In this document: positions 1 through 64,000 of the stretch, piece after piece | How positions within the stretch are numbered: the first letter of the stretch is position 1 | Layout of the letters: each line of letters begins with the position of its first letter | Source: a virus | Virus record (IMG/VR): IMGVR_UViG_3300003323_001359 | Coordinates: 1-64,000 of that record | Length of the DNA stretch: 64,000 nt | Direction: 5' to 3' (one strand) | Notes under the pieces: generated by a model | What the model was told of the DNA's origin: nothing | The model's input: only the letters and a program-made list of their open reading frames with translations | Database searches by the model: none | Program-made: the position numbers and the translations under genes

Positions 1-740
1 CCAGCGCCGGGCTGCTGCTCACGCCGTCGTCGCTGCCGATCACGGGTGCCGCGCGGCTCACCGGCACCGCCTCGGTTGCCACCCGTGCCACCTCGACTGC
101 CACGCGTGCCACCTCGATCGGCACCCCTGCCATCGGCATCGGTGCCACGGTGCCACGGTCGATGGCGACGCTCGGTGTCACCCGTGCCATCGCCGCCTCG
201 CCGCCGTCGCCTGCTGGCACCCGTATCACCGCCGTTGGCACCCGTGTCACGGTGAGCGTTGGCACCTCGCCGATGGTTGGCACCGTTGCCGCTGGCGCCC
301 GTGCCACCTCGGTTTCCGGAGGTTGTGCCACCGACACGGTTGGCACCCGTGCCCGTGCCAGCGGCACCCTGGCCGGTGCCACGACGGTTGGTACCGCCGC
401 GACGGCTCAGTGAGCCGGAGCCGAAGAGGTACCACAGGGCGAGAGCGAGACCCACCATCACGATCAACCCACCGGCCACGAGCATGGCCAGCTCCGGAGA
501 CTGCATCCACAGCAGCACGCTACCCACCAGGGCGATCAGCAGCCCCAGGGTCAGCGACAGGTGCCACGTGGGACGACCCGTGCTCGGCCTCGGCTTGGGA
601 CCGGCAGCCGGCGCGTCTGTCTTGGTCTCGGCCCTCTCGTCCTTGGTCTCCTCGCCCTCAGCCAGGTCGGTGGGGGTCACCGGTGCCGCTGCAGCGAACA
701 CCGAGGTCTCACCCTTCTCGAGCTCCTCGCTCACCGTCAT
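1..740 (-). CDS. Membrane protein with two TM helices and a Gly/Arg/Thr-rich tail (runs off the left edge, partial)
   Basis: ATG at 740 after GAGGAGG; reads MTVSEELEKGE...LSLTLGLLIALVGSVLLW...LIVMVGLALALWYLFG, open to base 1; not in the ORF track because its stop lies outside the window. Confidence 0.7.
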   Translation of the reverse strand, partial: MTVSEELEKGETSVFAAAAPVTPTDLAEGEETKDERAETKTDAPAAGPKPRPSTGRPTWHLSLTLGLLIALVGSVLLWMQSPELAMLVAGGLIVMVGLALALWYLFGSGSLSRRGGTNRRGTGQGAAGTGTGANRVGGTTSGNRGGTGASGNGANHRRGANAHRDTGANGGDTGASRRRRRGGDGTGDTERRHRPWHRGTDADGRGADRGGTRGSRGGTGGNRGGAGEPRGTRDRQRRRREQQPGA

Positions 741-1200
741 CACCTCCTCAGTGATACCACCTTATCACATCAACTGATGAAGATGGCAGTGACATCGGTC
801 GTCGTGTCACGTGTCAGACGTGTCAGTGCCACCGACACCCGCTGGCATCGGTGGCACCGATCTGGGGACTCAACGTGGTCAAGAGACGAGCCGCTCCCTG
901 GCCGCGCGCAGCCGACGAGCCGCGGTGGAGTGTGTCATGTTGAACCTCTTCTGGACCATCTTGACGGTGACGGCGTTCACGCCGTCCCTCTCGATCAGCT
1001 TGAGGATGGCCTCGATCTCGAGGTTGGCACTGCCGCTTCGGGGTGCCAGTGCCACGGGACGTGGCACGAGTGACACGGCAGGAGGTGTCACCTCCTCGGT
1101 GTCACCGACGCTCTCAGGGGTGTCAACCGTGGTGTCAGTGTCAGTGTCAGTGTCAGTGTCGGTGTCAGCTGACACCTGCTCGATGGCATCTGACACCTCG
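80..1200. repeat. Dense field of GTGYCA/TGRCAC hexamers
   Basis: About 38 exact copies counted by eye, including a tandem GTGTCA run at about 1132-1167 and a cluster in the 780-860 intergenic gap. Confidence 0.85.
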
Positions 1201-2018
1201 AACGGCATCGGGTACCTCAGGTCGTGGATCCTCTCCGCGTTCGCGGCCAGCTTCATCGAGTTGATGAACAGCTTGAGGGTCTCGGGATCGTTCGCGACGT
1301 CGGCTCGAGCCAGCAACTTGATGAACTTGCGTCGCCTACGCGGCTTGCCGTCACCGGTCATGAAGACGCGCACGGCGCTCGCGACGGCGTGCTGACGAGC
1401 GATCACCTTGGCGTCTCGTTCCTCGTCGCTGAGACCCAGGAAGGCGAGCACGCGCTCCCTCAGCTCACGCGTGACGCGCACCCACACGGAGTCATCCTTG
1501 ATCCTTAGGCTGCGGATCTCGATGCCGAGCGCGAGGTGAAGCATGACCAGCGACAGGATGGGTCCCAGCACGACTCGCGCGATGCCGATCCACGGGCCGC
1601 TGAGGCTCCACGCCATGTAGGCGGACACGGCGCAGAGAAACCACGCGATCAGACGAGCCGGCCCCGGCTTGCCGTGCTCACGGATGGACGCGCGCATGCC
1701 CCAGCCGCACGCGACCTGAGCGAGCTCCAGAACGAAGAACATGATGCCTCGTTCCACGACGTCGTCAACGTGCAGCACCTCACCGAAGTAGCTCCAGCTC
1801 GTGTTCAGGGACACGGTCATCCCCGCGAGCGCCGCGGCGTAGAACATCCCGGTGCCCGACGCGTCCGTGGGCTGCCGCGGTCGACGGGCCCACGCGATGA
1901 CGCTCAGCACGGTGGAGCGCAGCAGCCACAGCGTCAGCAGCGCCAGCGCGCCGTACCCGAGACCCACGAGCCACGGGCTGAGGTAGATCATCGACGCCCA
2001 TAGGGCGGACAGGCTCAC
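879..2018 (-). CDS. DUF2637/Spd-like multi-TM protein with C-terminal winged-HTH
   Basis: Several TM segments (LNTSWSYF, ELAQVACG, GPILSLVMLHLALGIE), DTDTDT linker, C-terminal VTVKMVQKRFNMTHSTAARRL resembling an FtsK-gamma-like wHTH. Confidence 0.6.
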   Translation of the reverse strand: MSLSALWASMIYLSPWLVGLGYGALALLTLWLLRSTVLSVIAWARRPRQPTDASGTGMFYAAALAGMTVSLNTSWSYFGEVLHVDDVVERGIMFFVLELAQVACGWGMRASIREHGKPGPARLIAWFLCAVSAYMAWSLSGPWIGIARVVLGPILSLVMLHLALGIEIRSLRIKDDSVWVRVTRELRERVLAFLGLSDEERDAKVIARQHAVASAVRVFMTGDGKPRRRRKFIKLLARADVANDPETLKLFINSMKLAANAERIHDLRYPMPFEVSDAIEQVSADTDTDTDTDTDTTVDTPESVGDTEEVTPPAVSLVPRPVALAPRSGSANLEIEAILKLIERDGVNAVTVKMVQKRFNMTHSTAARRLRAARERLVS

Positions 2019-2086
2019 GATCGCTCCCTTCCTCGTTCACGTTCCGACAGGTGTTTACAATACCGCATCAAGTTGCAGAGATACAG

Positions 2087-2119
2087 CGAGGGGCGGATCC
2101 GCTCGGGATCCGCCCCTCG
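2087..2119. terminator. Intrinsic terminator-like hairpin
   Basis: 14-bp perfect stem CGAGGGGCGGATCC/GGATCCGCCCCTCG just downstream of the leftward operon. Confidence 0.7.
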
Positions 2120-2126
2120 TTCTCGG

Positions 2127-2315
2127 TCAGCTCTCGTCGTCGTTGAGAACCTCGTTCGGGTCGACGTCGAGGTCGATGAGTCTCAGCCGAAGCGTGTCGT
2201 TCTGCCTGGTCAGCCGCTCGTTGGTGCGGGTGAGGTGACGGTTGTGGGCCCGCTCCTCACGGAGCCTCGCGGTCAGTCGAGTGATCGTTCGCGTGCACCA
2301 CCGGATGATGCTCAC
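2127..2315 (-). CDS. Hypothetical coiled-coil protein
   Basis: GTG overlaps the upstream stop (GTGA); operon packing. Confidence 0.5.
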   Translation of the reverse strand: MSIIRWCTRTITRLTARLREERAHNRHLTRTNERLTRQNDTLRLRLIDLDVDPNEVLNDDES

Positions 2316-2509
2316 GGCTGGATCACCCGGACGTACCACCGGCCCCTCTTCAGCCAGTCATCGGTGTTCGTGGGGAGCTGGATGGTGCCGTCGCTCAGCA
2401 GCTGGAACGTCTCGACGCAGTCACCCTCGTACCTGACCTCGAGACCGACGGCGTCCACGCGCACCCACGTTCCCGGTGCGACGTCGATGAGCGTGACTTC
2501 CTCAATCAC
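2312..2509 (-). CDS. Hypothetical protein
   Basis: RBS GGGAG, GC3-rich frame, operon packing. Confidence 0.6.
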   Translation of the reverse strand: MIEEVTLIDVAPGTWVRVDAVGLEVRYEGDCVETFQLLSDGTIQLPTNTDDWLKRGRWYVRVIQP

Positions 2510-2520
2510 GGTGGTCTCCC

Positions 2521-3009
2521 TCAGTCGCAGGCGCTCGTCTCGAGGCGCTCGGGAAGGTCGGCGTCCTTCCAGTCCTCAGTCAGGTAGCCCCGCGAGTCGG
2601 TGTTGTACTGGTTCACCGTGTTCAGGCACTGCTGCCGCAGGCCGGTCACGTTGGTGACCAGCGACTGCCGCGCCTGGACGTCCTGCATCCCCATCAGGCC
2701 GTCCTCGCTCGTGAGGTTCGGGTGCAGCTTGTCGAAGTCGGCGAGGTCCTGCCTGGCCTGAGCGATCTTCTGCGTGAACGCGGTGACGTCGTTCGCCTCA
2801 CGGTGGAACGCGACTTGCGCCGCGACCCAGTTCGACGCCGAGTTCTTCTGCCGGTAGGCGTCGCCCTGCCCCCACCAGTAGGAGAACCCGGTCGCGAGGC
2901 CCCAGCCCAGCGCGATCACCGCGAACCCAGCGAGCACGGCGAGGATGAGCAGCCCGAACCCGGTGCTCAGGGGCCGCCTGTCCAGCGACCGCTCCCAGTT
3001 GTAGCCCAT
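2521..3009 (-). CDS. Single-TM membrane protein with coiled coil
   Basis: MGYNW start abuts the upstream stop; hydrophobic FGLLILAVLAGFAVIALGWGLA. Confidence 0.7.
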   Translation of the reverse strand: MGYNWERSLDRRPLSTGFGLLILAVLAGFAVIALGWGLATGFSYWWGQGDAYRQKNSASNWVAAQVAFHREANDVTAFTQKIAQARQDLADFDKLHPNLTSEDGLMGMQDVQARQSLVTNVTGLRQQCLNTVNQYNTDSRGYLTEDWKDADLPERLETSACD

Positions 3010-3614
3010 CACTTGCCTCCGATCTTCGCGAGGCCGCCCTTGTCCAGCGGCGACCCCTGGTTCGCGTTGTAGGTGATGACCGGCTGGGTGCTGAAGGTCA
3101 TCGGGGTATCGGACTCGACCGCGGACAGGCCGTTGCACGGCAGCCGGATCTCGTTGCCGGACGTGGTGAAGAAGTCGTAGCAGAACGGCTCCGGGCCCCA
3201 CGTGCCGTTGTCACCCGGCGCGTCGACGACGCCGCTGCCGCCGTTGCTGGACCACGAGATGGACTGGCTGTTGGTCATCTGGCTGTCGGGCGAGAAGACC
3301 ATGCCCTTGATGGTCCACTGCGCGACGAGAGCGCCGGTCATCGGCACGATCCAGTACACGTAGTGGATCGCGTTCGGGTCGTTCTGCCGGAGCAGGTGCT
3401 CCTTCAGGAGGGTGCGCTCGGTCCAACCGCCGGCGTCCATCTGGCTCAACGGGTAGGGCACCGCGTTTTGGGCGTGCTGAGAGTACTGCTCGGTGACCTG
3501 CTGAGCCTGGCTCTGCGCGCTGCCGGTGCCGCACGAGTCGGCCATCAGGGCGATGGGCAGGACGCCCACGGCGACCAGCGTGGTCAGCACCCTCTGTCGA
3601 CGGGTCAGCTTCAT
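3009..3614 (-). CDS. Putative lipoprotein
   Basis: Basic N-terminus, hydrophobic stretch, then LMADSC (atypical lipobox). Confidence 0.65.
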   Translation of the reverse strand: MKLTRRQRVLTTLVAVGVLPIALMADSCGTGSAQSQAQQVTEQYSQHAQNAVPYPLSQMDAGGWTERTLLKEHLLRQNDPNAIHYVYWIVPMTGALVAQWTIKGMVFSPDSQMTNSQSISWSSNGGSGVVDAPGDNGTWGPEPFCYDFFTTSGNEIRLPCNGLSAVESDTPMTFSTQPVITYNANQGSPLDKGGLAKIGGK

Positions 3615-3868
3615 TCCTCAGTTCCTTCCTGGGTGGGGAGCGGCGTGCGCCGCGCCCGGACTCTGTCATCAACCTTGACGCGGAGCTGCGTCTCGTCCTC
3701 GAACGTGAACAGCACGATGCCGTTCTCCTCGTCGCGCTGCTTGCGCCTGACGCGTCGCCAGACGCCGTCCGGCGGCTCAACCTGGATCTCGTAGCCAGTC
3801 TTCACCTTGACCGCGACGCGGTTGTACTCGGGAAGCTCGCCGTAGCGAACCGCGTGGTGTCGCGCCAC
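3611..3868 (-). CDS. Hypothetical protein
   Basis: Operon packing, GC3 bias. Confidence 0.6.
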   Translation of the reverse strand: MARHHAVRYGELPEYNRVAVKVKTGYEIQVEPPDGVWRRVRRKQRDEENGIVLFTFEDETQLRVKVDDRVRARRTPLPTQEGTEE

Positions 3869-3869
3869 G

Positions 3870-4301
3870 TCAGTCCCCTCTCGTGGGCCACACGTACGGC
3901 AGGTCGAGCGGCACGTCCGGCCACAGCGCGCCGTAGTGCTCGGGGTTCTTGCGGATCAGGTTGGAACGGTGGCTGCGGTGAAACGCGACGTCGCCGAGCC
4001 ACGGTGGGTCGACGTCGAACCGCGGCGGCACCCCGTACTCGAGCGCCAGATCGAGGGTCTTGCCCCAGCACGTGTCCCGGTAGCCGCGCTCGGTCCACTC
4101 CTGGCAGATCACGGCCTGGTAGCGAAGGAGGACGGGCTCGTAGCCGCGCCACATCCTGGTCGCGGGATGGTTGACCCAGCCCCCACCGGTCAGGAGCGCC
4201 GTCATGATCTGCAGCGTCTCGACGCGCTGCTTGCCGAGGCGCTGACGGTCGAGCGACCGCGCCGTCTCACCGAAGTCGACGTCGGGAAGAAAGGTCTGCA
4301 C
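3870..4301 (-). CDS. Pyrimidine-dimer DNA glycosylase family (MSMEG_6728-like)
   Basis: MQTFLP...LDRQRLGKQRVETLQI...NHPATRMWRG...HRSHRSNLIRK...YVWP signature. Confidence 0.85.
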   Translation of the reverse strand: MQTFLPDVDFGETARSLDRQRLGKQRVETLQIMTALLTGGGWVNHPATRMWRGYEPVLLRYQAVICQEWTERGYRDTCWGKTLDLALEYGVPPRFDVDPPWLGDVAFHRSHRSNLIRKNPEHYGALWPDVPLDLPYVWPTRGD

Positions 4302-4309
4302 GTCACCCT

Positions 4310-4786
4310 CTAGAAGTAGTCCGCGGTCAGGAACCACGTGGGGGTCGGGTGCGTGGGCCTCAGGTTGAGCGTCTCGAACGCCCTCTCGAACTGCAGCACG
4401 AGCTGCTCGTTGCAGGCGATCCGTCCGACGACCTCGAGGTCAACCGCTGAGGTGTCGCCCCACTCGGCGTCGAACTGCGGCTCCTTGAGAACCAGGGCGA
4501 ACGAGTTGAGATCGTAGCCGTGGGAGTGCACCTCGAGGCCGGCGCTGAGCGGCTTTCCCGTGACGTCGAAGGTCACGGAGTCGAGATGCTTGAGTCCGAG
4601 CTCCATCACCTCGGTGTAGCTGAGGTCGTCCCACTCGTCGATCTGATCCTCGGTCAGCCACGGGAGGTCCGTGGGCTCGAGGGACGCGTACCCCAGCTCG
4701 TCCTTGGGTTCCCGCAGGAGCCAGCCCTCGTCGCTGCCGCCGAGCGGCACCCCGAACACGAGGTGACCGTGCGCGTTCTGTCCCAT
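4310..4786 (-). CDS. Hypothetical protein
   Basis: RBS GAGGTGAGG before MGQNAH. Confidence 0.65.
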   Translation of the reverse strand: MGQNAHGHLVFGVPLGGSDEGWLLREPKDELGYASLEPTDLPWLTEDQIDEWDDLSYTEVMELGLKHLDSVTFDVTGKPLSAGLEVHSHGYDLNSFALVLKEPQFDAEWGDTSAVDLEVVGRIACNEQLVLQFERAFETLNLRPTHPTPTWFLTADYF

Positions 4787-4857
4787 CCTCACCTCTCTCG
4801 ACACAATTCATCAATGATGCCTGTGACCGTATCGCCGCTCGCGACGCTCGTCCAGGG

Positions 4858-5043
4858 CTAGATCTCGTCGCAGATGTCCTGCAGGCAGTTCTCACAGAGG
4901 TACCGCAGGATCGTACGGCCGTTGACGTCCGACTCGTAGGGATCCACGTAGCGCTCACCCGTGCCGGTGCAGCGGCTGCCGCTCTCCGAGCACCGCGCGA
5001 CCAGCGGCAACGACCAGCGACCGGTTGTCTCCACGTCGCTCAT
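4858..5043 (-). CDS. Small Cys-rich (Zn-binding) protein
   Basis: C..C...DPY...LCENC pattern. Confidence 0.6.
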   Translation of the reverse strand: MSDVETTGRWSLPLVARCSESGSRCTGTGERYVDPYESDVNGRTILRYLCENCLQDICDEI

Positions 5044-5270
5044 CCCTCCCGGTAGTCCACGACCACGATCTCCGCCTCGGAGCCGTGCGCGACCCCGAGC
5101 TCCCGGGCCTCAGCGAAGGCCGGCGACCGCCAGCGATCCCCGTTCTCGGACCGATGCCGGCTGCTCGCGACCAGGTCACGGGCCGCGGTCTCGTTCAGCG
5201 CGATCACGACCGCCTGGTTGAGCTCACCGCGGTCGACGTGACCCAACCGGTCGAGGTGGAAGATCCTCAC
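5040..5270 (-). CDS. Hypothetical protein
   Basis: Operon packing. Confidence 0.55.
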   Translation of the reverse strand: MRIFHLDRLGHVDRGELNQAVVIALNETAARDLVASSRHRSENGDRWRSPAFAEARELGVAHGSEAEIVVVDYREG

Positions 5271-5288
5271 GACCCTCGCTCCTTATAT

Positions 5289-5657
5289 CTAGTAGATCGA
5301 GGCGACGCGAGCGAACTCTCGAGCCGCGGTCGGGTCCTTGGGACGGAACTCGTGGAGGTGACGAAAGAACTCGTCACGGGTGTACTTCTTCACCGGGACG
5401 GTCTTGTAGCCGTGCCGCGAGTGCGCGTGCAGCTTGATCTCGGTCTGGCCGGTCGTCGAGGTGGTGACGCCGCGGGAGAACTGCGGCGCGAAGCGACGCG
5501 CGGTGTCCTCGTCGATGCCGACCCGCTCCAGCCAGACGCGCGCCGGCTGCGGCTCGCCGCTCTCGGTGAGACGGTGGATGCGGTTCAGGTGGCGGGTCGC
5601 CGCCGCGAGCTCGCGCCGGATCCGCTGCAGCCGCCTGCGCTCGGACCTCTTCGACAT
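5289..5657 (-). CDS. Hypothetical basic protein, first gene of the leftward operon
   Basis: Directly downstream of a TTTACA promoter, strong RBS. Confidence 0.7.
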   Translation of the reverse strand: MSKRSERRRLQRIRRELAAATRHLNRIHRLTESGEPQPARVWLERVGIDEDTARRFAPQFSRGVTTSTTGQTEIKLHAHSRHGYKTVPVKKYTRDEFFRHLHEFRPKDPTAAREFARVASIY

Positions 5658-5694
5658 CCGTGGTCTCCCTCCGTGGTTCCTCGTTCCTGGGACT

Positions 5695-5723
5695 ACCGTA
5701 CCACCCTGAGAGGGAGATGTAAA
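5695..5723 (-). promoter_or_regulatory. SigA-like promoter TTTACA-N17-TACGGT
   Basis: Member of a promoter family repeated at least 9 times in the window. Confidence 0.8.
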
Positions 5724-5782
5724 CAGTAATCTTAGCTGAACATCGTTGTCATCAACCTTGCGTCGCTGGTACGATGTTCACC

Positions 5783-6445
5783 ATGGATGACGTGAAGACC
5801 CTTCCCCCGCTCAAGCAGCGGGTCGCCAGCTACCCGCTCAGCTTCCTCGCGGTGCGCCACGTCGTGCTCGAGCCCGACACGCCCAACGAGCGAGCGCTCG
5901 TCTACGCGTGGGACGCCTGCGCGGCTCTCGGTGTGGATCTCAACGAGATCTCGACGCTCGACCCTCAGGAGGTGAGCAAGGTCGACGTCTACGAGGGCCA
6001 GCAGCTCACCGAGTCGGTTCTCCTGACCACGGCGGGCGTTCGACGGCTCGCCGGCCTGGACGGTGATCCCGAGCGTTCCCGGTTCGTGACCTGGGTTGAG
6101 ACCGAGCTTCTTCCTCGCCGCACCGGCCACCGCGCACCCAACCCGAACCGCACCAAGTGGGGCTGGCAGCCCATCCGCGACCTCGTCCGTGACCACGGCT
6201 ACACCGCGCGACGGTTCACCGAGGAGGCCAACGCGCTCGACCTGCCCGGTGTCGATCACTTCAACCAGGGTAACTACATCGCGTGGGCCTACGGCGGCTG
6301 CCTGCCGGCGGAGTCCCTCGTCAGGCGAGCCTGCGTCCTGCTCGGCGTGAACGAGAACGAGCTGTTCAACGCCGACGTCCTCGCCGCCTACCCGAGCCGC
6401 GGCCGCGGCCGCCGTCGGCGCCGCGTTGAGGAGGCTCGCGGGTGA
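5783..6445 (+). CDS. BRO-N-like plus C-terminal HTH regulator (probably leaderless)
   Basis: DACAALG...LLTTAGVRRL...RFVTWVETELLP (BRO-N-like); XRE-like C-terminus; TTGTCA-N18-TACGAT ends 7 nt before ATG 5783; divergent from the 5695 promoter. Confidence 0.65.
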   Translation: MDDVKTLPPLKQRVASYPLSFLAVRHVVLEPDTPNERALVYAWDACAALGVDLNEISTLDPQEVSKVDVYEGQQLTESVLLTTAGVRRLAGLDGDPERSRFVTWVETELLPRRTGHRAPNPNRTKWGWQPIRDLVRDHGYTARRFTEEANALDLPGVDHFNQGNYIAWAYGGCLPAESLVRRACVLLGVNENELFNADVLAAYPSRGRGRRRRRVEEARG

Positions 6446-6621
6446 GCGAGGATCCGAGCAGCCAGCCCGACATGTCACCGTTCGAGACGACGGAGGTGTC
6501 GAAGCTCGTGCAGGACGCGATCGCGATGCACGAGATCCTCACGTCCCTGATGAGGGGCGGTTGGACCGAGCGTCAGGCGATCATCTACCTCGTCGAGATG
6601 GGCCGACCGCGACGTGACTGA
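6442..6621 (+). CDS. Small hypothetical protein (59 aa)
   Basis: GTGA overlap; ...AMHEILTSLMRGGWTERQAIIYL...; below the ORF-track cutoff. Confidence 0.55.
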   Translation: MSEDPSSQPDMSPFETTEVSKLVQDAIAMHEILTSLMRGGWTERQAIIYLVEMGRPRRD

Positions 6622-7030
6622 CCGCAAGAGCCGACCCGCGAAGCGAGTCCCCGACCCTCTCACCGCGAGACGCGTCCGCTGGCGGTCCGAGATCGACGAG
6701 ACGGAGCTGACCGCCGCGTTCATGTATCTCACCCTTCTGATGGAGGATGACGTCGCGTCGATCATCGTAGAGAACTTCCGCAACCAGGTCGACACCCATC
6801 GTCGTCAGCCGCTCGATCTGCTTCGCGCCGCGGAGCTGCCGCTGCTGAAGCGCGACAACCCACACGTCACCGCGGAGCTCGTTCGCGTCGCCGGCGGTGC
6901 CCGGTTGACACCCGTGCTCTACCTGCGGGGCAACACGCGGCGACCGCCGGTCATCGTCACCGGCTACCACCGGATCTGTGCCTCGTACCACTGCGACCCC
7001 ACCGCCGACATCAACGTGAAGCTGGTGTGA
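6614..7030 (+). CDS. Hypothetical protein (possible ParB-like fold)
   Basis: TPVLY...VIVTGYHRIC resembles the ParB/Srx DGxHR motif. Confidence 0.55.
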   Translation: MTDRKSRPAKRVPDPLTARRVRWRSEIDETELTAAFMYLTLLMEDDVASIIVENFRNQVDTHRRQPLDLLRAAELPLLKRDNPHVTAELVRVAGGARLTPVLYLRGNTRRPPVIVTGYHRICASYHCDPTADINVKLV

Positions 7031-7713
7031 CCGTGACCAACGACCATCTGACCCTCCGTGGCGTCGCCCTGCGCGGTGACCGCCTCAAGCGCACCGAGGA
7101 GCTTCGCCGGGGCGTCACCTTCACCGACGACAGCGTCACGCTTCGCACCGTGCGTGACGAGCTGATCGGGCAGGCCGCGCTCGACCTCAACGACGAGGGG
7201 GACATCGTCGTTGAGGCAGTCGTGCCGATCGACCAGGTTGACAAGCTGAGCGGCTCACCGTACCTCTGCGTCGCGGCGCGCCTTCACGAGGACGAGCCGG
7301 CCGACCTCGGCTTCATCCTCGTCACGCCCTCCTCCGGTGACGCGCTGCAGCTGCCGTACCGGCTCACCCGCGTTCCCGAGGGATGCGAGGGGCAGCTGCG
7401 GCGCGAGGGCTACCGCCCGGTGCGGGTCGTGGATCAGGCGACGCTCGTGGAGCTCAGCCTCAACGAGCGAGGTCAGGTTGAGCCGAGCTGGGACGACGAG
7501 ACCACCCACGTCGAGTGGCAGCACGCGAGTGAGATCGACCACGTCGACGTGTCGAACGCGATCGCGCGGGCGCTCGGCCACGGGTCGTGGCACCAGCTCA
7601 CCGAGAGCGGCGACGAGGGTGACGTGGAGCTCGGCCGGCGGATCTTCATGGAGCTCAACCACCGGCGGATCTTCATGGAGCTCAACCACCTGGATCTGCG
7701 CGGCCGGCACTGA
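7027..7713 (+). CDS. Hypothetical protein
   Basis: GTGA overlap, GC3 bias. Confidence 0.6.
   Translation: MTVTNDHLTLRGVALRGDRLKRTEELRRGVTFTDDSVTLRTVRDELIGQAALDLNDEGDIVVEAVVPIDQVDKLSGSPYLCVAARLHEDEPADLGFILVTPSSGDALQLPYRLTRVPEGCEGQLRREGYRPVRVVDQATLVELSLNERGQVEPSWDDETTHVEWQHASEIDHVDVSNAIARALGHGSWHQLTESGDEGDVELGRRIFMELNHRRIFMELNHLDLRGRH
7635..7688 (+). repeat. Perfect 27-bp tandem duplication (in frame, RRIFMELNH x2)
   Basis: CCGGCGGATCTTCATGGAGCTCAACCA at 7635-7661 and 7662-7688. Confidence 0.95.
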
Positions 7714-7876
7714 CCTGCTAGGCTTGATCACGACGCGGAAGCCGGAACGAGCGGAGCGGTGTGGGAGCCCTGACCTGGTTGCTGATGATGCTGGTCGTCT
7801 TCCTGACCACGATCGTGGTGCTTCTGCTCGACGCGCTCGAGAGGGGCCCCAGCTCGAGAGCTGGGGCCCCGTCCGA

Positions 7877-8131
7877 TCACCGCAGCGCGAGCCGCGCCGC
7901 CACCGACACCGGGTCGTGGATCACGTTGATCCGGAAGCCGTTGTCGGCCGGTGACACCGTCCACGTCTCGGGGTCCTCACCGGGTGCCTCTCGCCAGCCT
8001 CCCCGCGCGATCAGGTCGATCGCCTTGGCTCGTGAGAACGCCTCGGACCACACGCCCTCGTAAACGCGCCCGGTCGAGTAGATCGTCACGGCCTTCCGGC
8101 CGCAGTCCAGGATCGCGACGCCGTGCCTCAT
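7877..8131 (-). CDS. Hypothetical protein
   Basis: ATGA overlap with the upstream gene. Confidence 0.55.
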   Translation of the reverse strand: MRHGVAILDCGRKAVTIYSTGRVYEGVWSEAFSRAKAIDLIARGGWREAPGEDPETWTVSPADNGFRINVIHDPVSVAARLALR

Positions 8132-8574
8132 CCCTCGTACCCCGTCGCGAACGCGAACAGGGTCGCCAGGTTGACCATCGCGACCGGCTCGCCGTCCTGC
8201 CTGAGGACGACGTGCAGCTCCTCGTGGTTCTTGCCGGCGAGGTCCTCGTTCTGGATGCCCCAGAAGCCGGCGTTGTCGAAGCTCCTGCCGCGAACCTCGA
8301 CGGTGATCTCCCGCTCGTCCGGCTCGTGCCAGTCGTTCCGCAGCCCGAGCCGCGCCCGCAGCTCCTCCAGCTCGAACCGTCGGTGGATCATCTTGACGTC
8401 GGGCTGGACGAAGACCTCGAGCTCGCTCCGGAAGAAGCTGAAGGTGTCGTCCTCGACGTCGAGGTAGACCCGGTAGGACCCGTCCTCGAGAACCTTGACG
8501 ACCGTTCCCTTGCTGCCCTCCGACGGGCCTCGGGTGATCTTGACGCGGGTGCCGAGCTTCAGCTGCTCGCTCAT
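8128..8574 (-). CDS. KOW/SH3-like domain protein
   Basis: LKLGTRVKITRGPSEGSKGTVVKV matches the KOW motif. Confidence 0.65.
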   Translation of the reverse strand: MSEQLKLGTRVKITRGPSEGSKGTVVKVLEDGSYRVYLDVEDDTFSFFRSELEVFVQPDVKMIHRRFELEELRARLGLRNDWHEPDEREITVEVRGRSFDNAGFWGIQNEDLAGKNHEELHVVLRQDGEPVAMVNLATLFAFATGYEG

Positions 8575-8606
8575 CTGGTTCCTCGCTTCCTGGTTCAGGT
8601 TCTCGA

Positions 8607-8879
8607 TCAACGATCGAAGGTGACGGGGCCGTGGATGTCCCCGCCGGTCTGGTAGGCGGTGCCGGTGACCGGGCCGTTGATGGTGTTGTTGACCACGCGA
8701 CGGTTGGCGTGCGCCGCCACGAGCTCCGTCTCGAGGTGCTCGCTGACCGGCCTGCCGGAGCCGATCCACGCGACGTCGAAGACCTTGACTCCCTTGCGCT
8801 TGCCCTTGTAGCTGATGATGACGCCCAGGTGCTCTCGTCGGGCGTCGCTCTTGCGGTAGACCTTGTCCGCCTCGTCCAC
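8607..8879 (-). CDS. Small protein with a C-terminal BASS-like amyloid-motif sequence
   Basis: GTG 8879 after GAGAGGA; C-terminus VNNTINGPVTGTAYQTGGDIHGPVTFDR. Confidence 0.6.
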   Translation of the reverse strand: MDEADKVYRKSDARREHLGVIISYKGKRKGVKVFDVAWIGSGRPVSEHLETELVAAHANRRVVNNTINGPVTGTAYQTGGDIHGPVTFDR

Positions 8880-8915
8880 GCTCGTTCCTCTCATCCATCG
8901 CTCGTTGCTGGTGCA

Positions 8916-8944
8916 ACCGTACCACGTCCGCGGCAACTTGTAAA
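8916..8944 (-). promoter_or_regulatory. Promoter TTTACA-N17-TACGGT
   Basis: Exact spacing, same promoter family. Confidence 0.8.
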
Positions 8945-8969
8945 CACTGAAAGTTGTTGAGAAATACCC

Positions 8970-8999
8970 TGGACAACGCTCGGAGCTGCCTGGTACGGT
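8970..8999 (+). promoter_or_regulatory. Promoter of the tRNA/Y-RNA array, TGGACA-N18-TACGGT
   Basis: Divergent from the 8916 promoter, immediately 5' of the RNA cluster. Confidence 0.6.
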
Positions 9000-9034
9000 T
9001 TCACCATCACCGGTTGAACCCCGGTGGGTAGCAA

Positions 9035-9193
9035 GGGAACCTCCCGGTGCGAACGCACTCGGATACTTCAACCGGAACTCTGGGTTACGGGTTCGAGTCC
9101 CGTCGTCCCGACCTAGGTCGGGACGTGGCTCAACAGGCAGAGCAAGAGTCAGCAAGGACGCCGAGAGCGATCCCTGGTCTCGGGTAGGTTCTC
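9035..9193 (+). ncRNA. Y RNA-like 1 (YrlA-type, permuted tRNA-like domain, Pro-like acceptor)
   Basis: Terminal stem GGGAACCT-CCCG/CGGG-AGGTTCTC; GGTGCG...TACTTC...GGTCT motifs; internal order T arm, loop-closed acceptor (CGGGACG/CGTCCCG), D arm. Confidence 0.8.
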
Positions 9194-9195
9194 GA

Positions 9196-9268
9196 GGGTC
9201 TGTGGCGCAACTGGCAGCGCAGCCGTCTCCAACACGGAAGGTTCCAGGTTCGAGCCCTGGCGGGCCTG
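9196..9268 (+). tRNA. tRNA-Trp(CCA)
   Basis: Cloverleaf; anticodon loop CTCCAAC; T loop TTCGAGC. Confidence 0.9.
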
Positions 9269-9280
9269 CTTAGGAAACGA

Positions 9281-9351
9281 GCCCCACTGGTGTAACGGTA
9301 GCACCTCCGCCCCTCGAGCGGAGAGCGCCGGTTCGATCCCGGCGTGGGGTA
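9281..9351 (+). tRNA. tRNA-Glu(CTC), non-canonical C33/G37
   Basis: GCCCCAC/GTGGGGT acceptor; TCCGC-CCCTCGA-GCGGA. Confidence 0.85.
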
Positions 9352-9502
9352 CGGGGTGTCGGCACGACGGCGAACCCTGCGGAACGGTCCCGGGACCTCA
9401 CCCGCATCAGAGCTCGATGCGTAGCGAGCTTAAGCCAGGGGATGACCCGGCATCGTGCGTAGCGTGGAGAGGGAGGACCCGGTTCGATCCCGGGATGCCG
9501 GC
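9352..9502 (+). ncRNA. Unassigned structured RNA ending in a T arm plus acceptor-like stem
   Basis: CCCGG-TTCGATC-CCGGG followed by ATGCCGG pairing with CCGGCAT (9447-53); several upstream hairpins. Confidence 0.5.
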
Positions 9503-9569
9503 GCGACGTCCCGCACTCTGGGAGCCGGCAGAGGTGGTGTAGCTGGAGCACACCCTCTCAACGCGGCGA

Positions 9570-9644
9570 GGCTGTCTAGCTCAGTCAGGTTAGAGCACCG
9601 CCCTGATAAGGCGGGGGTCGGTGGTTCAAGTCCATCGGCAGCCA
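9570..9644 (+). tRNA. tRNA-Ile(GAT)
   Basis: Cloverleaf; CCGCC-CTGATAA-GGCGG. Confidence 0.92.
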
Positions 9645-9646
9645 CG

Positions 9647-9716
9647 GCGGGAAGTCGGGGGTTCGAGTCCCCTCACCTCCACCTCATGGGGGTGTACCTC
9701 AGCGGCAGAGGACCGC
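9647..9716 (+). ncRNA. Circularly permuted tRNA-Ala-like element (no anticodon loop)
   Basis: GCGG, variable region, T arm (GGGGG-TTCGAGT-CCCCT), CACCTCC-A, linker, GGGGGTG, D arm (CCTC/GAGG), CCGC; G3-U70 and A73 present. Confidence 0.7.
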
Positions 9717-9721
9717 GGCAA

Positions 9722-9793
9722 GCTGGTGTAGCTCAATGGGAGAGCGCTCCCCTGTCCAGGGAGAGGTCGCGGGTTCGATCCCCGTCTCCGGCG
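9722..9793 (+). tRNA. tRNA-Asp(GTC), non-canonical C37
   Basis: CTCCC-CTGTCCA-GGGAG; G73. Confidence 0.88.
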
Positions 9794-9818
9794 CGGGTGG
9801 CGAGTACGACGCCGCCAA

Positions 9819-9938
9819 GTTGAGATCGACAGACCGGGTCCGTCAGGTTCAACTCCTTGGCTGGACGCCGACCGTCTCGTACGCGGTTGAGGGTTCGATT
9901 CCCACCTGGTGGTAGGATCACGGTCGACAGATCTCAAC
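9819..9938 (+). ncRNA. Structured RNA with two T-loops and an anticodon-like hairpin
   Basis: GTTGAGATC/GATCTCAAC stem, GACA/GACA internal loop, GACCG/CGGTC stem; AGG-TTCAACT-CCT, ACCGT-CTCGTAC-GCGGT, GGG-TTCGATT-CCC. Confidence 0.65.
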
Positions 9939-9942
9939 GCTT

Positions 9943-10016
9943 GGCTGCCTAGCTCAGGTTGGCAGAGCGCCCGGTTGAAGCCCGGGAGGTCGCTGGTTCG
10001 AGGCCAGCGGTAGCCA
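9943..10016 (+). tRNA. tRNA-Phe(GAA), G37
   Basis: CCCGG-TTGAAGC-CCGGG; full cloverleaf. Confidence 0.9.
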
Positions 10017-10059
10017 CGAGCTTGACCCGTGCTTGCTGCACACTTGCGCGGTTCAAGCA

Positions 10060-10190
10060 TCACCTCGGTGCGAAGCTGAGCGGGTACTTCCTCGTGGAAT
10101 CGTGGGTTCGAATCCCATCGACCGGCGTGCCGGTCGTTCGCCGCAGCGGCCAAGCGGCATACCCCAACCAGCTGCCAGGTCTCGAGGTGA
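10060..10190 (+). ncRNA. Y RNA-like 2 (YrlA-type)
   Basis: TCACCTCG/CGAGGTGA stem; GTGCG, TACTTC, CAGGTCT; order T arm, closed acceptor, D-like arm. Confidence 0.8.
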
Positions 10191-10201
10191 CCACAACTTC
10201 A

Positions 10202-10349
10202 TCGTCGCGGTGCGCGCGTGAGCGGTTCCTTCACACAACCCTCGCAAGGTTGAGGTGTGGGTTCGAGTCCCACCGACCCCTCGGGGTCGTGGTGTAATCG
10301 GTAGCACGTTACTGAAGACAACACCGCCCATCATCAGGTCTCGCGACGA
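10202..10349 (+). ncRNA. Y RNA-like 3 carrying a complete permuted tRNA (anticodon CGC)
   Basis: TCGTCGCG/CGCGACGA stem; GTGCG, TCCTTC, CAGGTCT; anticodon arm CAACC-CTCGCAA-GGTTG, T arm, closed acceptor, D arm. Confidence 0.8.
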
Positions 10350-10369
10350 CCCACAACTACACACAGGCT

Positions 10370-10455
10370 TCGCCACGGTGCGAAGACCGGCGGATACTTC
10401 AATCGACTGTTAATCGGTAGCGAAACTCCGTCGGTCAGCTCAGGTCTCGTGGTGA
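10370..10455 (+). ncRNA. Y RNA-like 4 carrying only an Asn anticodon stem-loop
   Basis: TCGCCACG/CGTGGTGA stem; GACCGGCGGA/TCCGTCGGTC stem; TACTTC; ATCGA-CTGTTAA-TCGGT. Confidence 0.78.
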
Positions 10456-10457
10456 TC

Positions 10458-10558
10458 TCGTGAGCGACCGGGACGGTGCGCTGACGGACGGCTACTTCAA
10501 CGGCTGATGGTGAACACGCCGCCCGTCGCATCAGGTCTCGTCCCGGCCCAGCTCACGA
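10458..10558 (+). ncRNA. Y RNA-like 5 (minimal scaffold)
   Basis: CCGGGACG/CGTCCCGG stem plus outer TCGTGAGC/GCTCACGA; GTGCG, TACTTC, CAGGTCT. Confidence 0.75.
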
Positions 10559-10561
10559 CCC

Positions 10562-10635
10562 AGCGGGGTAGCGCAGCTCGGTAGCGCGATGGGCTCATAA
10601 CCCACAGGTCGCGGGTTCAAATCCCGTCCCCGCAA
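10562..10635 (+). tRNA. Initiator tRNA-fMet(CAT)
   Basis: 1:72 mismatch, three G-C pairs in the anticodon stem, loop CTCATAA. Confidence 0.92.
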
Positions 10636-10676
10636 CTCGGTCCCACGTTGACAGGCAGGCGACGGGGGACCGCCCA

Positions 10677-10716
10677 CGAGACCCCGATCACGCCCCGACG
10701 CGTGATCGGGGTCTCG
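10677..10716 (+). terminator. Perfect 17-bp hairpin between the RNA array and Ro60
   Basis: CGAGACCCCGATCACGC/GCGTGATCGGGGTCTCG. Confidence 0.65.
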
Positions 10717-10746
10717 CTCTGTCTGACGAGGAAGGAGCTAGGAACG

Positions 10747-12459
10747 ATGGCAGGATTCAACAAGGTGTCGGCTCAGCCGCGACGGCTGGCGGCCAGCGGG
10801 CCGCTGCGCACCGTGAGCGACGTCTCGGACACCGTCACCCACGAGAGCGCTCCCGGCTTCCAGCGCGACGCGCAGTCCGAGCTGTTCCTGCGCGCGACCA
10901 CGCGCTTCGTCGGTGAGAGGGCCTTCTACGAGACCGCGGACGCCGGTACCGACCGGCTGCGTGAGCTCGTGAGCCAGCTCGCCGTCGACGACGAGACGTG
11001 GCCGTGGGTGCGGGTCTTCCTCTCGTGGCTGCGCGGTCCGGGCAACATCCGCACCGCGTCGATCCTGCTCGCCGCGGAGGCCGTGCACTCGCGGCTCGCG
11101 GCCGGCAAGCTGGGAGACGGCAACCGTGAGCTGATCACATCGGTGCTGCAGCGACCGGACGAGCCGGGTGAGATGATCGCCTACTGGCGACACCGGTTCG
11201 GGGTCAAGCGGAGCGACGGCACGATCATCGTCCGCCTGCCGAAGCCGGTCAAGCGCGGCATCGCCGACGCCGCCACGCGGCTCTACGACGAGGCCGCGTT
11301 CCTGCGCTACGACGGCGAGGGCAAGGCGGTCCGGATCGGTGACGTGCTGGAGCTGACCCACGCCGACGTCCGCGTCTCGAGCGAGGAGCGCACCTGGCAA
11401 GACGACGTGTTCCGGTGGGCGATCACCGCGCGTCGAGGCCGCGACGCGGAGCCCCCGGAGTCCCTGACCCGGATCCACCTGCGGCACGTCCTGTCCCGGT
11501 ACGAGCCCGACCAGCGCCACGCGCTCGCGAGGAGCGCGCTCGACGGCAGCCAGGTCTCCCTGGACCTGATCCACGGCGCGATGGCCGGTCAGTGGGAGTG
11601 GCTCAAGCCGTGGCTCGGTGAGCGACCGACCGAGGTGACGCCCCTGACCGACGCCGAGATCTGGCAGCTCGCGCTGCCGACCATGGGGTACATGGCCCTG
11701 CTTCGCAACCTGCGGAACCTGGACCAGGCCGGCGTCCCGGATCCCGTGGTCGCGCCGGTGATCGCGCGCCTCGCCGACCCGGAGCAGGTCGCGAGGAGCC
11801 GTCAGCTGCCGTTCCGGCTCTGGTCCGCGTACCAGGAGGTCTCGTCCCTGCGGTGGGGCCACGCCCTGGAGCAGGCCCTGAACCACTCGCTGCGGAACGT
11901 GCCGGTCCTCGATGGCCGGACGCTCGTGCTCGTCGACGTCTCGGACTCGATGACGTGGGGCAAGCTGTCCGGGAGCTCCAAGATGGACTACGCGACCGCG
12001 GCCGCGATCTTCGGTCTCGCGCTGAAGATCCGCAACCCGGGAGGCGTCGACCTGTGGGGCTTCGCGAACCAGCAGTTCCACGTCACCGGCGTCGACGCCG
12101 GCTCGAGCCTGCTTCGGATGGTTGAGGCGTTCCGTCGGCAGCAGGGACGGGTCGGCGGCGGCACCGAGATCGCCCGGGCGATCCGGGAGACGCTGCGAGA
12201 CGACCACGCCCGCGTGATCATCCTCACCGACATGCAGACGTTCGGTGGGAACCACTGGCAGGTCGGTGACGTCGACACCGCCGCGCCGCGGGACATCCCG
12301 ATCTACGCGTTCAACGTCGCCGGCTACAAGAGCTCGGCGATGCCGGTTCAGCTGGGCAACAACCGTCACGAGCTCGGTGGCCTCACTGACGCGACGTTCG
12401 GCCTGATCCGGATCCTTGAGGCTGGGCAGGCAGGGCGGTGGCCGTGGGAGCTGAGCTGA
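10747..12459 (+). CDS. Ro60/TROVE-domain RNA-binding protein with C-terminal vWA domain
   Basis: RDAQSELF, LQRPDEPGE, PKPVKRGIADA, DVLELTH, MGYMALLRNLRN, SRQLPFR, vWA MIDAS DVSDSM, GGTEI, IILTDMQ; ATG 10747 after GAAGGAG. Confidence 0.93.
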   Translation: MAGFNKVSAQPRRLAASGPLRTVSDVSDTVTHESAPGFQRDAQSELFLRATTRFVGERAFYETADAGTDRLRELVSQLAVDDETWPWVRVFLSWLRGPGNIRTASILLAAEAVHSRLAAGKLGDGNRELITSVLQRPDEPGEMIAYWRHRFGVKRSDGTIIVRLPKPVKRGIADAATRLYDEAAFLRYDGEGKAVRIGDVLELTHADVRVSSEERTWQDDVFRWAITARRGRDAEPPESLTRIHLRHVLSRYEPDQRHALARSALDGSQVSLDLIHGAMAGQWEWLKPWLGERPTEVTPLTDAEIWQLALPTMGYMALLRNLRNLDQAGVPDPVVAPVIARLADPEQVARSRQLPFRLWSAYQEVSSLRWGHALEQALNHSLRNVPVLDGRTLVLVDVSDSMTWGKLSGSSKMDYATAAAIFGLALKIRNPGGVDLWGFANQQFHVTGVDAGSSLLRMVEAFRRQQGRVGGGTEIARAIRETLRDDHARVIILTDMQTFGGNHWQVGDVDTAAPRDIPIYAFNVAGYKSSAMPVQLGNNRHELGGLTDATFGLIRILEAGQAGRWPWELS

Positions 12460-12638
12460 GGTGCACGGTCTGGTGCGCCGGCGGCTGCTCGTTCCCGAGG
12501 TGCCAGGTGGAGGTTCACCCATCGCTCACCCCGGGACGGCTTGAGGTGGGCCGCCGTCGGTACGGGCGGCGGCGTCGTCGGGGACGGCACCGCCTCGGGT
12601 TCTGGTCGTGGCTCCTGCGACGCGTGAGCCGCTGGTAG
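12438..12638 (+). CDS. Possible small Cys/Arg-rich protein
   Basis: Fills the gap after Ro60; weak support. Confidence 0.3.
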   Translation: MAVGAELRCTVWCAGGCSFPRCQVEVHPSLTPGRLEVGRRRYGRRRRRGRHRLGFWSWLLRRVSRW

Positions 12639-12737
12639 GCGAGCCTCACCACGTAGTATAATAGTTCCAGCGTAGAGATGGTGGGGTCGGGACAGCCCGG
12701 CCCCATCGTCGTATCCGAGGAAAGGAAGCAGGAAGTG

Positions 12738-13190
12738 ATGAGACAACGAGCCTGGCTGTTCGACGTGGACGGCACCCTCGCCCTGCGAAAGCCCGGCGGT
12801 CGCGGCCCCTACGACTGGGACCGCGTCGACGAGGACGAGCCCAACGAGCCCGTGTTCGCGATCGCTCGTTCCCTGCTCGACGCCGGCGATGAGGCGGTGT
12901 TCGCGTCCGGCCGCAACGAAGTGTGCCACTACGACACAACGTGGTTCATCCACAAGCACCTGTGGGACCGGATGAGCTTCGCGACCGTCGCGGCTCACCT
13001 GCATCTCCGACCGGACACCGACGAGTGGCGCTACGCCAAGGACGTTGACCTGAAGCGGTGGCTGTACCGCGACCAGATCGAGCCGCTCTACGAGATCGCC
13101 GGCGTCTTCGATGACCGCGACCAGGTCGTTCGCCTGTGGCGCGAGGAGCTTCAGCTGCCGACGTTTCAGGTATCGAACGGTAACTTCTAG
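12738..13190 (+). CDS. HAD-family polynucleotide 3'-phosphatase (PNKP/PseT C-terminal-like)
   Basis: FDVDGTLA, PYDW, SGR, LHLRP...KDVDLK, VFDDRDQVV, FQV..GNF. Confidence 0.88.
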   Translation: MRQRAWLFDVDGTLALRKPGGRGPYDWDRVDEDEPNEPVFAIARSLLDAGDEAVFASGRNEVCHYDTTWFIHKHLWDRMSFATVAAHLHLRPDTDEWRYAKDVDLKRWLYRDQIEPLYEIAGVFDDRDQVVRLWREELQLPTFQVSNGNF

Positions 13191-13228
13191 CCCGCCGTGG
13201 TTGGTCAGTGCGATGATACTATCGCACC

Positions 13229-13897
13229 ATGGCGGAGCCCGCAAGATCGAACGTCCGCGAGCGCCTGCGCGCGGCCGTCACCAGCGCCGTCGATCTCAAC
13301 GGCCGGCTCGAGACGGTCATCGCGACCGCCACGAGCCGGCTCGGCGGCCGGGGCCACCCCGGTCGGATCGACCACTCGCAGCCACCGTGGAACGCCCCGG
13401 TGGCTCACCTCGTTCTCGAGCTGCACGCCCTGGCGCGCTACCTCGAGAACGACCTCCGAGACCTCGTCGGCATGCGGTGGATCGCTCGCGGCGGTGACGA
13501 CGCCAACACGGTCTTCGCTCTCGAGGCGATCGTGAACCTCGCGGAGGCCGTCACGCAGGATCGCTGGCTTCTCAAGCCGACGCACGATCTCGATGGCTGG
13601 TGCTCGCGCTCGCTCGTCGTTCTCGGTGAGCGGGACGTGCCGCAGCGTCTGCCGCGGAACGTGGGACAGCCGGAGGCCCGGTGTCCCTACTGCGGTTGCC
13701 ACACCCTTCGCTTCTGGTCGAGCCGCGGCGAGGTTCGGTGCGTCAACCCCGCGTGTCGTGATGACGATGACCGTCGGCCAGCCGCGCGCATGGACTACTC
13801 GATCGTCGCTCAGAGCTGGGTGCTCGCCTGGCGAGACGGCACCGTGGGCCTGCCGCAGCCCCGCAATGACATCGACGACGTAGGGATCGCCTCATGA
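13229..13897 (+). CDS. Zn-ribbon protein (putative regulator, leaderless)
   Basis: CPYC...CVNPAC; TACTAT just upstream of the ATG. Confidence 0.65.
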   Translation: MAEPARSNVRERLRAAVTSAVDLNGRLETVIATATSRLGGRGHPGRIDHSQPPWNAPVAHLVLELHALARYLENDLRDLVGMRWIARGGDDANTVFALEAIVNLAEAVTQDRWLLKPTHDLDGWCSRSLVVLGERDVPQRLPRNVGQPEARCPYCGCHTLRFWSSRGEVRCVNPACRDDDDRRPAARMDYSIVAQSWVLAWRDGTVGLPQPRNDIDDVGIAS

Positions 13898-14181
13898 CCG
13901 AACGAGATGCGCCGCGCCGCGGCTGGTCCTCCCGGGACCTGCCCGTCGTTCCCACCCTGGACTCGCGGTACTGGTCCGTGTTCGACGCGGCCAAGCTGCT
14001 CGGTCCGCCGACCCTCACCGAGGACCAGGTTCACAGCCTCATCGAGCTGATCCAGCTGAAGCCGGTCGGCAAGCGCGTCAACGGCTCCCGCCGGCGTCAC
14101 GTCCGGGTCTACCCCGCTCAACGGCTCATCAGGGCGCACGAGAGGATCGCCGCGGAGATCGACGACGACGGTGACGACTGA
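13894..14181 (+). CDS. Putative HTH DNA-binding protein
   Basis: WSVFDAAKLLG...VHSLI...RVYP; ATGA overlap. Confidence 0.6.
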   Translation: MTERDAPRRGWSSRDLPVVPTLDSRYWSVFDAAKLLGPPTLTEDQVHSLIELIQLKPVGKRVNGSRRRHVRVYPAQRLIRAHERIAAEIDDDGDD

Positions 14182-14206
14182 GTTGATATAAGTTGTACCT
14201 CAGGTG

Positions 14207-14235
14207 TTTACTTGATCTTCAAGCGTTGATAGGTT
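14207..14235 (+). promoter_or_regulatory. Promoter TTTACT-N17-TAGGTT
   Basis: Same promoter family, AT-rich intergenic context. Confidence 0.65.
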
Positions 14236-14375
14236 GAGGTCACGCAACCACCGGTTGATGGCAAGCTTGGATGTGACGAGGTATACTATCGCCAAGAGGT
14301 GACCTGTCTCATCAGCCGTTCTCCGGTGGTTGCGGTCAGCGCCCCAGCGCGTCACGCGGTGACGCCCGAGGGTGA

Positions 14376-15104
<729 letters not shown>

Positions 15105-15128
15105 AACCTCCACCGCCCGGAGGAAACA

Positions 15129-15164
15129 CGACAGCCCCATCCGGTTCGCCGGGTGGGGCTGTCG
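15129..15164 (+). terminator. Hairpin with TTCG loop after rpf
   Basis: CGACAGCCCCATCCGG/CCGGGTGGGGCTGTCG. Confidence 0.7.
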
Positions 15165-15190
15165 CACGTCTGAACCACGAGAGGAGACCG

Positions 15191-15739
15191 ATGGCCAGCC
15201 ACGAGGATGAGCAGCTCCTGCTGCCGGTTCCCATCGGCCCCGTGGAGAGCTACGGCCGGATGAGGGACAACGAGGCGGCCCGGCTCAAGGCGCTCGGGTG
15301 GCGGCTCGACCAGATCGCGGAGCGCCTCGAGCTGTGGGTCGGCGGCGAGAGGGAGAACGGCCCCAGCGAGGACCGCGCTGCCGCGGCCATCAAGCGCGCC
15401 ATGGCGCGCGCCGTGCGGTTCGCGACCGACGAGACCCGGGCGCTCGAGCTGCAGAGCTACGACGAGCTCGAGGCCGTGTGCTGGCGCGAGCTGCAGGCCA
15501 ACCCACGGCTCGTGCAGCAGGGCCGGATCATCGTCGACGAGGAGGGCCTGCCGGTCCCCGACAAGCGGCTCCTGATGGAGATCGTCGACCGCATCCTGAA
15601 GATCAAGGAGCGGCGCTCGCGCCTGCTCGGGCTCGACGCGCCCACCCGGGCCGAGATCCTCACCGTCGACAGCGTCGACGCGGAGATCGCGAAGCTCGAG
15701 GCGGAGCTCGCCGAGGCCAAGAAGATCAACCTGCTCTAG
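15191..15739 (+). CDS. Terminase small subunit
   Basis: HTH then VDRILKIKERRSRLLGLDAP; upstream of TerL. Confidence 0.8.
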   Translation: MASHEDEQLLLPVPIGPVESYGRMRDNEAARLKALGWRLDQIAERLELWVGGERENGPSEDRAAAAIKRAMARAVRFATDETRALELQSYDELEAVCWRELQANPRLVQQGRIIVDEEGLPVPDKRLLMEIVDRILKIKERRSRLLGLDAPTRAEILTVDSVDAEIAKLEAELAEAKKINLL

Positions 15740-15867
15740 TCGTCATCGGTCTCTCGCGTCTCGCCGTAGGTCAGGCACTGGTTGTAGACCTCGCCGTCCT
15801 GCTCGTAGTCGTGACCGTACTCCTCGCACGGGGTCAGGTTGTCGAAGCTCGACCAGCTCTCCATCAT
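15736..15867 (-). CDS. Small acidic antisense protein (43 aa)
   Basis: MMESWSSFDNLTPCEEYGHDYEQDGEVYNQCLTYGETRETDDD; RBS GAAGGAG; has its own promoter. Confidence 0.65.
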   Translation of the reverse strand: MMESWSSFDNLTPCEEYGHDYEQDGEVYNQCLTYGETRETDDD

Positions 15868-15893
15868 CCGCTCCTTCCTCGGTTCCTGACGCG

Positions 15894-15922
15894 ATCGTAT
15901 CGCGACTCGACACAATTGTAAA
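15894..15922 (-). promoter_or_regulatory. Promoter TTTACA-N17-TACGAT
   Basis: Same promoter family, antisense within the terminase operon. Confidence 0.75.
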
Positions 15923-15938
15923 CAGGTGGTGACGCGCC

Positions 15939-17432
15939 GTGGCCGACACCCTCCTCGAGGTCAAGCTCGACAAGCTCCGCCGCCTCCGCGAGCTGCAGCA
16001 GCGGAAGGTCGACCTCGACAACGGTGACGGCCTCAAGCGCACCTGGCGCGAGCAGGCCCGAGCCGACCAGCTCGAGCCCGAGGGTGACTGGTTCGTCTGG
16101 CTGATCCTCGCCGGCCGAGGCTGGGGCAAGTCCCGCACCGCCGCCGAGATGATGGCTGAGAAGGCCCGCCGGTTCCCGGGCTGCCGCATCGCGCTCGTCG
16201 CCCGCACCATCGGCGACACCCGCGACACCATGATCGAGGGTGACTCGGGACTGCTCAACTGCTTCAAGCAGACCGAGCTCCGCGGCGGCAAGATCACCGG
16301 CGCGTGGAACCGCTCCCTGGGCGAGCTCTACCTCGAGAACGGCAGCCGGTTCTTCACGTACTCCGCGGAGAAGCCCTGGCAGCTCCGCGGCCCTCAGTTC
16401 CACTTCGCCTGGGGCGACGAGGCCTGCTTCTGGGCCGACGCTCACAAGGGAACCGCGACCGACACCACGTGGTCCAACCTCACCATCGCGACCCGTCTGC
16501 CGCGCCGCCCCGACTGGCCACTCGACTTCCGCACCCAGATCGTCGTCGCCACCACGCCGCGACCCGTTCCCCTGCTCCGGGTCGCCGACACCCAGCTCAC
16601 CTCGCCCGGTCTCATGCAGCGCGACAACGTCATCGTCACGCGCGGCCGCACCGTCGACAACCTCGAGAACCTCAGCGACAGCTACAAGGCCAACGTCGTC
16701 GCGCCCCTCCTCGGCACCCAGCTCGGCCTGCAGGAGCTCGACGCCGAGATCCTCGAGAACCGCGACAACGCGCTGTGGAAGCGCGAGTGGCTCGAGGCCG
16801 ACCGGATCCCCGTCAAGCGCCGCTCGGAGCTCGACCTCGTCCGCATCGTCATCGGCGTCGACCCCTCCGTCACCGACACCGAGGCCAGCGACCTCACCGG
16901 CATCGTCGTCTGCGCCGCCGACCGCGAGGGCCACGGCTACGTCCTCGCCGACTACACCATGCGTGGCACCCCCAAGAGGTGCATGCAGCGCGTGAAGGAC
17001 GCCTACGACGAGTTCCAGGCCGACCGCGTCGTCGCCGAGGTCAACAACGGCGGTGACTACATCGGCACGGTCCTCAAGACCATCGACGCGAACATCCCCT
17101 TCCGGTCCGTGCGAGCCAGCCGCGGCAAGAACACCCGCGCCGAGCCGGTCTCCGCGCTCTACGAGCAGCACCGCGTCCACCACGTGGGCGTGTTCCCGCA
17201 GCTCGAGGACGAGATGTGCACGTGGGCCCCCGGTGACAAGGAGTCACCGGACCGCATGGACGCGCTCGTCTGGGGCATGTACGACCTCAAGGACCTCATC
17301 GGCGGGTCCTGGCTCGACGCCTACGGCGTCATCAAGTGCGAGAGCTGCGAGCGACCCTTCACCAAGACGCTCAACGGCAAGCCCCGCGACAAGTGCCCCC
17401 ACTGCAGCGCACCCCTCGAGGAGGCGGCGTGA
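15939..17432 (+). CDS. Terminase large subunit (with C-terminal Zn ribbon)
   Basis: Walker [30 protein letters not shown] nuclease, [10 protein letters not shown]; CESC...CPHC tail. Confidence 0.95.
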
Positions 17433-17803
17433 CCCAGCCGGCACCGCTGCCCAACTCCTACCTCGCCGTCACCGCCAACGGCTCGCAGTGGGCGCAGAGC
17501 TACCAGGTCACCAACGACGACGGCACCCTCGCGGACATCACCAACAAGACGTTCGAGCTGATCGTGCGCAACACCCAGACCAGCGCGACCCTGTTCTCCG
17601 TCAACAGCACCGCGTCCACCGCGTACGGCACCATCACCGTCACCAGCAGCACCGCCACGCTGCAGGTCGTGCTGACACCCACCGCGACCACGCTTCTTCC
17701 CGAGTGGGGCGGCAGCTACACCCTGTGGATGGATCCCAACCTCAACGACGCGACCGCGCTCGTGGCCGGCATCTTCTACGGCCGCGCGGTCGCTCAACCC
17801 TAG
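17429..17803 (+). CDS. Putative virion structural protein
   Basis: Thr/Ser-rich beta composition, GTGA overlap. Confidence 0.65.
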
Positions 17804-17814
17804 GAGGAGCGCAG

Positions 17815-19059
17815 GTGGTCAACGTCACCATCGTCACCGCCGGCACCTCCGGGCCGCGCGGCAACGGCTGGCTGTCCGGCACCGGCGCACCGGCCAGCAG
17901 CCTCGGCTTCAACGGTGACTTCTACCTCGACACCTCCAACCCCTCGGTGTTCTACGGTCCCAAGGCGGCCGGCACCTGGCCGGCTCCCACCGCGTTCACG
18001 TCGCAGAAGAACAACACCACCGCGACGCGGAACCCCACGACGACCGACGACGCCTCGCAGGGCTACACGATCGGCTCGATCTGGATCAACACGTCGACGG
18101 CCGCCTACTTCGTCGCCGAGAGCGTCACCACGAACGCTGCCGTGTGGTACCAGAACTACCAGCTCGGCACCACGTCGGGCAGCGCCGCCGCCGGCAACGA
18201 CGCGCGGATCACCGGCGCGCTTCAGAAGGCCAGCAACCTCTCCGACGTCGCCAGCGTGACCGGTGCGCGCGCCAACCTCGGCCTCGGCGGCGCGGCGGTG
18301 CTGAACGTCGGCACGACGGCCGGCACCGTGGCCGCCGGTGACGACGCGCGGATCGTCAACGCCGTCGAGAACACCCTGCTCACGGCCAAGGGCGACCTGA
18401 TCGTGGCCGTCAGCGGCGGTGCGCCGGTGCACCTGCCGGTCGGCACCGACACCTACGTGCTCACAGCCGACGCGGCGCAGACAGCCGGCGTGCGGTGGGC
18501 CGCCCCCGCTGCCGGCGGTGCGACGTTCCCCCTGAGCGGCTATGGGTTGCTGACCGCTAGCGACGACCCGATGCTGTTCCAAAACGTCTCCAGCCTCGCC
18601 AGCGGCACGGTGTTCGGGGCGCGATGCTGGGTGCCGGCCAACACCGCCCTGTCCACCCTCGTCGCCGCTGTGCGCACCGGCGGCACCTACGCCACGTCGG
18701 CGGTGCCCAACCAGCTCGGCATCTACGACGACACGGGCGTCAGGCTTCAGGTGTCCCCAAACGACAACAACCTGTGGAACGCGGCCGGGTGGACCAGTAG
18801 CGGCATCACGACGGTCACGGCGCAGGCGACCGGTCGGTTCGTCTACATCCTCTACATCCTCGGTGGCTTCACCGGGGTCACCGTGCCATACGCCCTGGGC
18901 GCGAACGACAGCAACGCGCCGTGGCTCAGCCTGGGCGTCACCAACGCCGGCAACAAGCGAGCCTTCTACCTGAACGGTCAGTCGGCGCTGCCGGCGTCGT
19001 TCAACCCCACGACCGTGGGCACCACCACCGGCTTCATCCCTCTCGTGGGAGCCTACTGA
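17815..19059 (+). CDS. Fibre/minor virion protein
   Basis: [56 protein letters not shown] fibre motifs. Confidence 0.75.
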
Positions 19060-19400
19060 TGACGATGCCGCAGGGCGGAGGCTCACCCCACTCGCAGCTC
19101 GACCTCGCCGCGCTCGCCGCGGTCAGCAGCGCTCAGCGCCTGCTCGGCAGCCAGCCGCGGCTGCCGGTCACCCACGAGGAGCGCGAGGAGCTCGAGAGGG
19201 TCGCCGCCGACGGCGGTCTCTGCCGGTTCTGTGCCGGGATCCACGCCGGCGGCAGCACCCCGGCCTGCCCGCGTCTCGCGAGCGGCAAGCTCAACGGCGA
19301 CGGCGACCTCATCGAGTTCACCTACTGGCCGAGCTGGGACGCGAGCCGCGTGATCTACCCGGAGGACGTGGACGAGGAGGCTGAGGTTGACCCCACGTGA
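19059..19400 (+). CDS. Hypothetical Zn-binding protein
   Basis: CRFC..IH...CPR. Confidence 0.6.
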   Translation: MTMPQGGGSPHSQLDLAALAAVSSAQRLLGSQPRLPVTHEEREELERVAADGGLCRFCAGIHAGGSTPACPRLASGKLNGDGDLIEFTYWPSWDASRVIYPEDVDEEAEVDPT

Positions 19401-19587
19401 GGAGCTGATGCTCAAGCTGCGTCTGATCAACGACGCGCAGGAGCGCGGCGCCACGTGGGCGGAGATCGCCAAGGCGTTGGGGTACGCGAGCGCGAAGGCG
19501 CTCAAGAACGAGGTCAAGGTGGCCGCGCGGCGGCTGCAGCGAGAGCTCTGGGCGGAGGCTGAGACGGTGAGCGGTGGCGTCGACTAG
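19387..19587 (+). CDS. Small HTH protein
   Basis: RGATWAEIAKALG. Confidence 0.65.
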   Translation: MTPREELMLKLRLINDAQERGATWAEIAKALGYASAKALKNEVKVAARRLQRELWAEAETVSGGVD

Positions 19588-22500
19588 GTCCATCCTGCGC
19601 GCGGCGCGCTACTCGCCCGGCGGCGCCCGTCCCACGCCCGCCCCGCAGGGCGCCGGCGTCGGCACGGGATCGCTGTCACCGCTGGTCATGAACTACGCGG
19701 AGCAACACGGCTACGCCAACGCCTACGCCGGCTTCCTGCCGCGGCCGCCGGCCACGTTCACGCAGGGCGCGTTCGGGCCGTTCAGCCCGATCCTGCCGGT
19801 GCCGGTCGACGAGCCGGACGCGAGCGGCCGCGCTGAGCCGCGCCGCGAGGAGTACCGCGTCGGGTGGAACCTGCCGGTCGGCACGCCCGGCTCGGAGGGC
19901 CTGAAGCTCGCGTCCTTCAGCACGCTCAAGACGCTGGCCGATCTCTACTCGGTCGCGCGGGCGTGCATCCAGCTCCGCAAGTCCGAGATCCGCGGCCTCG
20001 AGTGGGACATCATGCCCACGCAGGAGGCCGCCAAGGAGAACCGCGGTGACAAGGCGTGGTTCAAGGACTTCGGTGAGCGCCGCGCCAAGGCCAAGAAGTT
20101 CTTCAAGCGCCCCGACCCGGACTACTACAGCTGGAGCACGTTCATCGACGCCTTCCTCGAGGAGGTGTTCGTCTTCGACGCGCTCTCGCTGTACCTGCGT
20201 CCCAAGCGCGGCCGCGGCATGGGAAAGGGACTGCTCGGCAGCGACCTCGACAGCCTCAACCTGATCAGCGGCCCCACCATCCGGCCGCTCTACGACATGC
20301 ACGGCGGCTTCCCCGCGCCGCCGGCCCCGGCCTACCAGCAGTACCTCTACGGCGTTCCCCGGTCCGACTTCATCAAGATGATGACAGACATGGACATCCA
20401 GGAGGGCGGCCTGCGAGGCAGCCAGGTCGGCCAGTTCCGCGGCGACCAGCTCCTGTACGTGCCGATGGTGCCGCGGCGGTGGACCCCCTACGGCTTCCCA
20501 CCCATCGAGCGCGCCATGATCCCCGTGCTGTCCGGCCTGCAGAAGCAGGGCTACCAGCTCGACTACTTCCGTGAGGGCACCGTCCCGGCCGTCTACATGT
20601 CACCTGGCGACGAGAACATGACCCCCAACCAGATCCGGGAGCTGCAGGACGCCCTCAACGCCTTCGCGGGCGACCCCGCCTGGCACCACAAGATCATCGT
20701 TCTGCCGCCGGGAACCAGGGTCGAGCCGCAGCGCGCGGTGCCGCTGGCCGACGCGTTCGATGAGATCGTCATGACCCAGGTCTGCATGGCGTTCGACATC
20801 ATGCCCATGGAGCTAGGCATCGCGCCCAAGGTCAGCACGTCGATGTCCCCCGGCGCGTCTCACCAGATGGCGAAGATGGCTGAGAACGTGGGCGAGCGCA
20901 AGGCGACCAAGCCGACGCTCATGTTCATCGCGGACATCATCAACAACATCCTCGAGTACGTCTGCGGTCAGGACGACATGCAGTTCGTCTTCGAGGGCCT
21001 CGAGGCGGAGGAGGACGAGGCGCTGATCACCGACCTGCTCATCAAGCAGGTCGAGAACGGTCTGCGCAGCGTCGACGAGGCGCGCGACAAGCTCAACCTT
21101 CAACCGTGGGGCCTGCCCGAGACCAGCGGTCCGGTCTTCCTCAGCAAGAACGGCCCCGTACCGTTCGGGGCGCTCACGGCCGGTGCCGGCGAGCCGGCGC
21201 CCAGCGTCCCCGGTCAGCTCTCGATCCCAGGACCTCAGCCCGAGCTGCCCGTCACGGCCAGCGGCAGCGGTCAGTCGCAGAACCCCGGCCAGGGCAGCGT
21301 GCCGACCCAGCCCAACGCGGTGCAGCACCCCGAGACGCCGGGACACGCCGCGGCCACCGGTGCGGGCACCGTGCCGCCGAGGTCGGCAACCGGCAAGAAG
21401 CCGGCCGCGCCGGCCAGGAAGCCGACCGCCGCGCCCGCCGGGAAGACAGACGCGGCGGCCCTGGAAAAGGCGGCGAGCAGCGAGCTCGAGGCCTTGAGTC
21501 GGCACGTGAAGAAGGGCCGGCAGGTCAGCACGTGGGTGCCGAGAAACCTCAACCCAGACGCGCTCGCCCGGATCAGCCAGCACCTGGCGGAGGGCCTCGA
21601 GATCGATGACGCGATCCGCGTCGTCAAGGCCACGCGGCGGGTGGTCAGCCTGAACGGCGAGGGGTCGTGGGTCACCTCGACGACACCGAACGACGCGGCT
21701 GGCGGCGGTGGACGGTCACCGGTCAGGCACCTGGGAGACGGCACCGAGGTGCCCGGTGGGGTCACGGAAGGCACGGCTGGGGGCGAACCCCCGAGGTGGA
21801 TCTCTCAGCCCCCCAACGGCTACATGGGCGGCTTCTACGACGGCTCCAACCGATCTCAAGCGCATCACCCTCTCAGTGGTCGCGACGACCGGGTACCACT
21901 CACCCATGGTCATCAAACCGACGTCAGCTCACGACCTCAACGCTACCCCAGCGCGGGCCTCGACGGCTGGCCACAAGGCGGCATCGACACGGGTAGGTCG
22001 CCGGTCAGCGAGCCGCCCGGTGACGCGAACGACCGCGGCCGCGCACCGAGCGTGGGGGACGCCGCTGCCAAGCGAGCCAAGGTCTCCAAGGCGTCCGTGA
22101 ACTACCGCGCCGGAACCGACGCGCGACGGTGCGGCACGTGCGTGATGTTCCACGCCAACGGCACGTGCGACCTCGTGGTCGGTGACATCCAGCCCGACGC
22201 CGTGTGCGACCGGTGGGAGGCTCCAAACGTGGCCAAGGGAGCCTGCGTCGCGGCCGGTCTCGCGGTCCGCGCAGCCGACACCGGTCGGGTGCTCATGCTG
22301 CAGCGAGCGATCACCGACGACGACCCAGCCGCCGGCACGTGGGAGTTCCCCGGCGGCTGCCTCGAGCCGGGCGAGCAGCCCCGCAGCGCCGCGGTCCGGG
22401 AGTGGCAGGAGGAAACCGGCTGCGTTCTTCCCGTGGGTCGGTTCGTTTCGGGCTGGGGCACCGAGAGCGGCCGCTGGCGGGGCTTCGTCTACGAGGTCGC

Positions 22501-23110
22501 GTCCGAGGCGGACGTGCCGATCTTCGACGGTCGGGACCGCGTCACCAACCCGGATGACCCCGACGGTGACCAGGTGGAGGCGCTCGCGTGGTGGGACCCG
22601 AGCCACCTCGTCGACAACCCGTCGGTGCGCGCCGAGCTTCGCGAGGATCTTCAGCTCGTTCTCAACGCCCTCGCGCGTCCCACGGCTCAGGGCGCGAGAA
22701 CGGCGACCGCGGACGAGGTCGCGGCCCTGATGAGCCGGAACTTCAGCGCCGAGGGCTACGCCTGGGTGGATGACGCGACCTGGGTTGGCCCGAGCGACGT
22801 CCCCACCGACCGCATCGACTTCAGCAACGAGGCGCGGTGGGCGGCGCATCACGAGAGCGCCGCCGTCGACCGCTTCGTTGAGCGGCTGCGCGTCGGCGAG
22901 ACCCTGCACCCCGCCATCCTCGTCGACACCCCCGGTGATCCCAAGCTGAAGGTGGTCGACGGTCACCACCGGGCGCTGGCCGCGCAGCGCCTCGGCAAGC
23001 CGCTCAACGCGTACGTCGGCACCGTCCACACCGTGGTCGGGCCGTGGGACGAGGCTCACTCGTTCCAGATTCACCACGGTGACGATCACCTCAACAAGAC
23101 GACCGACTGA
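19574..23110 (+). CDS. Portal protein fused to 4-Cys, Nudix and ParB-like domains
   Basis: Portal core (TPYGFPPIE, AFDIMPMELG, SVDEARDKLNLQP); RCGTC..C..C.RW; Nudix box GGCLEPGEQPRSAAVREWQEETG; VVDGHHR. Confidence 0.85.
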   Translation: MASTRSILRAARYSPGGARPTPAPQGAGVGTGSLSPLVMNYAEQHGYANAYAGFLPRPPATFTQGAFGPFSPILPVPVDEPDASGRAEPRREEYRVGWNLPVGTPGSEGLKLASFSTLKTLADLYSVARACIQLRKSEIRGLEWDIMPTQEAAKENRGDKAWFKDFGERRAKAKKFFKRPDPDYYSWSTFIDAFLEEVFVFDALSLYLRPKRGRGMGKGLLGSDLDSLNLISGPTIRPLYDMHGGFPAPPAPAYQQYLYGVPRSDFIKMMTDMDIQEGGLRGSQVGQFRGDQLLYVPMVPRRWTPYGFPPIERAMIPVLSGLQKQGYQLDYFREGTVPAVYMSPGDENMTPNQIRELQDALNAFAGDPAWHHKIIVLPPGTRVEPQRAVPLADAFDEIVMTQVCMAFDIMPMELGIAPKVSTSMSPGASHQMAKMAENVGERKATKPTLMFIADIINNILEYVCGQDDMQFVFEGLEAEEDEALITDLLIKQVENGLRSVDEARDKLNLQPWGLPETSGPVFLSKNGPVPFGALTAGAGEPAPSVPGQLSIPGPQPELPVTASGSGQSQNPGQGSVPTQPNAVQHPETPGHAAATGAGTVPPRSATGKKPAAPARKPTAAPAGKTDAAALEKAASSELEALSRHVKKGRQVSTWVPRNLNPDALARISQHLAEGLEIDDAIRVVKATRRVVSLNGEGSWVTSTTPNDAAGGGGRSPVRHLGDGTEVPGGVTEGTAGGEPPRWISQPPNGYMGGFYDGSNRSQAHHPLSGRDDRVPLTHGHQTDVSSRPQRYPSAGLDGWPQGGIDTGRSPVSEPPGDANDRGRAPSVGDAAAKRAKVSKASVNYRAGTDARRCGTCVMFHANGTCDLVVGDIQPDAVCDRWEAPNVAKGACVAAGLAVRAADTGRVLMLQRAITDDDPAAGTWEFPGGCLEPGEQPRSAAVREWQEETGCVLPVGRFVSGWGTESGRWRGFVYEVASEADVPIFDGRDRVTNPDDPDGDQVEALAWWDPSHLVDNPSVRAELREDLQLVLNALARPTAQGARTATADEVAALMSRNFSAEGYAWVDDATWVGPSDVPTDRIDFSNEARWAAHHESAAVDRFVERLRVGETLHPAILVDTPGDPKLKVVDGHHRALAAQRLGKPLNAYVGTVHTVVGPWDEAHSFQIHHGDDHLNKTTD

Positions 23111-23125
23111 CGGAAAGGAAGCCGT

Positions 23126-26041
23126 GTGGCCGCAACCCTCACCCCCGACGGCGAGCTGACCTACTTCTCGTTCCCCATCGAGAAGACCGAGGAAACGAGC
23201 GACGGCGACCTCATCGTCTACGGCAAGGCCACCGACGGCACCGTCGACAGCGACCTTCAGATCGTCGACCAGGACTGGTCGGCCAAGGCGATCCACGAGT
23301 GGCTCGAGACCGGCGGCAACCTGAGGGTGCAACACCAGGCCCGTCGCGACCCGGCTGGTCGGGGCCTCTCCGTGGAGGCGACCCCGGAGGGCCACTACGT
23401 CAAGGCCCTCGTCGTGGAGCCCGTGGCCAAGGAGCTCGTCAAGAAGGGCGTGCTGACCTGCTACTCGGTCGGCATCACCCACCCGGACATCGTGCCGGAC
23501 CCCACCGGCAAGGCCATGAACGGCATCATCCGTGGTCGTCGTGACGGCCTCACGAAGATCAGCGAGATCAGCCTCGTCGACCGCGGCTCCAACTTCAACT
23601 CGAAGTTCGAGCTCGTCAAGGCCGCCGGCGACGCCGGCGAGCCCGAGTTCATCGGCAAGATGCTCATCGACCCGGAGCTCGACGGCGCGGTCGTGACGAG
23701 CGTCGACGGCCTCCCCGGCGGCCGCGTCACGCCGGCCGACGTCGCCAAGGCGCTCACCGGCCACGAGGGCGTCGCCAAGCGGAACGTCGACCCCAACGTG
23801 GGCGGCGGCACCGACCGCGACCGGATCCCCGCCGAGGACTTCGCCGGCGACGATCGCTCCTACCCGATCGTCACGCCGCAGGACGTGCACGACGCGTCAC
23901 GGTCCATCGGCCGCGCCGGTGACGACAACAAGTCCTCCGAGGGACTGAAGCGCAGCATCATCCGCATCGCACGGCGCAAGGGTGCCGCCTTCGTGGCCCG
24001 GCTCCCCGAGAGCTGGAAGAAGGAGCTGGGCATGAGCGACAGCGAGAAGGTGACCGACGTCGAGATGACCGAGGACGCCGAGGTGAAGACCGTCGAGACC
24101 GAGGCTGAGACGGACGCCGACGTCGCGAAGGACGAGGAGCCGGACGAGGTCAAGGCCGGCTCGACGGGCGGCGGCAGCGGCATGAGCGGCGGCAGCGCGG
24201 GTGCCGGTGACGCCGGCGGGGGCAGCGCGGGAGCCGGCACCGGCGGCGCGGGCAGCGCCAAGAGCGACGAGGACGACGAGGACGAGGACGCGGCGGAGAA
24301 GAGCGACGACGGCGTGAAGGCCGCTGAGCCCACCGTCGAGAAGGTCGTCACCGTCGAGAAGAAGGACAAGGTCCTGTGCCCCGGCTGTGGGGCGAACCTG
24401 CACGCCGACCACAACTTCTGCCCCGAGTGCGGCGGCAAGCTCAAGGGCGCGCTCGCGATCAAGAAGAACCACGACTTCACCTGCCTCGGCTGCGGCCTGC
24501 AGCTCGACAAGGGAGAGAAGTTCTGCCCGAGCTGCGGCAAGCCGCACCCCGGCTATCTGCCGGAGGCCGACTCCAAGGTCAAGGCCGCCGGTGGCGACGA
24601 CACCGTCGTTGACGACGACAAGGCCTCCCGGAAGGCCGCGAAGAGGGCGGCGAAGGCCGCCGCACGGGCCGACGTGACCAAGAAGCCGACGCCCACCGAC
24701 GGCGTCGAGGAGACCGAGGACGCCGACCCGGTTCCCGAGCACCGCGAGCCCGACGGCCCCGCCATCGAGGCTCTCGAGCGCGACGCCAAGGTCCCGACCG
24801 TTCCCGACTCGAGCGTCAAGGCCGCGGACCTCATCTTCCCCGGCGACCACGAGGGCTCGGCGTCGATGCGGCTGAAGATGCTGAACGTTCCCACGGACTA
24901 CGGCACGCTGCACGACCTGACCTGCCCGTGCTTCCACCCGGACGACGTCGCCAAGAGCTACCCGCGCTACGACCTGACCAGCCTCGACCCGAACCACTGG
25001 CAGCGCAAGGCGTTCGAGCTCGCCGCGTCCGCGCCGCTCGACCAGGCCCGCAAGGCGAACGAGCTGTGGCAGCACGTGGCGACGCTCAAGGCGACCGACC
25101 CGCGCTACCTGATGGAGGTCCGGTCGGAGCTCTACAAGGAGTTCCGCGACGCGAACCCCGGTCCCGGGACGTTCCCGACCCCGGGCTCCATGAACGGCCG
25201 CTCGTACAACCGACCGCTCGTCACCGCCGGCCACGAGGCGCCGTCACCGGGGCACGATGGCCCCAACACCGCGCCCGACCCGTTCGGGTCGATCTCCGCC
25301 GCGCAGTTCGGCCGCGGCTACCTCTCCGGCGGCCACGCGGCGGAGGCGCCCGCCAGTGGCGGCGACCCGATGCGGCCGGTGAGCGCGCCGAGCGTGACCG
25401 GTGTCCCCACCCGCACCTACTACACCAACGCGATGCGAGACAACGCGCGTCAGGCCATGCTGGCCATGCACGACCACATCGCGCAGACCTTCCCCGACCT
25501 CTGCCCGGCCGCTCCCGACGGCAGCCCGTACGGCGGCTCGCTGCCGGGCTCCCGACCGGTGCCGGTCGGCGTCGGTGGCCCCGCGCCGCACGGTGCGACC
25601 AAGGCGGCCAAGAAGGAGCGGAAGGCGAGGGAGGAGCTGGCCGTGACGGAGACCACCGAGAAGGCCGCGCCGACCGAGGTCACCAAGGCCGTCACCCTCG
25701 ACCTGGCGGCCGTGGACGCGATGATCGCGAAGGCGGTCGCGGCCGTCAACGAGCAGCGCGACACCGAGGTCGCCGACCTCAAGAAGACCCTCAAGAAGAT
25801 GCGCAAGCAGGTTGAGGCGCTCGCCGAGCAGCCGGACCCGGTGGGTCCCTACCGCGGCGTCGCGTTCGACCAGCTGACCAAGATGTCGGCCGCACCGGAG
25901 GTGCTGCCGTCCGTGAGCCGCGCGGAGCGCGCTCAGGAGTCCGTGTTCCAGGCACTGCACCACCAGTGGCGGAACGACCCCGACCCGATGCAGCGGGAAG
26001 TTGCGTGGCGGGAGCTGAAGAAGATGTCTGGTTTCAAGTAG
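23126..26041 (+). CDS. Capsid maturation protease/scaffold polyprotein with double Zn ribbon
   Basis: VYGKAT..VDSD.Q, QH, YSVG, EISLVDRGSN protease domain; acidic linker; four CxxC; C-terminal coiled coil. Confidence 0.82.
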   Translation: MAATLTPDGELTYFSFPIEKTEETSDGDLIVYGKATDGTVDSDLQIVDQDWSAKAIHEWLETGGNLRVQHQARRDPAGRGLSVEATPEGHYVKALVVEPVAKELVKKGVLTCYSVGITHPDIVPDPTGKAMNGIIRGRRDGLTKISEISLVDRGSNFNSKFELVKAAGDAGEPEFIGKMLIDPELDGAVVTSVDGLPGGRVTPADVAKALTGHEGVAKRNVDPNVGGGTDRDRIPAEDFAGDDRSYPIVTPQDVHDASRSIGRAGDDNKSSEGLKRSIIRIARRKGAAFVARLPESWKKELGMSDSEKVTDVEMTEDAEVKTVETEAETDADVAKDEEPDEVKAGSTGGGSGMSGGSAGAGDAGGGSAGAGTGGAGSAKSDEDDEDEDAAEKSDDGVKAAEPTVEKVVTVEKKDKVLCPGCGANLHADHNFCPECGGKLKGALAIKKNHDFTCLGCGLQLDKGEKFCPSCGKPHPGYLPEADSKVKAAGGDDTVVDDDKASRKAAKRAAKAAARADVTKKPTPTDGVEETEDADPVPEHREPDGPAIEALERDAKVPTVPDSSVKAADLIFPGDHEGSASMRLKMLNVPTDYGTLHDLTCPCFHPDDVAKSYPRYDLTSLDPNHWQRKAFELAASAPLDQARKANELWQHVATLKATDPRYLMEVRSELYKEFRDANPGPGTFPTPGSMNGRSYNRPLVTAGHEAPSPGHDGPNTAPDPFGSISAAQFGRGYLSGGHAAEAPASGGDPMRPVSAPSVTGVPTRTYYTNAMRDNARQAMLAMHDHIAQTFPDLCPAAPDGSPYGGSLPGSRPVPVGVGGPAPHGATKAAKKERKAREELAVTETTEKAAPTEVTKAVTLDLAAVDAMIAKAVAAVNEQRDTEVADLKKTLKKMRKQVEALAEQPDPVGPYRGVAFDQLTKMSAAPEVLPSVSRAERAQESVFQALHHQWRNDPDPMQREVAWRELKKMSGFK

Positions 26042-26078
26042 ATCGACCACCAACACCGCTGCTTTGGAAGGAACCACC

Positions 26079-27890
26079 GTGGCTGCACTCCTCGAGGGCG
26101 CCGACACCACGACGCCCACGGACATGAACGAGCTCAAGGCGGGTCTCCAGGAGACCGTCTCGCGCTGCAACACCACCGGCGACGCCATCAAGGCGCAGCT
26201 GCCGAACCTGGTCAAGGGCGCCGGCCTCGCTACCATCGGCTCCAACAAGCCGCTGGAGGACCAGGCCGACATCACCTACCGGGCCCACCAGGCCGCCCTG
26301 GACCTGCGCACCGCGACGATGCAGGGCTACCAGAACCGGTCCTCCGTGGTGAAGTCCATGAACCAGGGCTTCCTCAACCAGTTCGGCAACCTGAAGACCG
26401 CGCTGACCACGCCGTCCATCGGCGAGCAGGTCTCGCAGCTGCTCGCCGGCATCCCCGGCATGGAGAGCAACAAGTCCTTCACCGCCGGCAACCTGGGCAT
26501 CGGCTCGATCTACGGTCTCGTGCCGTTCGACCTGCTCGCGCCCTCGCGGCTGATCTACCCGGTCTACACCCTGTACCGCAACAAGTTCCCCCGCCCGGCG
26601 GGACAGGGTCTGTCCCGCATCGAGCGCGTGTTCACCGGCATCTCCGGCTCGCAGACCGGCGGCCAGGGCGTGCTCGACATCTCGATCGACGAGCTGGTCA
26701 CCTCCGGTGGCTCGTTCAGCAGCTGGCCGCTGAACCTGCCGCCGTCGGGGAACCAGACCGAGGTCACGCTCAATGTGCCCTACCGGTTCTTCGGCATCAC
26801 CGAGCAGCTGTCCTGGCTGGCTCAGTTCAGCGGTCAGGGATTCGAGGACGTCTCGGCCCTCGCGAACCTCATCCTCCTGCAGGAGATGATGCTCGGCGAG
26901 GAGTACCAGATGATCGCCGGCACGTCGATCAACCTGACCGCGCCGGCCGCGCCGACCATCACCGTGCGCACCGCTGGCTCCAACGAGACCGCCTTCACCA
27001 CCGGCACGCTGACCGTGGAGATCACCGCCGGCAACTACTGGGGTGAGACCGCGCCCTCCTCGGCCAGCAACTCGGTCACCGTCAGCGCCGGCCAGGTCGT
27101 CGACGTCACCATCCCGACCGTTCCCGGCGCGCTCTTCACCAACATCTACACCAACAGCGGGAGCGCCGGCTACTTCCTGCAGCAGGCGCAGGTCGGCGGC
27201 ACCCGCTTCACCCTGCAGGGCACCGCCGCGACGACCACCGCGCCGCCGAGCGCCGACACCGGCACCGGCAAGGGGACCCGGATGGAGGGCGTGATCCCGA
27301 CCCTCGCCGGCGTCTCGGCCAACGCGGGCATCTACCCGTCCGGCTGGCAGGGCGGCTACGTCAACAACGCGGTCGGCACCACGCTGAACTACAACGTCAT
27401 CAACACGACCCTGAAGGCGCTGTGGGACAGCTCGTCCAACAACCCGGGCGCGTTCAAGGCCGACCCGGCGGAGCTGCTCAGCTCCGCGACCGACATCGCG
27501 AACCTGTCCGACGACGTCATCGCTCAGGGCTCGGCCACCAACTACCGCCTGTTCATCCAGCAGTCGGAGACCGGCGGCATCCAGACCGGTGCCGCGGTGG
27601 ACGAGTTCCGCAACCCCTTCACCCGGTCGATCATGAAGATGGTCGTTCACCCCTGGTACAAGCAGGGCAACGCCGACCTGATGACCTACCAGCTCCCCCA
27701 GACGTGGACCAACGTCGCCAACGCGTGGGAGATGACCACGGTCCAGGACTACGTGTCCATCGCGTGGCCGGTGATCGACGCCACCTTCCGCTACTCCATC
27801 TTCCTGTACGGGGCGATGGTGGCGCACGCGCCGCAGTACTCGGCGCACCTCGCTGGCCTGCAGAAGACCAACACCACCCCCTACACGTGA
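26079..27890 (+). CDS. Major capsid protein with S/T-rich Ig-like insertion
   Basis: Position after the scaffold; FDLLAPSRLIYP, MMLGEE, VHPWYKQG; central beta-rich insertion. Confidence 0.78.
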   Translation: MAALLEGADTTTPTDMNELKAGLQETVSRCNTTGDAIKAQLPNLVKGAGLATIGSNKPLEDQADITYRAHQAALDLRTATMQGYQNRSSVVKSMNQGFLNQFGNLKTALTTPSIGEQVSQLLAGIPGMESNKSFTAGNLGIGSIYGLVPFDLLAPSRLIYPVYTLYRNKFPRPAGQGLSRIERVFTGISGSQTGGQGVLDISIDELVTSGGSFSSWPLNLPPSGNQTEVTLNVPYRFFGITEQLSWLAQFSGQGFEDVSALANLILLQEMMLGEEYQMIAGTSINLTAPAAPTITVRTAGSNETAFTTGTLTVEITAGNYWGETAPSSASNSVTVSAGQVVDVTIPTVPGALFTNIYTNSGSAGYFLQQAQVGGTRFTLQGTAATTTAPPSADTGTGKGTRMEGVIPTLAGVSANAGIYPSGWQGGYVNNAVGTTLNYNVINTTLKALWDSSSNNPGAFKADPAELLSSATDIANLSDDVIAQGSATNYRLFIQQSETGGIQTGAAVDEFRNPFTRSIMKMVVHPWYKQGNADLMTYQLPQTWTNVANAWEMTTVQDYVSIAWPVIDATFRYSIFLYGAMVAHAPQYSAHLAGLQKTNTTPYT

Positions 27891-27954
27891 TCGGCAGCGC
27901 GGCGGCTCGTCGAGCCGCCGCGCGTCGTCGGACCGAGGCCTCGAAAGGATCGAA

Positions 27955-28311
27955 GTGGCCATCTTCGAGGGGGACTACCCCCAGCTTCAGAACACCACGA
28001 TCACCACGTCCGGTGGCACGCAGGTGTTCGCGACCTCCGGCTCCGGCGTGAGCCACGCCGGCGGCACGTACACCTGGAACTTCATCTCGTCCACCACCGC
28101 GAACCAGGCGTACACCGTGCTGAACCAGGGACCGAACGTCGCGTACGTCGGCACCAACTCCGGCATGACCGCGCCGACCGCCGGCATCCTGCTCAACGTC
28201 GGTGAGCAGCTGACCGTTCAGGGCCGGGTGCAGAACCTGTACGCGGCCGTCGCGAACGGCAACACCGCGACGATCTCGGCGGCGCTGGCGTCCAACCCGT
28301 CGGTGGTGTGA
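27955..28311 (+). CDS. Putative capsid decoration protein
   Basis: S/T/G-rich, NQGPNVAYVG motif. Confidence 0.6.
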   Translation: MAIFEGDYPQLQNTTITTSGGTQVFATSGSGVSHAGGTYTWNFISSTTANQAYTVLNQGPNVAYVGTNSGMTAPTAGILLNVGEQLTVQGRVQNLYAAVANGNTATISAALASNPSVV

Positions 28312-28312
28312 C

Positions 28313-28816
28313 GTGGCGAGCCGTTCCATCTACACGCCCGTGGGAGCGGCGCCGGTTCAGGTCTACACCCCCGCGAGCGTCGGTCGACCGCACGTCGTGG
28401 TCTTCAACGCCGGCCCGTCCACGGTGTACGTGGGTGGGGTCGGCGTCACGTCGACCAGCGGCCTGGCGGTGCCGCCGAACACGGAGATCAGCTTCTCCAA
28501 CGGCGTCAACGCGATCTACGCGGCCGCGGGCGGCGTGACCGTCAGCGGCACGGCGACGACCAACCTGACCGCGGCCACGACCGGCGGCTCGTCCAGCAAC
28601 CTGAGCGTCGGCACCACCGCGAACTTCGCGGTGGGCAACCTGGTTCAGATCGGCACCGGCAACACCGCCGAGATCGGCACGATCTCGGCGTTCGCCAACA
28701 GCACCACGTTCACGCTGGCGAGCGCGGTCGTCTACGACCACCGCGCGGGAGCCGCGGTCTCGGCGGTCACCGGCGCCTCACCGGGAACCGTCCGGACAAC
28801 CGCGGGAACGTCGTAG
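28313..28816 (+). CDS. Putative capsid decoration protein (paralogue-like)
   Basis: NAGPSTVYVG..V.S..G motif resembles the preceding gene. Confidence 0.6.
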   Translation: MASRSIYTPVGAAPVQVYTPASVGRPHVVVFNAGPSTVYVGGVGVTSTSGLAVPPNTEISFSNGVNAIYAAAGGVTVSGTATTNLTAATTGGSSSNLSVGTTANFAVGNLVQIGTGNTAEIGTISAFANSTTFTLASAVVYDHRAGAAVSAVTGASPGTVRTTAGTS

Positions 28817-28935
28817 CCGACCGGATCACGACACCTCGATAACAGCCTGGCGGCACTCGGTCTCCAACGTGATGATACGCGATATAGTGAAGCCGACGGG
28901 AGAGCCGTCGCTTCAACCCGGGCAGGGAGCGTCGC

Positions 28936-29547
28936 GTGGCATCACAACCGGGGCCGAGCGCCGCCGGCTCGATGGTCAACCTCATCTGCGTGAAGGTGGC
29001 CTGGCGAGGCAGAACGATCCCCAGCGTTGAGCAGCCGTTCCACGTCATCGAGGTCAACCCCGAGCCGGCGCATCCCAAGGGACGCAAGGGCCTCGTGCTC
29101 GCGTCGGCGTGGCGACAGATGGCGACGCCTCAGGACGTGGGCATGCTGATCCTCGACTCGGACGTCGCGATCGAGCCCATCGACCTCGGCACGATGGTTC
29201 AGCACGTCGGTCGAGACACCAGCTCGGTCTGGACCGCGCCGGCGCGTCTGTGGCCGCGGTCGACCCACCTGCCGAGCTGGGTGTGGGGCCACCGCAAGGA
29301 GCCCGCGCCCAACGCCACCGCGGAGGAGGCTCTCCGCCTGTGGCAGACCGACGTCGACGACCCCGACTGGTTCACGTTCTGCTTCACGTACCTGCCGCGG
29401 CGGCTCGTGGAGACGGCGGTCGCTGAGGGCCTCAAGGAGTGGCACTACCCGTACGTGGACCTGAACATGCACCGCCTGGCCAAGCGCCTCGGCGTGCCGG
29501 TCCGCGTCGTTCGCGGGGACTGCCACCCCAAGCACATCAACTTCTAG
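28936..29547 (+). CDS. Putative GT-A glycosyltransferase
   Basis: MLILDSDV (DxD), FCFTYLP. Confidence 0.55.
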   Translation: MASQPGPSAAGSMVNLICVKVAWRGRTIPSVEQPFHVIEVNPEPAHPKGRKGLVLASAWRQMATPQDVGMLILDSDVAIEPIDLGTMVQHVGRDTSSVWTAPARLWPRSTHLPSWVWGHRKEPAPNATAEEALRLWQTDVDDPDWFTFCFTYLPRRLVETAVAEGLKEWHYPYVDLNMHRLAKRLGVPVRVVRGDCHPKHINF

Positions 29548-29566
29548 CTCAGAATCGAGGGCGGCG

Positions 29567-29785
29567 ATGGCTCAGGTGACCGCGAAGGTCCGGTGCAACA
29601 GCAAGAAGATCTGGAGCGAGACCGGCGCAACGTTCGAGTTCGGGGTCGACTACGCGGACGGCCGCAACAAGGCGTGGGCGCAGGCGACGCCGTCCCTGTC
29701 GGTCAGCATCGCGGTCAAGGACGCTGAGATGTTCGAGGTCGGTAGGTCGTACACGCTGACCTTCACCGTGGACGACGAGGCCTGA
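29567..29785 (+). CDS. Hypothetical protein
   Basis: AKVRC...N.AW..ATPS...FEVG..Y.LTF, a pattern typical of small phage proteins. Confidence 0.65.
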   Translation: MAQVTAKVRCNSKKIWSETGATFEFGVDYADGRNKAWAQATPSLSVSIAVKDAEMFEVGRSYTLTFTVDDEA

Positions 29786-29788
29786 GCC

Positions 29789-30082
29789 GTGGGCGTCCGC
29801 GTCAACCTCCCACCCGGGTGCGAGGGCTTCAACATGCAGGACGGCACCCGCTACGCCGGCAAGGCCGGCGGCACCGTCGAGGTCGCCGAGCGCCACGCGA
29901 CCGCGGTCCAGAAGCAGATCGGCGGCGACGCCGGCCTCGCGTTCGCCGGCTTCCGCGGCTTCCTCGGCACCAAGAAGGGCCGCTGGTGCGCCGCGTGCTG
30001 CCGGATGTGGAACGCGTGGAGCCACAGCTGTCCGAGATGCGGTGAGGACACCGTCGAGGATACCGCGATGGAGGCGTCGTGA
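29789..30082 (+). CDS. Zn-ribbon protein
   Basis: CAAC...CPRCG. Confidence 0.65.
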   Translation: MGVRVNLPPGCEGFNMQDGTRYAGKAGGTVEVAERHATAVQKQIGGDAGLAFAGFRGFLGTKKGRWCAACCRMWNAWSHSCPRCGEDTVEDTAMEAS

Positions 30083-30396
30083 GCAACACCTTCAACATCA
30101 GCACGTCCGGTAACTTCACGCTGCAGAGCTACGGCGGCGCGGTGCTTCAACGCCTCATCATCAACAACGCCGGTGCCGCGACGGGGTCTACCATCACCAT
30201 CTACGACTCAGCCACCGCGTCCGGCACGGTCCTCGGCACCCTCCACGCGTCCGCGGTGAGCACCCAGGGATCGTACGAGTACGGCAGCGTCCTGCAGCAC
30301 GGCCTCACCATCGTGAACGGCAACCCCGCGAGCGACGTCACGGTCGTTCTCGACCAGCCCATCACCAGCCCCACCGCCGCCGAGGTCAGGCAGTGA
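30079..30396 (+). CDS. Small beta-sandwich virion protein
   Basis: LQRLIIN...TITIYDSATASGT...GLTIV. Confidence 0.6.
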   Translation: MSNTFNISTSGNFTLQSYGGAVLQRLIINNAGAATGSTITIYDSATASGTVLGTLHASAVSTQGSYEYGSVLQHGLTIVNGNPASDVTVVLDQPITSPTAAEVRQ

Positions 30397-31370
30397 CGAG
30401 GGTCTTCGGCTGGCTCTGCGACCACAGCGGCTGCGGCTACTACCGCGTCAAGCAGCCGTTCAACGTTCTCAAGGCGCGCGGTCACGACGTCTTCTACGAC
30501 GGCAACATGCCGGCCGACGTCGCGCTCGGCGGTGCGGACGTCGTGGTCGCGCAGCGGGTGGTGCTTCCCGGTCCCACCGAGTGGGTGCAGCGGACCGCCC
30601 GCAAGGGAAACGTCAAGGTCGTGCTCGAGTTCGATGACGACCTGTGGAACATCGAGGGCACGAACAGCATCGCTCACGGTTTCTTCAACCGTGAGATGCA
30701 GGATCGCGCCAGGCAGAACCTCGCCGTCGCCGACGTCGTGACCACGACGACCGACCACCTCGCGAACCGTCTCAGCGAGTACACCACGGCGCCCATCGAG
30801 GTCATCCCCAACCACGTCTCGAGCTGGCTCATCGACCACGAGCCGGCGCGTCGCGAGGACACCGTCACCGTTGGCTGGGCCGGCAGCGCCACCCACCTCG
30901 GTGACTGGAACGAGCTCGCGAGCGAGCTTCGGCGGTTCCTCAGCCGCACGGACGGCGTTGAGCTGCACACCATGGGGCACGATCTCGCCAACCGGTGGCC
31001 CCGGACCCGCCACTCGTGGTGGAAGAACGAGATCGACGACTACCTGCGCGTGATCGACTTCCACGTCGGCCTCGCGCCGCTCCGTCCCTCGCTGTTCAAC
31101 AAGTCGAAGTCGGCGCTGAAGGCGATGGAGTACGGCGCGCTCGGCATCCCCATCATCGCCTCCAACTGCGGCCCCTACGCCGACTACGTGCAGCACGGTG
31201 AGACCGGCTTCCTCGTGGACCGACCGCACGAGTGGCCGATCTACCTCCGCGAGCTGGTCAACGACCCGACGCTCCGCGAGACGATGAGCCAGAAGGCCCG
31301 CGGCTACGTCGCCGCGAACAGCCTGATCGAGGACAACATCTGGCGGTGGGAGAGGGTGCTGCTGTCGTGA
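30393..31370 (+). CDS. GT-B glycosyltransferase
   Basis: GCGYYR, EFDDDLW, VGWAGS..H, LAPL..FN.SKS.LK.MEY. Confidence 0.9.
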   Translation: MTRVFGWLCDHSGCGYYRVKQPFNVLKARGHDVFYDGNMPADVALGGADVVVAQRVVLPGPTEWVQRTARKGNVKVVLEFDDDLWNIEGTNSIAHGFFNREMQDRARQNLAVADVVTTTTDHLANRLSEYTTAPIEVIPNHVSSWLIDHEPARREDTVTVGWAGSATHLGDWNELASELRRFLSRTDGVELHTMGHDLANRWPRTRHSWWKNEIDDYLRVIDFHVGLAPLRPSLFNKSKSALKAMEYGALGIPIIASNCGPYADYVQHGETGFLVDRPHEWPIYLRELVNDPTLRETMSQKARGYVAANSLIEDNIWRWERVLLS

Positions 31371-32284
31371 GCAGGAAGGCCCTCGTCACCGGTCACCTCG
31401 GGTTCATCGGCCGGCACATGCTGCGCCGTCTGTCCCAGCTCGGGTACTCGGTCACCGGCTTCGACATCCGCGGTGAGTGCCCCGTCGACGCCCGCGACTT
31501 CTTCCGCACCAACCGGCAGCGGTTCGACCTCGTCGTTCACTGCGCCGCGGTCGTTGGTGGTCGACAGACCATCGAGAGCGCGCCGCTCAGCGTCGCCGTC
31601 GACCTCGCCATCGACGCCGAGCTCTTCCAGTGGGCGCTGCGAACCAGGCCCGGCGCGGTCGTCTACTTCTCCAGCTCCGCGGCGTACCCGATCAACCTGC
31701 AGGGTCTCGCCCGAGCCGCCTGGGAGAACGACCTCCACCACGGGTTGCCCCTCGTCGAGACCGAGATCAACCACGCCGACGACACCTTCGGCAAGCCGGA
31801 CCTCACCTACGGCTGGGCGAAGTTGACCGGCGAGGTGCTCGCTGAGCACGCGCGAGCCGCCGGCGTGCGGGTCCACGTGTTTCGGCCGTTCAGCGGCTAC
31901 GGTGCCGATCAGGATCTCTCGTACCCCTTTCCCGCGTTCATCCAGCGCGCGCTGCGTCGCGACGACCCCTTCGAGGTCTGGGGCGACGGCAACCAGCTTC
32001 GTGACTTCATCCACGTCGACGACATCGTGAACGCGGTGATGACCGCGGTCGATGAGGGGTTCACCGAGACCGTCAACCTCTGCACCGGGCGCGGTACCTC
32101 GTTCAACGATCTCGCACGGCTCGTCACGAGCGCGGTCGGCTACGCTCCCGAGATCAAGCACCGCACCGACGCGCCCGTGGGCGTGACGAGCCGGGTCGGC
32201 AGCCCCGAGCGAATGATCACGTTCTACCGTCCGAGGGTGTCCCTCGAGGAGGGCATCTACCGCGCGATAAGGTCAGCGTCATGA
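31367..32284 (+). CDS. NAD-dependent sugar epimerase/dehydratase
   Basis: TGHLGFIG, SSSAAY, YGWAK, RDFIHVDD. Confidence 0.92.
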   Translation: MSRKALVTGHLGFIGRHMLRRLSQLGYSVTGFDIRGECPVDARDFFRTNRQRFDLVVHCAAVVGGRQTIESAPLSVAVDLAIDAELFQWALRTRPGAVVYFSSSAAYPINLQGLARAAWENDLHHGLPLVETEINHADDTFGKPDLTYGWAKLTGEVLAEHARAAGVRVHVFRPFSGYGADQDLSYPFPAFIQRALRRDDPFEVWGDGNQLRDFIHVDDIVNAVMTAVDEGFTETVNLCTGRGTSFNDLARLVTSAVGYAPEIKHRTDAPVGVTSRVGSPERMITFYRPRVSLEEGIYRAIRSAS

Positions 32285-32958
32285 CCGATCTCATCGCGCT
32301 CGTTCCCACCCGCGGTCGACCCGCCAACGCGGCTCGCCTGGCCGCCGCCGTCAGCGAGCTGAGCCGCGCCAAGACCCTGCTCGTGCTCGGTGTCGACGCC
32401 GACGACCCCGAGCTGGAGGCGTACCAACGGATCGACGCCGTCGTTGAGATCACCGATCCCACCGACACGCCCGGCATGGTCGGCGCGCTCAACCAGCTCG
32501 CCGACCGCTACGACACGCAGGCCGCGTGCCTTGGGTTCCTCGGTGACGATCACCTGCCCCGCACCGTGGGCTGGGACGCCCTGCTCTGCGAGGCCATCGA
32601 CGTCATGGGTGGCGGCGTCGCCTACGGCAACGACCTCGTGCACGGCCCCGGTCTCGCGACCGCCGCGGTCATGGACGCCCGGATCCCACGCAGCCTCGGC
32701 TTCATGGCGCCACCGAACCTGTGGCACCTCTACGTCGACAACGTGTGGATGGACTGGGGCCGCGGCATCGGCAAGCTCGGCTACCGCGGCGACGTGATCA
32801 TCGAGCACCTTCACCCCCTCGTCGGCAAGGCTGAGACGGATGAGCGGTACGCGGTCGTCAACGCCGGCAGCGTGTCGAACCACGACCACGCGGCCTACGT
32901 CGAGTACGTCGAGCACGGGCTGCCCCTGGACATCGCGAACCTGCAGGCACGCGCGTGA
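32281..32958 (+). CDS. GT-A (GT2-like) glycosyltransferase
   Basis: VPTRGRP, FLGDDH, HLYVDN, IEHLHP. Confidence 0.8.
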   Translation: MTDLIALVPTRGRPANAARLAAAVSELSRAKTLLVLGVDADDPELEAYQRIDAVVEITDPTDTPGMVGALNQLADRYDTQAACLGFLGDDHLPRTVGWDALLCEAIDVMGGGVAYGNDLVHGPGLATAAVMDARIPRSLGFMAPPNLWHLYVDNVWMDWGRGIGKLGYRGDVIIEHLHPLVGKAETDERYAVVNAGSVSNHDHAAYVEYVEHGLPLDIANLQARA

Positions 32959-33515
32959 CGAGAACCCGACTGCGTCCCAGGTACTCCGACGCCGACCTGG
33001 CCCGCATCTACGCGACCCCGCACGACCACACCCGCTGGGCCGACCACGTGATTCGTGTGAACGTCACGACGAGCCTCGCGCGGTGGTTCGCCGACCAGAC
33101 GGGATGTCGATCCGCGGCCGACCTGTCGTGCGGTGACGGCGCGATCCTCAACGCGCTTGACCTGCCTACCAAGGTCTTCGGTGACTACGCGCCGGGCTAC
33201 GAGCTCACCGGCCCCATCGAGCGGACCATCGAGCAGCTCAGCCACGTGGACCTGTTCATCTGCTCTGAAACGATTGAGCACCTCGACGACCCCGACGCCG
33301 TGCTGCGACGGATCAACGTGAAGGCTCGCTTCCTGGTGCTGTCGACGCCGATCGGTGAGGCAGACGTGGGAAACCCGGAACACTACTGGGGCTGGGACGT
33401 CGACGACGTCAGGGAGATGCTCGGCAGCACGGGTTGGGAGCCGTACAGCACGATCGAGCTCAAGCTGCCGCACTTCACGTACGACTTCCAGATCCACGCG
33501 TGCTGGAGAATCTGA
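32955..33515 (+). CDS. Class I SAM-dependent methyltransferase
   Basis: ADLSCGDG, DLFICSETIEHLDDP, NPEH. Confidence 0.85.
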   Translation: MTRTRLRPRYSDADLARIYATPHDHTRWADHVIRVNVTTSLARWFADQTGCRSAADLSCGDGAILNALDLPTKVFGDYAPGYELTGPIERTIEQLSHVDLFICSETIEHLDDPDAVLRRINVKARFLVLSTPIGEADVGNPEHYWGWDVDDVREMLGSTGWEPYSTIELKLPHFTYDFQIHACWRI

Positions 33516-34138
33516 TGCAGACCTACAAGGGTGACATCACCGTCGTCATCCCCACCATCCCACCGCGTCGTGATCACCTTCTCCGGGCCCTGCAGTCGGT
33601 CAGCACGCAGACCCTGCCCGCGTGGAACGTGGCCATCGCGCAGGACACCACGCACGCCGGCGCCGGTATCACGCGGCAGCGCGCCCTCGAGACGGTCCGT
33701 ACCGGTTGGGTCGCGTTCCTCGACGACGACGACGCGTTCATGCCCAACCACCTCGAGATCCTGTACTGCGCGGCGCTCGAGACCAACGCGGACTACGTCT
33801 ACAGCTACTACATGGTGCGGGACGCCGCGAACAACGACCGTCCCGACGTCGACCCCCTCGGCCACCTCGGTCGGCCGTTCGACACCGCGGACCCTCACCA
33901 GACCACGGTCACGACGCTCGTCCGCACCGAGCTCGCGCAGGTCGCGCGGTTCACCCCACCCGAGGCGGCCGAGGTCGACGGCCAGGTGTACGGCGAGGAC
34001 TTCCAGTTCACCGTGAACTGCTGCAAGCTCGGTGCCAAGGTCCACCACGTGCCCCGGCGCACGTGGTGGTGGTACCACCACGGCATGGGCGCGCCCGGCG
34101 TCCAGGGGAACACCTCCGGTCGCGGTGACCGGTGGTGA
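33515..34138 (+). CDS. GT2 glycosyltransferase
   Basis: ITVVIPT, WVAFLDDDD, GEDF. Confidence 0.9.
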   Translation: MQTYKGDITVVIPTIPPRRDHLLRALQSVSTQTLPAWNVAIAQDTTHAGAGITRQRALETVRTGWVAFLDDDDAFMPNHLEILYCAALETNADYVYSYYMVRDAANNDRPDVDPLGHLGRPFDTADPHQTTVTTLVRTELAQVARFTPPEAAEVDGQVYGEDFQFTVNCCKLGAKVHHVPRRTWWWYHHGMGAPGVQGNTSGRGDRW

Positions 34139-34160
34139 CGCCTCAACTCGAGGAGAAACC

Positions 34161-34781
34161 ATGACCCTGCACGCACGCAGCGACCTCGTGAGCGTCGCTG
34201 TGTCGAAGGATCACGGGGGGTGTGGAGCCACGCACACGCGTCCGGTGACCCACGGCTCCCCGGTCAAGGTGTGGGTGCTGAGCTGCCCCGCCTGCGAGAA
34301 CCACCTGCGCGGCGACCCGAACTGGGCGGTCGATCCGGAGGAGATCCCGGAGACCCCCGACGAGGTTCGGCTGCGCGAGAGCCAGGAGAAGCGCGGCGAG
34401 AAGAACATCGCGTCGAGCCTGCAGGCCTCGATCGCGAGCCTCGCGTCCTCTCAGGAGGGCATGCAGAAGCTGATGGCGATCATGACCACCGCCCTGGCCG
34501 GCGTCAACCCGGAGGTCACGAAGGCGATCGCGTCCCTGACCGGCTCACCCACCGAGGAGTCACCGGTTGGTGCGACCAACGACAATCCCACGGGCGTCGC
34601 GTCCCCCAACCGCACCCAGGTCGCCGGCGTGCGTGTCGTTGAGGACGGGGACCCACGGGACGATCAGCCGGACCTCAGCAAGCTCACCGTCAAGGACCTG
34701 CGCGCGCTCGCGAAGGATCGCGGTGTGGCCGACACCGGCAACCGCGCGCAGCTCATCGAGCGGCTGACTCAGGCGGGATAG
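34161..34781 (+). CDS. Zn-binding plus C-terminal SAP/Rho-N-like domain protein
   Basis: C..H...CPAC; LSKLTVKDLRALAKDRGV..GNRAQLIERL. Confidence 0.7.
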   Translation: MTLHARSDLVSVAVSKDHGGCGATHTRPVTHGSPVKVWVLSCPACENHLRGDPNWAVDPEEIPETPDEVRLRESQEKRGEKNIASSLQASIASLASSQEGMQKLMAIMTTALAGVNPEVTKAIASLTGSPTEESPVGATNDNPTGVASPNRTQVAGVRVVEDGDPRDDQPDLSKLTVKDLRALAKDRGVADTGNRAQLIERLTQAG

Positions 34782-34784
34782 AGG

Positions 34785-34976
34785 GTGTCGAGGCGGGGCG
34801 TCTGCGGCCGATGTGGCACCATCCGTCGGGGCAGGCGCGCCGCCACCACCCAACCCTTCACCCAGTGCGTCGAGTGCGTCACGCCGCTGTGCGTCAAGCA
34901 CGCGATCTGGGACACCGACCGCGACGGCTACCTGTGCCGCAAGTGCGTCAAGGCTAAGAGGACGGTGATCCCGTGA
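34785..34976 (+). CDS. Small Zn-finger protein
   Basis: CGRC, CVEC...C..H, CRKC. Confidence 0.65.
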   Translation: MSRRGVCGRCGTIRRGRRAATTQPFTQCVECVTPLCVKHAIWDTDRDGYLCRKCVKAKRTVIP

Positions 34977-35920
34977 CGCTGCCCGTTGGCCCGCTCATCC
35001 CCTACGTCACGCCCGAGCTGCTGACCAACGCGCCCACCGGCATCTCGTGGTCCACGATCCCACCCGGTCGGTCCGTCACCGACGCCGAGCGTCTCGCCGA
35101 GCAGGCCAACATCTGCGCTCGCGCCACGGCTCAGGCCGACACATACTGCAACCAGGTGCTGCGCGCAACCCTCGACACCGAGATCCAGCAGGGTCCCGAC
35201 TTCCGCATCACGGTCCAGAACGGCACCGGCAACGGCCGCTTCATCCTCCAGCGCTGGCCGGTGCTTCAGATCGTGAGCCTCGCGGTCTCCCCCAACACCT
35301 TCCCTCGTCAGTACGTCACGCTGCCCACCACCGCGTACGACATCGAGCACCCCGTCATCGGCGTCTACGGCAGCAGCGCGCCCTCCTCTGCCGGCGAGGG
35401 TGGCCAGTCGATCGCGTTCGCGCCCGGCTACGTCGACTGGGGCCTGGGACGCAACGGCTACGTCGTGAAGTGTCAGTACGTCAACGGCTGGCCGCACACG
35501 TCCCTCACCCAGCCCACCTCCGCCGGCCAGCAGGTCATCTCGGTCGACGACTGCACCGGCTGGGCGATCACCTCCGAGACGCTCGGCGCGGTCGGGGCCA
35601 CCGGCACCGTGTTCGACTCCGGCAATCAGGAGGTCGTGCACGTCTCCTCAACCAGCGTGGCCGCGGGACCCGGCACGATGACCCTCGCCGCGCCCCTGCA
35701 GCTTCCCCACGCCGCGGGAACGATGGTGTCGACCCTGCCGCAGTCCGTGATCTGGGCCGTGATCCTGTTCGGCAGCTCCATCGCGCTGACCCGGGGCTCA
35801 ACCGCCACCACCGTGCAGACGATCCCCGGCGGCGGCGGCAGCACCGGTGGCGTGAAGAGCCCCGCCGACCTCGCCGGTGAGGCTGAGCTGCTCCTGAACC
35901 CGTTCCGTCGGACCGTTTAG
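34973..35920 (+). CDS. Head-to-tail adaptor
   Basis: YVT..., ATAQADTYCN, YVNGW, LLNPFRR; position. Confidence 0.7.
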   Translation: MTLPVGPLIPYVTPELLTNAPTGISWSTIPPGRSVTDAERLAEQANICARATAQADTYCNQVLRATLDTEIQQGPDFRITVQNGTGNGRFILQRWPVLQIVSLAVSPNTFPRQYVTLPTTAYDIEHPVIGVYGSSAPSSAGEGGQSIAFAPGYVDWGLGRNGYVVKCQYVNGWPHTSLTQPTSAGQQVISVDDCTGWAITSETLGAVGATGTVFDSGNQEVVHVSSTSVAAGPGTMTLAAPLQLPHAAGTMVSTLPQSVIWAVILFGSSIALTRGSTATTVQTIPGGGGSTGGVKSPADLAGEAELLLNPFRRTV

Positions 35921-36354
35921 TGTCGTACGTCCACGTGCTCGGCCTTCACCGGGTCGGGCGCTCTCGGCGTGCGCGGGACACCCACCACGGCAGGCTCGGC
36001 ATCCGTCGCGGCGCCCGTCACCGGCAGGCGAGCCGCCACAACCGCGGTCACGCGCTCCGTCGGATCCACCGGCGCTCCCACCACCTGCACCGCGTCGCCG
36101 GCCACGCGCACCCACACCGCGGCAGCCACGTCAAGCACGCGTTCACGCACCGCGTCGTCCGTCAGCACTACACGCGGAAGAAGCACGAGGAGAAGAAGCG
36201 TCGACGCGCCGCGCACGTCACGCGGCACCGCGCCCACTACACCAAGCGCCGCGTCGTCAAGCGCGGGTTCCACCACGTCAAGCACTCGCACGTGGTTCAC
36301 CACGCGCACCGGCACCACCGTGGGTACCACGGGCACCGTCGTCGACGGCACTGA
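35920..36354 (+). CDS. His/Arg-rich protamine-like protein
   Basis: About 34 His, 35 Arg, 8 Lys and 3 acidic residues in 144 aa; GC3-rich codons in this frame; GTG shares the G of the upstream TAG and the ORF fills the gap. Confidence 0.65.
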   Translation: MSYVHVLGLHRVGRSRRARDTHHGRLGIRRGARHRQASRHNRGHALRRIHRRSHHLHRVAGHAHPHRGSHVKHAFTHRVVRQHYTRKKHEEKKRRRAAHVTRHRAHYTKRRVVKRGFHHVKHSHVVHHAHRHHRGYHGHRRRRH

Positions 36355-36370
36355 GGGGAGGCGCTGAGCC

Positions 36371-36889
36371 GTGCCGATCAACTCCACCCAGGTCTACGTC
36401 AACAACCTGCTCAACGGCATGGCATGGCCGATCCCCAACCTTCCCAACCTGCAGTGCCAGATCACGCCGCCCGACCCGAACGTGGACGCCGAGATTCCCC
36501 AGGCGTACGTCTGGCCGTCCCGGGGTCGTGAGGACCGCAACCCCACCAGGGGCGGCACGATCCCCCGCGCCACCACGGCCAACGGCCCCTCCGGCCTCAA
36601 GACGCAGCAGCACCGTCTCAGCATCTACCTCGTGTGGTGGGGCCAGGACGACGACCCGGACTCCGACACGCTCTTCCCCGGCATGGTCGACGCGGTCATG
36701 GAGACCCTCCGCATCTCCGCCGACCCCACCGACGTCCTCACCGACCCGTGGAGCGGCCGGCAGAGCTACCTGATCGACGTCGGCGAGAACATGGACTACC
36801 AGATCACCGTCCGCGCCGTCATCGACCAGCGCTACAACCGCTACGACGCCGAGATCACCTGCGTCATCAACGAGGTGTTCGCGGCCTAG
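36371..36889 (+). CDS. Tail terminator-like protein
   Basis: Position before the major tail protein; size. Confidence 0.6.
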   Translation: MPINSTQVYVNNLLNGMAWPIPNLPNLQCQITPPDPNVDAEIPQAYVWPSRGREDRNPTRGGTIPRATTANGPSGLKTQQHRLSIYLVWWGQDDDPDSDTLFPGMVDAVMETLRISADPTDVLTDPWSGRQSYLIDVGENMDYQITVRAVIDQRYNRYDAEITCVINEVFAA

Positions 36890-36956
36890 TGAAGAGGAGC
36901 CGTGTGACCTCAGCCTCGGAGCGCGCCGCGCTCACCGTCTCAAGTGGAGGAGCTCG

Positions 36957-38183
36957 ATGAGCAACGTCCCTTCCTTCGTGTCGCCCTCCACCAAGACCTG
37001 GCTGGGGATCGCGCGCGAGGTCACCGTCGGCACGCCCGTCATGCCGACCGTCACGATCCCCCTCGACAAGGGAACCTACGAGCCCGAGGACCTCATCAAG
37101 TACCTCCCCGATGAGGCCATCCGTGGCTCCATGGCCCTGATCTACCAGGAGATCCAGGGCGTTGAGGACTCCACCTTCAACTACGGTGGCCCGGTCTTCG
37201 GTGACGTCTACGGCTTCTTCCTCGACAACGCGTTCGGTGACCTGTCCACCAGCGGCCAGCCCGCCGCCGGCGCGAGCTCGAACACCTCGGCCGCGTCCTC
37301 CGCCGGCAACACCAACGTCACCGTCGCGTCCACCGCCGGCTTCGTGGCCGGCCAGAACGTGCAGATCGACTCTGGCACCTCGGCTGAGGTGGTCAAGCTC
37401 TCCGCCGCCGCCGGCAACTCGATCACGTTCACCGGCTATCCCCTGCGGTTCAACCACGCCAACAACGTCACGGTCCAGACCGTGTCCGGCAGCTACACGC
37501 ACCGGTTCAACATCCTCAACTCCGGCACGGGGCAGCCACCGACGCACACCGCGACCGACTACACCGCCCTGACTACCACGGTCGGTGCGCGCTCCTACCC
37601 CAGCCTCTGCGTCAGTCAGCTCGACTTCACCGGCAGCGCCGAGGCCCTGTTCATGGCCAAGGTGTCCGGCAACGCCTGGATCAGCGCCCCCGCGGCGTCC
37701 ACGCCCACCGCGTCCACGAGCTTCACCGTGCCGATCCCGGCGTGGCGAACCAACATCACCATCGGCTCGTCCGCGATCTACGACATCGGTCAGTGGTCGC
37801 TCGCGATCAAGCGGACGCTGCAGGTCTACTGGACCAACCAGGGCTTCCAGAACCCGTACATCATCGCCCGCGGCCCGCTCGACGCGACCGGCACGCTGAA
37901 CTTCTCGGTCGCCTACGACGAGACCGCCCTGCTTCAGTTCCTGAACAACACGCAGCCCGCCGTGGTCATCAACGTCGACAACGGCCTCTCCGGCACGAGC
38001 CACATCAACTACACCTTCGTGATGGCGCAGGCCGCGTTCGTCAAGTCGAAGATCACTCGCTCGGGCGTGCTGGTCGGCTACGACGACGAGATCCAAGCCG
38101 TCGCCAACACGTCCAACAGCGGCGGCTCCGGCGGCCTCGGTCCCATCACCGTCATCGTCACCAACAACTACGCGCCGTACTAG
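36957..38183 (+). CDS. Major tail (tube) protein with S/T-rich insertion
   Basis: WLGIARE.T.GTP, DEAIRGS; position before the chaperones. Confidence 0.8.
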   Translation: MSNVPSFVSPSTKTWLGIAREVTVGTPVMPTVTIPLDKGTYEPEDLIKYLPDEAIRGSMALIYQEIQGVEDSTFNYGGPVFGDVYGFFLDNAFGDLSTSGQPAAGASSNTSAASSAGNTNVTVASTAGFVAGQNVQIDSGTSAEVVKLSAAAGNSITFTGYPLRFNHANNVTVQTVSGSYTHRFNILNSGTGQPPTHTATDYTALTTTVGARSYPSLCVSQLDFTGSAEALFMAKVSGNAWISAPAASTPTASTSFTVPIPAWRTNITIGSSAIYDIGQWSLAIKRTLQVYWTNQGFQNPYIIARGPLDATGTLNFSVAYDETALLQFLNNTQPAVVINVDNGLSGTSHINYTFVMAQAAFVKSKITRSGVLVGYDDEIQAVANTSNSGGSGGLGPITVIVTNNYAPY

Positions 38184-38195
38184 GTCGGAGGAGCT

Positions 38196-38525
38196 ATGAA
38201 GGTCGAGCTGCCCAGCGGCAACTGGGTTGAGCTGCGGGACAACCTCAAGGGACGCGACCGCACGGCGGTCAACGCGGTGCTGCGCATCCGGGTCCGCACG
38301 GGTGAGCAGCAGGAGCGCGAGCAGGAGGTCGGCGCCGACGTGTCCGACCGCATGCACGACACCCTGCTCGCGAACCTGATCACGCTGTGGTCGTTCGAGC
38401 GGCCCATCCCCAGCTCGCAGGGCGGCGCCGACGCGGTGGCTGACCTCGACATCGACGACTACCACGAGCTTCACTCGCGGACCGAGGACCTCCTGCAGAG
38501 GGTGACCGCCAAGTCCCCAAACTGA
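38196..38525 (+). CDS. Tail assembly chaperone (gpG-like)
   Basis: Between the tail tube and tape measure genes; ends in a slippery site. Confidence 0.8.
   Translation: MKVELPSGNWVELRDNLKGRDRTAVNAVLRIRVRTGEQQEREQEVGADVSDRMHDTLLANLITLWSFERPIPSSQGGADAVADLDIDDYHELHSRTEDLLQRVTAKSPN
38516..38522 (+). other. -1 programmed frameshift site C CCA AAC
   Basis: XXXYYYZ in the correct phase; the -1 frame is open and joins ORF 38597-38782 (GWTPDQVGDL). Confidence 0.8.
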
Positions 38526-38782
38526 GGGACACCCGTCGCCGGCTCGTCGCGTTCTTCCTCAGTCAGGGCGCGCAGGAGGTTCCTCTTCCCGAGGGCATGC
38601 CGGAACGGGTGCTCATCCACCGCTGGTTCGCAGCCACGTACGGCTGGACCCCGGACCAGGTCGGCGACCTGGATCTCGACGACCTGCTGTGGCTGCCGGT
38701 CATCGAGGAGGCGGCGCACGAGGCGCAGGAGTTCCTCAGCAAGCAGAACGCGAAGGCGAGCCAGGGACCGAGAAGGGGGTAG
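38522..38782 (+). CDS. Tail assembly chaperone frameshift extension (gpT-like)
   Basis: Open -1 frame ending at TAG 38782. Confidence 0.75.
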   Translation: MRDTRRRLVAFFLSQGAQEVPLPEGMPERVLIHRWFAATYGWTPDQVGDLDLDDLLWLPVIEEAAHEAQEFLSKQNAKASQGPRRG

Positions 38783-38784
38783 CC

Positions 38785-39210
38785 GTGGCAACGAGCGGTG
38801 CCCGAGGCGCGATCGACGCCCTCGGTCTGATCATGACCGCCGGTGCCGCCGCGGCGACCCCCGCCGCGGAGGCGATGGGTGAGGCTGTGGCCCGCGAGGC
38901 TCGCTCGCAGCTCAGCCGGTCCTCCCACCCGCCGGGAACACCCACCACGTCGATGCCTGGGTCGCCGCCGGCGACGGTGACCGGCCGACTGCGGGACAGC
39001 GTCGAGGTGAGGGTGATCGGTGAGGGCGCCGTGCAGGTCGGCGCGACCGCTCCCTACGCGCGGATCCAGGAGCTCGGCGGCACGTCGGGGCGCGGTGGGG
39101 CGACCGAGCTGCCGTCGCGGCCCTACCTGATCCCGGCGTGGGAGATCGCCGGCAGCGAGGCGTACGAGGTCGCGCTCGAGGTCATCCGGGAGGCGGTGAG
39201 CCGTGGCTGA
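38785..39210 (+). CDS. HK97 gp10-like neck/tail completion protein
   Basis: PGSPP..TGRLRDS, PYARIQELGG, PSRPYLIPA. Confidence 0.8.
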   Translation: MATSGARGAIDALGLIMTAGAAAATPAAEAMGEAVAREARSQLSRSSHPPGTPTTSMPGSPPATVTGRLRDSVEVRVIGEGAVQVGATAPYARIQELGGTSGRGGATELPSRPYLIPAWEIAGSEAYEVALEVIREAVSRG

Positions 39211-42154
39211 GGAGCTGCCTCCCGCGATCCTCGACCTGATCGTCAACACGGCGCAGTGGCTCGAGGGGATGCAGACCTCGATCGCGTCGCTCGAGGAGCT
39301 CGACGCCTCCATCCTCGAGACGACCGACGTCGTCGCGACCTTCACGGAGGCGCTCACCGCCGGTGCCACCGACATCGCGATCGCGATGGATGAGGCCGCG
39401 GTCGCGATGGATGAGGCGATGACCAGCATCGCCGCGGCCGCCGACGAGGCGGCGGCCGCGATGGAGCGCCTGGGGGTAGCGGCCGACTCAGCCGCCGCCT
39501 CCCAGGATGCCGCGGCCGTCTCATCCAAGGAGATGGCCGCGAGCAGCGCTGAGTCGAGCAGCGCCATGGGCAGCATCGCCGACGAGGTCGGCCGGCTGGC
39601 TGAGAAGGCCGCCCTCGCCGTCGCCGCGGTCGGCACGACCAGCCTCATCATGGCCGGTGACTTCCAGGCGTCCGTCACGCGGCTCGTCACGAGCGCGGGC
39701 GAGTCCTCGCAGGCGATCGGGTCGCTCAGCCAGGGGCTGATCGACATGTCCACGAAGGTGGGCTTCACGGCCAACGAGATGGCGAAGGCGATGTACCCCA
39801 TCGAGTCCGCCGGCTACCACGCGGCGGACGGCCTCAAGGTGATGCAGGCGGCCGCGCAGGGAGCCAAGGACGAGGGCGCCGACCTGAGCCACGTCGCCGA
39901 CGCCGTCACCACCGTGCTACGGGACTACAACCTGGGAGCCGACCAGGCCGCCGACGTCACGAGCAAGATGGTCACCGCGATCTCCTTCGGCAAGACCAAC
40001 TTCGACGCGTTCTCCAAGTCCCTCGCGACCGTGCTGCCCATCGCTGAGTCGGTGGGCCTGAGCTTCCAGGACGTCGCGACCGTGGAGGCCGCGATGACCG
40101 CGAAGGGCACGACGGCCCAGCGAGCGGCGCAGGACGTCGCCGCCGCGATCAAGAGCCTCATCGCGCCCACCACGCAGATGACCAAGGAGTTCACCGCCCT
40201 CGGCATCACGAGTGACCAGGTGCAGCAGCACCTCGGCAAGGACGGCCTGGCGGCCACCCTCGAGTGGCTGCGTCAGGTCGCGGAGAAGAACGCCGCCGCG
40301 GTGGGGCAGACCGTGCCGGAGGCGATGAAGAAGCTGATCGGCACGTCGCCGGGCCTGCAGGCCGCCCTCGAGACGACCGGCGGCGCCGCCGACGCCCTGT
40401 CCGAGGCGATCAAGAAGGTCGGCGGCGCGACCGCCGACGCGCAGGGCGACGTCATCGGTTTCTCCGAGGTGCAGGGAAACCTCAGCTTCCAGTTCGACCG
40501 GTTCAAGGCTCAGCTCGAGGCGGTCGCGATCAGCATCGGCAACATGATGATGCCGTCAATGATCAAGCTGCTGAACCTGCTCGAGAGCGCGTTCCAGTCG
40601 ATGTCGAAGAACACGGACATCGGCGAGGGGTTCAAGGCGGTCATCGACTCGATCGGTGAGGCGTTCGCGGCGCTCAAGCCGATCTTCGCGCCGCTCGCGG
40701 CGTCCTTCAAGGACCTGATGGAGGTTCTCGGCCCGCTGCTCGTCGACGCCCTCAAGCTGATCGCGCCCACCCTCGCCGTCAACATCCAGGCCTTCGACGA
40801 CCTGCTCAAGGCGATCAAGCCGCTGCTTCCCGTCATCGGTCAGATGACGGAGGTCGTCGGCAAGGGGCTCGGCGAGTCCTTCAAGCAGGTCTGGGACGCG
40901 ATCAAGCCGCTGCTTCCCGAGATCACCAAGCTCTTTCTCGCGATCGAGAAGGGAATCATCGCCACCGTTCCCATTCTCGCCAACTTCATCACCGGCATCA
41001 TTCACACCATCGAGTGGATCGACAAGTTCGCGCGAAAGCTGTCGGACGCGTCGGCAGCCATCGGCCGCTGGATCGAGGACATCCCCAACAAGATCCGTCG
41101 CATGGTCGAGGAGGTCGGCCGGTACATCTCGGACCAGTGGAACAAGGCCATGGAGGGCCTGAAGTCCACGGCTCGTACCACCGTTTCCAACGTGACGTCG
41201 CTGTTCACGAACCTCCCGGAGAAGATCGGGTACGCGCTCGGTCAGATCGCCGGAACCGTCGTAAGGGAGAGCATCAAGATCGGCGTGAACCTCGAGAACG
41301 GCGTGAAGACCGGCGCGCAGCGCGTCGTCAAGTTCTTCGGCTCGGACCTGCCGAACAGCATCCTGCGAGCCATGTCCGACGCCGGCACCTGGATGATCAC
41401 TACCGGCAATGACATCCTGAGGGGGCTGCTGGACGGCATCAAGACGGCGGCAACAGCCGTTGTGAAGTGGTTCGTGAACCTGCCCAACGTGATCCGAAAC
41501 CTCGTCAGCGACGCCTATCACTGGCTCGCTAAGACCGGTCAGGACCTGGTTCAGGGCCTCATCGACGGCATCATCAAGAAGCTGGGAGACGTCGTGAACG
41601 CCATGACCGGCGGCAGCAGCGTCAAGAGCTCGGTGACGCACCCGATGTCCGACGCCTACAACTGGCTCGTTCGCTCTGGCTCCGACATCGTCCACGGTCT
41701 TTGGTCCGGCATGGTGAACTCGTTCAACTGGCTCATGAGGAACATCTCCAACTTCGCGAACAGCGTCAAGCAGGGCTTCATGGACGCTCTTCACATCAAC
41801 TCACCGTCGAAGGTGATGGCCGACGTCGTCGGCGTCGGCATCGTGGAGGGCATCGCTCAGGGCATGACCGACAACGTGGACATCGTTCACCGCGCGATCG
41901 GCACCGTGAAGACCTCGATCCTGAGCGGTTTCGGCGGCGTCGGCGTCACGCCGGCCGGTCTCGGCATCCCCGTGGGCGCCGCCGGCATCGGCCTCGGCGG
42001 TGCCGGCGGCGGCCTGCTCGTGATCAACAACAACATCCAGGGAACGGTCGTCGCGGAGAAGCAGATCCGAGAGATCAACCAGACCCAGACCCTTCGCTAC
42101 AACCTGCGCAACCCGACGAACGGGCTGTCGCTCTTCGGTCGAGGGAGCGCCTGA
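39203..42154 (+). CDS. Tape measure protein
   Basis: Long Ala-rich helical protein, TP901-like core, LHINSPSKVM. Confidence 0.93.
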   Translation: MAEELPPAILDLIVNTAQWLEGMQTSIASLEELDASILETTDVVATFTEALTAGATDIAIAMDEAAVAMDEAMTSIAAAADEAAAAMERLGVAADSAAASQDAAAVSSKEMAASSAESSSAMGSIADEVGRLAEKAALAVAAVGTTSLIMAGDFQASVTRLVTSAGESSQAIGSLSQGLIDMSTKVGFTANEMAKAMYPIESAGYHAADGLKVMQAAAQGAKDEGADLSHVADAVTTVLRDYNLGADQAADVTSKMVTAISFGKTNFDAFSKSLATVLPIAESVGLSFQDVATVEAAMTAKGTTAQRAAQDVAAAIKSLIAPTTQMTKEFTALGITSDQVQQHLGKDGLAATLEWLRQVAEKNAAAVGQTVPEAMKKLIGTSPGLQAALETTGGAADALSEAIKKVGGATADAQGDVIGFSEVQGNLSFQFDRFKAQLEAVAISIGNMMMPSMIKLLNLLESAFQSMSKNTDIGEGFKAVIDSIGEAFAALKPIFAPLAASFKDLMEVLGPLLVDALKLIAPTLAVNIQAFDDLLKAIKPLLPVIGQMTEVVGKGLGESFKQVWDAIKPLLPEITKLFLAIEKGIIATVPILANFITGIIHTIEWIDKFARKLSDASAAIGRWIEDIPNKIRRMVEEVGRYISDQWNKAMEGLKSTARTTVSNVTSLFTNLPEKIGYALGQIAGTVVRESIKIGVNLENGVKTGAQRVVKFFGSDLPNSILRAMSDAGTWMITTGNDILRGLLDGIKTAATAVVKWFVNLPNVIRNLVSDAYHWLAKTGQDLVQGLIDGIIKKLGDVVNAMTGGSSVKSSVTHPMSDAYNWLVRSGSDIVHGLWSGMVNSFNWLMRNISNFANSVKQGFMDALHINSPSKVMADVVGVGIVEGIAQGMTDNVDIVHRAIGTVKTSILSGFGGVGVTPAGLGIPVGAAGIGLGGAGGGLLVINNNIQGTVVAEKQIREINQTQTLRYNLRNPTNGLSLFGRGSA

Positions 42155-45100
42155 TGGCCCCGATCCTCACCAACATCTACTCCGGGTCGTGGACCACCTC
42201 CGACACCTACTCCACCACGCAGCCCAGCAACCAGATGGTCAACATCGCGGTCAGCAGCATCACGGGCGGCAACTGGCTGCTGGCGTTCGTGGGATGGCAC
42301 GAGGTGGCGCAGCTGCCGACCACGGTCAGCGTCGGCGACGACGCCAGCAACTACTGGGTCCCCATCGCCACGTCACCCGTGTCACCCACGAGCCAGACGT
42401 TCCTGCTCAACCAGAACTACAGCTTTCAGAGCGGTACGACCACCGGCTGGACCGCGAGCCACGGCACGCTGTCGGTCGCGACGACCAACACCTACGGCAA
42501 CAACGCGTACGTGGGCAAGGTCGTCAACAACGGGACGAGCTCCACGGTCTCCGTCACCACGGGTGCCGTCAACGTCAGCAACATCCGATACAACCTGATC
42601 ACCGGCAGCGCCTACGTCTGGTTCACGAGCGGTGAGTCACACGCCCACGTCGACCTGAGCTGGTTCGACGCCGGTGGCTCCCTGATCTCGACGGTCACGG
42701 GAACCGACAACGTCATCCCCGCGGCCACGTGGACCAACATCACGACCAACGCGAAGGCACCCGCGAGCGCCGTGACCGCGAAGATGGCCGTGGTCGCCGG
42801 CGGCACCCCCAGCGCGGCCAACGTGTGGTACCTGTCGAACGCGGGCATCCTCGAGCAGACCGTTCTCAACAACAACCCGTTCTTCACGCTCAACAACCCC
42901 ATGACCGGGTGGACGGGAACCAACGCGACGTTCACGTCCAGCACCGCGGAGACGCTGAGCAACCTTCCCTCCCTTCGGGTCTCGCCCAGCGGCACCCCCA
43001 GCCAGGTGTCGCTGACCACCGCGTCCACGGACCTGGTCGGCATCCTGCCGTTCCTCTACTACACGGGGAACGCCTACCTCTACGCGCCGGCCGGCTACTA
43101 CTACGTGTGCTCGTCGCTCAGCTGGTACGACGGCTCCAAGACGCTCATCTCGACAACCTACTCCAACAACTCGTACGTGCCGCCGGGGGAGTGGACGCAG
43201 GTCACCGTCGTGGGTCAGGCGCCGTCCAACGCCGCCTTCGTGGGCGTCGGCTTCACCATGTTCAGCAACCCACGGTCGTGGGACACCCTGTACGCGTCCC
43301 AGGTGACGCTGGTGCCCAACGGCGGGTTCAGCTCCTCGTCACGGTGCGCGATCTGGGCCGCTCCCAACATCTCCGCCACGACGAAGCAGGTGTCCATCGC
43401 GCCGCTCGGTCAGGTCACCGGCATGGCCGCCGAGCTGTGGCAGGTCAGCGGCATGCCCTCGTGGCTCGACGTCGACACCGTCACGGGCACGTTCGCCCTG
43501 TCCTCAGCGACCGGCCTGACCATCACGCCCTCGCAGAGCGACCTCCTGATCTCGCTCGGCGCGAGCAACGAGGTGCTTCAGTGGACGCTCGACCAGAGCA
43601 ACCTCAACGGCTGGGACGCGTACGGCAAGCACTGGGTCTACGAGACCAACACGGTCGACACCGTCGGCGACGTCAGCGTCAACATCGCGGCGCAGGTCAC
43701 GAGCGGCGGCAACCTGTCGCGGATCTACTCGGTCAACCCCCTCAACAACAACCCCGTCTTCGCTCCCGGCGTGTCCGGCTGGAGCGTGACCAACTCCACC
43801 CTCACCGCGGTCAGCGGCACGTCGTGGCCCAAGAACGGCTACGACCCCCGGCTCACCTCGAACAACGTCGCGCGGTGGACGCCCAACGGCACCAGCAGCT
43901 CGTGCACCATCCAGGTCGCCACCAGCGCCGCCCCCTCGATCACACCCGGCCTGGTCTATCAGGCGGACGCCTACCTGCTCACCGGCAATAACCTAGCCTG
44001 GAACGGCTACACGATCTCGATCGTGTTCCTCAACTCCAGCCGCGTCGCGATCTCCTCCGCGACCAGCGCCTCCTTCAGCACGATCGCCGGCACCTGGACC
44101 AACACGTTCGTCACCGGGGTCGCGCCCAGCGCCGCCGCCTACGCCCTCGTGCGCGTCACCCAGAACGGCACGCCGCCCACGAGCGCCTTCACGAGCGTCG
44201 GCCGAGGCACCGTGACGCAGCAGAACGGCGTCACCATCTGCGACAGCGCGGTTCTCGCCGCGATCCGCCTGACCCCGCAGAACCAGCCCGCGACCGTCAA
44301 CTCGAACTGGCCCTACGTCAAGCTCGAGGCCGCGTTCGGCTACCCCTCAAGCACCCCACCCGACCAGCTGCAGTACGTCGACATCTCCAACCGCCTGCTG
44401 TCCTTCTCCCTCAAGCGTGGCCGTCAGTACGAGCTCAACTCGCTCGAGGCCGGCGAGGTCGACTTCGTGCTGCGCAACGACGACGGCTACCTCACGCAGG
44501 GCAACGCGGCGAGCCCCTACAGCATCCAGACCTACACCCCGATCCGGATCACCGCCCTCTGGAACGGCAAGATCTACCCCGTGTTCACCGGCTTCATGGA
44601 GCGGTGGCCGGAGAAGTGGACCGACCCTCACTGGGGCGAGATCAACGCCGTCGGCGTCGACTGCTGGGCCATGTTCGCCGGCATCCTGCCGAGCATCGTG
44701 AAGGGTGAGCGCCTGCTCGACATGCCGTTCGGGTACTGGCCGTGCGGCGACGGCAACAGCTCGACGACCGCGGTCAACATCGGCCTCAGCGGCAACTCCA
44801 CGCCGCTCACCCTCGTCGAGTCCGTGAACGGTGCCGGTGCCGGCGTGCCGGCGTTCGGCAACAACCTCGTCGAGCTCGTCGGCGACGCGGGAACCAACTG
44901 GGCCCTGACCGGCCTGCTGTCCAGCGAGGGAAGCAAGGGCTTTACCCTCACCTACAACGGGCCGCCGCTGCCGCCCATCAACCAGGGCGTGTGCGTCACC
45001 TGGTGGATGCGGATCCCCTACCCCGGTGGCCCCGTCACCACCAACGCGCGCACCGCGATCTTCACCGCGATCGGTCAGATCAGTCCCATCATCCAGGTGT

Positions 45101-46263
45101 GGATGGATCCCGGCACCGGCATCCACGTCTCCACGTGGAACACCGCGGGCGCCAAGACCGACCACGTTCCCAGCAGCTCGTTCGGCTACGCCAACCAGAC
45201 CGTGCCGATGATGCTCAACTTCAGCAGCACGGGCTACACGCTGTACATCGGCAACGTCGAGACGCTCACCGGCACCGACACGATGGCCACGAACTGGTCC
45301 TACTTCAGCTTCGCGGGTCGCGCCGACCGCTTCGAATCCGGCTACTTCGCGAACATGGGGATCAGCCACGTCGCCGTGTTCCCCCGCCAGCTGAGCTTCT
45401 CTCGCCTCGTCACCTACAACTACACCGGCATCAACGCGATGGCCGGTGACTTCGGCGACTGGCGCGTGTCGCGCTACCTCTCCTACATGCTGTGGCCGGT
45501 GCCGCACCGGGTCTACTACGACTCGTTGACCGGCCAGCTCTCCGGTGCGACCAACATCGAGGGAGCCGGCGTCGCCGCCGCGATCAACGACGTCGCCCAG
45601 ACCGAGCAGGCGCTCCTGTACGTCGACAAGAACGGCTACATGGCCTACCGGACGCGTAGCCACGCGCTCGACCGTGGCGTGCAGGCGACGTTCGGCGAGA
45701 ACACCGCCGCCGGCGAGATCCCCTACCTCGTCGACCTCGAGCTCGACTACGACCCACAGTACGTCTACAACGACATCCAGGTGACGCACAAGGGCACCCC
45801 CGCCTTCGGCAGCACCACGGTCAGCAGCCCCGTCATCTACGTCAAGAACCTCAGCTCGATCAACCAGAACGGTGACCGAAGCCAGCAGCTGACGAGCCTC
45901 TTCAGCGACGTCACCCAGTCGATCGACCTCGCGAACTGGCTCGGCAACCAGTACGCCATCGCCCGGCAGCGGGTGCAGCAGGTCACGTTCACCCCGGGCA
46001 GCAACCCCGCCTACTTCGCGACCCTGCTTCAGCTCGACGTCGGCGACCGCGTGACCCTCAACCGGCGGCCGGTCGGCGCGAGCGCGATCAGCCTCGACGT
46101 CATGATCATCGGTGTGCACCACGACGTCGAGTACGCCTCCGGAAAGTGGGCGATCACCTTCGACCTCATGCCCACCTCCGCGGCGTCCCTGACGGTGACC
46201 GGCCTGACCCTCAACGACGCGACGCTCGGCAAGCTCGACGCCGGCAACGTCTTCACCTGGTAG
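42154..46263 (+). CDS. Large minor tail protein (carbohydrate-binding repeats, LamG-like and hub domains)
   Basis: Three N..F...GW CBM-like repeats; RGRQYEL, PVFTGFMERW, YNDIQV, LDVGDRV. Confidence 0.8.
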   Translation: MAPILTNIYSGSWTTSDTYSTTQPSNQMVNIAVSSITGGNWLLAFVGWHEVAQLPTTVSVGDDASNYWVPIATSPVSPTSQTFLLNQNYSFQSGTTTGWTASHGTLSVATTNTYGNNAYVGKVVNNGTSSTVSVTTGAVNVSNIRYNLITGSAYVWFTSGESHAHVDLSWFDAGGSLISTVTGTDNVIPAATWTNITTNAKAPASAVTAKMAVVAGGTPSAANVWYLSNAGILEQTVLNNNPFFTLNNPMTGWTGTNATFTSSTAETLSNLPSLRVSPSGTPSQVSLTTASTDLVGILPFLYYTGNAYLYAPAGYYYVCSSLSWYDGSKTLISTTYSNNSYVPPGEWTQVTVVGQAPSNAAFVGVGFTMFSNPRSWDTLYASQVTLVPNGGFSSSSRCAIWAAPNISATTKQVSIAPLGQVTGMAAELWQVSGMPSWLDVDTVTGTFALSSATGLTITPSQSDLLISLGASNEVLQWTLDQSNLNGWDAYGKHWVYETNTVDTVGDVSVNIAAQVTSGGNLSRIYSVNPLNNNPVFAPGVSGWSVTNSTLTAVSGTSWPKNGYDPRLTSNNVARWTPNGTSSSCTIQVATSAAPSITPGLVYQADAYLLTGNNLAWNGYTISIVFLNSSRVAISSATSASFSTIAGTWTNTFVTGVAPSAAAYALVRVTQNGTPPTSAFTSVGRGTVTQQNGVTICDSAVLAAIRLTPQNQPATVNSNWPYVKLEAAFGYPSSTPPDQLQYVDISNRLLSFSLKRGRQYELNSLEAGEVDFVLRNDDGYLTQGNAASPYSIQTYTPIRITALWNGKIYPVFTGFMERWPEKWTDPHWGEINAVGVDCWAMFAGILPSIVKGERLLDMPFGYWPCGDGNSSTTAVNIGLSGNSTPLTLVESVNGAGAGVPAFGNNLVELVGDAGTNWALTGLLSSEGSKGFTLTYNGPPLPPINQGVCVTWWMRIPYPGGPVTTNARTAIFTAIGQISPIIQVWMDPGTGIHVSTWNTAGAKTDHVPSSSFGYANQTVPMMLNFSSTGYTLYIGNVETLTGTDTMATNWSYFSFAGRADRFESGYFANMGISHVAVFPRQLSFSRLVTYNYTGINAMAGDFGDWRVSRYLSYMLWPVPHRVYYDSLTGQLSGATNIEGAGVAAAINDVAQTEQALLYVDKNGYMAYRTRSHALDRGVQATFGENTAAGEIPYLVDLELDYDPQYVYNDIQVTHKGTPAFGSTTVSSPVIYVKNLSSINQNGDRSQQLTSLFSDVTQSIDLANWLGNQYAIARQRVQQVTFTPGSNPAYFATLLQLDVGDRVTLNRRPVGASAISLDVMIIGVHHDVEYASGKWAITFDLMPTSAASLTVTGLTLNDATLGKLDAGNVFTW

Positions 46264-46274
46264 GAGAGACCCAC

Positions 46275-46811
46275 GTGGCGAGCGTTCCCACCCCTCACCA
46301 GTTCGCGGTCGGCGAGGTAGCCACGGCGGACAACATCAACACCTACTACAGCGGCATCTCCTACCTGGAGAACCCACCCATCGCGTCGCTGTATCAGATC
46401 AACAGTCAAAACATCAACAACAACTCTCCCACCGCGATCACGCTCGACGGCTCCCTGATCGACACCTATGGGGGCCACAGCACGGTCACCAACAACACCC
46501 GCTACACGTTTCAGGTCGCCGGCGTCTACCTCATCGGCGGCTCCGTGGCCTGGTCACCCAACGCGTCCGGGGTCCGCGCCGGAAGCCTGCTTCTCAACGG
46601 CGTCTCACCGCTCATCGGCAGCCAGATCATCATCCCCACCATCACCATCGGCGGCGTCAACACCAACGTTCCCACGACCTCGGTCATGACCCAGGCCAGC
46701 GTTGGCGACTACGTCGAGCTGCTGGGAACCCAAACGTCGGGCGGCATCCTCGGCACCAACACCGGTACCAACAACACGAGCACCATGTTCGTCATGTGGA
46801 TCCACGCGTAA
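46275..46811 (+). CDS. Minor tail protein (C1q/TNF-like)
   Basis: GEVATA..N, TRYTFQVAGVYLI, GDYVEL. Confidence 0.7.
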   Translation: MASVPTPHQFAVGEVATADNINTYYSGISYLENPPIASLYQINSQNINNNSPTAITLDGSLIDTYGGHSTVTNNTRYTFQVAGVYLIGGSVAWSPNASGVRAGSLLLNGVSPLIGSQIIIPTITIGGVNTNVPTTSVMTQASVGDYVELLGTQTSGGILGTNTGTNNTSTMFVMWIHA

Positions 46812-46820
46812 GGAGACGAA

Positions 46821-47117
46821 GTGCCCACGAGCACGCACTCACCCCTCGGCACGGTTCAGGCCATCCAGTACGACGGCACCAACGTCGCCGAGATCCAGGC
46901 AGCGCTCGGCGCGCGGTGGAACGTCTACACGAGCCTCACCAGCTCGCTCGTCGCGTTCTGCCAGACCGGCCAGGAGATGCTTCAGCTCAACGCGTTCCTC
47001 CTGCGTCCCACCGACTGGATGGTGTCGCAGACGGCGTACAGCAACACGACGCCCGCGCTGTCCGGTGGGTTCTCCATCATGTCGAACTCCCAGTTCACCC
47101 AGTGGTACAGCGCATGA
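46821..47117 (+). CDS. Hypothetical protein
   Basis: VQAIQYDGTN...F..WY. Confidence 0.6.
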   Translation: MPTSTHSPLGTVQAIQYDGTNVAEIQAALGARWNVYTSLTSSLVAFCQTGQEMLQLNAFLLRPTDWMVSQTAYSNTTPALSGGFSIMSNSQFTQWYSA

Positions 47118-47153
47118 GACCCAGCGGATCCACCCGATCGTGAGGGAGCCAGC

Positions 47154-47552
47154 ATGACCGACGTCAACACCGTGGCAAGCATCATCGGCAGCCTCGGCGC
47201 CGGCTCCATCGCGATCGTGGGAGGGGTGTCGTGGCTGATCCGGCGGCTTCACCGGTTCAACTCACGGTTCGACGAGTTCCTCGAGGACTGGAACGGCACC
47301 GAGGCTCGACCGGGCGTGCCGCACCGTTCCGGCGTCATGGAGCGCCTGTCCAGCCAGGACGCCGCGCTGCGAAGCATCGACGAGCGGCTCGTCAACGTCG
47401 AGGCTGAGGTGAACCCCAACAGCGGCAAGTCCATCAAGGACGTCGTGGGACGGGTCGACGGCCACCTCAACCACATCCGCGGCGTCGTGGACGACCTCGA
47501 CCAGCGGGTATCCGACCTCGAGAGGCGCGACGGCAAGCGGGTGACCCGGTGA
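47154..47552 (+). CDS. Single-TM coiled-coil lysis-region protein
   Basis: TM then DW.G...RPG..GVMERL...PNSGKSIKD. Confidence 0.7.
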   Translation: MTDVNTVASIIGSLGAGSIAIVGGVSWLIRRLHRFNSRFDEFLEDWNGTEARPGVPHRSGVMERLSSQDAALRSIDERLVNVEAEVNPNSGKSIKDVVGRVDGHLNHIRGVVDDLDQRVSDLERRDGKRVTR

Positions 47553-47983
47553 CCGAGGTGCCGGCGCACGACCGGGCCACGACCCACCGCTACGTCATCC
47601 ACTACCCGGCCCACGAGCCACGCGCCGAGGACCCTCACCGCGCCGAGTTCGAGGAGTACAAGCGCCGTCGTCGTGAGGACGGCACCTACCGCTGCGACTT
47701 CGCGGCGGCGTTTCGAGACGGCGACGCCAGCGAGTGCGACCAGACCCGTCCCCTCGAGGCGCACCACGCGCACCTCGAGTTCGCGCTGCGAAACGCCGTC
47801 GACGAGACGCTGCTCGAGGAGCGGTGGCCCGGCGTCACCCAGGTCGGCGTCGGCGCGTGGCTCGACGGCGACGAGAACCTCACGCTGCTCTGCGTGAATC
47901 ACCACCGCGGCCGCCAGGGCGTGCACGTTCTCGCGGCAGCCGACTTCGAGGCGTCCAAGGTAGTGAGGAGGTTGACCTCGTGA
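47549..47983 (+). CDS. HNH-like protein
   Basis: C...C...LEAHH...NLTLLC..HH..GVH. Confidence 0.6.
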   Translation: MTEVPAHDRATTHRYVIHYPAHEPRAEDPHRAEFEEYKRRRREDGTYRCDFAAAFRDGDASECDQTRPLEAHHAHLEFALRNAVDETLLEERWPGVTQVGVGAWLDGDENLTLLCVNHHRGRQGVHVLAAADFEASKVVRRLTS

Positions 47984-48876
47984 CCCGTCGCATGGCTGAC
48001 TCCATCACCGCCACCGACATCCCCGTAGCCGACCCGCAGACCGGCCAACCGTGGTCGCTGGTGGCTGGCTACGTCGACGGCCGCTACGCGTGGTCTACGG
48101 CTGACTGGGGCCGCTTCCCGGGGAGCCGACACGTCCGGATCGCGGTGTTCAGCGCCACCAACGCCGGCGACGTCATCGACCGAGAGACCGGCGACGCGAC
48201 CGCGGACCAGGCGGTGGACTGGGTGCTCATGCGTCGCGCCGCCGGCCATCCCGCACCCACCGTCTACTGCTCCTACTACGACTGGCCCAACTGCCGGAAC
48301 GCGTTCGACCGCCGCGGCGTGGCTCAGCCGCAGTGGTGGATCTCCGGCTACCCCTCACCGGTCGACGGCTTCGGTCACCCCACCATTCCCACCGGCGCGG
48401 TCGCGCACCAGTTCACCGACACCCCCGGCGGTCACTGGGACGAGTCCATCGTGGCCGACAGGTGGCCCGGCGTCGACCCAGCCCCACACGTCACAACTCC
48501 CTGGAGAGACATCGTGTTCGAGTTCGTGTGCGACACCAGCAAGTTCGTTCGGGACACCGCCGGCGGCGTCACCGACAACCCCACCGTACTTCAGCTGGTC
48601 GGCGGCGGCTACGTCGTGGCCGCGACGTGGGCCGACGTCAAGGCCAAGGACAAGACGTGGGGCGGCGACGGCACCGGCTCGGTGCTCGGCGTCGAGACGG
48701 CGGCGTGGCAGCGCTACGTCGACCTGGACGCGAGCCTGCGCGCTCGGGACGCCCACATCACGGCCCTGGGCAGTGCCGGCACGGCCGGCGCGACGCCGGC
48801 CGAGGTGACCGCGATCGTGGACCAGGCCTTCCTCGACCACAACGCGCAGCTGACGTACAGCAAGATCGTCGGGTGA
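47980..48876 (+). CDS. Endolysin (GH25-like glycoside hydrolase)
   Basis: AGYVDG, D.ETGD, PTVYC, WISGY, AHQF...D.S. Confidence 0.7.
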   Translation: MTRRMADSITATDIPVADPQTGQPWSLVAGYVDGRYAWSTADWGRFPGSRHVRIAVFSATNAGDVIDRETGDATADQAVDWVLMRRAAGHPAPTVYCSYYDWPNCRNAFDRRGVAQPQWWISGYPSPVDGFGHPTIPTGAVAHQFTDTPGGHWDESIVADRWPGVDPAPHVTTPWRDIVFEFVCDTSKFVRDTAGGVTDNPTVLQLVGGGYVVAATWADVKAKDKTWGGDGTGSVLGVETAAWQRYVDLDASLRARDAHITALGSAGTAGATPAEVTAIVDQAFLDHNAQLTYSKIVG

Positions 48877-49190
48877 GGCGCTTCAACGAGGCGCTGGCCG
48901 TCCTGCTCACCCGGATGGTCGGCACGATGTGGTGCGCGTACGTCTTCGTGGGGCTCGCCATCCTCGGCTTCCCCTACGGGGCAGCCGACCTCGCGGACCT
49001 CGTGCAGTGGGTGTCCCAGACCCTCATCCAGCTGGTCATGCTCAGCGTGATCATGGTCGGTCAGGGTATCATCACCGCGAAGCAGGACGACCACGGCGAC
49101 AGGCTCGACGCACACGGCGAGAAGCTGGACGCTCATGGCGACAAGCTCGACACCGTCCACGATCTGATCAAGCTGAACGAAAAGGGATGA
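48873..49190 (+). CDS. DUF1003-like membrane protein
   Basis: FN...T..VGTMWCAY...WVSQT.IQLV.LSVIMVGQ. Confidence 0.7.
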   Translation: MRRFNEALAVLLTRMVGTMWCAYVFVGLAILGFPYGAADLADLVQWVSQTLIQLVMLSVIMVGQGIITAKQDDHGDRLDAHGEKLDAHGDKLDTVHDLIKLNEKG

Positions 49191-49194
49191 ACCA

Positions 49195-50022
49195 GTGACG
49201 TACAGCAGCGTGGGTCACACGAAGTTCGGTCGCTATCAGGTCGCTGAGCCGCTTCGGCTCGAGACGCTTCACTTCCACCGAGGCGAGCCGCTGGTGGAGG
49301 TCAACCACGAGCCGCCGGTGCCCGTGCTCGATCAGGAGGACCTGATCGCGCAGGGCATCCGCACCAGCGAGCTCGTTCCCGGTGCACCGGACGTGGACGC
49401 GCTCGGCTCCTGCACGTGCAACGCTGGCACGGTGTCGCTCGCGGGGCACCTGGCCGCCAAGGTGGGACCTCAGGCCGTGACCGACGCCGGCCTGTCCCTC
49501 ACCGACGCGGTCGCCAACGAGAGGTTCGCGATCAAGCTCTACCACTCCGTGACCTACCAGACCGGTGACCCGGCGCAGGAGTGGCCGCCCACCGACTGCG
49601 GCTCCACCGGTCTCTACGTCTGCCGCGAGCTGGAGACGCAGGGCCTCATCAAGAGCCACCGCAGCGCCCACGACGTGCACGGCCTGGTGTCGCTCATGCA
49701 GACCGGCACGGTCATCATGGGCTCACCGTGGTTCAACGCGTGGATGGAACCGGACGCGAGCGGCTTCGTCGACGGGCAGGGAACCATCGAGGACCTGCAG
49801 CGCGCGCTCGACTCGGGCGTCGCCGGCGGCCACGAGACCTGCGTCAGCGCCGTGGAGCGGGTCGTCTGGGCGACGCAGCACAAGCTCGACCTGGAGGCCT
49901 GCGTGGTCCGGGTCCGGAACTCGTGGGGCCCGCGCTGGGGTGACCACGGCTCGTTCCGCATCCACCTGTCGACCCTGCAGCGGCTCGCCGGCTACGTCGA
50001 CTACAAGCAGTTCGTGATCTGA
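49195..50022 (+). CDS. Papain-like (C1) cysteine peptidase
   Basis: DQ...GSCTCNA, GGHE, RNSWG..WGD.G. Confidence 0.85.
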   Translation: MTYSSVGHTKFGRYQVAEPLRLETLHFHRGEPLVEVNHEPPVPVLDQEDLIAQGIRTSELVPGAPDVDALGSCTCNAGTVSLAGHLAAKVGPQAVTDAGLSLTDAVANERFAIKLYHSVTYQTGDPAQEWPPTDCGSTGLYVCRELETQGLIKSHRSAHDVHGLVSLMQTGTVIMGSPWFNAWMEPDASGFVDGQGTIEDLQRALDSGVAGGHETCVSAVERVVWATQHKLDLEACVVRVRNSWGPRWGDHGSFRIHLSTLQRLAGYVDYKQFVI

Positions 50023-50246
50023 TGGCGACCAGCGAGGAGCTCGGCCGGGCGGCGTACGAGGCGTACGCGCGGTCCGTCGACTTCAAGAGCGTTCACGACG
50101 ATGACCTGTGGGCGTGGGACGAGCTGCCGGCGCGGATCGCGGCCGCGTGGGCGTGCGCCGCGGCCGCCGTCAGGGGCCGCGTCATCGCCGAGGAGCGAGC
50201 TGCCAACCGTCCCACCGCAACCCGAGAGAGTGAGACCGACAAGTGA
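50022..50246 (+). CDS. Hypothetical protein
   Basis: GRAAYEAY...WDELP...AW. Confidence 0.6.
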   Translation: MATSEELGRAAYEAYARSVDFKSVHDDDLWAWDELPARIAAAWACAAAAVRGRVIAEERAANRPTATRESETDK

Positions 50247-50611
50247 ACCTGATGACCAAGCTAAGGGAGCTGCTGGCCTACGAGCCGGCCGTCGTGGCGT
50301 GGGCCATCAACGGCGGGATCGCGACCGTGCTCGCGTTCCTGCTGAACCTGGACACCACGCAGACCGCGACCGTCACGACCATCACGACCGCGCTGGCCGC
50401 GATCGTGACCGCCGTCCAGGCTCGTCCCGTGGCCGTCTCCGTCGTGACCGGCGCGCTGGCGACGATCGCTGAGGCCGCGGCCGCGTTCGGCCTCAACCTG
50501 CCGCCGACCGTGATCGCCGCGATCACCGCGGTGGCGTCCGCGGTGCTGGGACTGCTGTTTCGTCAGAACCTGACGCCGGCGGCGAGGCTGCGGGACGACC
50601 CGTCCGCCTGA
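50243..50611 (+). CDS. Holin
   Basis: EP motif, 3-4 TM segments, RQ.LTP C-terminus. Confidence 0.75.
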   Translation: MNLMTKLRELLAYEPAVVAWAINGGIATVLAFLLNLDTTQTATVTTITTALAAIVTAVQARPVAVSVVTGALATIAEAAAAFGLNLPPTVIAAITAVASAVLGLLFRQNLTPAARLRDDPSA

Positions 50612-50627
50612 CCCTCGTCGGTTCCCC

Positions 50628-50660
50628 GAGCCCCACCCCCTCACCGCGGGGGTGGGGCTC
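50628..50660. terminator. Terminator between the convergent arms
   Basis: 13-bp stem GAGCCCCACCCCC/GGGGGTGGGGCTC. Confidence 0.8.
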
Positions 50661-50727
50661 ATTTGACGTACCTGACTCGCGGCCCCGGCGGTCCCATCGG
50701 ATCGCCGAGGCGACGAGGCCCATGCGC

Positions 50728-51612
50728 TCAGCCAAGCTCATCGGTGATCGTCTCCATCTCCATGACGCGGGTGCCGTTGTCGCGCCGGTAGTCGGCGAGG
50801 ATCCGGTACCGCTGTCCCGGCGGCATCAGGACCTCACGCTCGTTGTGGTGGTTGCTGCCGCCCGGGTGGCGGTTGACCTCGAGGGCCCGAGCCCCCGGCG
50901 TGACGTGGTAGTGGACCTCAACGGGGCCGAAGCCGCCGAGCGGGTAGGGGTTGGTCGTCGTGGACGTGAACCGCTGCTCGGTGAACGTGTCTCCCACTCG
51001 AGATCCTATCTCGCCGAACACCCGCAGGGCGGTGTGCTTGGGAAACGAGCGAAGGACCGCGAAGGGAGCGGTGACGACCGAGCGGTCGATGGCCGCGGTG
51101 AGGTACTTGACCTGACCGATGACGTAGGAGGACGCGGTGCTGGCGTCCCCGGCCAGCACGTGCTTGTTCATCGACTTGTAGGTGGAGCCGGTGTAGGAGC
51201 TGAGGGCGTTGATCTCGTTGTCGTCGAGCTTCGGGTGATCGATCGCCTTGCGAACGTCCTTGCCGGCGACCTCGCCCGGCCGCAGGGTGATGGGGCCGTG
51301 AAAGACCGGCTTGACATCGACGAGGCCGGCGATGACCTTGTTGTGGTGACTGACGATGGCGGCCATCGCCTCACGCTTGTAGACCTCCCGGTAGACCTGG
51401 GTGCCGTCGACGTGGGTGGCCGTGAAGATCGTGGTGCCGACGCGCTTGGGGTGGGGCTCACGCTCGAGCGTGGCGATGACCACGTGGCCGAGCTTGGTGA
51501 TGACCTGACCGGTCTTCTTCACCGCGAGATCGGTCACGGCGACGTGACCGGGGTTGCCCTGCTTGCCCTCGAGGGTGGTGAAGGAGATCGGGGCGGTGAG
51601 CGTCGCGGTCAT
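50728..51612 (-). CDS. VIP2/C3-type ADP-ribosyltransferase
   Basis: YTG..Y..MN, VLR, FTSTT, NEREVL (R-S-E triad). Confidence 0.88.
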   Translation of the reverse strand: MTATLTAPISFTTLEGKQGNPGHVAVTDLAVKKTGQVITKLGHVVIATLEREPHPKRVGTTIFTATHVDGTQVYREVYKREAMAAIVSHHNKVIAGLVDVKPVFHGPITLRPGEVAGKDVRKAIDHPKLDDNEINALSSYTGSTYKSMNKHVLAGDASTASSYVIGQVKYLTAAIDRSVVTAPFAVLRSFPKHTALRVFGEIGSRVGDTFTEQRFTSTTTNPYPLGGFGPVEVHYHVTPGARALEVNRHPGGSNHHNEREVLMPPGQRYRILADYRRDNGTRVMEMETITDELG

Positions 51613-51667
51613 CGTCTCGGTCCTCTCGGTTCCGGTTCCTGGTTCCTGGTCCGTCCTGCTGATACCC

Positions 51668-51711
51668 ACTATACTCCAGACCTAGGGGTTTGTAAACCCC
51701 TAGGTCTGGAG
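51668..51711 (-). promoter_or_regulatory. Promoter TTTACA-N17-TATAGT embedded in an 18-bp inverted repeat
   Basis: CTCCAGACCTAGGGGTTT-GT-AAACCCCTAGGTCTGGAG. Confidence 0.8.
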
Positions 51712-51724
51712 AACCTCAGCTCTC

Positions 51725-51871
51725 TCAGTGAGCCTTGGTGCGGTGAACCGTGACGACGTCCACGCCGTCGTCGAGCAGCTCCCTGACCTGACGCTCCACG
51801 TCACCCTCCGGCACGCCGTCGCGCCAGAACGAGTGGTCCTCGTAGTCCCAATCGAGCGTGTACACGATCAT
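51725..51871 (-). CDS. Small acidic protein (48 aa)
   Basis: MIVYTLDWDYEDHSFW...; RBS GAGGAG; below the ORF-track cutoff. Confidence 0.55.
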   Translation of the reverse strand: MIVYTLDWDYEDHSFWRDGVPEGDVERQVRELLDDGVDVVTVHRTKAH

Positions 51872-51936
51872 CTCTCCTCTCAGGGTCAGCAGGTCTCGCG
51901 GGTCGCGGATCCGTACACCGGTCTAGCTCGGTGAGC

Positions 51937-52503
51937 TCAGCTGAACTGCTTGCGGCAGACCGGGCCGATGCCCACCCGGACGCTGGTCGCGTCCTTGAGC
52001 CGGCGGTTGCAGCAGATGCAGCGACCGTACTCGAGCATCAGCTTCTCCGCCTCCGCCAGCGGCAGGCGGTCCCGCAACCGCAAGGTCTTGACCACGCCGG
52101 GCGCGTAGTCGAACTCGAACTTGGCCGTATCACCCAGCTGGGTCAGGCGCTCGCCGCTGATCGGCACGAGCCGCTTGGCGTACAGGTTGCCCTGCCTGCT
52201 GGGCTTGACGAGGAAGACCTCGCCGTTCTTGCCGTAGACGCCGGCGACGAGGGGCTCACCGTCGTCAGCTCGCGTGGCGGCCGGCCGGGTGATGGGCTTC
52301 CTCGGCTGCCCCAGCAGGTAGTCGATCGTGGCTCGGGTGTCCCGCTTGGTCAGCGGCTCCGTGCCGGCACGGTGAGCCTCGAGGCGCGCCCGCAGGTGAG
52401 CCTCGGCCTGAGCCAGCAGCTCCTCGTCGGGGGTGTCGATGAGCTTGCGCTCGGCGATCAGACGCTCGATGAAGTCGATCTGCTTGGGGCTGCCGTGCTC
52501 CAC
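51937..52503 (-). CDS. DUF6011-like Zn-finger protein
   Basis: S.KQI.FI..L; CICCNRRLKDATSVRVGIGPVC. Confidence 0.8.
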   Translation of the reverse strand: MEHGSPKQIDFIERLIAERKLIDTPDEELLAQAEAHLRARLEAHRAGTEPLTKRDTRATIDYLLGQPRKPITRPAATRADDGEPLVAGVYGKNGEVFLVKPSRQGNLYAKRLVPISGERLTQLGDTAKFEFDYAPGVVKTLRLRDRLPLAEAEKLMLEYGRCICCNRRLKDATSVRVGIGPVCRKQFS

Positions 52504-52544
52504 GGTGTCCTCCTGAGTTCCGGGTTCCTGGCTTGCTGGTACCT

Positions 52545-52573
52545 ACCTTACATCAGGTAGACTAATTTGTAAA
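52545..52573 (-). promoter_or_regulatory. Promoter TTTACA-N17-TAAGGT
   Basis: Same promoter family. Confidence 0.78.
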
Positions 52574-52626
52574 CAACTTGTTGAGAGAGGTTGGGGCGGT
52601 CCGTGGGACCGCCCCAACCCCGAGGC

Positions 52627-52920
52627 TCAATCCTTGATCCACTCCAGCAGGTCGCGGGCGGCGTTCACGGCGCTCGCGACGGGTCGGCTCGCCCGGTCAA
52701 GCAGCACGTCGACGGCGCAGTCCTCGACGCTCTCGTAGCGCACCGCCAGCCGCGTGAGCTCCTCGTACGTGCCGGTGAACGTAATGACCGGCCAGCCGCA
52801 GGCGGGACCGCTCGGGTTGTCGACGACTGCCGTCACGTTGAGGTCGCGGGTGAGGCTCTTGAGGACGTCCTCGATGGTCTCGTTCTCACCGTGGCAGACG
52901 TCCAGGGTCAGCTTGGGCAT
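52627..52920 (-). CDS. Hypothetical protein
   Basis: GP..GWPVITFTG motif; has its own promoter. Confidence 0.7.
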   Translation of the reverse strand: MPKLTLDVCHGENETIEDVLKSLTRDLNVTAVVDNPSGPACGWPVITFTGTYEELTRLAVRYESVEDCAVDVLLDRASRPVASAVNAARDLLEWIKD

Positions 52921-52958
52921 TCTCGATCTCCGTTCCGTCGTTCCTGCTTGCCGTGGTG

Positions 52959-53000
52959 ACCGTACCACAGAGGCCGGCTGTTTGTAAACAGCCGGCCTCT
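52959..53000 (-). promoter_or_regulatory. Promoter TTTACA-N18-TACGGT embedded in a 15-bp inverted repeat
   Basis: AGAGGCCGGCTGTTT-GT-AAACAGCCGGCCTCT. Confidence 0.78.
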
Positions 53001-53003
53001 CGG

Positions 53004-53210
53004 TCACGCGACGTGGGAACGGAGCTGCTTCTCGAGCCGGTGAACGTCCCGGTCGAGGTTGTCCTCCTCGCCCACGATCGCCGTGAGGGTGATCAGCTCC
53101 GGCCCCGCGATCAGCGTGGCGTGTCGCCGGCGGATGTCGTTGATCTCAGCCACCAGCCTGCCGAGCAGCTCGTAGACCCGTCTGAAGCCGTCGTCATCGT
53201 CGTCATCCAC
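53004..53210 (-). CDS. Hypothetical coiled-coil protein
   Basis: GTG abuts the upstream stop. Confidence 0.55.
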   Translation of the reverse strand: MDDDDDDGFRRVYELLGRLVAEINDIRRRHATLIAGPELITLTAIVGEEDNLDRDVHRLEKQLRSHVA

Positions 53211-53506
53211 TACCTCTCGCCCTCCTCGAGCCGGTGGCCGCGGTACCACTCCACGACCTCGTCCAGGTAGAACCGCCGCACGCTGCCGTTCGCGGTGGGT
53301 CGCTCCCACCCCTCCGGGAAGTGGGTGCGGTGCCGCCGCTTCCACCACAGCCACACGAGCTGGCGGGACACCTCGGGGCTGTCCGGGAACATCCGGTTCA
53401 GGGTGGAGGCGACGACCTGGTAGCCGCCGCTCATCCGCTCCGTGACGCCCTCGTTGCTTCCCTCGTTCTCGAGCAGCTTCATCACCACCGCCATCGTCGT
53501 CTCCAA
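53210..53506 (-). CDS. Excisionase/AlpA-like wHTH protein
   Basis: VSRQLV..W..R...FPE...FYLDEVVEW. Confidence 0.6.
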   Translation of the reverse strand: METTMAVVMKLLENEGSNEGVTERMSGGYQVVASTLNRMFPDSPEVSRQLVWLWWKRRHRTHFPEGWERPTANGSVRRFYLDEVVEWYRGHRLEEGER

Positions 53507-53567
53507 TCCGTTGGTACGCGAAAGCCGCCCACCGCGTTGGTGGACGGCTACCGCGTTGAGTTGTGGG

Positions 53568-54494
53568 TCAGGCGAGCGCCAGCAGGCGCCTGGTCAGGTT
53601 GACGCGGAACCTCGCGCCCTCGCCGTGCATGATGCTCTCGAAGCGAGCGTTGCCGCTTCGCTGGGTCTTCTTGTGATCCATGTACTCGGTCAGGCCGCCG
53701 AGCAGGCCGTACGCGGTGCCACGGTACGGTTGGGTGGTCTCCGAGGTCTGGTAGTTGAGCATGACCGCCTCCACCATGTCCTCCTTCCGCGGCCGCGAGT
53801 CCGGGATGACCTCCTTGATCAGGAGGCGCGCCTTGTCGTCGCTCACCTCGGTCTTCAGCAGCGTCTCCATCGAGGCCTTGAACTCCCTCTCGAAGCTCAC
53901 GGTCAGCTCGAAGGACTTCCGGGCCTCCGCGATGCGCTCGCTCAGCTTGCTGGTGTGCTGGAAGCTGAACTTGTCGAGCGCGGTCTGGGACACCAGGGGG
54001 AGCTGGTTGGTGCACCACACCTTGATCGGGGTCACGTAGCCGCTCACCGAGGAGCTGCCATCGTGGCTGGTCCGCAGGTAGAGGTACAGCTTGAACTGGT
54101 CGTCGTGGATGGTGAACGGCTCGTTGAGCTGCATGGTCATGAAGACCCGCCAGCCGTTGCCCTGCAGGCCGGCGTCCACCCAGCGGGCCTTGCCGTCGGC
54201 GACGAGCGCGTCGCCGAACGCGAACGCGTCCCGGTTCTGCCACACCTCGTACTTGCCCTTGACCGTGCCAAGCTCCTCACCGGTGTCGGTGCGGTAGATC
54301 TCGAAGGACTTCGCCGACGGCACGATCTCACCGTCGAGGTTGGTGCGCAGCAGGGGACGCTTCGCGACCTCCCAGTTCAGGCCGGCGCGCTCCAGCAGCT
54401 CCTCGCTGGTGGTCAGCTCGGAGTCGGCGGTGCCGGTGGTGATGCCGGCCCACGCCAGCTGGCGACCCTCGGTGGGGACGTCCAAGATCTCCAT
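53568..54494 (-). CDS. DUF932 family protein
   Basis: AGLNWEV, YRTDT, QN.DAF, AGL..G.RVF, TSHDGS, TPI.V.C.N, HT, GTAYG. Confidence 0.88.
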   Translation of the reverse strand: MEILDVPTEGRQLAWAGITTGTADSELTTSEELLERAGLNWEVAKRPLLRTNLDGEIVPSAKSFEIYRTDTGEELGTVKGKYEVWQNRDAFAFGDALVADGKARWVDAGLQGNGWRVFMTMQLNEPFTIHDDQFKLYLYLRTSHDGSSSVSGYVTPIKVWCTNQLPLVSQTALDKFSFQHTSKLSERIAEARKSFELTVSFEREFKASMETLLKTEVSDDKARLLIKEVIPDSRPRKEDMVEAVMLNYQTSETTQPYRGTAYGLLGGLTEYMDHKKTQRSGNARFESIMHGEGARFRVNLTRRLLALA

Positions 54495-54536
54495 GGTGTC
54501 GATTCCTCTCGTTCCGGCGTTCCTGTGTACGAACTC

Positions 54537-54565
54537 ATCATACCAAAGCTCGTTCACCATGTAAA
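54537..54565 (-). promoter_or_regulatory. Promoter TTTACA-N17-TATGAT
   Basis: Same promoter family. Confidence 0.8.
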
Positions 54566-54581
54566 CACCTGAGCGGTGAGG

Positions 54582-55829
54582 CTACGCGACGTCCTGAAGG
54601 CGGCGCGCGGTCTTCCAGTCATGCGAGACGTCGATGAGGCGTGCGCCGGTCTCGATGAGGTCGCCGACCTCGCTGCCGGGGTTGCCGTTGAGGCTCTCCC
54701 GGACCCAGGTCATGATCCACCGGGCGGGTGCGACGCTGGTGCCCTTGCCCCAGTAGGCGGAGAGCTGCGGGTCGTCGTGAACGGGGCTGATGAGGTAGTC
54801 GTCGGGGAAGCCCATGATGCGGGCGGCCTCGCGGTTGGTGATGACGCGGCCGTTAGGATGCCACACCATGTAGACGCCGGCGCCGCTGAGCACGCGACCG
54901 GGGTCGGTCCACGACCAGCACTTGGTCTGGTTGAACCCGCCGGGGTTGAAGCCTCGCTCGAGGAGGTGCTTGTCGCGGGTGAGGCCGTTCCCGCCGGGCT
55001 GCGGGTACTGGTAGGACTCGGGCAGGTAGCCGTGCAGCTCGTAGTGCCGCTTGAGAACGTCGCCCTCCCTCTCACCGGGTGCCCAGCCGGCGCCGGCGTG
55101 GATGTCGGTGAGGCGCCTGGTAAAGGCGTTCTCACGGAAGTGGTGACCGTCGACGTGGCCGTCGGTGCGGCGCATCGACGCGCTCCACGCGGTGGGCGCG
55201 TTGACGTAGGGCTGGTCGTCCCACGCGAGCTGCTGGTTGGTGAGGTCGAACAGGGCGTCACCGAGGGTGGCGACCCGACCGATGACGGGTCGCTCGACGC
55301 CGAACGGGACCTGGCTGAGCACGAGGAAGTAGCGCTTGCGGTTGGTGCAGCCGCCGACGCTGAGGTTGTTCTGCAGCACGTGCGTCGTGGTGTACCACAG
55401 GCCGGTGCGCTGGTTGAGCTCGCTGGCCAGGCGGGTCATGAGGCTGACGCCCTTGGTGTAGGCCTGGCTGACCGACTCCATGACCACGGCGGCGGGGCGG
55501 ACCCGGGCGGCGTAGCCGATGAGGTCCCACATGCAGTCGTTGATCGACGAGTCGATGCCGTGCTTGCCGGTGCCATAGGTCATGCCGCTGAACGCGGCGC
55601 ACGGTGGGGTGCCGACCACGACGTCGGCCTGGAAGGTCTCCCAGTCGGTCGCGGGGTCGCCGACCTGGTAGCTCCAGTCCTCACCGAGGAAGGCGCGGTT
55701 GGCGTTCATCAACGGCAGGCCGAAGCCGCCCCTCTTCTCGACCTTGTTGACGAGCCGCAGGCCGGCCTGCGTGGCACCGACGGCCATGCCGCCGGCAAAG
55801 CCTTGGCAGTCAATGAACGTGAGCGTCAT
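54582..55829 (-). CDS. DNA cytosine-C5 methyltransferase (divergent motifs I and VI)
   Basis: FIDCQGFAGG (I), GTPPC..FS (IV), MESV (VI), NRKRYF (VIII), TNREAARIMGFPD (IX), GKG (X); leaderless after TAGGAT. Confidence 0.85.
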   Translation of the reverse strand: MTLTFIDCQGFAGGMAVGATQAGLRLVNKVEKRGGFGLPLMNANRAFLGEDWSYQVGDPATDWETFQADVVVGTPPCAAFSGMTYGTGKHGIDSSINDCMWDLIGYAARVRPAAVVMESVSQAYTKGVSLMTRLASELNQRTGLWYTTTHVLQNNLSVGGCTNRKRYFLVLSQVPFGVERPVIGRVATLGDALFDLTNQQLAWDDQPYVNAPTAWSASMRRTDGHVDGHHFRENAFTRRLTDIHAGAGWAPGEREGDVLKRHYELHGYLPESYQYPQPGGNGLTRDKHLLERGFNPGGFNQTKCWSWTDPGRVLSGAGVYMVWHPNGRVITNREAARIMGFPDDYLISPVHDDPQLSAYWGKGTSVAPARWIMTWVRESLNGNPGSEVGDLIETGARLIDVSHDWKTARRLQDVA

Positions 55830-55869
55830 GCCGTGATCCTATCAGGTTGTCATCAATCCGCGGACAGGG

Positions 55870-55906
55870 AACGAGCGGGGAACCATGGCCCGGTTCCCCG
55901 CTCGTT
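55870..55906 (-). terminator. Hairpin ending the replication operon
   Basis: AACGAGCGGGGAACC/GGTTCCCCGCTCGTT. Confidence 0.7.
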
Positions 55907-55915
55907 GGCTGCTGG

Positions 55916-56299
55916 CTAGCTCTCGACGGTCGCCCAGTGCCCGTCGTACGCGCTGGCGTGCCGGTCCCGGTTCTTGGCGATCTTGGCTCGCACGGCGTCG
56001 AGGAGACGGCGCTCGCTCACGTCACCCGCGAGCATCAGGTTCAGGAAGAAGATGAGCACGTCCGCGAGCTCACCGACGTACGCGTCCTCGTTGATCTCCG
56101 CGTCGATCGGGTAGGTCGCCCACGGCTTCCACGGCGTCTCGTCGAGAGCCTCGGTCACCTCCTTGATGATCGCGAGAGCCTGCTCGCGGATGTACCGCGC
56201 GACGTCGCGGCCATCCATGTCCTCGAAGTTGTGTCCCATCAGCTCCTGCAGCTCGGCCTGCTCCTTGAGCAGCAGGCCGAGCTCACCGTCAACGCTCAT
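55916..56299 (-). CDS. Dimeric dUTPase/dCTPase-like all-alpha NTP pyrophosphatase
   Basis: KEVTEA...WKPW...ELADVLIF...K..KN..R. Confidence 0.85.
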   Translation of the reverse strand: MSVDGELGLLLKEQAELQELMGHNFEDMDGRDVARYIREQALAIIKEVTEALDETPWKPWATYPIDAEINEDAYVGELADVLIFFLNLMLAGDVSERRLLDAVRAKIAKNRDRHASAYDGHWATVES

Positions 56300-57324
56300 T
56301 CCTTGATCATTCCTTCCAGTTCCGTGAGGTACCGGTCGCGTGACCAGACCTTGACGCGCAGGCAGCTCGCCTGCGCCTCCGCGAGCTCCCGCAGCTCGCT
56401 CGTGGTGAGGGTCTCAACCCCCTGGACGTCGGTGAGGTACGGCGCACCGAGCCGACGTACCTCGTCCTGGTCGGCCAGCAGCACCGATCGGGTCATCGCG
56501 GCGTACACGAACCGGTTGCGCCACCAGCCCGAGCCGGCGACCTTCTTGTAGAGAGGGCTGAGGACGCCCCAGCTGTCGGCGTACATCGCGACCAGGTCCG
56601 CCTCCTGCATCGGCGGCGCGCCCTCCTTCGGGCGGCCGGCCAGGTGCAGGTCCCACGTCATCGGGCCGAGGGACTTGAGCCACGTGGACTGATCGCTGAG
56701 CACTCCAAGCACCCACCGGCGGTGCCGCTCCCCGTCCGTGAGCCGGGGCTCCGGCAGTGGATAGGGCCGCGTGTACGAGGTGGGGTCGAGGAAGAACGAC
56801 CGCTCCGCGGGCAGGTGACCCGACAGCAGCTTGTGGTCGCCCCACGCGAACGCGGGGTAGATCACGGGCGGCCACGGGCGGGTCAGCATCCGCTCGAGGT
56901 GGTGATCCAGGACGCGCTGGCCCTCGGGGCTCACGAGCCACCCGTAGCCGGGCCGCCCCTTGAAGACGGTCTCGCGAGCGAGCCGGCTCGGGAGGCGAGC
57001 GACGGTCATGAGGTTGTCGAGGATGCGGGGGAACTGCCAGTCATCCACGTTGAGGATGACCCGCTTGCCCGCGGCCTCGGCGCGCTCGATGAGGTTGAGG
57101 ACGGGGTAGACGTGGTGACCGGCGATGCTGAGGCACGGGACCTGACCCACGATCAGGACGTCGTGGGTCAGGGCCTCGTCGTCGTCGATCACCACCGGCC
57201 GCTGCGTGACCTCGTGGCCGAGGTCACGCAGCGCCTGAACGTGCATCTCAATGACCGGCTGGTAGCCCTGCTTCGTGGAGCTGCCGCACTGCTGCTGAGA
57301 CGCACCGGTGACGAGGATCCGCAT
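56296..57324 (-). CDS. T4 beta-glucosyltransferase-like DNA glycosyltransferase (GT-B)
   Basis: MRILV...LRDLGHEV...HDVLIV...VILNVDDWQFP and C-terminal WW.NRF..A....VLLAD...LRELAEAQ parallel the recalled T4 BGT layout. Confidence 0.6.
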   Translation of the reverse strand: MRILVTGASQQQCGSSTKQGYQPVIEMHVQALRDLGHEVTQRPVVIDDDEALTHDVLIVGQVPCLSIAGHHVYPVLNLIERAEAAGKRVILNVDDWQFPRILDNLMTVARLPSRLARETVFKGRPGYGWLVSPEGQRVLDHHLERMLTRPWPPVIYPAFAWGDHKLLSGHLPAERSFFLDPTSYTRPYPLPEPRLTDGERHRRWVLGVLSDQSTWLKSLGPMTWDLHLAGRPKEGAPPMQEADLVAMYADSWGVLSPLYKKVAGSGWWRNRFVYAAMTRSVLLADQDEVRRLGAPYLTDVQGVETLTTSELRELAEAQASCLRVKVWSRDRYLTELEGMIKE

Positions 57325-57326
57325 GG

Positions 57327-57899
57327 TCAGAACGGCAGCTCGGGCGCGGGCGCCGTGGGAGCCGGTGCCGCCGCGGCAACCGGCGGGGCCGGGGGCGGTG
57401 CCGGCTGCGTGACCGTCGGCATCGAGGGCGCGCCCGCGCTGGGCGGCACCACGGGCATCGACGTCGGTGCCGGCGACGCGACGGTCGCGGTGCCGTCGAG
57501 CGGCGGCAGCACGCTCTGCACCTCGTTCCGGTCCTGCCCCTGGTACTCCCGGGTGCCGATCTTGATGCGGCACGTGCGTCCGACGAGGGTCGCCGCGACG
57601 TGGTCCAGCGGAGGGTTCGCGGCGAAGAACGCCTCGTCCAGTCCCAGGGCCGCCATGTGCCGGAAGAAGAACGCGAGCGCGTTCGCGCTGTCCGGCGAGA
57701 TGACGAACTGGTTGAAGACCCGTCGGCCCTCGTGCGGCCCGTTCTGGATCTTGAACTGGACCTTGATCATGTCCTTGCCGGTGGAGGACTGGGTGGCCTC
57801 CGCGGTGTCGACGAACGTGTCGTAGACGCCGTTGGGGACCGGCGTGAACGCGGCGTCGCCCGCGGCCTGCTGCAGGTCCTTCCAGTTGATTCCCGCCAT
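57327..57899 (-). CDS. DUF669 ssDNA-binding protein
   Basis: F.PVPNG.Y...SSTG.DMI...GP.EGR...EYQG..RNEV; LPF tail. Confidence 0.8.
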   Translation of the reverse strand: MAGINWKDLQQAAGDAAFTPVPNGVYDTFVDTAEATQSSTGKDMIKVQFKIQNGPHEGRRVFNQFVISPDSANALAFFFRHMAALGLDEAFFAANPPLDHVAATLVGRTCRIKIGTREYQGQDRNEVQSVLPPLDGTATVASPAPTSMPVVPPSAGAPSMPTVTQPAPPPAPPVAAAAPAPTAPAPELPF

Positions 57900-57905
57900 G
57901 CGGTG

Positions 57906-58685
57906 TTACCTCTTCTCGCTCAGGTTGACGGCCAGGTTGGCCGCTGAGGACGTGGTGGGCAGCGTCGCTTCCTCGCCGCGGATGCGAGCGAGGATCTCGC
58001 TGATGTTCGGGCTGTCGATGTAGCTGCTGAGCAGGTGCTCCGGCAGCCGGTGCCCGGTCTCGAAGCCGGGGAAGTTGCCGCAGAACAGCCGTCGGGTCTG
58101 CGTGCCGTCCTCGCTGACGACGACGTCGAGGTAGCAGCAGGCGTCGACGTAGTACGGCAGGGTGGTCGCGAGCGAGCCCTGGATGTGGGGGCCCCACGCG
58201 CCGTCGTTCCGCTGCTTGGCCATCGCGATGAGCAGGACGGCGTCGAGCGGCTTGATCGGGTTGGTGACGAGGTCCCGGAACTTGCGGACGAGGTCGCTGA
58301 CGACCCGCAGCAGCTGACCCCAGTCCTGCACCTTCATGGCGCTGGAGCCAACCATGTCGTCGATGGCGCGCTGCTGGACCTCCGAGATGGAGTCGATGAC
58401 GACGCTGCGGAACGGGTGCTTGCCGCTGTTGAGCCACTCGTAGGCCTTGAGCACGTCCTTGTACTCACGGACCGGCACGAGCGCCGTGTCCCAGCTGCCG
58501 TCGGGAACCGGCGGGGCCTGCGCCTTGGGGTCCCAGATCATCTTGCGGCTGGGGGTCCACCGGCTGCCGGCCTCCGCGTCGAGCACGACGCGGGGCGCCG
58601 GGGTGGTGTCACCGAGCCACGACTTTCCCTTCTTGGAGGCACCGAAGACGATGCAGTTGAAGCCGTAGTGGTTGGTGTCAGCCAC
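57906..58685 (-). CDS. AAA_24/Sak4-like recombination ATPase
   Basis: GASKKGKS, LDAEAG, VVIDSISE, DWG. Confidence 0.85.
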   Translation of the reverse strand: MADTNHYGFNCIVFGASKKGKSWLGDTTPAPRVVLDAEAGSRWTPSRKMIWDPKAQAPPVPDGSWDTALVPVREYKDVLKAYEWLNSGKHPFRSVVIDSISEVQQRAIDDMVGSSAMKVQDWGQLLRVVSDLVRKFRDLVTNPIKPLDAVLLIAMAKQRNDGAWGPHIQGSLATTLPYYVDACCYLDVVVSEDGTQTRRLFCGNFPGFETGHRLPEHLLSSYIDSPNISEILARIRGEEATLPTTSSAANLAVNLSEKR

Positions 58686-59632
58686 TATCCCTCGCTTTCC
58701 GTATCCGTTCCGAGGTCCGCGACCAGGTACCGGATAGTATCGCGTTCGTAGTATTGATAGGGATCCCCGAGCGTGAAGTTCGCGCGAAGCGCGGCGTCCC
58801 ACCGGCTGCCGTCGTCCATGAGCGGGCAGACGCGGCTGAAGGGACAGCCCCAGTCGCAGTAGTCGGTGGCCGTGGGGTAGACCACGGCGTGGTGACTCTC
58901 GCCGGCGTCGAGGCGCTGGTGGGCCTCGAGGATCTCACCGGTGACGGCGAGGACCCGCAGGTAGGTGGCGTTGAGGTCGTGCCGGTTGTAGCTGATCTCC
59001 ACCTGCTGGTAGAACGGCGGCGCGGCGCGGACGGTCCGCTTCGACCGCTTGATCATCGTGTACAGCGCGCCGTCGACGCGGTGCTCCGGGAACCGAAGCG
59101 CGAGAAGCATCGCGTAGAACCGCATCTGCTGGTCGAGCACGAGCCGGTCGGCCTTGCTCAGGGTTCCCACGGTCTTGAAGTCCCGCAGCAGGAGCGCGCC
59201 GTCGGTGCGTCGGCGCACCAGCTGGTCGAGCTTGGCGCGCACCGTGACGGGACCGAGCGCGGTGTCGAGGACGTGCTTGAGCTCGCGCTCCACGTCCACG
59301 GTCTCGAGGTTGACGTCGATCGCCTCGTCGTCGAGCCACTGCACGTAGCCCTCGATCATGGCTCGCGCGAGGTCGAGCTGCTTCTCGAGGTCGAGCGCGA
59401 AGTCGGGGCGGTTCAACGCCTCCATCTCGTAGATCCAACGGAGAGCCTCGAGAGGGTCGATGCCGTAGCCGTACCAGGCCTCGAGCGCGAGGTGGACCCG
59501 CGTGCCGAGGACCGCGACGCCGACGGGTGACGTGTCCTCGAGGCGGGGCTGCCACCGCCAGTGATAGACGAGCGCCCAGTGCCGACGGCACCGCTGAAAC
59601 GACTGCATCTCACTGTTGCTGATCTCGAGCAT
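58685..59632 (-). CDS. PD-(D/E)xK Cas4/RecB-like exonuclease
   Basis: S.S...FQRC.R, GT.VH.ALE, KLD, DFKT, Q..FY, C.W.CPF..VC. Confidence 0.9.
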   Translation of the reverse strand: MLEISNSEMQSFQRCRRHWALVYHWRWQPRLEDTSPVGVAVLGTRVHLALEAWYGYGIDPLEALRWIYEMEALNRPDFALDLEKQLDLARAMIEGYVQWLDDEAIDVNLETVDVERELKHVLDTALGPVTVRAKLDQLVRRRTDGALLLRDFKTVGTLSKADRLVLDQQMRFYAMLLALRFPEHRVDGALYTMIKRSKRTVRAAPPFYQQVEISYNRHDLNATYLRVLAVTGEILEAHQRLDAGESHHAVVYPTATDYCDWGCPFSRVCPLMDDGSRWDAALRANFTLGDPYQYYERDTIRYLVADLGTDTESEG

Positions 59633-61458
59633 CAGCGACCTCCCAGCATCCGTCGCAGGGCCTCAGCGTCCTGCATGACCTGCTCGATCCGCGCGCCCTT
59701 GCGCTCCAGGATGTCCCGCCGTCGCTCCTCCACGGTTCCCGGCGCGATCTGCTCGATGATGTTGATGCCGTTGGGGTGGATCTCGGAGCCGATGCGGTAG
59801 ATCCGATCCTCTCCCTGCGTGTTCCGCAGGGGGCTGAACGACCGCTGCATGAACAGCATGCTGTCGGCCCGGGTCAGGGTCAGACCCTCCGCGCCGGCAC
59901 CGAGCGTGAGCAGCATCACCCGAAGCCGTCCCTCCTGGAAGCGACGCACGTTCTCTCCCCGCTCGAACGGTGACAAGGCACCGGTCACGAGCCCGTGGCT
60001 GATCCTCTCCTTGGTGAGCCGCGCCGCGGCGAGCTCGATGAGCTGCCGGGACTCCGCGGCGACCACGAGCGGCTTGTCCCCGAGCTCGCCGAGAAGGTCG
60101 ACGAGGTCGTCGACCTTGGGTGACGCACCGGTGAGCCGAACCTTGCCGTCCTCACCGATCTCCGCCGCGGCCGCGGCGAACTGCAGCAGCCGCGTGAACT
60201 GCTCGACCGTGGATCGCGCGACGAGGATCTCGTTGAGCTCAGCCAGCATGGTAAGCTCCATCTGCCGGTACGCCCTGGCTTGCTTGGTTCCCATGGGCGT
60301 CTCGCGGTAGACGGTCGGCAGCTTGGGCGGCAGCTGCGGCAGCGCGGCTCGCTTCAGCACGCGACGGAACAGGGGCGTGGTCACGGCCCGGAACTCGGGC
60401 TCGGTGGCCGGGTTGAGGCCGATGATCTCCGTGCCGCCCCAGAGGCCGTACGACTTCTCCGCGTAGCGGTCGAGGTACTTGGTCCGGGTGGGGAACCACT
60501 CGGGAAGCACCGCGTGCAGCAGGCCCCACAGGTCGCCGACGTGGTCGTTGACCGGGGTGCCGGTGAGCACGAATCGGTGCTCCGCGGCGTGAGCCACGGC
60601 GAACGCGGCGAGGGTCTGCTGCGAGGAGGGCACCGTGGTCCGGGTGCCGTCCTCGTTGGTGATGACCCTGCCGCCGACGTGGCAGAGACGGTGAGCCTCG
60701 TCGAAGACGACGGTACGGTGCCCGAGAGCGTTGAGCTCCTTGGGTGTCTTCTGAGCCTCGGTGAGCCGTACCGAGCCGTACGGCGCGAGCCGCGAGTGCA
60801 GCTTGAGCAGGTCGTAGTTGATGACGTACACGTCGGCGGGCGTGGCGAGCTGCTCCCGGCGCTTGGCCATGGAGCCGTCGACGACGACGACCCGCAGCTC
60901 GGGGGCCCAGTCCGCGAGCTCCCGCAGCCAGACGGTGTTCTTGAGGCTGTTGGGGCAGACGATGAGCGCCGGGAACGGGTCGTTGCCGAGCTCGTTGAGC
61001 ACCTGCAGGGTACGGATCACCTGCACGGTCTTTCCGGTCCCCATCTCGTCGTAGAGGCCGGCACGCTTCGCGGTCGCGAGGTACGCCACGCCGGCTCGCT
61101 GGAAGTCCTTGAGGGTCAGGATGTCGTCGGTCTCGACGCGGTCGATGGCCTTGGCGATCGCGGCCCACCGCGGCCAGTTGGAGGTGGGAAGGCTCATCGC
61201 CTCTCGCACCTCCTCGATGGGCTGAAGGAAGTCCCGCCGGAACTCCCAGGCCCACGCGATGAGGCTCTCGTCGAGCTCGAGGTCGCCCTTGAAGACGCCG
61301 CGGAGCTGCAGGCAGGCCGGCCACGTGAGCGGCAGCTGCCACGTGTCGGTCTTCTTGCTCCAGCTGCTGCCGGGGATGACCGAGAGCCGGTCCTTGTCGG
61401 AGAGGTTGGCCTTGACGATGATCCGGTTGAGGTCGTGGTCGACGCGCGCTCTAGCCAC
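59632..61458 (-). CDS. SNF2-family helicase
   Basis: DEMGTGKT, DEAH, LTGTP, GLTLT.A, QGEDRIYRIG. Confidence 0.92.
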   Translation of the reverse strand: MARARVDHDLNRIIVKANLSDKDRLSVIPGSSWSKKTDTWQLPLTWPACLQLRGVFKGDLELDESLIAWAWEFRRDFLQPIEEVREAMSLPTSNWPRWAAIAKAIDRVETDDILTLKDFQRAGVAYLATAKRAGLYDEMGTGKTVQVIRTLQVLNELGNDPFPALIVCPNSLKNTVWLRELADWAPELRVVVVDGSMAKRREQLATPADVYVINYDLLKLHSRLAPYGSVRLTEAQKTPKELNALGHRTVVFDEAHRLCHVGGRVITNEDGTRTTVPSSQQTLAAFAVAHAAEHRFVLTGTPVNDHVGDLWGLLHAVLPEWFPTRTKYLDRYAEKSYGLWGGTEIIGLNPATEPEFRAVTTPLFRRVLKRAALPQLPPKLPTVYRETPMGTKQARAYRQMELTMLAELNEILVARSTVEQFTRLLQFAAAAAEIGEDGKVRLTGASPKVDDLVDLLGELGDKPLVVAAESRQLIELAAARLTKERISHGLVTGALSPFERGENVRRFQEGRLRVMLLTLGAGAEGLTLTRADSMLFMQRSFSPLRNTQGEDRIYRIGSEIHPNGINIIEQIAPGTVEERRRDILERKGARIEQVMQDAEALRRMLGGR

Positions 61459-61963
61459 CGAGTCCCTCGCTCACGAGCTGGCGCAGCATCGCCTGGGGCA
61501 GCAGCCCGTCGCGGAGAAGGTGCGCGAGAAGGTGAGCCGCGGCCGCGTTCGCGTCCCGTCGGCCGGGTGCGTGCCAGCCCAGCTTCCGGAGCTTGTCCCC
61601 GTCCTGACCGAGGTTCCGGGCCGAGCTGGGCATGGGCTTGAGCGTGCGGCACCCGGCGTACCGGGTGACCCACTCAAGGAAGCCGATCACGCGGAGGGCG
61701 CTGCCGTCGTGCTTGACGCGGCTGCCGGTGATGAGGTACTGCTCCCAGCCGATCTCGAGCCGTGGTGCGTGCGCCATCAGCGAGCGGTAGATCTGGCTCT
61801 CGACGTGGTAGGCGTCGTCCTGACCGCTGACGAACGTGCCGTCGCCGGTCCAGACCGCCCAGCCGGTGGACTCACCGGGGTCGACCCACACGATGACGTG
61901 GTCGGCGCTCCCGGCGTCGATGAGACGGTAGAGCACGTCGTGGTTCAGGCTGGCACGGGCCAT
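61451..61963 (-). CDS. RuvC-like Holliday junction resolvase
   Basis: VDPGESTGWA, E, RVIG. Confidence 0.7.
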   Translation of the reverse strand: MARASLNHDVLYRLIDAGSADHVIVWVDPGESTGWAVWTGDGTFVSGQDDAYHVESQIYRSLMAHAPRLEIGWEQYLITGSRVKHDGSALRVIGFLEWVTRYAGCRTLKPMPSSARNLGQDGDKLRKLGWHAPGRRDANAAAAHLLAHLLRDGLLPQAMLRQLVSEGLGG

Positions 61964-61993
61964 GGCTTCCTCCTTCCGTTCATTCCTGAGGTG

Positions 61994-62022
61994 AACCTAT
62001 CAGGTGGCCGATCATTTGTAAA
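61994..62022 (-). promoter_or_regulatory. Promoter TTTACA-N17-TAGGTT
   Basis: Same promoter family; overlaps the palindrome GTAAACCGGTTTAC. Confidence 0.75.
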
Positions 62023-62027
62023 CCGGT

Positions 62028-63905
62028 TTACGTCTTCTTCCACCGCTCGGTGAGGATCGCGGCGTCGCACGTGAGCGGCACCGCGTAGGTGTCGCGGTCG
62101 GTCATGAGCTCGATGATCTGATGCTTGGCGTCCTCCGCGTCGCTGAGGTCCACCTCGAAGATGATCTCGTCGTGCACCGGGAGCAGCATCGCGTCGTCGA
62201 AGCCGCCGTTGGAGCAGGCGACGATGGAGCGCTTCAGGGCGTCCGCGGCCTCCGCCTGCAGGCGGTAGTTGAGGAGCGCGAAGTCGCGGCCGCTGTCGGC
62301 GGGCAGGTAGCGGCCCATGCTGGTCCACGTGGCCGGCTTGCCGTTGGCGCGCTTCTCCGCGGCGGCCTCCCGGTAGATGGCCTTGGCCATGGTCTCGAGG
62401 CCGGGGAACCGCTCGTTGAACGCGTCGTGGATGGGCTTGACCTGCTCGATGGGAAGGCCGATGGAGCGGGCCATGGTGGTGACGCTGGCCCCATAGAGCT
62501 TGGCGTAGGACATGGTCTTCACGGCCTGCCGACGGGGGTCCTTCTTGTCGACGTTCTCTCGGAAGAGCTCGCTGGCGATGGCTGAGTAGAAGTCGCGGCC
62601 GCCTGGGGTGTCGGCCTCCGCGAACGCGTCGATCAGGCCCTGGTCGGCGCTGACCGCGGCCGCGAGGCGCATCTCGATCTGGCTGAAGTCGCACGTGATG
62701 AACGCGCGGCCGGGGCGGGGGATGAACGAGCCGCGGACGATCTTGTCGTCGCGGTGCAGGGTCTGCAGGGCGGGCTCGGTGACGGACATGCGGCCGGTTC
62801 GCGCCTGCATCGTGTTGATCTGTGGGTGAACGACGTCGTTGGCGTCGCACAGCTCGAGGAACTTTTCGAGGTAGCTGCCGATGACCTTCTCGGCGTGGCG
62901 GGCCTCGATGACGGTCTTGGCGAGCTGCCTGGCTCCCTCGGGGACGCCGTCGTAGGCGACGATCGCCTCGAGGGTCTCCTTGTCGAGCTTGGGCTGGCCG
63001 CTGGGCGTGGTCTTGGTGATGGTGAGGCCGACCTGAGCGAAGCCGGCGGCGAGCTGCTTGGCGGACAGGAGGCTCGAGATGCCGAAGCTGTCCTTGAGCC
63101 AGGCGCGGGTCTCGCCGGTGTACCTCTTTAGCCTGGTGATCGCGTCGTTGACGTAGTCGCGGTCGATCATGATGCCGCGGTGGGACATCTCGCCGCAGAT
63201 CCGGGAGGTGGCGAGCTCGAGCTCGTAGATCGGTTGGGACCGCTCGGGAACGGGGTAGGTGCGCTCGAACAGGTGGGCGGTCAGGACGGGGTCGAGCGCG
63301 CCGTAGGCCCAGTACGGTGGGAAGCTGTAGGGCACGGTGGCCCAGGTCCAGCCGTTCTGCTTCATGCCGTCGTGCAGGAGCCGCTCGCCGGCGGTGGCGA
63401 GCTTGTCGATGAGCCTCGCGGACGCGGGCTTGAGGCCCTTCGGCAGGGTGGGGTCGCGGATCGCGAGCAGGGTCATCGTGTCGTGGCCGTTGGCCCACGG
63501 GATGTCGATCTCGCCGCGGTGCTTGAGGAAGCCGTAGTCGAACTTGCGGTGGTGCGCGACGGTGGGTTCCTCGTAGCGGTTCAGCTTCTCGCGGGCGAGG
63601 CCGCCCCAGAGCGGCCAGGGGATCGCCCACCCCGTGCCGGTGTCACCGACCTGGATGAGCCGTAGGTCGTCGGTGTGGTGGCTGAGGCCGCTGGTCTCGG
63701 TGTCGAACGCGAGGATGGGCCGGCGCTCACCGAGCCAGCGGGAGAACTCGAGCGCGTCATCCAGGGTCTCCACGAGCTTGAGCTGCACGTGGTCGAGGGG
63801 GCTGCCGCCGGTTCGCGCGGGCGATCGCTCGGGAACCGCTACCGCGGTCTCGGTGGCGGCCGCGGGAACGATCGCCGGTGGCTCGTAGACCTCAAGCTCG
63901 GTCAC
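62028..63905 (-). CDS. polA: Family A DNA polymerase with 3'-5' exonuclease
   Basis: FDTETSG, TGRMS..P.LQ, DFSQIEMR, R...K..Y..LYG, VHDEI. Confidence 0.95.
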   Translation of the reverse strand: MTELEVYEPPAIVPAAATETAVAVPERSPARTGGSPLDHVQLKLVETLDDALEFSRWLGERRPILAFDTETSGLSHHTDDLRLIQVGDTGTGWAIPWPLWGGLAREKLNRYEEPTVAHHRKFDYGFLKHRGEIDIPWANGHDTMTLLAIRDPTLPKGLKPASARLIDKLATAGERLLHDGMKQNGWTWATVPYSFPPYWAYGALDPVLTAHLFERTYPVPERSQPIYELELATSRICGEMSHRGIMIDRDYVNDAITRLKRYTGETRAWLKDSFGISSLLSAKQLAAGFAQVGLTITKTTPSGQPKLDKETLEAIVAYDGVPEGARQLAKTVIEARHAEKVIGSYLEKFLELCDANDVVHPQINTMQARTGRMSVTEPALQTLHRDDKIVRGSFIPRPGRAFITCDFSQIEMRLAAAVSADQGLIDAFAEADTPGGRDFYSAIASELFRENVDKKDPRRQAVKTMSYAKLYGASVTTMARSIGLPIEQVKPIHDAFNERFPGLETMAKAIYREAAAEKRANGKPATWTSMGRYLPADSGRDFALLNYRLQAEAADALKRSIVACSNGGFDDAMLLPVHDEIIFEVDLSDAEDAKHQIIELMTDRDTYAVPLTCDAAILTERWKKT

Positions 63906-64000
63906 AGCTCCTCCACGTGCTTGGCTCGCGTGACCGTGAGGCCACAGGTTCGTAGGTACGTCTCAACCGTTGTCGGGTCGCGGTGAGCGTCGTTGGGTCC

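Follow-up and report, generated by a model that had tools for sequence, protein, structure and literature searches.

A 90-residue protein of an actinobacterial-type phage with a BASS2-class amyloid signalling tail: a candidate decoy for host NLR signalling

Why would a phage encode, at the head of a short transcription unit, a 90-residue protein that ends in what resembles a bacterial amyloid signalling motif? In fungi, animals and filamentous bacteria, amyloid (prion-like) signalling passes from NLR sensors to death effectors. The gene in question belongs to a 77.9-kb IMG/VR virus record, of which the first 64 kb (68% GC) form the stretch of DNA analysed here, hereafter the window; the CheckV completeness estimate for the record is ∼70%, and its source is an uncultured phage of actinobacterial type. 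In BASS signalling the amyloid fold is transmitted from an oligomerised sensor to a motif at the C-terminus of the effector (bioRxiv 10.1101/2020.01.06.895854), and in filamentous Actinobacteria the motifs of class BASS2 are found on Bell-domain effectors and on NB-ARC/NACHT NLRs (10.1101/2020.01.06.895854; class C02 in PMC8086366). A sequence-only reading of the window had proposed that the phage protein carries a BASS-like tail and poisons such assemblies as a decoy.

Translation of the minus strand at this locus (Table 1) gives a 90-residue protein terminating in ...VVNNTINGPVTGTAYQTGGDIHGPVTFDR, which reproduces exactly the tail that had been quoted in the sequence-only reading. The GC content of this ORF at codon positions 1, 2 and 3 (0.64, 0.44 and 0.92) identifies it as the coding frame, since the third-position value is 0.55 in the same-frame upstream extension and 0.55–0.66 in those ORFs that overlap it on the other strand. 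The GTG start at 8879 is conserved in related phages, while an upstream ATG at 8894 is not. When the window was aligned with two related phage contigs (L003 and L006), two hexamers resembling −35 and −10 elements proved to be invariant, the latter being preceded by a conserved GTGG, while the 17-nt spacer that separates them varied in sequence among the relatives; this combination points to a promoter footprint upstream of the 90-aa gene. A generic sigma-70 scan scored no site at 8916–8944. As had been proposed, the 90-aa gene is the first gene behind this promoter, and it is the leading member of a leftward unit of three genes, divergent from a tRNA array. The second gene of the unit, which specifies a KOW-motif protein, is co-oriented and starts 33 nt past the stop codon of the 90-aa gene; it is syntenic in four related contigs (L003–L006; 55% identity), and the C-terminal part of its product, of ∼100 residues, has no assignment.

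Table 1. Coordinates of the 90-aa gene, its parts and its neighbours in the window
Feature	Position	Strand	Remarks
CDS of the 90-aa protein (P0001)	8607–8879	−	GTG start at 8879, stop at 8607–8609
Head, residues 1–57	8709–8879	−	N-terminal; predicted beta-rich, five strands
Tail, residues 61–90	8610–8699	−	C-terminal; BASS2-class amyloid signalling motif (assigned from its sequence)
Shine-Dalgarno-like GAGAGGA	8886–8892	−	6 nt before the GTG; purine-rich equivalent in relatives
−10-like hexamer TACGGT	8916–8921	−	Actinobacterial TANNNT type; invariant in L003/L006
−35-like hexamer TTTACA	8939–8944	−	Invariant in L003/L006
Second gene, 148 aa	8128–8574	−	N-terminal KOW motif (Pfam PF00467, E 2.7e-6)
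Third gene, 84 aa	7877–8131	−	No family match; syntenic, ∼80% identity
Six tRNAs	9196–10636	Opposite to the 90-aa gene	Directly upstream of the 90-aa gene
Polynucleotide kinase, 170 aa	12678–13190	+	PHROG 505/415, E 1.3e-35

The tail follows the pattern N-x-h-x-G-x-h-x-G-x-h-h-Q-x(3-4)-h-x-G-x-h-x-F and ends two residues before the stop. The motif pattern given in the sequence-only reading fits it if one extra residue is allowed, a variant also present in a host tail (L064). For a host motif profile, a DNA pattern was used to collect 13 natural motifs from named actinomycete genomes (Streptomyces, Saccharothrix, Nocardiopsis, Saccharomonospora, Micromonospora and others); six of the 13 lie ∼40 aa upstream of NB-ARC/AAA_16 and TPR regions, and most of the remainder stand at the end of small ORFs. 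The eight tails of the phage family described below scored 9.7–26.3 bits against this profile, which is sharper than a full BASS2 model because its 13 motifs share a selected 10-mer, and which is distinct from the published BASS pHMMs. Each of the eight scored above all 1000–2000 shuffles of its own residues (shuffle maximum, 8–14 bits). In a six-frame translation of the 77.9-kb record (∼70% complete) the tail was the top match to the host profile with nothing else close, and no second BASS motif was found.

The motif sets of Dyrka et al. (supplement of PMC8086366), in which class C02 is BASS2, were then compared with the phage tails. Five- to seven-residue words from the tails of the family occurred almost only in the BASS2 file; counts in this file were 141 for HGPV, 41 for IHGGV, 10 for GPVTF and 5 for RFDR. 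An assignment to BASS1 was rejected, none of the searched tail words being present in the BASS1 file and all of them pointing to BASS2; membership of the RHIM-like class BASS3 (C03) was likewise rejected, since the tail belongs with C02 and has no I/V-Q-I/V-G core. Near-identical stretches among the published BASS2 motifs include ...NTVNGDVSGTVIQGRDFHGDLRFDR and ...VVNTIIGEVTGTAIQAHTIHGGI. Several published tails nearly copy individual phage tails: one shares a VTGTA-x-Q stretch with the phage, and the QADTIHGG and QAHTIHGG cores of two family members (P0004 and P0006, respectively) recur in other published tails.

In the opposite direction, a profile of the phage family was searched in 301 genomes sampled across the Actinomycetes, as well as in 453 genomes making up three family sets. 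In the 301-genome search it matched actinomycete genomes only via the tail (model positions 56–87), the best matches having E-values of 3e-6 to about 1e-3 per genome (G028 and G034 gave weak matches only); the lowest E-value over the host searches was 5.8e-7 per genome. The positions of 24 host matches were determined: the nine strongest of the 301-genome search, eleven from the family of genome G109 and four from the two other families. Twenty-one of them fell in the terminal 0–35 residues of small ORFs, one of which immediately follows a TPR ORF, with the host tails ending 0–6 residues before the stop; two lay N-terminally in AAA_16/TPR-type proteins that are 559 aa long or longer, and the remaining one (L037) was internal to a larger protein. 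One host tail (L031) shared 55% identity with the phage tail over 30 aa, with an FDR end in both, while that of L064 could be aligned without gaps (15/28 positions identical) and had the same one-residue-longer Q-x-x-G-D-h-H-G arc. Three independent lines agree, and the tail is, at the level of the motif, a genuine match to the BASS2 class. It matches BASS profiles in both directions, and the lack of a profile match, which the sequence-only reading had named as grounds for refutation, was thus not observed; the 'BASS-like' label of that reading can be narrowed to BASS2.

Some of the matches did not conform to this layout or were discarded. The internal match (L037 979–1737, genome G226) is a BASS2-like stretch, …NYVGGGTVDGSIIQAGNIHGGITFN…, of a 253-aa protein; 46 residues separate the stretch from the stop, further beta-prone sequence comes after it, and the protein is possibly a beta-solenoid. 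The BASS2-like pattern is therefore not exclusive to signalling tails. In another host locus (L033 580–1659, genome G132), two divergent small ORFs with overlapping 5′-ends each bear a BASS2-like motif followed by a second shared motif, (A)RYGGDHVD; one of the two N-termini is hydrophobic and membrane-like, and the pair differs from the classical Bell/NLR layout. A near-full-length match in genome G424 was rejected, as it was composed of a host Bell-like tail and a frame artefact. The only two matches of the host-type VQARDIHG motif in IMG/VR contigs, in DNA of 51–52% GC, were considered spurious.

The frequency of the tail differed among the three families when genomes with a phage-profile match at E ≤ 1e-3 per genome were counted. 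There were 43 such genomes among the 151 of the family of Saccharomonospora (Pseudonocardiaceae; the count includes the unpublished genome G643), 20 of 151 in the family that contains Nocardiopsis ansamitocini, and a single one of 151 in that of the Streptomyces prunicolor genome. The phage tails thus resemble a short-arc BASS2 variant that is common in Pseudonocardiaceae-type genomes. As for the host guess in the sequence-only reading, its Pseudonocardiaceae side stood, the closest variants being found there, while its Streptomyces side did not, the tail being rare in that family. The likeness provides a modest clue to the host, in that resemblance to particular host sub-variants would indicate which family of hosts an uncultured phage infects.

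The 90-aa protein has few relatives. A HMMER pass over 1.84 billion representative proteins retrieved only three true ones; a profile search of a 5.8-billion protein set enlarged the family to eight clusters, all of 87–90 aa. No fused or longer form of the protein scored, which is weak evidence. The sequence-only reading had named homologues lacking the tail as a finding that would speak against it; this objection fails, since the tail is kept in all eight members, with G73, Q77 and G84 invariant and the leading N (N65) nearly so. In the four contigs L003–L006, recovered from viral and metagenome collections, the gene occupies the equivalent place, with the tRNA array on one side and the KOW-motif and 84-aa genes on the other. 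About 20 neighbouring genes are common to the window and these four contigs, with protein identities of 40–86%, and the 90-aa gene is the most diverged of these ∼20 syntenic genes (38% identity). The fast divergence of the gene, together with tails that sample natural host sub-variants, fits an arms race. Neither a search for cultured relatives (tblastn with the protein as query and 50,697 phage records as targets; no real match) nor a search for prophage copies in 185,579 species genomes (none) added to the family. A 510-aa tandem-repeat protein on a 1.44-Mb ENA contig (P0005) gave five matches to head residues 9–50 (E 1e-7); its repeats end in a SDHYGLG-like segment, and it was judged to be probably unrelated or incidental.

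The part of the protein that precedes the tail is less informative. In the AF2 model the head reaches pLDDT values of about 72–76 over residues 20–50 (mean of the whole model, 52.7), and the tail is disordered in the monomer prediction; the prediction of a four-copy complex obtained a score of 0.16, below the mark, which lends assembly no support and does not count against it. The 90-aa protein had no match in Pfam or NCBIfam and only marginal ones in PHROGs (E above 0.01). When the head was submitted to fold searches, the best match was the RBBP1 chromodomain (Z 3.0, rmsd 3.9 over 59 residues), with many ties; the matches of this moderate-confidence predicted model were weak and chromo/Tudor/SH3-like, all with Z ≤ 3. 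A BFVD fold search of the head gave a best E-value of 0.18, and the ESM Atlas no usable match to it. The head is predicted to be beta-rich, unlike the helical Bell bundle, and no Bell domain or other cell-death or immune effector domain was found in it by AF2, Pfam or NCBIfam.

Regarding the setting of the motif, it lies at the extreme C-terminus, as on effector-side proteins. The 77.9-kb record (∼70% complete) contains no adjacent NB-ARC/NACHT protein with the same motif, the pairing typical of BASS2, nor any other NB-ARC/NLR protein. Given the lack of profile matches for the head, the weak and tied fold matches and the missing partner motif, the 90-aa protein is, as far as predicted models allow, an orphan, effector-side BASS2 tag whose head looks neither enzymatic nor membrane-targeting. 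Even so, the head itself may be the active part of the protein.

What such a tag would do for the phage is the central question. We give about even odds (roughly 0.5) to the protein being an effector-side BASS2 mimic, that is, a decoy that would jam the amyloid signalling of host NLRs. In filamentous actinomycetes, an activated NB-ARC/TPR (NLR-like) sensor oligomerises, and its N-terminal BASS motif nucleates a cross-beta fold that templates the same motif at the C-terminus of an effector; the templated effector, of the membrane-attacking Bell type, then kills the infected cell. The phage protein, whose gene has a conserved promoter of its own, would take the effector's place in templating or join it, diverting the growing amyloid into an inert hetero-polymer, and abortive infection would fail. 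The beta-rich head of the decoy would probably be inert. For a BASS2-tailed phage protein, a decoy appears to be the most economical reading. Within it, we infer that the tail forms amyloid, that the protein is made early and co-assembles with host proteins, and that the outcome is inhibition instead of activation; one BASS2 tail might either seed or block signalling, and an inhibitor and an activator cannot be told apart by their sequence.

Compared with the BASS2 motifs of cellular genomes, the phage tail has the same pattern and length (about 25–28 aa, N..hxG.h.G.hhQ...h.G.h.F), the same effector-side C-terminal placement and 54–55% identity to natural tails, and the sub-variants seen in the phages are those of Pseudonocardiaceae and Nocardiopsis-type genomes. 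The differences are that it is encoded by a phage, with no adjacent paired NLR and no Bell or other death domain, and that it is joined to a small beta-rich domain that has no relatives outside the phage lineage. That phages have reason to counter BASS signalling is indicated by the Bab/Agp system of Escherichia coli, in which Bell/BASS amyloid signalling aborts phage infection (preprint 10.1101/2024.11.07.622273); this system uses a different class of motif (BASS11), its sensor is a TGP and not an NLR, and the preprint mentions no phage counter-measure (10.1101/2024.11.07.622273).

Viral proteins that act in the manner proposed do exist. The RHIM decoys of herpesviruses (MCMV M45, HSV ICP6/ICP10 and VZV ORF20) form hetero-amyloids with RIPK3/ZBP1 and block necroptosis (PMC13506858). 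Like the phage protein, they are virus-encoded copies of a host amyloid motif without an executioner domain; the shared working principle is a proposal in the case of the phage protein. They are, however, proteins of more than 1000 aa, against 90 aa in the phage, and their motif has the I/V-Q-I/V-G core of the RHIM/BASS3 type, while the phage tail is of the BASS2 class and would face a prokaryotic host. A second precedent is the CARD-only protein of Acinetobacter phage 133, which inhibits a bacterial CARD/gasdermin defence (PMC10312443). This is likewise a small, free copy of a host signalling adaptor that jams homotypic assembly, but it is a folded death-fold domain validated by experiment, whereas the BASS2 tail is an amyloid motif recognised from its sequence.

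An alternative, which we consider unlikely, is that the tail serves the phage itself in self-assembly or as a beta-arch, for example by polymerising the head domain of the protein or a scaffold, and that its likeness to BASS2 arose by convergence and has nothing to do with host immunity. The motif has little length and a simple composition (a G/N/Q/V-rich beta-arch pattern), a similar stretch exists inside the non-terminal host protein of L037, and a chromo/Tudor/SH3-like head followed by a KOW-motif gene could point to nucleic-acid or ribosome biology. Simple composition, however, does not account for the likeness, which rests on residue order: none of the 1000–2000 shuffles reached the real score. 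The gapless identity of 54–55% to host tails also extends to the spacing variant and the terminal FDR, and different phage tails resemble different natural BASS2 sub-variants (e.g. QADTIHGG and QAHTIHGG). The host matches located, that of L037 apart, are moreover at signalling positions.

The motif evidence is identical for the decoy and for a use of the same channel to listen or to hijack, in which templating by an activated host NLR would switch the phage protein on or off, making it a sensor of the host alarm that retunes the phage programme, or the phage protein would seed the Bell effector and so aid lysis. Amyloid templating is a switch by nature, the tail is attached to a folded (predicted) head that might be a regulator, and a KOW-motif protein is encoded beside it; yet the head has no recognisable effector or regulatory domain, nucleation normally requires an oligomerising NOD module that the phage protein does not have, and those viral proteins known to exploit host amyloid or adaptor motifs act as inhibitors (PMC13506858, PMC10312443). 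Such hijacking or eavesdropping seems improbable. Its more elaborate form, given slightly less credence, is that the phage reads the host alarm: an activated NLR would template the BASS2 tail, this would switch the head and change the phage programme, and the co-transcribed KOW-motif protein would perhaps be switched as well. Were this so, the protein would be a virus-encoded receiver wired into a prion-like signalling channel of the host. Least probable of all, in our estimate, is that the phage carries the gene for defence or superinfection exclusion, its BASS2-tagged product being an effector that a host NLR would activate against competing phages or against the cell. Defence genes are frequent in phages, and host BASS motifs are also found on effectors other than Bell, among them TIR, CHAT and hydrolases (Dyrka et al.), but a 57-residue beta head without enzymatic or membrane-targeting signature, the lack of an integrase or lysogeny module in the record (∼70% complete) and the conserved slot of the gene in apparently lytic relatives all speak against it.

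Viral mimicry of host amyloid or adaptor signalling is already known; what would be new here is the combination of a phage with BASS2. In the searchable literature, BASS motifs have been described only in cellular genomes, with no phage mimic of BASS found, and viral amyloid-motif decoys were found only in herpesviruses. A phage lineage with a free, fast-evolving effector-side BASS2 tag would thus be the first prokaryotic counterpart in that literature. If the decoy reading is true, the gene would provide independent genetic evidence for an antiphage role of actinobacterial NLR/Bell pairs of class BASS2, and a natural inhibitor with which the specificity of amyloid templating might be probed; the 90-aa protein and its 30-aa tail would make a small, tractable test system.

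Other features of the phage provide context for the gene. The window contains a long rightward block of large genes, with the terminase first; this terminase shares only 42% identity with the closest one found in looking for cultured relatives. No integrase or lysogeny module was identified in the 77.9-kb record (∼70% complete by CheckV). The sequencing runs listed for phage words included no RNA dataset; one root-metagenome DNA run contains 0.20 of the sampled phage words.

On the opposite strand, directly upstream of the 90-aa gene, the region 9035–12459 comprises the six tRNAs, structured RNA-like spacers and a Ro-like gene. The product of the latter, an RNA-binding protein of 603 aa, is encoded by DNA that is 66.5% identical to that of Ro-like genes from Streptomyces jumbo phages. 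Close by, positions 8990–9010 show strong conservation with the related phage contigs. A PHROG scan took in ten further genes, nine from the left arm and one to the right of the Ro-like gene; the latter, the polynucleotide kinase gene, gave the sole match. The polynucleotide kinase and the adjacent Ro-like gene look like an RNA repair or end-healing module. The nine left-arm ORFs (122–379 aa; window 879–7713) gave no PHROG match at E ≤ 1e-5. These genes are syntenic in L003–L005, with 40–79% identity, and the ORF at 7027–7713 is the second most diverged (40% identity). These left-arm genes (879–7713) form a lineage-specific accessory block, and other counter-defence genes may lie inside it.

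What the first reader, a model, noticed from the sequence alone, without database searches (positions are those of the whole stretch)
9008..10418. Free-standing anticodon stem-loops with canonical loops beside real tRNAs with altered loops
Seen: 5-6 bp stems with 7-nt U33-type loops outside tRNAs at 9008-9026 (TTGAACC, GAA), 9871-9887 (CTCGTAC, CGT), 10236-10252 (CTCGCAA, CGC) and 10402-10418 (CTGTTAA, a textbook tRNA-Asn loop). The true tRNAs deviate: Glu CCCTCGA (C33, G37), Asp CTGTCCA (C37), Phe TTGAAGC (G37). Known: phage tRNAs are proposed to carry anticodon-loop changes that evade host anticodon nucleases. Inference: a two-part strategy of cleavage-resistant tRNAs plus sacrificial decoy loops.
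Basis: partly seen in the sequence, partly recalled or inferred. Interest (0 to 1): 0.75.

Follow-up and report, generated by a model that had tools for sequence, protein, structure and literature searches.

The report
Phage Y RNAs, not tRNA decoys
The "free-standing anticodon hairpins" are mostly parts of five Y RNAs (tRNA-mimicking small RNAs) that lie among six tRNA genes just upstream of a phage Ro60 gene, a known kind of locus, and the same anticodon-like loops occur in bacterial Y RNAs, so they are not a phage-specific decoy.

Summary
"Free-standing" is wrong.

- **The locus.** Window 9038-10546 holds five Y RNA units of the actinomycete YrlA family. They are interleaved with six tRNAs and sit directly upstream of a Ro60/Rsr gene (10747-12459).
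- **Membership.** A covariance model built only from bacterial rsr-adjacent units finds all five units (E 9e-15 to 1.5e-4).
- **Hairpins 3 and 4** (10236-52, 10402-18) are the stem-loop that follows the conserved YUACUUC motif in units 3 and 4. A CU-NNN-AA loop occurs there in 29% of 214 bacterial units and 20% of 35 phage units, against 0.1% of control sites. The anticodon-loop likeness is therefore real, but it is family-wide and not a phage invention.
- **Hairpin 2** lies inside a separate 120-nt tRNA-like element.
- **Hairpin 1** is a leader hairpin no more stable than shuffled sequence.
- **The tRNAs.** Glu, Asp and Phe loops do differ from actinomycete and other phage tRNAs. This fits a published hypothesis that remains untested. 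The host is unknown.

Verdict: a new member of a known kind (phage Ro60 with Y RNAs). The decoy idea is not supported, but it is not excluded.

The parts
8970..8999 (+). Possible promoter of the tRNA/Y RNA cluster: TGGACA, 18 nt, TACGGT
   Evidence: Read from the sequence. Similar TANNNT boxes precede the first unit in related arrays. The strict sigma-70 scan found nothing. Inference only.
9007..9027 (+).
   Evidence: Its fold is no more stable than shuffles (z -0.32). Loop positions 37 and 38 are C, so it lacks the canonical signature.
9038..9190 (+). Y RNA unit 1 (full YrlA type). Outer stem 9038-45 with 9182-90; GGUGCGAA 9046-53; inner stem 9054-62 with 9161-69; AUACUUC 9063-69; T arm 9087-9103; closed acceptor-like hairpin 9104-25; D arm about 9127-46.
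   Evidence: Model R1: 79.9 bits, E 9e-15. Rfam YrlA: 33.6 bits, full-length alignment.
9196..9352 (+). tRNA-Trp(CCA) 9196-9269 and tRNA-Glu(CUC) 9281-9352. The Glu loop is CCCUCGA (C33, G37).
9353..9569 (+). Segment B: structured spacer with a T arm (9478-94), a long acceptor-like hairpin and a D-arm-like hairpin. It has GCGUAG motifs but no YUACUUC motif. Unclassified.
   Evidence: No R1 match at E up to 1. No homologue in the fetched loci.
9570..9645 (+). tRNA-Ile(GAU), canonical loop CUGAUAA
9646..9721 (+). Segment C: bare YrlA-like core (T arm, closed acceptor hairpin, D arm) without a Ro-binding stem, wedged between tRNA-Ile and tRNA-Asp
   Evidence: R1 local match 9649-9720, 39.8 bits, E 1.5e-6. 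Rfam YrlA 27.8 bits and permuted tmRNA 29.4 bits, both sub-threshold.
9722..9794 (+). tRNA-Asp(GUC), loop CUGUCCA (C37)
9819..9938 (+). Segment D: 120-nt element. It looks like a degenerate cloverleaf. Unclassified.
   Evidence: MFE -54.1 kcal/mol, z -3.1. Weak likeness to the tRNA 3' part. Not called as a tRNA at default settings. No homologue found.
9943..10017 (+). tRNA-Phe(GAA), loop UUGAAGC (U32, G37, C38)
10060..10190 (+). Y RNA unit 2 (full type). At the position of hairpins 3 and 4 it has a UUCC/GGAA stem with a UCGU tetraloop.
   Evidence: R1: 49.4 bits, E 1.6e-8. The MFE fold shows the outer stem, internal loop, inner stem and four apical arms.
10202..10349 (+). Y RNA unit 3 (full type).
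   Evidence: R1: 53.3 bits, E 2.6e-9. The loop aligns with the consensus loop of bacterial units. The hairpin forms in the MFE fold.
10370..10455 (+). Y RNA unit 4 (mini type, no T or D arms).
   Evidence: R1: 30.1 bits, E 1.5e-4. MFE z -3.2.
10468..10546 (+). Y RNA unit 5 (mini type)
   Evidence: R1: 31.6 bits, E 7.5e-5. Fold.
10562..10636 (+). tRNA-Met(CAU), canonical loop
10747..12459 (+). Ro60/Rsr orthologue (TROVE plus vWA), the expected protein partner of the Y RNAs
   Evidence: Pfam TROVE E 1.8e-12. PHROG 850, E 9.5e-37. 33-40% identity (tblastn) to the regions annotated 'Ro-like RNA binding protein' in actinophages. 42-49% to actinomycete Rsr.
12678..13190 (+). Polynucleotide kinase-phosphatase type phosphatase domain (HAD), with no kinase domain
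   Evidence: Pfam HAD_PNKP E 3.7e-35. PHROG 505.

Best explanation
The region is a cluster of six tRNAs and five Y RNAs, probably transcribed as one unit, placed in front of the phage's Ro60/Rsr gene.

Each Y RNA has the same base. An outer stem and an inner stem, both varying in sequence between units but keeping their pairing, flank a conserved internal loop. The 5' side of that loop is GGUGCG(AA), close to the Ro60-contacted GGUCCGA of animal Y RNAs. The 3' side carries GGUCUC. The junction motif YUACUUC follows.

On top of this base sits a variable module.
- Units 1-3 carry a tRNA-like domain: T arm, acceptor stem closed by a loop, and D arm.
- Units 4-5 carry only a hairpin.

This is the 'V' stem-loop of published YrlA models. 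In actinomycete and actinophage Y RNAs it occupies the place of a tRNA anticodon arm and looks like one.

Shown here: the architecture, the family membership and the adjacency to Ro60.

Inferred from published work on YrlA and Rsr:
- The base binds Rsr.
- The tRNA-like top recruits a tRNA-recognising factor.
- tRNA-processing enzymes cut the units out of the precursor.
- The particle acts in RNA surveillance or repair during infection.

Hairpin 1 is a leader hairpin. Hairpin 2 belongs to a separate degenerate tRNA-like element. The altered loops of tRNA-Glu, Asp and Phe are a separate feature that fits the published nuclease-evasion hypothesis.
For: - Ro60/TROVE gene 110 nt downstream of the last tRNA.
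- Rfam YrlA aligns full-length to 9056-9170, with T arm, acceptor stem and D arm in register.
- Model R1, built from 31 bacterial rsr-adjacent units only, finds all five window units full-length on the + strand at E 9e-15 to 1.5e-4. Outside the cluster the window gives only one marginal match (2468-2557, E 0.1).
- That structure is 95.6% paired, and 26 of 39 pairs show changes on both sides. No shuffle out of 500 reaches this. A mixed phage alignment gives 20 of 25 compensated pairs.
- Tandem arrays of the same units lie upstream of rsr in other uncultivated phages and in 75 of 80 actinomycete loci.
- Hairpins 3 and 4 form in the MFE folds of units 3 and 4.
- A CU-NNN-AA loop follows the motif in 62 of 214 bacterial units and 7 of 35 phage units, against 3 of 2411 control sites.
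- Positions 32, 33, 37 and 38 of the loop are conserved, and 34-36 are nearly random.
- Literature: YrlA features (5' motif, YUAY, V, T, AS and D stem-loops; found in 22 phages) in PMC4201824. Structure and the tRNA-dimer origin model in bioRxiv 10.1101/312249.
Against: - No RNA data. Transcription, processing and Rsr binding are not shown.
- The Rfam YrlA score (33.6 bits) is below the family's gathering score of 69.
- Units 3 and 5 have GCGCG/GCGCU instead of GCGAA, and unit 3 has UUCC instead of YUAC.
- The window's 3' junctions differ from those of most relatives.
- The function of any phage Ro60-Y RNA particle is unknown.
- Segments B, C and D do not fit the full unit and remain unexplained.
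Confidence: 0.85

Rival explanations
1. One reading: the anticodon-like hairpins are sacrificial or competitive substrates that soak up host anticodon nucleases, while the phage's own tRNAs carry cleavage-resistant loops.
For: - Hairpins 3 and 4 carry the full CU-NNN-AA signature, which is rare in the window.
- The loop of unit 4 is identical to the tRNA-Asn loop of Streptosporangium nondiastaticum, one of the reference actinomycetes.
- tRNA-Glu, Asp and Phe deviate from actinomycete loops.
- A PNKP-type phosphatase that could act on cleaved RNA ends lies two genes away.
- The evasion hypothesis for phage tRNAs is published (PMC10264068).
Against: - The same loops at the same position are common in chromosomal Y RNAs of actinomycetes, so they did not arise as a phage counter-defence.
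- Three of the four hairpins are buried in larger folded RNAs.
- Hairpins 1 and 2 lack the canonical flanks and are of a class expected by chance.
- The middle triplet is unconstrained across the family, whereas anticodon nucleases are sequence-specific (PMC10264068).
- Units 1, 2 and 5 have no such loop.
- No RNA ligase or RtcB was found in the record (the record is about 70% complete).
Confidence: 0.07
2. Relic model: the anticodon-like stem-loop is only a leftover of the tRNA or tRNA dimer from which YrlA-type RNAs arose, and has no present function.
For: - The order 'hairpin, 4-5 nt AGGUC-like linker, T arm' equals the 3' two-thirds of a tRNA.
- The tRNA-dimer origin model is published.
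- Model R1 weakly matches the junction of segment D with tRNA-Phe (9883-9977, E 0.05). This shows how neighbouring tRNAs resemble a unit.
Against: - Loop positions 32, 33, 37 and 38 are kept (C 67%, U 75%, A 64%, A 68%) in about 70% G+C genomes across several actinomycete orders and phages, while 34-36 drift freely.
- The stem shows compensatory changes.
- This pattern suggests selection on loop shape rather than neutral decay.
Confidence: 0.15
3. The hairpins are remains of decayed tRNA genes (pseudo-tRNAs) in a tRNA array and are unrelated to Ro60.
For: - Segment D can be drawn as a degenerate cloverleaf, and ARAGORN calls tRNAs there only at relaxed thresholds.
- ARAGORN also miscalls Y RNAs as tRNAs in relatives.
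Against: - Units 1-5 match a Ro60-linked family model full-length with covarying non-tRNA stems.
- The gene order T arm, acceptor hairpin, D arm is permuted relative to a tRNA.
- This reading can apply to segment D only.
Confidence: 0.05

Closest known systems
YrlA Y RNAs (Rfam RF02553; Chen et al. 2014, PMC4201824), including those reported next to Ro60 in 22 phages such as mycobacteriophage ET08
   Same: On the same strand and close to rsr. A 5' Ro-binding-type motif, a YUAY junction, a stem-loop upstream of the T arm, the T arm, an acceptor-like stem closed by a loop, and the D arm. Several copies per locus.
   Different: - Below the Rfam gathering score, since the seed is far from actinomycete sequences.
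- Five units in tandem, interleaved with real tRNAs.
- Two units lack the tRNA-like domain.
- The stem-loop upstream of the T arm has an anticodon-loop signature. S. Typhimurium YrlA is described as lacking an anticodon loop.
YrlB of Salmonella and other short Rsr-bound Y RNAs
   Same: Units 4 and 5 have the Ro-binding base but no tRNA-like domain. They sit beside full units, as YrlB sits beside YrlA.
   Different: No sequence homology was tested. Chen et al. found YrlB only in S. enterica.
Deinococcus radiodurans Yrn1
   Same: A Y RNA that tethers Rsr to an effector. It has been modelled with a possible 'anticodon arm' of 5 bp.
   Different: That loop has 6 nt and the arm order differs. Chen et al. 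judged its evolution independent.
Phage tRNAs with anticodon-loop changes proposed to evade host tRNases (van den Berg et al. 2023, PMC10264068)
   Same: Phage tRNA-Glu, Asp and Phe differ from actinomycete tRNAs at loop positions 32, 33, 37 and 38.
   Different: The host and its nucleases are unknown. C33 and a pyrimidine at 37 are unusual changes whose effect on decoding is untested. The paper proposes no decoys.
Circularly permuted tRNA genes and two-piece (permuted) tmRNA
   Same: The order T arm, acceptor 3' strand, linker, acceptor 5' strand, D arm. Segment C gives a sub-threshold match to permuted tmRNA.
   Different: No tag reading frame, no processing signals shown, and no anticodon arm in segment C.

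Membership tests
YrlA-type Y RNA | Encoded within 4 kb of a Ro60/Rsr (TROVE) gene on the same strand | tested here: met
   Units at 9038-10546 and rsr at 10747-12459, both on the + strand.
YrlA-type Y RNA | 5' motif of the GNCGAAN0-1G kind, resembling the Ro60-contacted GGUCCGA | tested here: met
   GGUGCGAAG in units 1, 2 and 4. GGUGCGCG and GGUGCGCU in units 3 and 5. GGUGCG is invariant in 31 bacterial units. It matches the CGAA(N)G core and is 8 of 9 identical to GGUCCGAAG, the same motif extended by two bases as recalled from human Y1 RNA (own knowledge, not a tool result).
YrlA-type Y RNA | Conserved YUAY at the junction before the stem-loop upstream of the T arm | tested here: met
   AUAC, GUAC, AUAC and CUAC in units 1, 2, 4 and 5. 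Unit 3 has UUCC.
YrlA-type Y RNA | tRNA-like domain: T arm, closed acceptor-like stem-loop and D arm, in that order | tested here: met
   Met in units 1-3 and in segment C. Not present in units 4 and 5, which are therefore Y RNAs of the short kind.
YrlA-type Y RNA | Score at or above the Rfam RF02553 gathering threshold (69 bits) | tested here: not met
   33.6 and 27.8 bits. A model built from actinomycete units gives 79.9, 53.3 and 49.4 bits for units 1, 3 and 2.
YrlA-type Y RNA | Terminal stems supported by covariation | tested here: met
   The outer and inner stems differ in sequence but stay paired in all five window units.
YrlA-type Y RNA | Bound by Rsr in cells, and modified or processed by tRNA enzymes | not testable with these tools
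   No RNA data for this phage.
   Three of the four hairpins are internal parts of larger RNAs. The triplet is unconstrained across the family.
   The same loops occur in 29% of 214 bacterial chromosomal units.
   Needs biochemistry.
Nuclease-evading phage tRNAs (van den Berg 2023) | Anticodon-loop differences from the host isoacceptor at the nuclease's recognition or cleavage site | tested here: inconclusive
   Differences from three reference actinomycetes and from other phages are shown. The host and its nucleases are unknown.

The most novel reading that the evidence does not exclude
In actinomycete and actinophage YrlA RNAs, the stem-loop upstream of the T arm is a selected anticodon-arm mimic. 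It has a 5-bp stem and a 7-nt loop with C32, U33, A37 and A38 kept and a free triplet. That would make these Y RNAs complete four-arm, circularly permuted tRNA mimics. The phage would use them, with Ro60 and the end-healing phosphatase, to bind, sense or divert proteins that read the anticodon-loop shape. These could be tRNA nucleases or modification enzymes active during infection.
Probability: 0.1. Interest if true: 0.7.

Novelty: new member of a known kind. Interest (0 to 1): 0.35.

Why it matters
- **It corrects the reading.** What looked like a new two-part anti-nuclease strategy is a Ro60-Y RNA locus, a system already described in bacteria and some phages. Its role in phage infection is still unknown.
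- **The locus is unusually rich.** It has five Y RNAs of two kinds, three further tRNA-like pieces, six tRNAs and an RNA-end phosphatase. That would make it a good test bed for what phage Ro60 particles do.
- **The family-wide anticodon-loop signature may be new.** The papers read here call this stem-loop a poorly conserved variable arm, and they describe Salmonella YrlA as lacking an anticodon loop. I did not find the signature stated in those papers. It bears on how Y RNAs arose from tRNAs and on which proteins they recruit.
- **Practical point.** tRNA finders miscall these Y RNAs as tRNAs. At least one deposited phage annotation carries such a call.

Tried and rejected
- **Rfam at gathering level.** It names only the six tRNAs. 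YrlA appears only in E-value mode.
- **DNA search of the cluster against cultured phages.** It found only tRNA-sized matches.
- **Host assignment failed.** The portal protein has no close cultured relative. The first genome scan with the single Rsr protein found nothing. The 'host' tRNA comparison therefore uses three reference actinomycetes whose Rsr is among the closest.
- **blastn of the leader and segments B, C and D against all fetched loci.** No homologues beyond a T loop.
- **ARAGORN at relaxed thresholds.** It gives conflicting low-grade calls in segment D and elsewhere, which I did not use.
- **Promoter and terminator consensus scan.** It found nothing in 8800-10800.
- **Sequencing runs.** No RNA holder is listed.
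- **Other repair enzymes.** RtcB, RNA ligase and CCA-adding enzyme families were not found in the 78-kb record, which is about 70% complete.
- **A script rejected.** I redid it with motif and stem searches.
- **Unit detection.** My automatic outer-stem pairing mis-joined neighbouring units in three cases, which I dropped, together with one redundant overlapping call.
- **Ro-binding loop.** I could not derive a convincing base-pairing scheme for the conserved internal loop itself.
Full report
**What is at the coordinates.** ARAGORN and Rfam agree on six tRNAs on the + strand: Trp 9196-9269, Glu 9281-9352, Ile 9570-9645, Asp 9722-9794, Phe 9943-10017 and Met 10562-10636.
- 9007-9027, loop UUGAACC
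- 9869-9889, loop CUCGUAC
- 10236-10252, loop CUCGCAA
- 10402-10418, loop CUGUUAA

The quoted tRNA loops are correct: Glu CCCUCGA, Asp CUGUCCA, Phe UUGAAGC.

**What surrounds them.** The reading frame that starts 110 nt after tRNA-Met (10747-12459) is a Ro60/Rsr orthologue.
- Pfam TROVE gives E 1.8e-12, with weak vWA matches.
- PHROG 850 gives E 9.5e-37.
- By tblastn it is 33-40% identical to the regions annotated 'Ro-like RNA binding protein' in Gordonia, Arthrobacter and Streptomyces phages.
- It is 42-49% identical to Rsr of Actinomadura, Planomonospora, Streptosporangium, Streptomyces and others.

The next gene (12678-13190) is the phosphatase domain of a polynucleotide kinase-phosphatase. 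The record is an uncultivated 78-kb virus contig of about 68% G+C with no close cultured relative.

**The spacers are Y RNAs.** In E-value mode, Rfam's YrlA model aligns end to end with 9056-9170 (33.6 bits, below its threshold of 69). It places a T arm, an acceptor-like stem closed by a loop, and a D arm in that order.

By eye, and then by motif and stem search, five units share one plan:
- an outer stem of 6-9 bp whose sequence differs in every unit
- an internal loop with GGUGCG(AA) on the 5' side and GGUCUC on the 3' side
- an inner stem, also different in every unit
- the junction YUACUUC
- a variable top

Units 1-3 (9038-9190, 10060-10190, 10202-10349) carry the tRNA-like domain. Units 4 and 5 (10370-10455, 10468-10546) carry only a hairpin.

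These features match those published for YrlA (PMC4201824). That paper describes a 5' GNCGAAN0-1G motif likened to the Ro60-contacted GGUCCGA, and a conserved YUAY. It also describes a less conserved stem-loop 'V' upstream of T, then T, AS and D. It reports YrlA-like RNAs near Ro60 in 254 bacteria and 22 phages, sometimes several per locus.

**An independent membership test.** The same units occur in tandem upstream of rsr in other uncultivated phages. Examples are L009, L010, L012, L013, L040, L060, L081 and L090. They also occur in 75 of 80 actinomycete chromosomal loci, 220 motif hits in all.

I aligned 31 bacterial units, with no phage sequence and nothing from the window, and built model R1 from them. 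R1 finds the five window units full-length:

| Unit | Coordinates | Bits | E-value |
|---|---|---|---|
| 1 | 9040-9188 | 79.9 | 9e-15 |
| 3 | 10202-10349 | 53.3 | 2.6e-9 |
| 2 | 10060-10190 | 49.4 | 1.6e-8 |
| 5 | 10468-10546 | 31.6 | 7.5e-5 |
| 4 | 10370-10455 | 30.1 | 1.5e-4 |

It also finds the bare core in segment C (9649-9720, 39.8 bits). Outside the cluster the 64-kb window gives only one marginal match (2468-2557, E 0.1).

On the bacterial alignment the structure is 95.6% paired, and 26 of 39 pairs are compensated. No shuffle out of 500 reaches this, and slid controls fall to 37-49% paired. A mixed phage alignment gives 20 of 25 compensated pairs.

- *Hairpins 3 and 4* are the stem-loop right after YUACUUC in units 3 and 4, and they form in the MFE folds. 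In unit 3 the hairpin is followed by a 4-nt linker and the T arm, exactly where a tRNA has its anticodon arm. Unit 2 has a tetraloop hairpin at that place. Unit 1 has no clear hairpin, and unit 5 has a 4-bp stem with a 13-nt loop.
- *Hairpin 2* sits between two T-loop hairpins in a 120-nt element. That element is closed by a 9-bp stem, a GACA/GACA loop and a 5-bp stem (z -3.1). It resembles a degenerate cloverleaf and has no homologue in the loci I held.
- *Hairpin 1* follows a possible TGGACA-N18-TACGGT promoter and precedes unit 1. It folds no better than shuffles (z -0.32).

**Is the anticodon likeness more than chance?**
- Generic hairpins of at least 5 bp with a 7-nt loop and U at loop position 2 occur 103 times on the + strand, about 1.6 per kb. 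Hairpins 1 and 2 are unremarkable.
- The full YU-NNN-RA signature occurs five times on that strand. Three of these are in this cluster: tRNA-Ile and hairpins 3 and 4.
- Across the family, a hairpin with a CU-NNN-AA loop follows the motif in 62 of 214 bacterial units (29%) and 7 of 35 phage units (20%). Among other CTTC sites in the same loci the figure is 3 of 2411, or 0.1%.
- In 111 bacterial units with a stem of at least 4 bp, loop positions 1, 2, 6 and 7 are C 67%, U 75%, A 64% and A 68%. The middle three positions carry only 0.08-0.15 bits of information.
- The two variable stem pairs show compensatory changes.
- ARAGORN is fooled by these RNAs and calls nine of them tRNAs. One of them coincides with the annotated 'tRNA-Ser(gct)' of Streptomyces phage LuckySocke.

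They are a conserved part of Y RNAs in bacteria and phages alike.

The papers I read describe this stem-loop as a less conserved 'V' arm. They describe S. Typhimurium YrlA as lacking an anticodon loop. The published tRNA-dimer origin model would explain the arrangement.

**The real tRNAs.** Thirty-seven distinct tRNAs from Actinomadura pelletieri, Streptosporangium nondiastaticum and a Streptomyces all have U33 and a purine at 37. Their loops are Glu CUCUCAA, Asp CUGUCAA and Phe CUGAAAA. Other phages' Glu, Asp and Phe tRNAs in my loci are also canonical at these positions. The window's Ile and Met loops are canonical.

The deviations in Glu (C33, G37), Asp (C37) and Phe (U32, G37, C38) are thus real and rare. 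They fit the proposal that phage tRNAs carry loop changes that evade host tRNases (PMC10264068). The host, its nucleases and the function of these tRNAs are not known.

**Verdict on the decoy idea.** It is not supported, for these reasons:
- The elements are not free-standing.
- Only two of the four have the canonical signature.
- The signature is shared with bacterial chromosomal Y RNAs.
- The triplet is unconstrained, whereas anticodon nucleases are sequence-specific.
- The record lacks an RNA ligase or RtcB (the record is incomplete).

It is not excluded. A tRNA mimic tied to Ro60 beside an RNA-end phosphatase could still meet tRNA-directed enzymes. I give about 0.07 to the decoy as stated and about 0.1 to a broader version.

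**How it most likely works.** The steps below are marked as shown or inferred.
- *Inferred:* the cluster is transcribed from about 9007.
- *Inferred:* RNase P and RNase Z release the tRNAs, and with them the Y RNAs. M. smegmatis YrlA is a substrate for RNase P and for CCA addition.
- *Inferred by homology:* the GGUGCGAA-bearing base binds the phage Rsr.
- *Inferred; effector unknown:* the tRNA-like top, including the anticodon-like arm, recruits a tRNA-recognising partner.
- *Shown:* the architecture, the covariation, the family membership and the gene neighbourhood.

**Earlier notes of this scan.** I reached the same reading before I looked these up. My tests agree with the first two.

Noticed in passing
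L018:3774-3847 (Streptomyces phage LuckySocke, OR725497.1, gene 36): The annotated tRNA-Ser(gct) is really the 5' part of a YrlA-type Y RNA: a Ro-binding motif, GAUACUUC, an anticodon-like hairpin with loop CUGCUAA, and a T arm. ARAGORN makes the same mistake in L010 (SeC), L012 (Ile, Gln), L036, L060, L113, L119, L129 and L134.
   Followed up: partly
window 9646-9721: A bare T arm, closed acceptor hairpin and D arm core with no Ro-binding stem, wedged exactly between tRNA-Ile and tRNA-Asp. The 3' strand of the acceptor is followed by ACC before the linker. It matches model R1 locally (39.8 bits) and gives a sub-threshold match to permuted tmRNA.
   Followed up: partly
window 9819-9938: A 120-nt element with a 9-bp closing stem, a symmetric GACA/GACA internal loop and two T-loop hairpins (UUCAACU, UUCGAUU) flanking the CUCGUAC hairpin. 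No homologue was found in any fetched locus.
   Followed up: partly
window 9353-9569: A 217-nt structured spacer with a T arm, a long interrupted acceptor-like hairpin, a D-arm-like hairpin and two GCGUAG motifs. It has no YUACUUC junction and is not matched by model R1.
   Followed up: no
window 10191-10201 and 10350-10366; also spacers in L010, L012, L040, L060, L081: The short spacers between successive Y RNA units share a motif close to CACAACUUCA. In the window the outer stems of units 2, 3 and 5 are followed by CCA-containing tetramers. This may be a processing signal.
   Followed up: no
window 10680-10713: A 14-bp G+C-rich hairpin followed by a weak U-rich tract, lying between tRNA-Met and the ribosome-binding site of rsr. 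It may be an attenuator, terminator or processing site separating the RNA cluster from rsr.
   Followed up: no
window 10018-10058: A long hairpin directly after tRNA-Phe and before Y RNA unit 2. Unassigned.
   Followed up: no
L138-L217 (actinomycete rsr loci), about 1-600 nt upstream of rsr: Arrays of 2-5 Y RNA units per locus are the rule in Streptosporangiales, Streptomyces, Lentzea, Micromonosporaceae and Nocardia. Some units have a T arm directly after the junction motif and no hairpin. Short units carrying the same CAAA-CUGCUAA-UUUG hairpin occur in one bacterial locus (L146) and in phage contig L060, and a near-identical one (CUGCUAG) in phage contig L081.
   Followed up: partly
window 14397-15104: A protein with a LysM-like region and a transglycosylase (Rpf-like) domain lies a few genes downstream of rsr, ahead of the terminase.
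   Followed up: no

What the first reader, a model, noticed from the sequence alone, without database searches (positions are those of the whole stretch)
9035..13190. Phage Ro60 with a five-member modular Y-RNA array, tRNAs and an RNA end-healing phosphatase (top candidate system)
Seen: five RNAs (9035-9193, 10060-10190, 10202-10349, 10370-10455, 10458-10558) share one scaffold. Each has a terminal stem of different sequence but conserved pairing ending in CG, then 5' GTGCG opposite 3' GGTCT, a second co-varying stem, and T(A/C)CTTC. Each carries different cargo: a permuted T/acceptor/D module (1 and 2), a whole permuted tRNA with anticodon (3), a lone Asn anticodon hairpin (4), or only a short loop (5). 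They are interleaved with six tRNAs behind one promoter and lie directly upstream of Ro60 and a PNKP-type phosphatase. Known: bacterial and phage Ro60 genes neighbour YrlA RNAs with a permuted tRNA-like domain and are linked to RNA repair; to my recollection one or two Y RNAs per locus is usual. Inference: Ro60 is a chassis displaying interchangeable tRNA-mimic payloads, a programmable decoy/tether kit against tRNA-targeting defences.
Basis: partly seen in the sequence, partly recalled or inferred. Interest (0 to 1): 0.92.

Follow-up and report, generated by a model that had tools for sequence, protein, structure and literature searches.

The report
Phage Ro60 with five Y RNAs
An uncultured actinobacterial phage carries the gene for the RNA-binding ring protein Ro60 behind five small partner RNAs ("Y RNAs") that share one docking helix and carry different tRNA-like heads. 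The same multi-RNA layout is normal beside Ro60 in other actinophages and in actinomycete chromosomes, so it is real and under-described but not unique to this phage.

Summary
Exactly five RNAs in the 64-kb window share a two-helix scaffold: GGUGCG on the 5' strand, GGUCUC on the 3' strand, and U(A/C)CUUC. All five lie with six tRNA genes upstream of a Ro60 (TROVE+vWA) gene and a stand-alone PNKP-type phosphatase gene.

A covariance model built from Y4 and Y5 alone recovered Y1-Y3. On 26 homologues, 19 of 20 pairs show compensatory changes.

These are divergent YrlA/YrlB-type Y RNAs. A five-member array is not exceptional:
- 14 other actinophage Ro60 loci carry 2-7 such RNAs.
- 80 actinomycete chromosomal Ro60 loci carry mostly 2-3, up to 5.

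Not found described in the papers I could search: many heads carry a hairpin that follows anticodon-loop rules (U33, R37, A38, and the 36/37 coupling). Its "anticodon" triplet changes between close species.

The anti-defence decoy reading is untested and is weakened in three ways:
- The same head classes occur in bacteria.
- The phosphatase is an insertion that is absent from the closest relative.
- The held genome (about 70% complete) shows no RtcB, PF09414-type ligase or kinase.

Expression and Ro60 binding could not be tested.

Earlier notes of this scan describe similar multi-RNA arrays beside Ro60-like genes in other phages.

The parts
8970..8999 (+). Promoter-like site (TGGACA, 18 nt, TACGGT) in front of the RNA array
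   Evidence: Only match to TTGACN-N16-19-TAnnnT on the + strand of the whole window. A similar TGGACA...GGTAATGT stands before the array of L003. Function is inferred.
9035..9193 (+). Y1: YrlA-type Y RNA. Scaffold, small V hairpin, T arm (9087-9103), 9-bp closed acceptor-like hairpin (9104-9125), D arm (9128-9143).
   Evidence: R2 33.9 bits, E 2e-6, not in the training set. Rfam YrlA 33.6 bits over the full model length. Fold.
9196..9352 (+). tRNA-Trp(CCA) 9196-9269 and tRNA-Glu(CUC) 9281-9352
   Evidence: ARAGORN and Rfam tRNA, 52.8 and 51.6 bits.
9353..9569 (+). Unexplained spacer RNA A. Holds an acceptor/T-arm minihelix-like piece (about 9448-9509) and a D-arm-like hairpin (about 9528-9560). 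No Y scaffold.
   Evidence: Read from the sequence. Folds are not more stable than shuffles. No R2 or Rfam hit.
9570..9645 (+). tRNA-Ile(GAU)
   Evidence: 66.2 bits.
9646..9721 (+). Element B: free-standing permuted tRNA-like domain (T arm, closed acceptor-like hairpin, D arm, 4-bp closing stem) without the Ro60 scaffold.
   Evidence: Rfam YrlA model positions 24-84, 27.8 bits, E 0.002. Cloverleaf-like MFE fold. Lies exactly between two tRNA genes.
9722..9794 (+). tRNA-Asp(GUC)
   Evidence: 58.4 bits.
9795..9942 (+). Element C: unexplained, strongly structured RNA. A 9-bp helix, a symmetric GACA/GACA internal loop, a 5-bp helix, and two T-loop-like hairpins inside.
   Evidence: MFE -68.3 kcal/mol, z = -3.9, 0 of 200 shuffles as stable. 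No family match.
9943..10017 (+). tRNA-Phe(GAA)
   Evidence: 55.7 bits.
10060..10190 (+). Y2: YrlA-type Y RNA. Scaffold, 4-bp V hairpin, T arm (10102-10118), 7-bp closed hairpin (10119-10136), D-like arm (10140-10158).
   Evidence: R1 29.4 bits and R2 50.8 bits. Fold.
10202..10349 (+). Y3: YrlA-type Y RNA with an anticodon-arm mimic (10236-10252, loop CUCGCAA), a 5-nt variable loop, T arm, closed hairpin and D arm.
   Evidence: R1 39.2 bits and R2 57.1 bits. Partial Rfam tRNA match at 27.7 bits..
10370..10455 (+). Y4: short Y RNA whose only head is an anticodon-arm mimic (10402-10418, loop CUGUUAA).
   Evidence: Seed of R1. Fold..
10458..10558 (+). Y5: short Y RNA (core 10468-10546) with an extra 8-bp outer helix and a small irregular hairpin head.
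   Evidence: Seed of R1. Fold.
10562..10636 (+). tRNA-Met(CAU) with initiator-like features (1:72 mismatch, GGG/CCC in the anticodon stem).
   Evidence: 61.4 bits; the alignment shows the mismatch.
10678..10715 (+). Perfect 16-bp hairpin between the RNA array and Ro60. No U tract. Role unknown (terminator, attenuator or processing site).
   Evidence: Fold. The terminator scan found nothing.
10747..12459 (+). Ro60 (TROVE ring plus vWA/MIDAS domain), 570 aa.
   Evidence: PF05731 47.6 bits and phrog_850 9.5e-37 over residues 24-567. PDB 9KOP/9L5Y phage phiLo Ro60 at E 2.7e-24 and 2NVO Rsr. D397, S399 and S401, consistent with a DxSxS MIDAS motif, are invariant among 8 homologues.
12738..13190 (+). 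Stand-alone PNKP-type HAD phosphatase (150 aa), with its own TATAAT at 12657-12662. A neighbour, but not a conserved part of the module.
   Evidence: PF25109 122 bits. Aligns to Pnkp1 4XRP and to the T4 Pnkp 1LTQ phosphatase domain, with DVDGT. Absent from all other Ro60 loci and from the closest relative L002.

Best explanation
This is a phage copy of the actinobacterial Ro60/Y-RNA module, fused to a tRNA operon.

One transcript probably starts near 9006. It would carry five Y RNAs, six tRNAs and three other structured RNAs, and host tRNA-processing nucleases would cut it into pieces. That step is inferred.

Each Y RNA closes its two ends into a helix. The base of that helix, G-C, G.U, a 1x1 mismatch and G.U within GGUGCG/GGUCUC, is the docking site for the phage's own Ro60 ring. 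Docking is inferred from homology to YrlA and metazoan Y RNAs and from motif behaviour.

The other end of each RNA is a head. It is a sealed tRNA look-alike in Y1-Y3, joined by an anticodon-arm look-alike in Y3. It is an anticodon-arm look-alike alone in Y4 and a small hairpin in Y5.

The heads most likely work as in bacteria. They would make the RNA nuclease-resistant and tether Ro60 to tRNA-recognising or RNA-degrading host factors, such as PNPase in the known RYPER complex. The phage would then field several Ro60 particles with different adaptors for RNA surveillance around its tRNA supply during infection.

I hold the identity as Y RNAs of a Ro60 particle at about 0.9. The adaptor mechanism is much less certain.
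For: - Shared scaffold: 5 hits against 0.16 expected. Models recognise members they were not trained on.
- Covariation on 26 homologues: 87.8% of cells paired, against 55% after shuffling and about 40% with slid partners. 19 of 20 pairs show compensatory changes.
- Association with Ro60: 34 of 35 hits in 9 phage loci lie on the Ro60 strand beside the gene.
- Of 80 loci fetched by a loose 5' motif alone, exactly the 5 with model hits have Ro60 directly downstream.
- 180 of 181 hits in 80 actinomycete loci lie within about 650 nt upstream of Ro60.
- The members of one array are not recent copies: stem 1 identity is 0.39 within a genome and 0.32 between genomes. They nevertheless keep the same motif: 0.91 within and 0.71 between. 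That is what a shared protein partner predicts.
- The motif resembles GGUCCGA and GNCGAA. UACUUC contains the conserved YUAY/UA of YrlA (PMC4201824; 10.1101/312249).
- Y1 matches Rfam YrlA end to end.
- A phage Ro60 binding two phage Y-like RNAs and host PNPase has been shown for phiLo (PMC12135203).
Against: - No expression or binding data exist. No RNA run holds the stretch.
- No hit reaches Rfam's gathering score of 69 bits.
- Y3 and Y5 lack the AA of CGAA.
- PNPase tethering is shown only for Deinococcus, Salmonella and phiLo, whose Y RNAs differ from these.
- The adaptor partner of any YrlA head is still unknown in the literature.
- The 16-bp hairpin before Ro60 leaves open whether the RNAs and the protein are co-transcribed.
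Confidence: 0.55

Rival explanations
1. Decoy or sponge kit. The tRNA-like and anticodon-arm heads, held on Ro60, bait tRNA-targeting host nucleases (VapC, MazF, PrrC-type) or tRNA-modifying enzymes. The phage's own tRNAs then keep translation going.
For: - The hairpins before the T arm obey anticodon-loop rules. In phage loci U33 is found in 23 of 26, R37 in 21 of 26 and A38 in 25 of 26, much as in 62 real tRNAs of the same loci.
- They keep the tRNA 36/37 coupling: G36 goes with G37 in 18 of 19, and other bases at 36 with A37 in 64 of 81 (permutation p < 5e-5).
- Among eight Lentzea orthologues that are 93% identical, the changes pile up in the 'anticodon' triplet while the loop frame stays.
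- The phage sits in a tRNA operon, and two of its tRNAs have odd loops, C33 in Glu and C37 in Asp. Phage tRNAs are proposed to evade anticodon nucleases (PMC10264068).
Against: - The same head classes and the same loop rules occur beside chromosomal Ro60 in 80 actinomycetes, so the design is not a phage counter-measure in origin.
- In Lentzea the stem stays fixed while the triplet changes, and other unpaired positions vary as well. Neutral drift of unconstrained loop bases is not excluded.
- The hairpin sits at the variable-arm position of the tRNA-like fold, not at its anticodon end.
- The phosphatase is not conserved with the module, and no RtcB, PF09414-type ligase or kinase was found.
Confidence: 0.2
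2. The heads have no partner of their own. They are compact, nuclease-resistant caps, as Chen et al. 2014 considered, on RNAs whose only job is to gate or stabilise Ro60. The multiplicity only raises dosage.
For: - Chen et al. 2014 discuss this for YrlA (PMC4201824).
- Y5 and many short members carry no tRNA-like part yet keep the scaffold.
- The triplet is free to vary.
Against: - It does not explain why loop positions 32, 33, 37 and 38 and the 36/37 coupling are kept.
- It does not explain why each array keeps several different head classes across distant genomes.
- It does not explain why the D and T stems of YrlA are nearly invariant (PMC4201824).
Confidence: 0.15
3. Non-functional debris. 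The elements are decayed tRNA dimers or processing spacers of the tRNA operon that merely resemble Y RNAs.
For: - YrlA is thought to derive from dimeric tRNA transcripts (10.1101/312249).
- ARAGORN miscalls several homologues as tRNAs.
- Unexplained tRNA-like pieces A, B and C lie in the same operon.
Against: - Compensatory changes occur in 19 of 20 scaffold pairs.
- The link to Ro60 is strict across phages and bacteria.
- The motif is kept within arrays although the stems have diverged to near-random.
Confidence: 0.05

Closest known systems
YrlA and YrlB Y RNAs with Rsr/Ro60 (Salmonella Typhimurium, Mycobacterium smegmatis, mycobacteriophages; Rfam RF02553; Chen et al. 2014, PMC4201824; structure in 10.1101/312249)
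   Same: - Encoded next to Ro60 on the same strand.
- The ends pair into a helix with a CGAA-type motif on the 5' strand.
- A conserved UA (YUAY) lies where the head begins.
- The head is a permuted tRNA mimic: T arm, closed acceptor-like hairpin, D arm.
- Short partners without the full mimic exist, including YrlB-like forms with a T arm directly after ACUUC.
   Different: - There are five members here instead of the two described.
- Both strands of the docking helix are conserved (GGUGCG/GGUCUC), whereas only the 5' strand is recognisable in Salmonella and M. smegmatis.
- The 'V' hairpin behaves as an anticodon-arm mimic.
- The RNAs are interleaved with real tRNA genes.
- All scores lie below Rfam's gathering cut-off.
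Thermus phage phiLo Ro60 with Yrl1 and Yrl2 (PMC12135203; PDB 9KOP, 9L5Y)
   Same: A phage Ro60 with phage-encoded Y-like RNAs upstream of the gene. It is the best PDB match of this Ro60 (E 2.7e-24).
   Different: phiLo has two RNAs and no tRNA-like heads are described for them. Binding to Ro60 and to host PNPase was shown there and could not be tested here.
Deinococcus radiodurans Rsr-Yrn1-PNPase (RYPER)
   Same: A Y RNA acts as a tether between the Ro60 ring and an effector. Several small RNAs are encoded upstream of rsr.
   Different: It is a different Y RNA lineage with the arms in another orientation. A PNPase link here is pure inference.
T4 Pnkp/Rnl1 tRNA repair and the Pnkp1-Rnl-Hen1 system
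   Same: The neighbouring gene is a homologue of their HAD phosphatase domain, with DxDxT.
   Different: It has no kinase domain. No RtcB, PF09414-type ligase or kinase was found in the 78 kb held, and the T4 Rnl1-type search was uninformative. The gene is missing from every other Ro60 locus examined.
Phage and mycobacterial tRNA arrays proposed as anti-defence (PMC10264068; PMC12803027; PMC5966550)
   Same: Y RNAs and Ro60 sit inside or beside tRNA arrays in this phage, in Atuin, LuckySocke and L003, and in some actinomycete chromosomes.
   Different: The three of these papers that I could search do not mention Ro60 or Y RNAs.

Membership tests
Y RNA of the YrlA/YrlB kind | Encoded within about 4 kb of a Ro60 orthologue, on the same strand | tested here: met
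   All five lie 190-1710 nt upstream of Ro60 on the + strand.
Y RNA of the YrlA/YrlB kind | 5' and 3' ends pair into a stem that carries the Ro60-binding motif (GNCGAAN0-1G, compare GGUCCGA) | tested here: met
   GGUGCGAA(G/C) in Y1, Y2 and Y4. GGUGCGCG in Y3 and GGUGCGCU in Y5, which lack the AA. The helix is supported by covariation. The first G of GNCGAA is U here.
Y RNA of the YrlA/YrlB kind | Conserved YUAY/UA at the start of the V region | tested here: met
   UACUUC in Y1, Y2, Y4 and Y5; UCCUUC in Y3. It was found in 66 of the 67 phage homologues listed.
YrlA (RF02553) | tRNA-like domain with the T arm 5' of the D arm and a closed acceptor-like hairpin between them | tested here: met
   Present in Y1, Y2 and Y3. 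Absent from Y4 and Y5, which are therefore not YrlA but short YrlB-like partners.
YrlA (RF02553) | Score at or above Rfam's gathering threshold (69 bits) | tested here: not met
   Y1 scores 33.6 bits. Y2-Y5 give no YrlA hit at E up to 10. I file them as divergent relatives, not as curated members.
Y RNA (any) | Physically bound by Ro60 and present as a discrete small RNA | not testable with these tools
   No RNA run holds the stretch. The only indirect support is that the motif is kept within arrays.
Ro60/TROVE | TROVE (HEAT-repeat ring) domain followed by a vWA domain with a MIDAS motif | tested here: met
   PF05731 at 47.6 bits against a cut-off of 23. The vWA Pfam hits are below cut-off, but the alignment to phiLo Ro60 covers residues 301-563. 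D397, S399 and S401 are invariant, consistent with a DxSxS MIDAS motif.
Polynucleotide kinase-phosphatase (T4 Pnkp type) | HAD phosphatase domain with the DxDxT nucleophile motif | tested here: met
   PF25109 at 122 bits. DVDGT aligns with DLDGT of Pnkp1.
Polynucleotide kinase-phosphatase (T4 Pnkp type) | P-loop 5'-kinase domain, and a partner RNA ligase | tested here: not met
   The protein is 150 aa and consists of the phosphatase domain only. No AAA_33, RtcB or PF09414 hit in the 78 kb held. The PF09511 search was uninformative. The record is about 70% complete.
tRNA (RF00005), for the Y3 head | Full cloverleaf at or above 29 bits with an open acceptor end | tested here: not met
   Only a partial match, model positions 10-63 at 27.7 bits. 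The acceptor is a closed hairpin.
Two-piece (permuted) tmRNA, for element B | Acceptor piece plus a coding piece with a tag reading frame and pseudoknots | tested here: not met
   Only the T arm and acceptor part match, at 29.4 bits against a gathering score of 47. tRNA-Asp starts about 30 nt after the acceptor-like hairpin, so there is no room for a tag frame.

The most novel reading that the evidence does not exclude
Ro60 in Actinomycetota and their phages is a display platform for anticodon-arm and whole-tRNA mimics whose 'anticodon' identity is switched under selection. The particles would intercept enzymes that read anticodon loops: tRNA-cleaving toxins or defence nucleases, or position-37 modification enzymes. 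The phage's five-member set, embedded in its tRNA operon, would then be a counter-defence kit.
Probability: 0.15. Interest if true: 0.85.

Novelty: new variant of a known kind. Interest (0 to 1): 0.6.

Why it matters
Y RNAs are known as one or two partners per Ro60, and what their tRNA-like heads do is still open.

This work shows three things:
- In a whole bacterial phylum and its phages, Ro60 comes with arrays of 2-7 Y RNAs. They share a docking helix and differ in their heads.
- Many heads carry a hairpin that keeps the grammar of an anticodon loop while its triplet changes between close species.
- In some phages and chromosomes the module is welded to tRNA arrays.

This gives testable handles on the function of the Y RNA head: which enzymes read these loops, and whether the triplet matters.

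It also flags annotation errors in published actinophage genomes, where Y RNAs are annotated as a tRNA or overlapped by small hypothetical-protein ORFs. Cultured phages with the same arrays (Rabbitrun, Atuin, Satis, LuckySocke) make the experiments feasible.

Tried and rejected
- MAFFT could not align the 3' halves of the scaffolds. I bootstrapped covariance models from Y4 and Y5 instead.
- My generic two-helix scanner was too lax: it gave 9-22 hits in shuffled windows. I used it only as a lead.
- The 14-base pattern scan of IMG/VR returned mostly chance matches. It became useful only after filtering with the model.
- A single-sequence scan of bacterial genomes with Ro60 found nothing. The alignment-based scan worked.
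- Expression: no RNA holder is listed for the stretch. I did not lay reads.
- Relaxed ARAGORN runs gave only overlapping spurious tRNA and tmRNA calls in the spacers.
- Element B as a two-piece tmRNA: rejected, because there is no room for a tag frame.
- The 'ACC' after the acceptor-like stems of Y1 and element B as an encoded CCA end: not supported, because these bases can pair within longer hairpins.
- RNA repair partners in the phage: no RtcB, PF09414 ligase, AAA_33 kinase or CCA enzyme. The PF09511 control was silent, so that search says nothing.
- The reviews by Sim and Wolin (2018, 2020) and the supplement of Chen et al. 2014 are not held. A mention of longer arrays there cannot be excluded.
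- No sequence relatives of elements A, B or C were found in the other loci beyond T-loop matches.

Full report
**What is there**

The window is 64 kb of a 77.9-kb uncultured virus record of about 67% G+C, estimated about 70% complete.

Between 8970 and 12459 on the + strand lie, in this order:
- a promoter-like site
- Y1
- tRNA-Trp and tRNA-Glu
- spacer RNA A (217 nt)
- tRNA-Ile
- element B (76 nt)
- tRNA-Asp
- element C (148 nt)
- tRNA-Phe
- Y2, Y3, Y4 and Y5
- an initiator-like tRNA-Met
- a perfect 16-bp hairpin
- a 570-aa Ro60 gene

The six tRNAs are confirmed by ARAGORN and Rfam at 51-66 bits.

The protein has a TROVE domain at 47.6 bits and matches phrog_850 ('RNA-binding protein') over residues 24-567. 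It aligns to the solved Ro60 of Thermus phage phiLo at E 2.7e-24 and to Deinococcus Rsr.

Downstream, after a 278-nt gap that holds a TATAAT, is a 150-aa stand-alone HAD phosphatase of the PNKP type. It scores 122 bits against PF25109, and its DVDGT aligns with the nucleophile motif of Pnkp1 and T4 Pnkp.

GGTGCG-N9-14-T(A/C)CTTC occurs five times in the window against 0.16 expected.

RNAfold gives Y2-Y5 the same architecture:
- a 7-bp terminal helix of unrelated sequence
- then G-C, G.U, a 1x1 mismatch and G.U, formed by GGUGCG opposite GGUCUC
- an internal loop
- a second helix of about 9 bp
- U(A/C)CUUC
- the head

A covariance model built from Y4 and Y5 alone found Y3, Y2 and Y1 at 39, 29 and 24 bits, and nothing else in the window.

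The second model was built without Y1 and run without filters over all 64 kb. It gives five hits of at least 33.9 bits, and the next best hit scores 16 bits.

On 26 homologues from 10 loci, 87.8% of cells are paired, against 55% after shuffling and about 40% when the partners are slid. 19 of 20 pairs show changes on both sides. The alignment was fitted to the model, so the slid control is the fairer one, and it is clear.

**What they are**

Y1 matches Rfam YrlA over the full model, at 33.6 bits and E 5e-5, below the gathering score of 69.

Three features match the defining features of YrlA (PMC4201824; 10.1101/312249):
- the 5' motif resembles the GGUCCGA/GNCGAA Ro60 contact
- the UA of UACUUC corresponds to the conserved YUAY/UA
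- the head of Y1-Y3 has a T arm, a closed acceptor-like hairpin and a D arm

Y4 and Y5 lack the tRNA-like domain and are short partners. Related loci also contain the form with a T arm directly after ACUUC. The M. smegmatis YrlB probe sequence given in that paper implies the same form. So these are divergent YrlA/YrlB-type Y RNAs, not a new class.

**The scaffold is tied to Ro60 elsewhere**

Nine phage Ro60 loci with 37-44% protein identity came from IMG/VR contigs and from the cultured phages Rabbitrun, LuckySocke, Satis and Atuin. In them, 34 of 35 model hits lie on the Ro60 strand beside the gene.

A loose 5'-motif scan of IMG/VR gave 80 loci that were mostly chance matches. Exactly five of them had model hits. 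Those five, and no others, encode Ro60 directly downstream.

Counts per phage locus run from 2-3 in Satis to 7 in L003. Atuin has six, on both sides of the gene.

In the GenBank records none of these RNAs is annotated as a Y RNA. In Rabbitrun they are overlapped by two small 'hypothetical protein' ORFs. In LuckySocke the annotated tRNA-Ser(gct), gene 36, lies inside one of them.

**Five is not unusual in this group**

An alignment-based scan returned 80 actinomycete chromosomal Ro60 loci that are 42-49% identical to the phage protein. That is as close as the other phage Ro60s are.

The model gave 181 hits in these loci. 180 of them are on the Ro60 strand, within about 650 nt upstream of the gene.

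Counting the 5' motif per locus gives the following:

| Motifs per locus | Loci |
|---|---|
| 0 | 3 |
| 1 | 5 |
| 2 | 30 |
| 3 | 32 |
| 4 | 8 |
| 5 | 2 |

The same head classes recur: the full mimic with or without the extra hairpin, a T arm only, a hairpin only, and a short head.

The phage array is therefore an expanded version of the host-type locus, mixed with tRNA genes. Some chromosomal loci (L137, L156, L188, L145) also have 20-28 tRNA genes directly upstream of the Y RNAs.

In the papers I could search, only two Y RNAs per locus are described: YrlA and YrlB, or Yrl1 and Yrl2. The three tRNA-array and phage-tRNA papers I searched do not mention Ro60. The two Wolin-lab reviews are not held.

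Earlier notes of this scan report arrays of four to ten similar RNAs beside Ro60-like genes in unrelated phages. I did not check them.

**Evidence for a shared protein partner**

Within one genome the terminal stems are as different as they are between genomes: identity is 0.39 within and 0.32 between. The members are therefore not recent duplicates.

The 12 motif bases are 0.91 identical within a genome and 0.71 between genomes. There are genome-specific variants such as GGUGCG/GAUCUC in L067, GGGGUA/GAUAUC in L004 and GAUGCG/GUUC(A/C)C in Rabbitrun. This fits co-adaptation of each array to its own Ro60. Binding itself is not shown.

**The heads**

Of 67 phage Y RNAs, 45 have a T arm. Of those 45, 26 have a hairpin with a 5-bp stem and a 7-nt loop, placed 3-7 nt before the T arm. 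The spacer is often AGGUC(G), which looks like a tRNA variable loop. The search rule set only the geometry, not the loop sequence.

The loops have U at position 2 in 23 of 26, a purine at position 6 in 21 of 26, and A at position 7 in 25 of 26. This is close to the 62 real tRNAs of the same loci. The 77 bacterial loops behave the same way.

The loops also keep the tRNA coupling between positions 36 and 37. G36 is followed by G37 in 18 of 19 cases. Other bases at 36 are followed by A37 in 64 of 81 cases (permutation p < 5e-5).

From general knowledge, not tested here, U36-A37, A36-A37-A38 and G36-G37 are the contexts read by the t6A enzymes, MiaA and TrmD.

The triplets are diverse. In the window they are CGC in Y3 and GUU in Y4.

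In eight Lentzea species the orthologous RNA is 93% identical. The differences concentrate in the triplet and in the loop of the closed hairpin, while the stem and the loop frame stay constant. This may be selection for switching identity, or drift of unconstrained bases. Other unpaired positions vary too, so I cannot tell which.

The 'V' arm of Chen et al. therefore behaves as an anticodon-arm mimic. I did not find this described.

**The phosphatase**

It is a real PNKP-type phosphatase domain, but it is not a conserved part of the module.
- No homologue lies beside Ro60 in any other locus.
- In the closest relative (L002, Ro60 67% identical), Ro60 is followed after about 170 nt by the homologue of the window's next gene. 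The phosphatase gene, with its own promoter-like site, is therefore an insertion.
- No RtcB, PF09414-type ligase, AAA_33 kinase or CCA enzyme was found in the 78 kb held. The record is incomplete, and one ligase search was uninformative.

**Mechanism**

Shown by computation: a conserved, covarying scaffold that is strictly linked to Ro60, and heads that mimic tRNA parts.

Inferred:
- co-transcription from 8970-8999, the only such motif on the + strand
- release of the RNAs by tRNA-processing enzymes
- docking on Ro60 through the G.U-rich base of helix 1
- heads acting as adaptors or protective caps, as in the bacterial Ro60-Y RNA-PNPase complex and the phiLo complex (PMC12135203)

The decoy idea remains possible. 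The loop grammar and the tRNA-operon setting favour it. Against it stand the occurrence of the same design in chromosomes, the variable-arm position of the hairpin, and the lack of a conserved repair partner.

**Verdict**

This is a new variant of a known kind. It matters mostly for the general pattern it exposes, not for this phage alone.

Noticed in passing
window 9646-9721: A free-standing permuted tRNA-like domain (T arm, closed acceptor-like hairpin with a G.U at its third pair, D arm, 4-bp closing stem). It has no Ro60 scaffold and fits exactly between tRNA-Ile and tRNA-Asp, so tRNA processing would release a tRNA-sized RNA. It matches Rfam YrlA positions 24-84 at 27.8 bits.
   Followed up: partly
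window 9795-9942: A strongly structured RNA of unknown kind (z = -3.9). It has a 7-bp hairpin, then a 9-bp helix, a symmetric GACA/GACA internal loop, a 5-bp helix and two T-loop-like hairpins. No family match and no relatives in the other loci.
   Followed up: partly
window 9353-9569: A 217-nt spacer with tRNA-like fragments: an acceptor plus T-arm minihelix with 24 nt in place of the D and anticodon arms (about 9448-9509), and a D-arm-like hairpin (about 9528-9560). Not explained.
   Followed up: partly
window 9281-9352 and 9722-9794: tRNA-Glu has C at position 33 and tRNA-Asp has C at position 37. Only 4 of 62 real tRNAs in the phage loci lack U33 or a purine at 37, and two of those four are these.
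   Followed up: partly
window 10562-10636: The tRNA-Met next to Ro60 has initiator-type features: a mismatch at pair 1:72 and GGG/CCC in the anticodon stem.
   Followed up: no
L011 3274-3347 (Streptomyces phage LuckySocke, gene 36); L010 2834-3191 (Gordonia phage Rabbitrun gp93, gp94): Likely misannotations. An annotated tRNA-Ser(gct) lies inside a Y RNA scaffold, and two small 'hypothetical protein' ORFs overlap Y RNAs. ARAGORN also calls tRNAs inside Y RNAs of L038, L054 and L075 and of about 15 bacterial loci.
   Followed up: partly
L137, L156, L188, L145 (Micromonosporaceae, Catelliglobosispora, Virgisporangium): Chromosomal Ro60 loci in which 20-28 tRNA genes stand directly upstream of the Y RNA array. 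This links tRNA array units to Ro60, a link not mentioned in the tRNA-array papers I searched.
   Followed up: no
L146-L151, L158, L163 at about 2814-2952 (eight Lentzea species): The orthologous Ro60-proximal Y RNA is 93% identical, but the three 'anticodon' bases of its hairpin differ in almost every species (GUU, GCA, GUA, UUU, CGG, CCU and others).
   Followed up: partly
window 10191-10201 and 10350-10369; also L003, L004, L006, L038, L075: Spacers after several Y RNAs share a CACAACUUCA-like, C/A-rich motif. It could be a processing signal. A looser pattern for it (A[AC][ACT]T[TC][CG]A) hit 9 of 55 3' flanks.
   Followed up: partly
window 12738-13190 versus L002 1857-2023: The phosphatase gene, with its own TATAAT (12657-12662), is an insertion relative to the closest relative, where Ro60 is followed directly by the next conserved gene.
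   Followed up: yes
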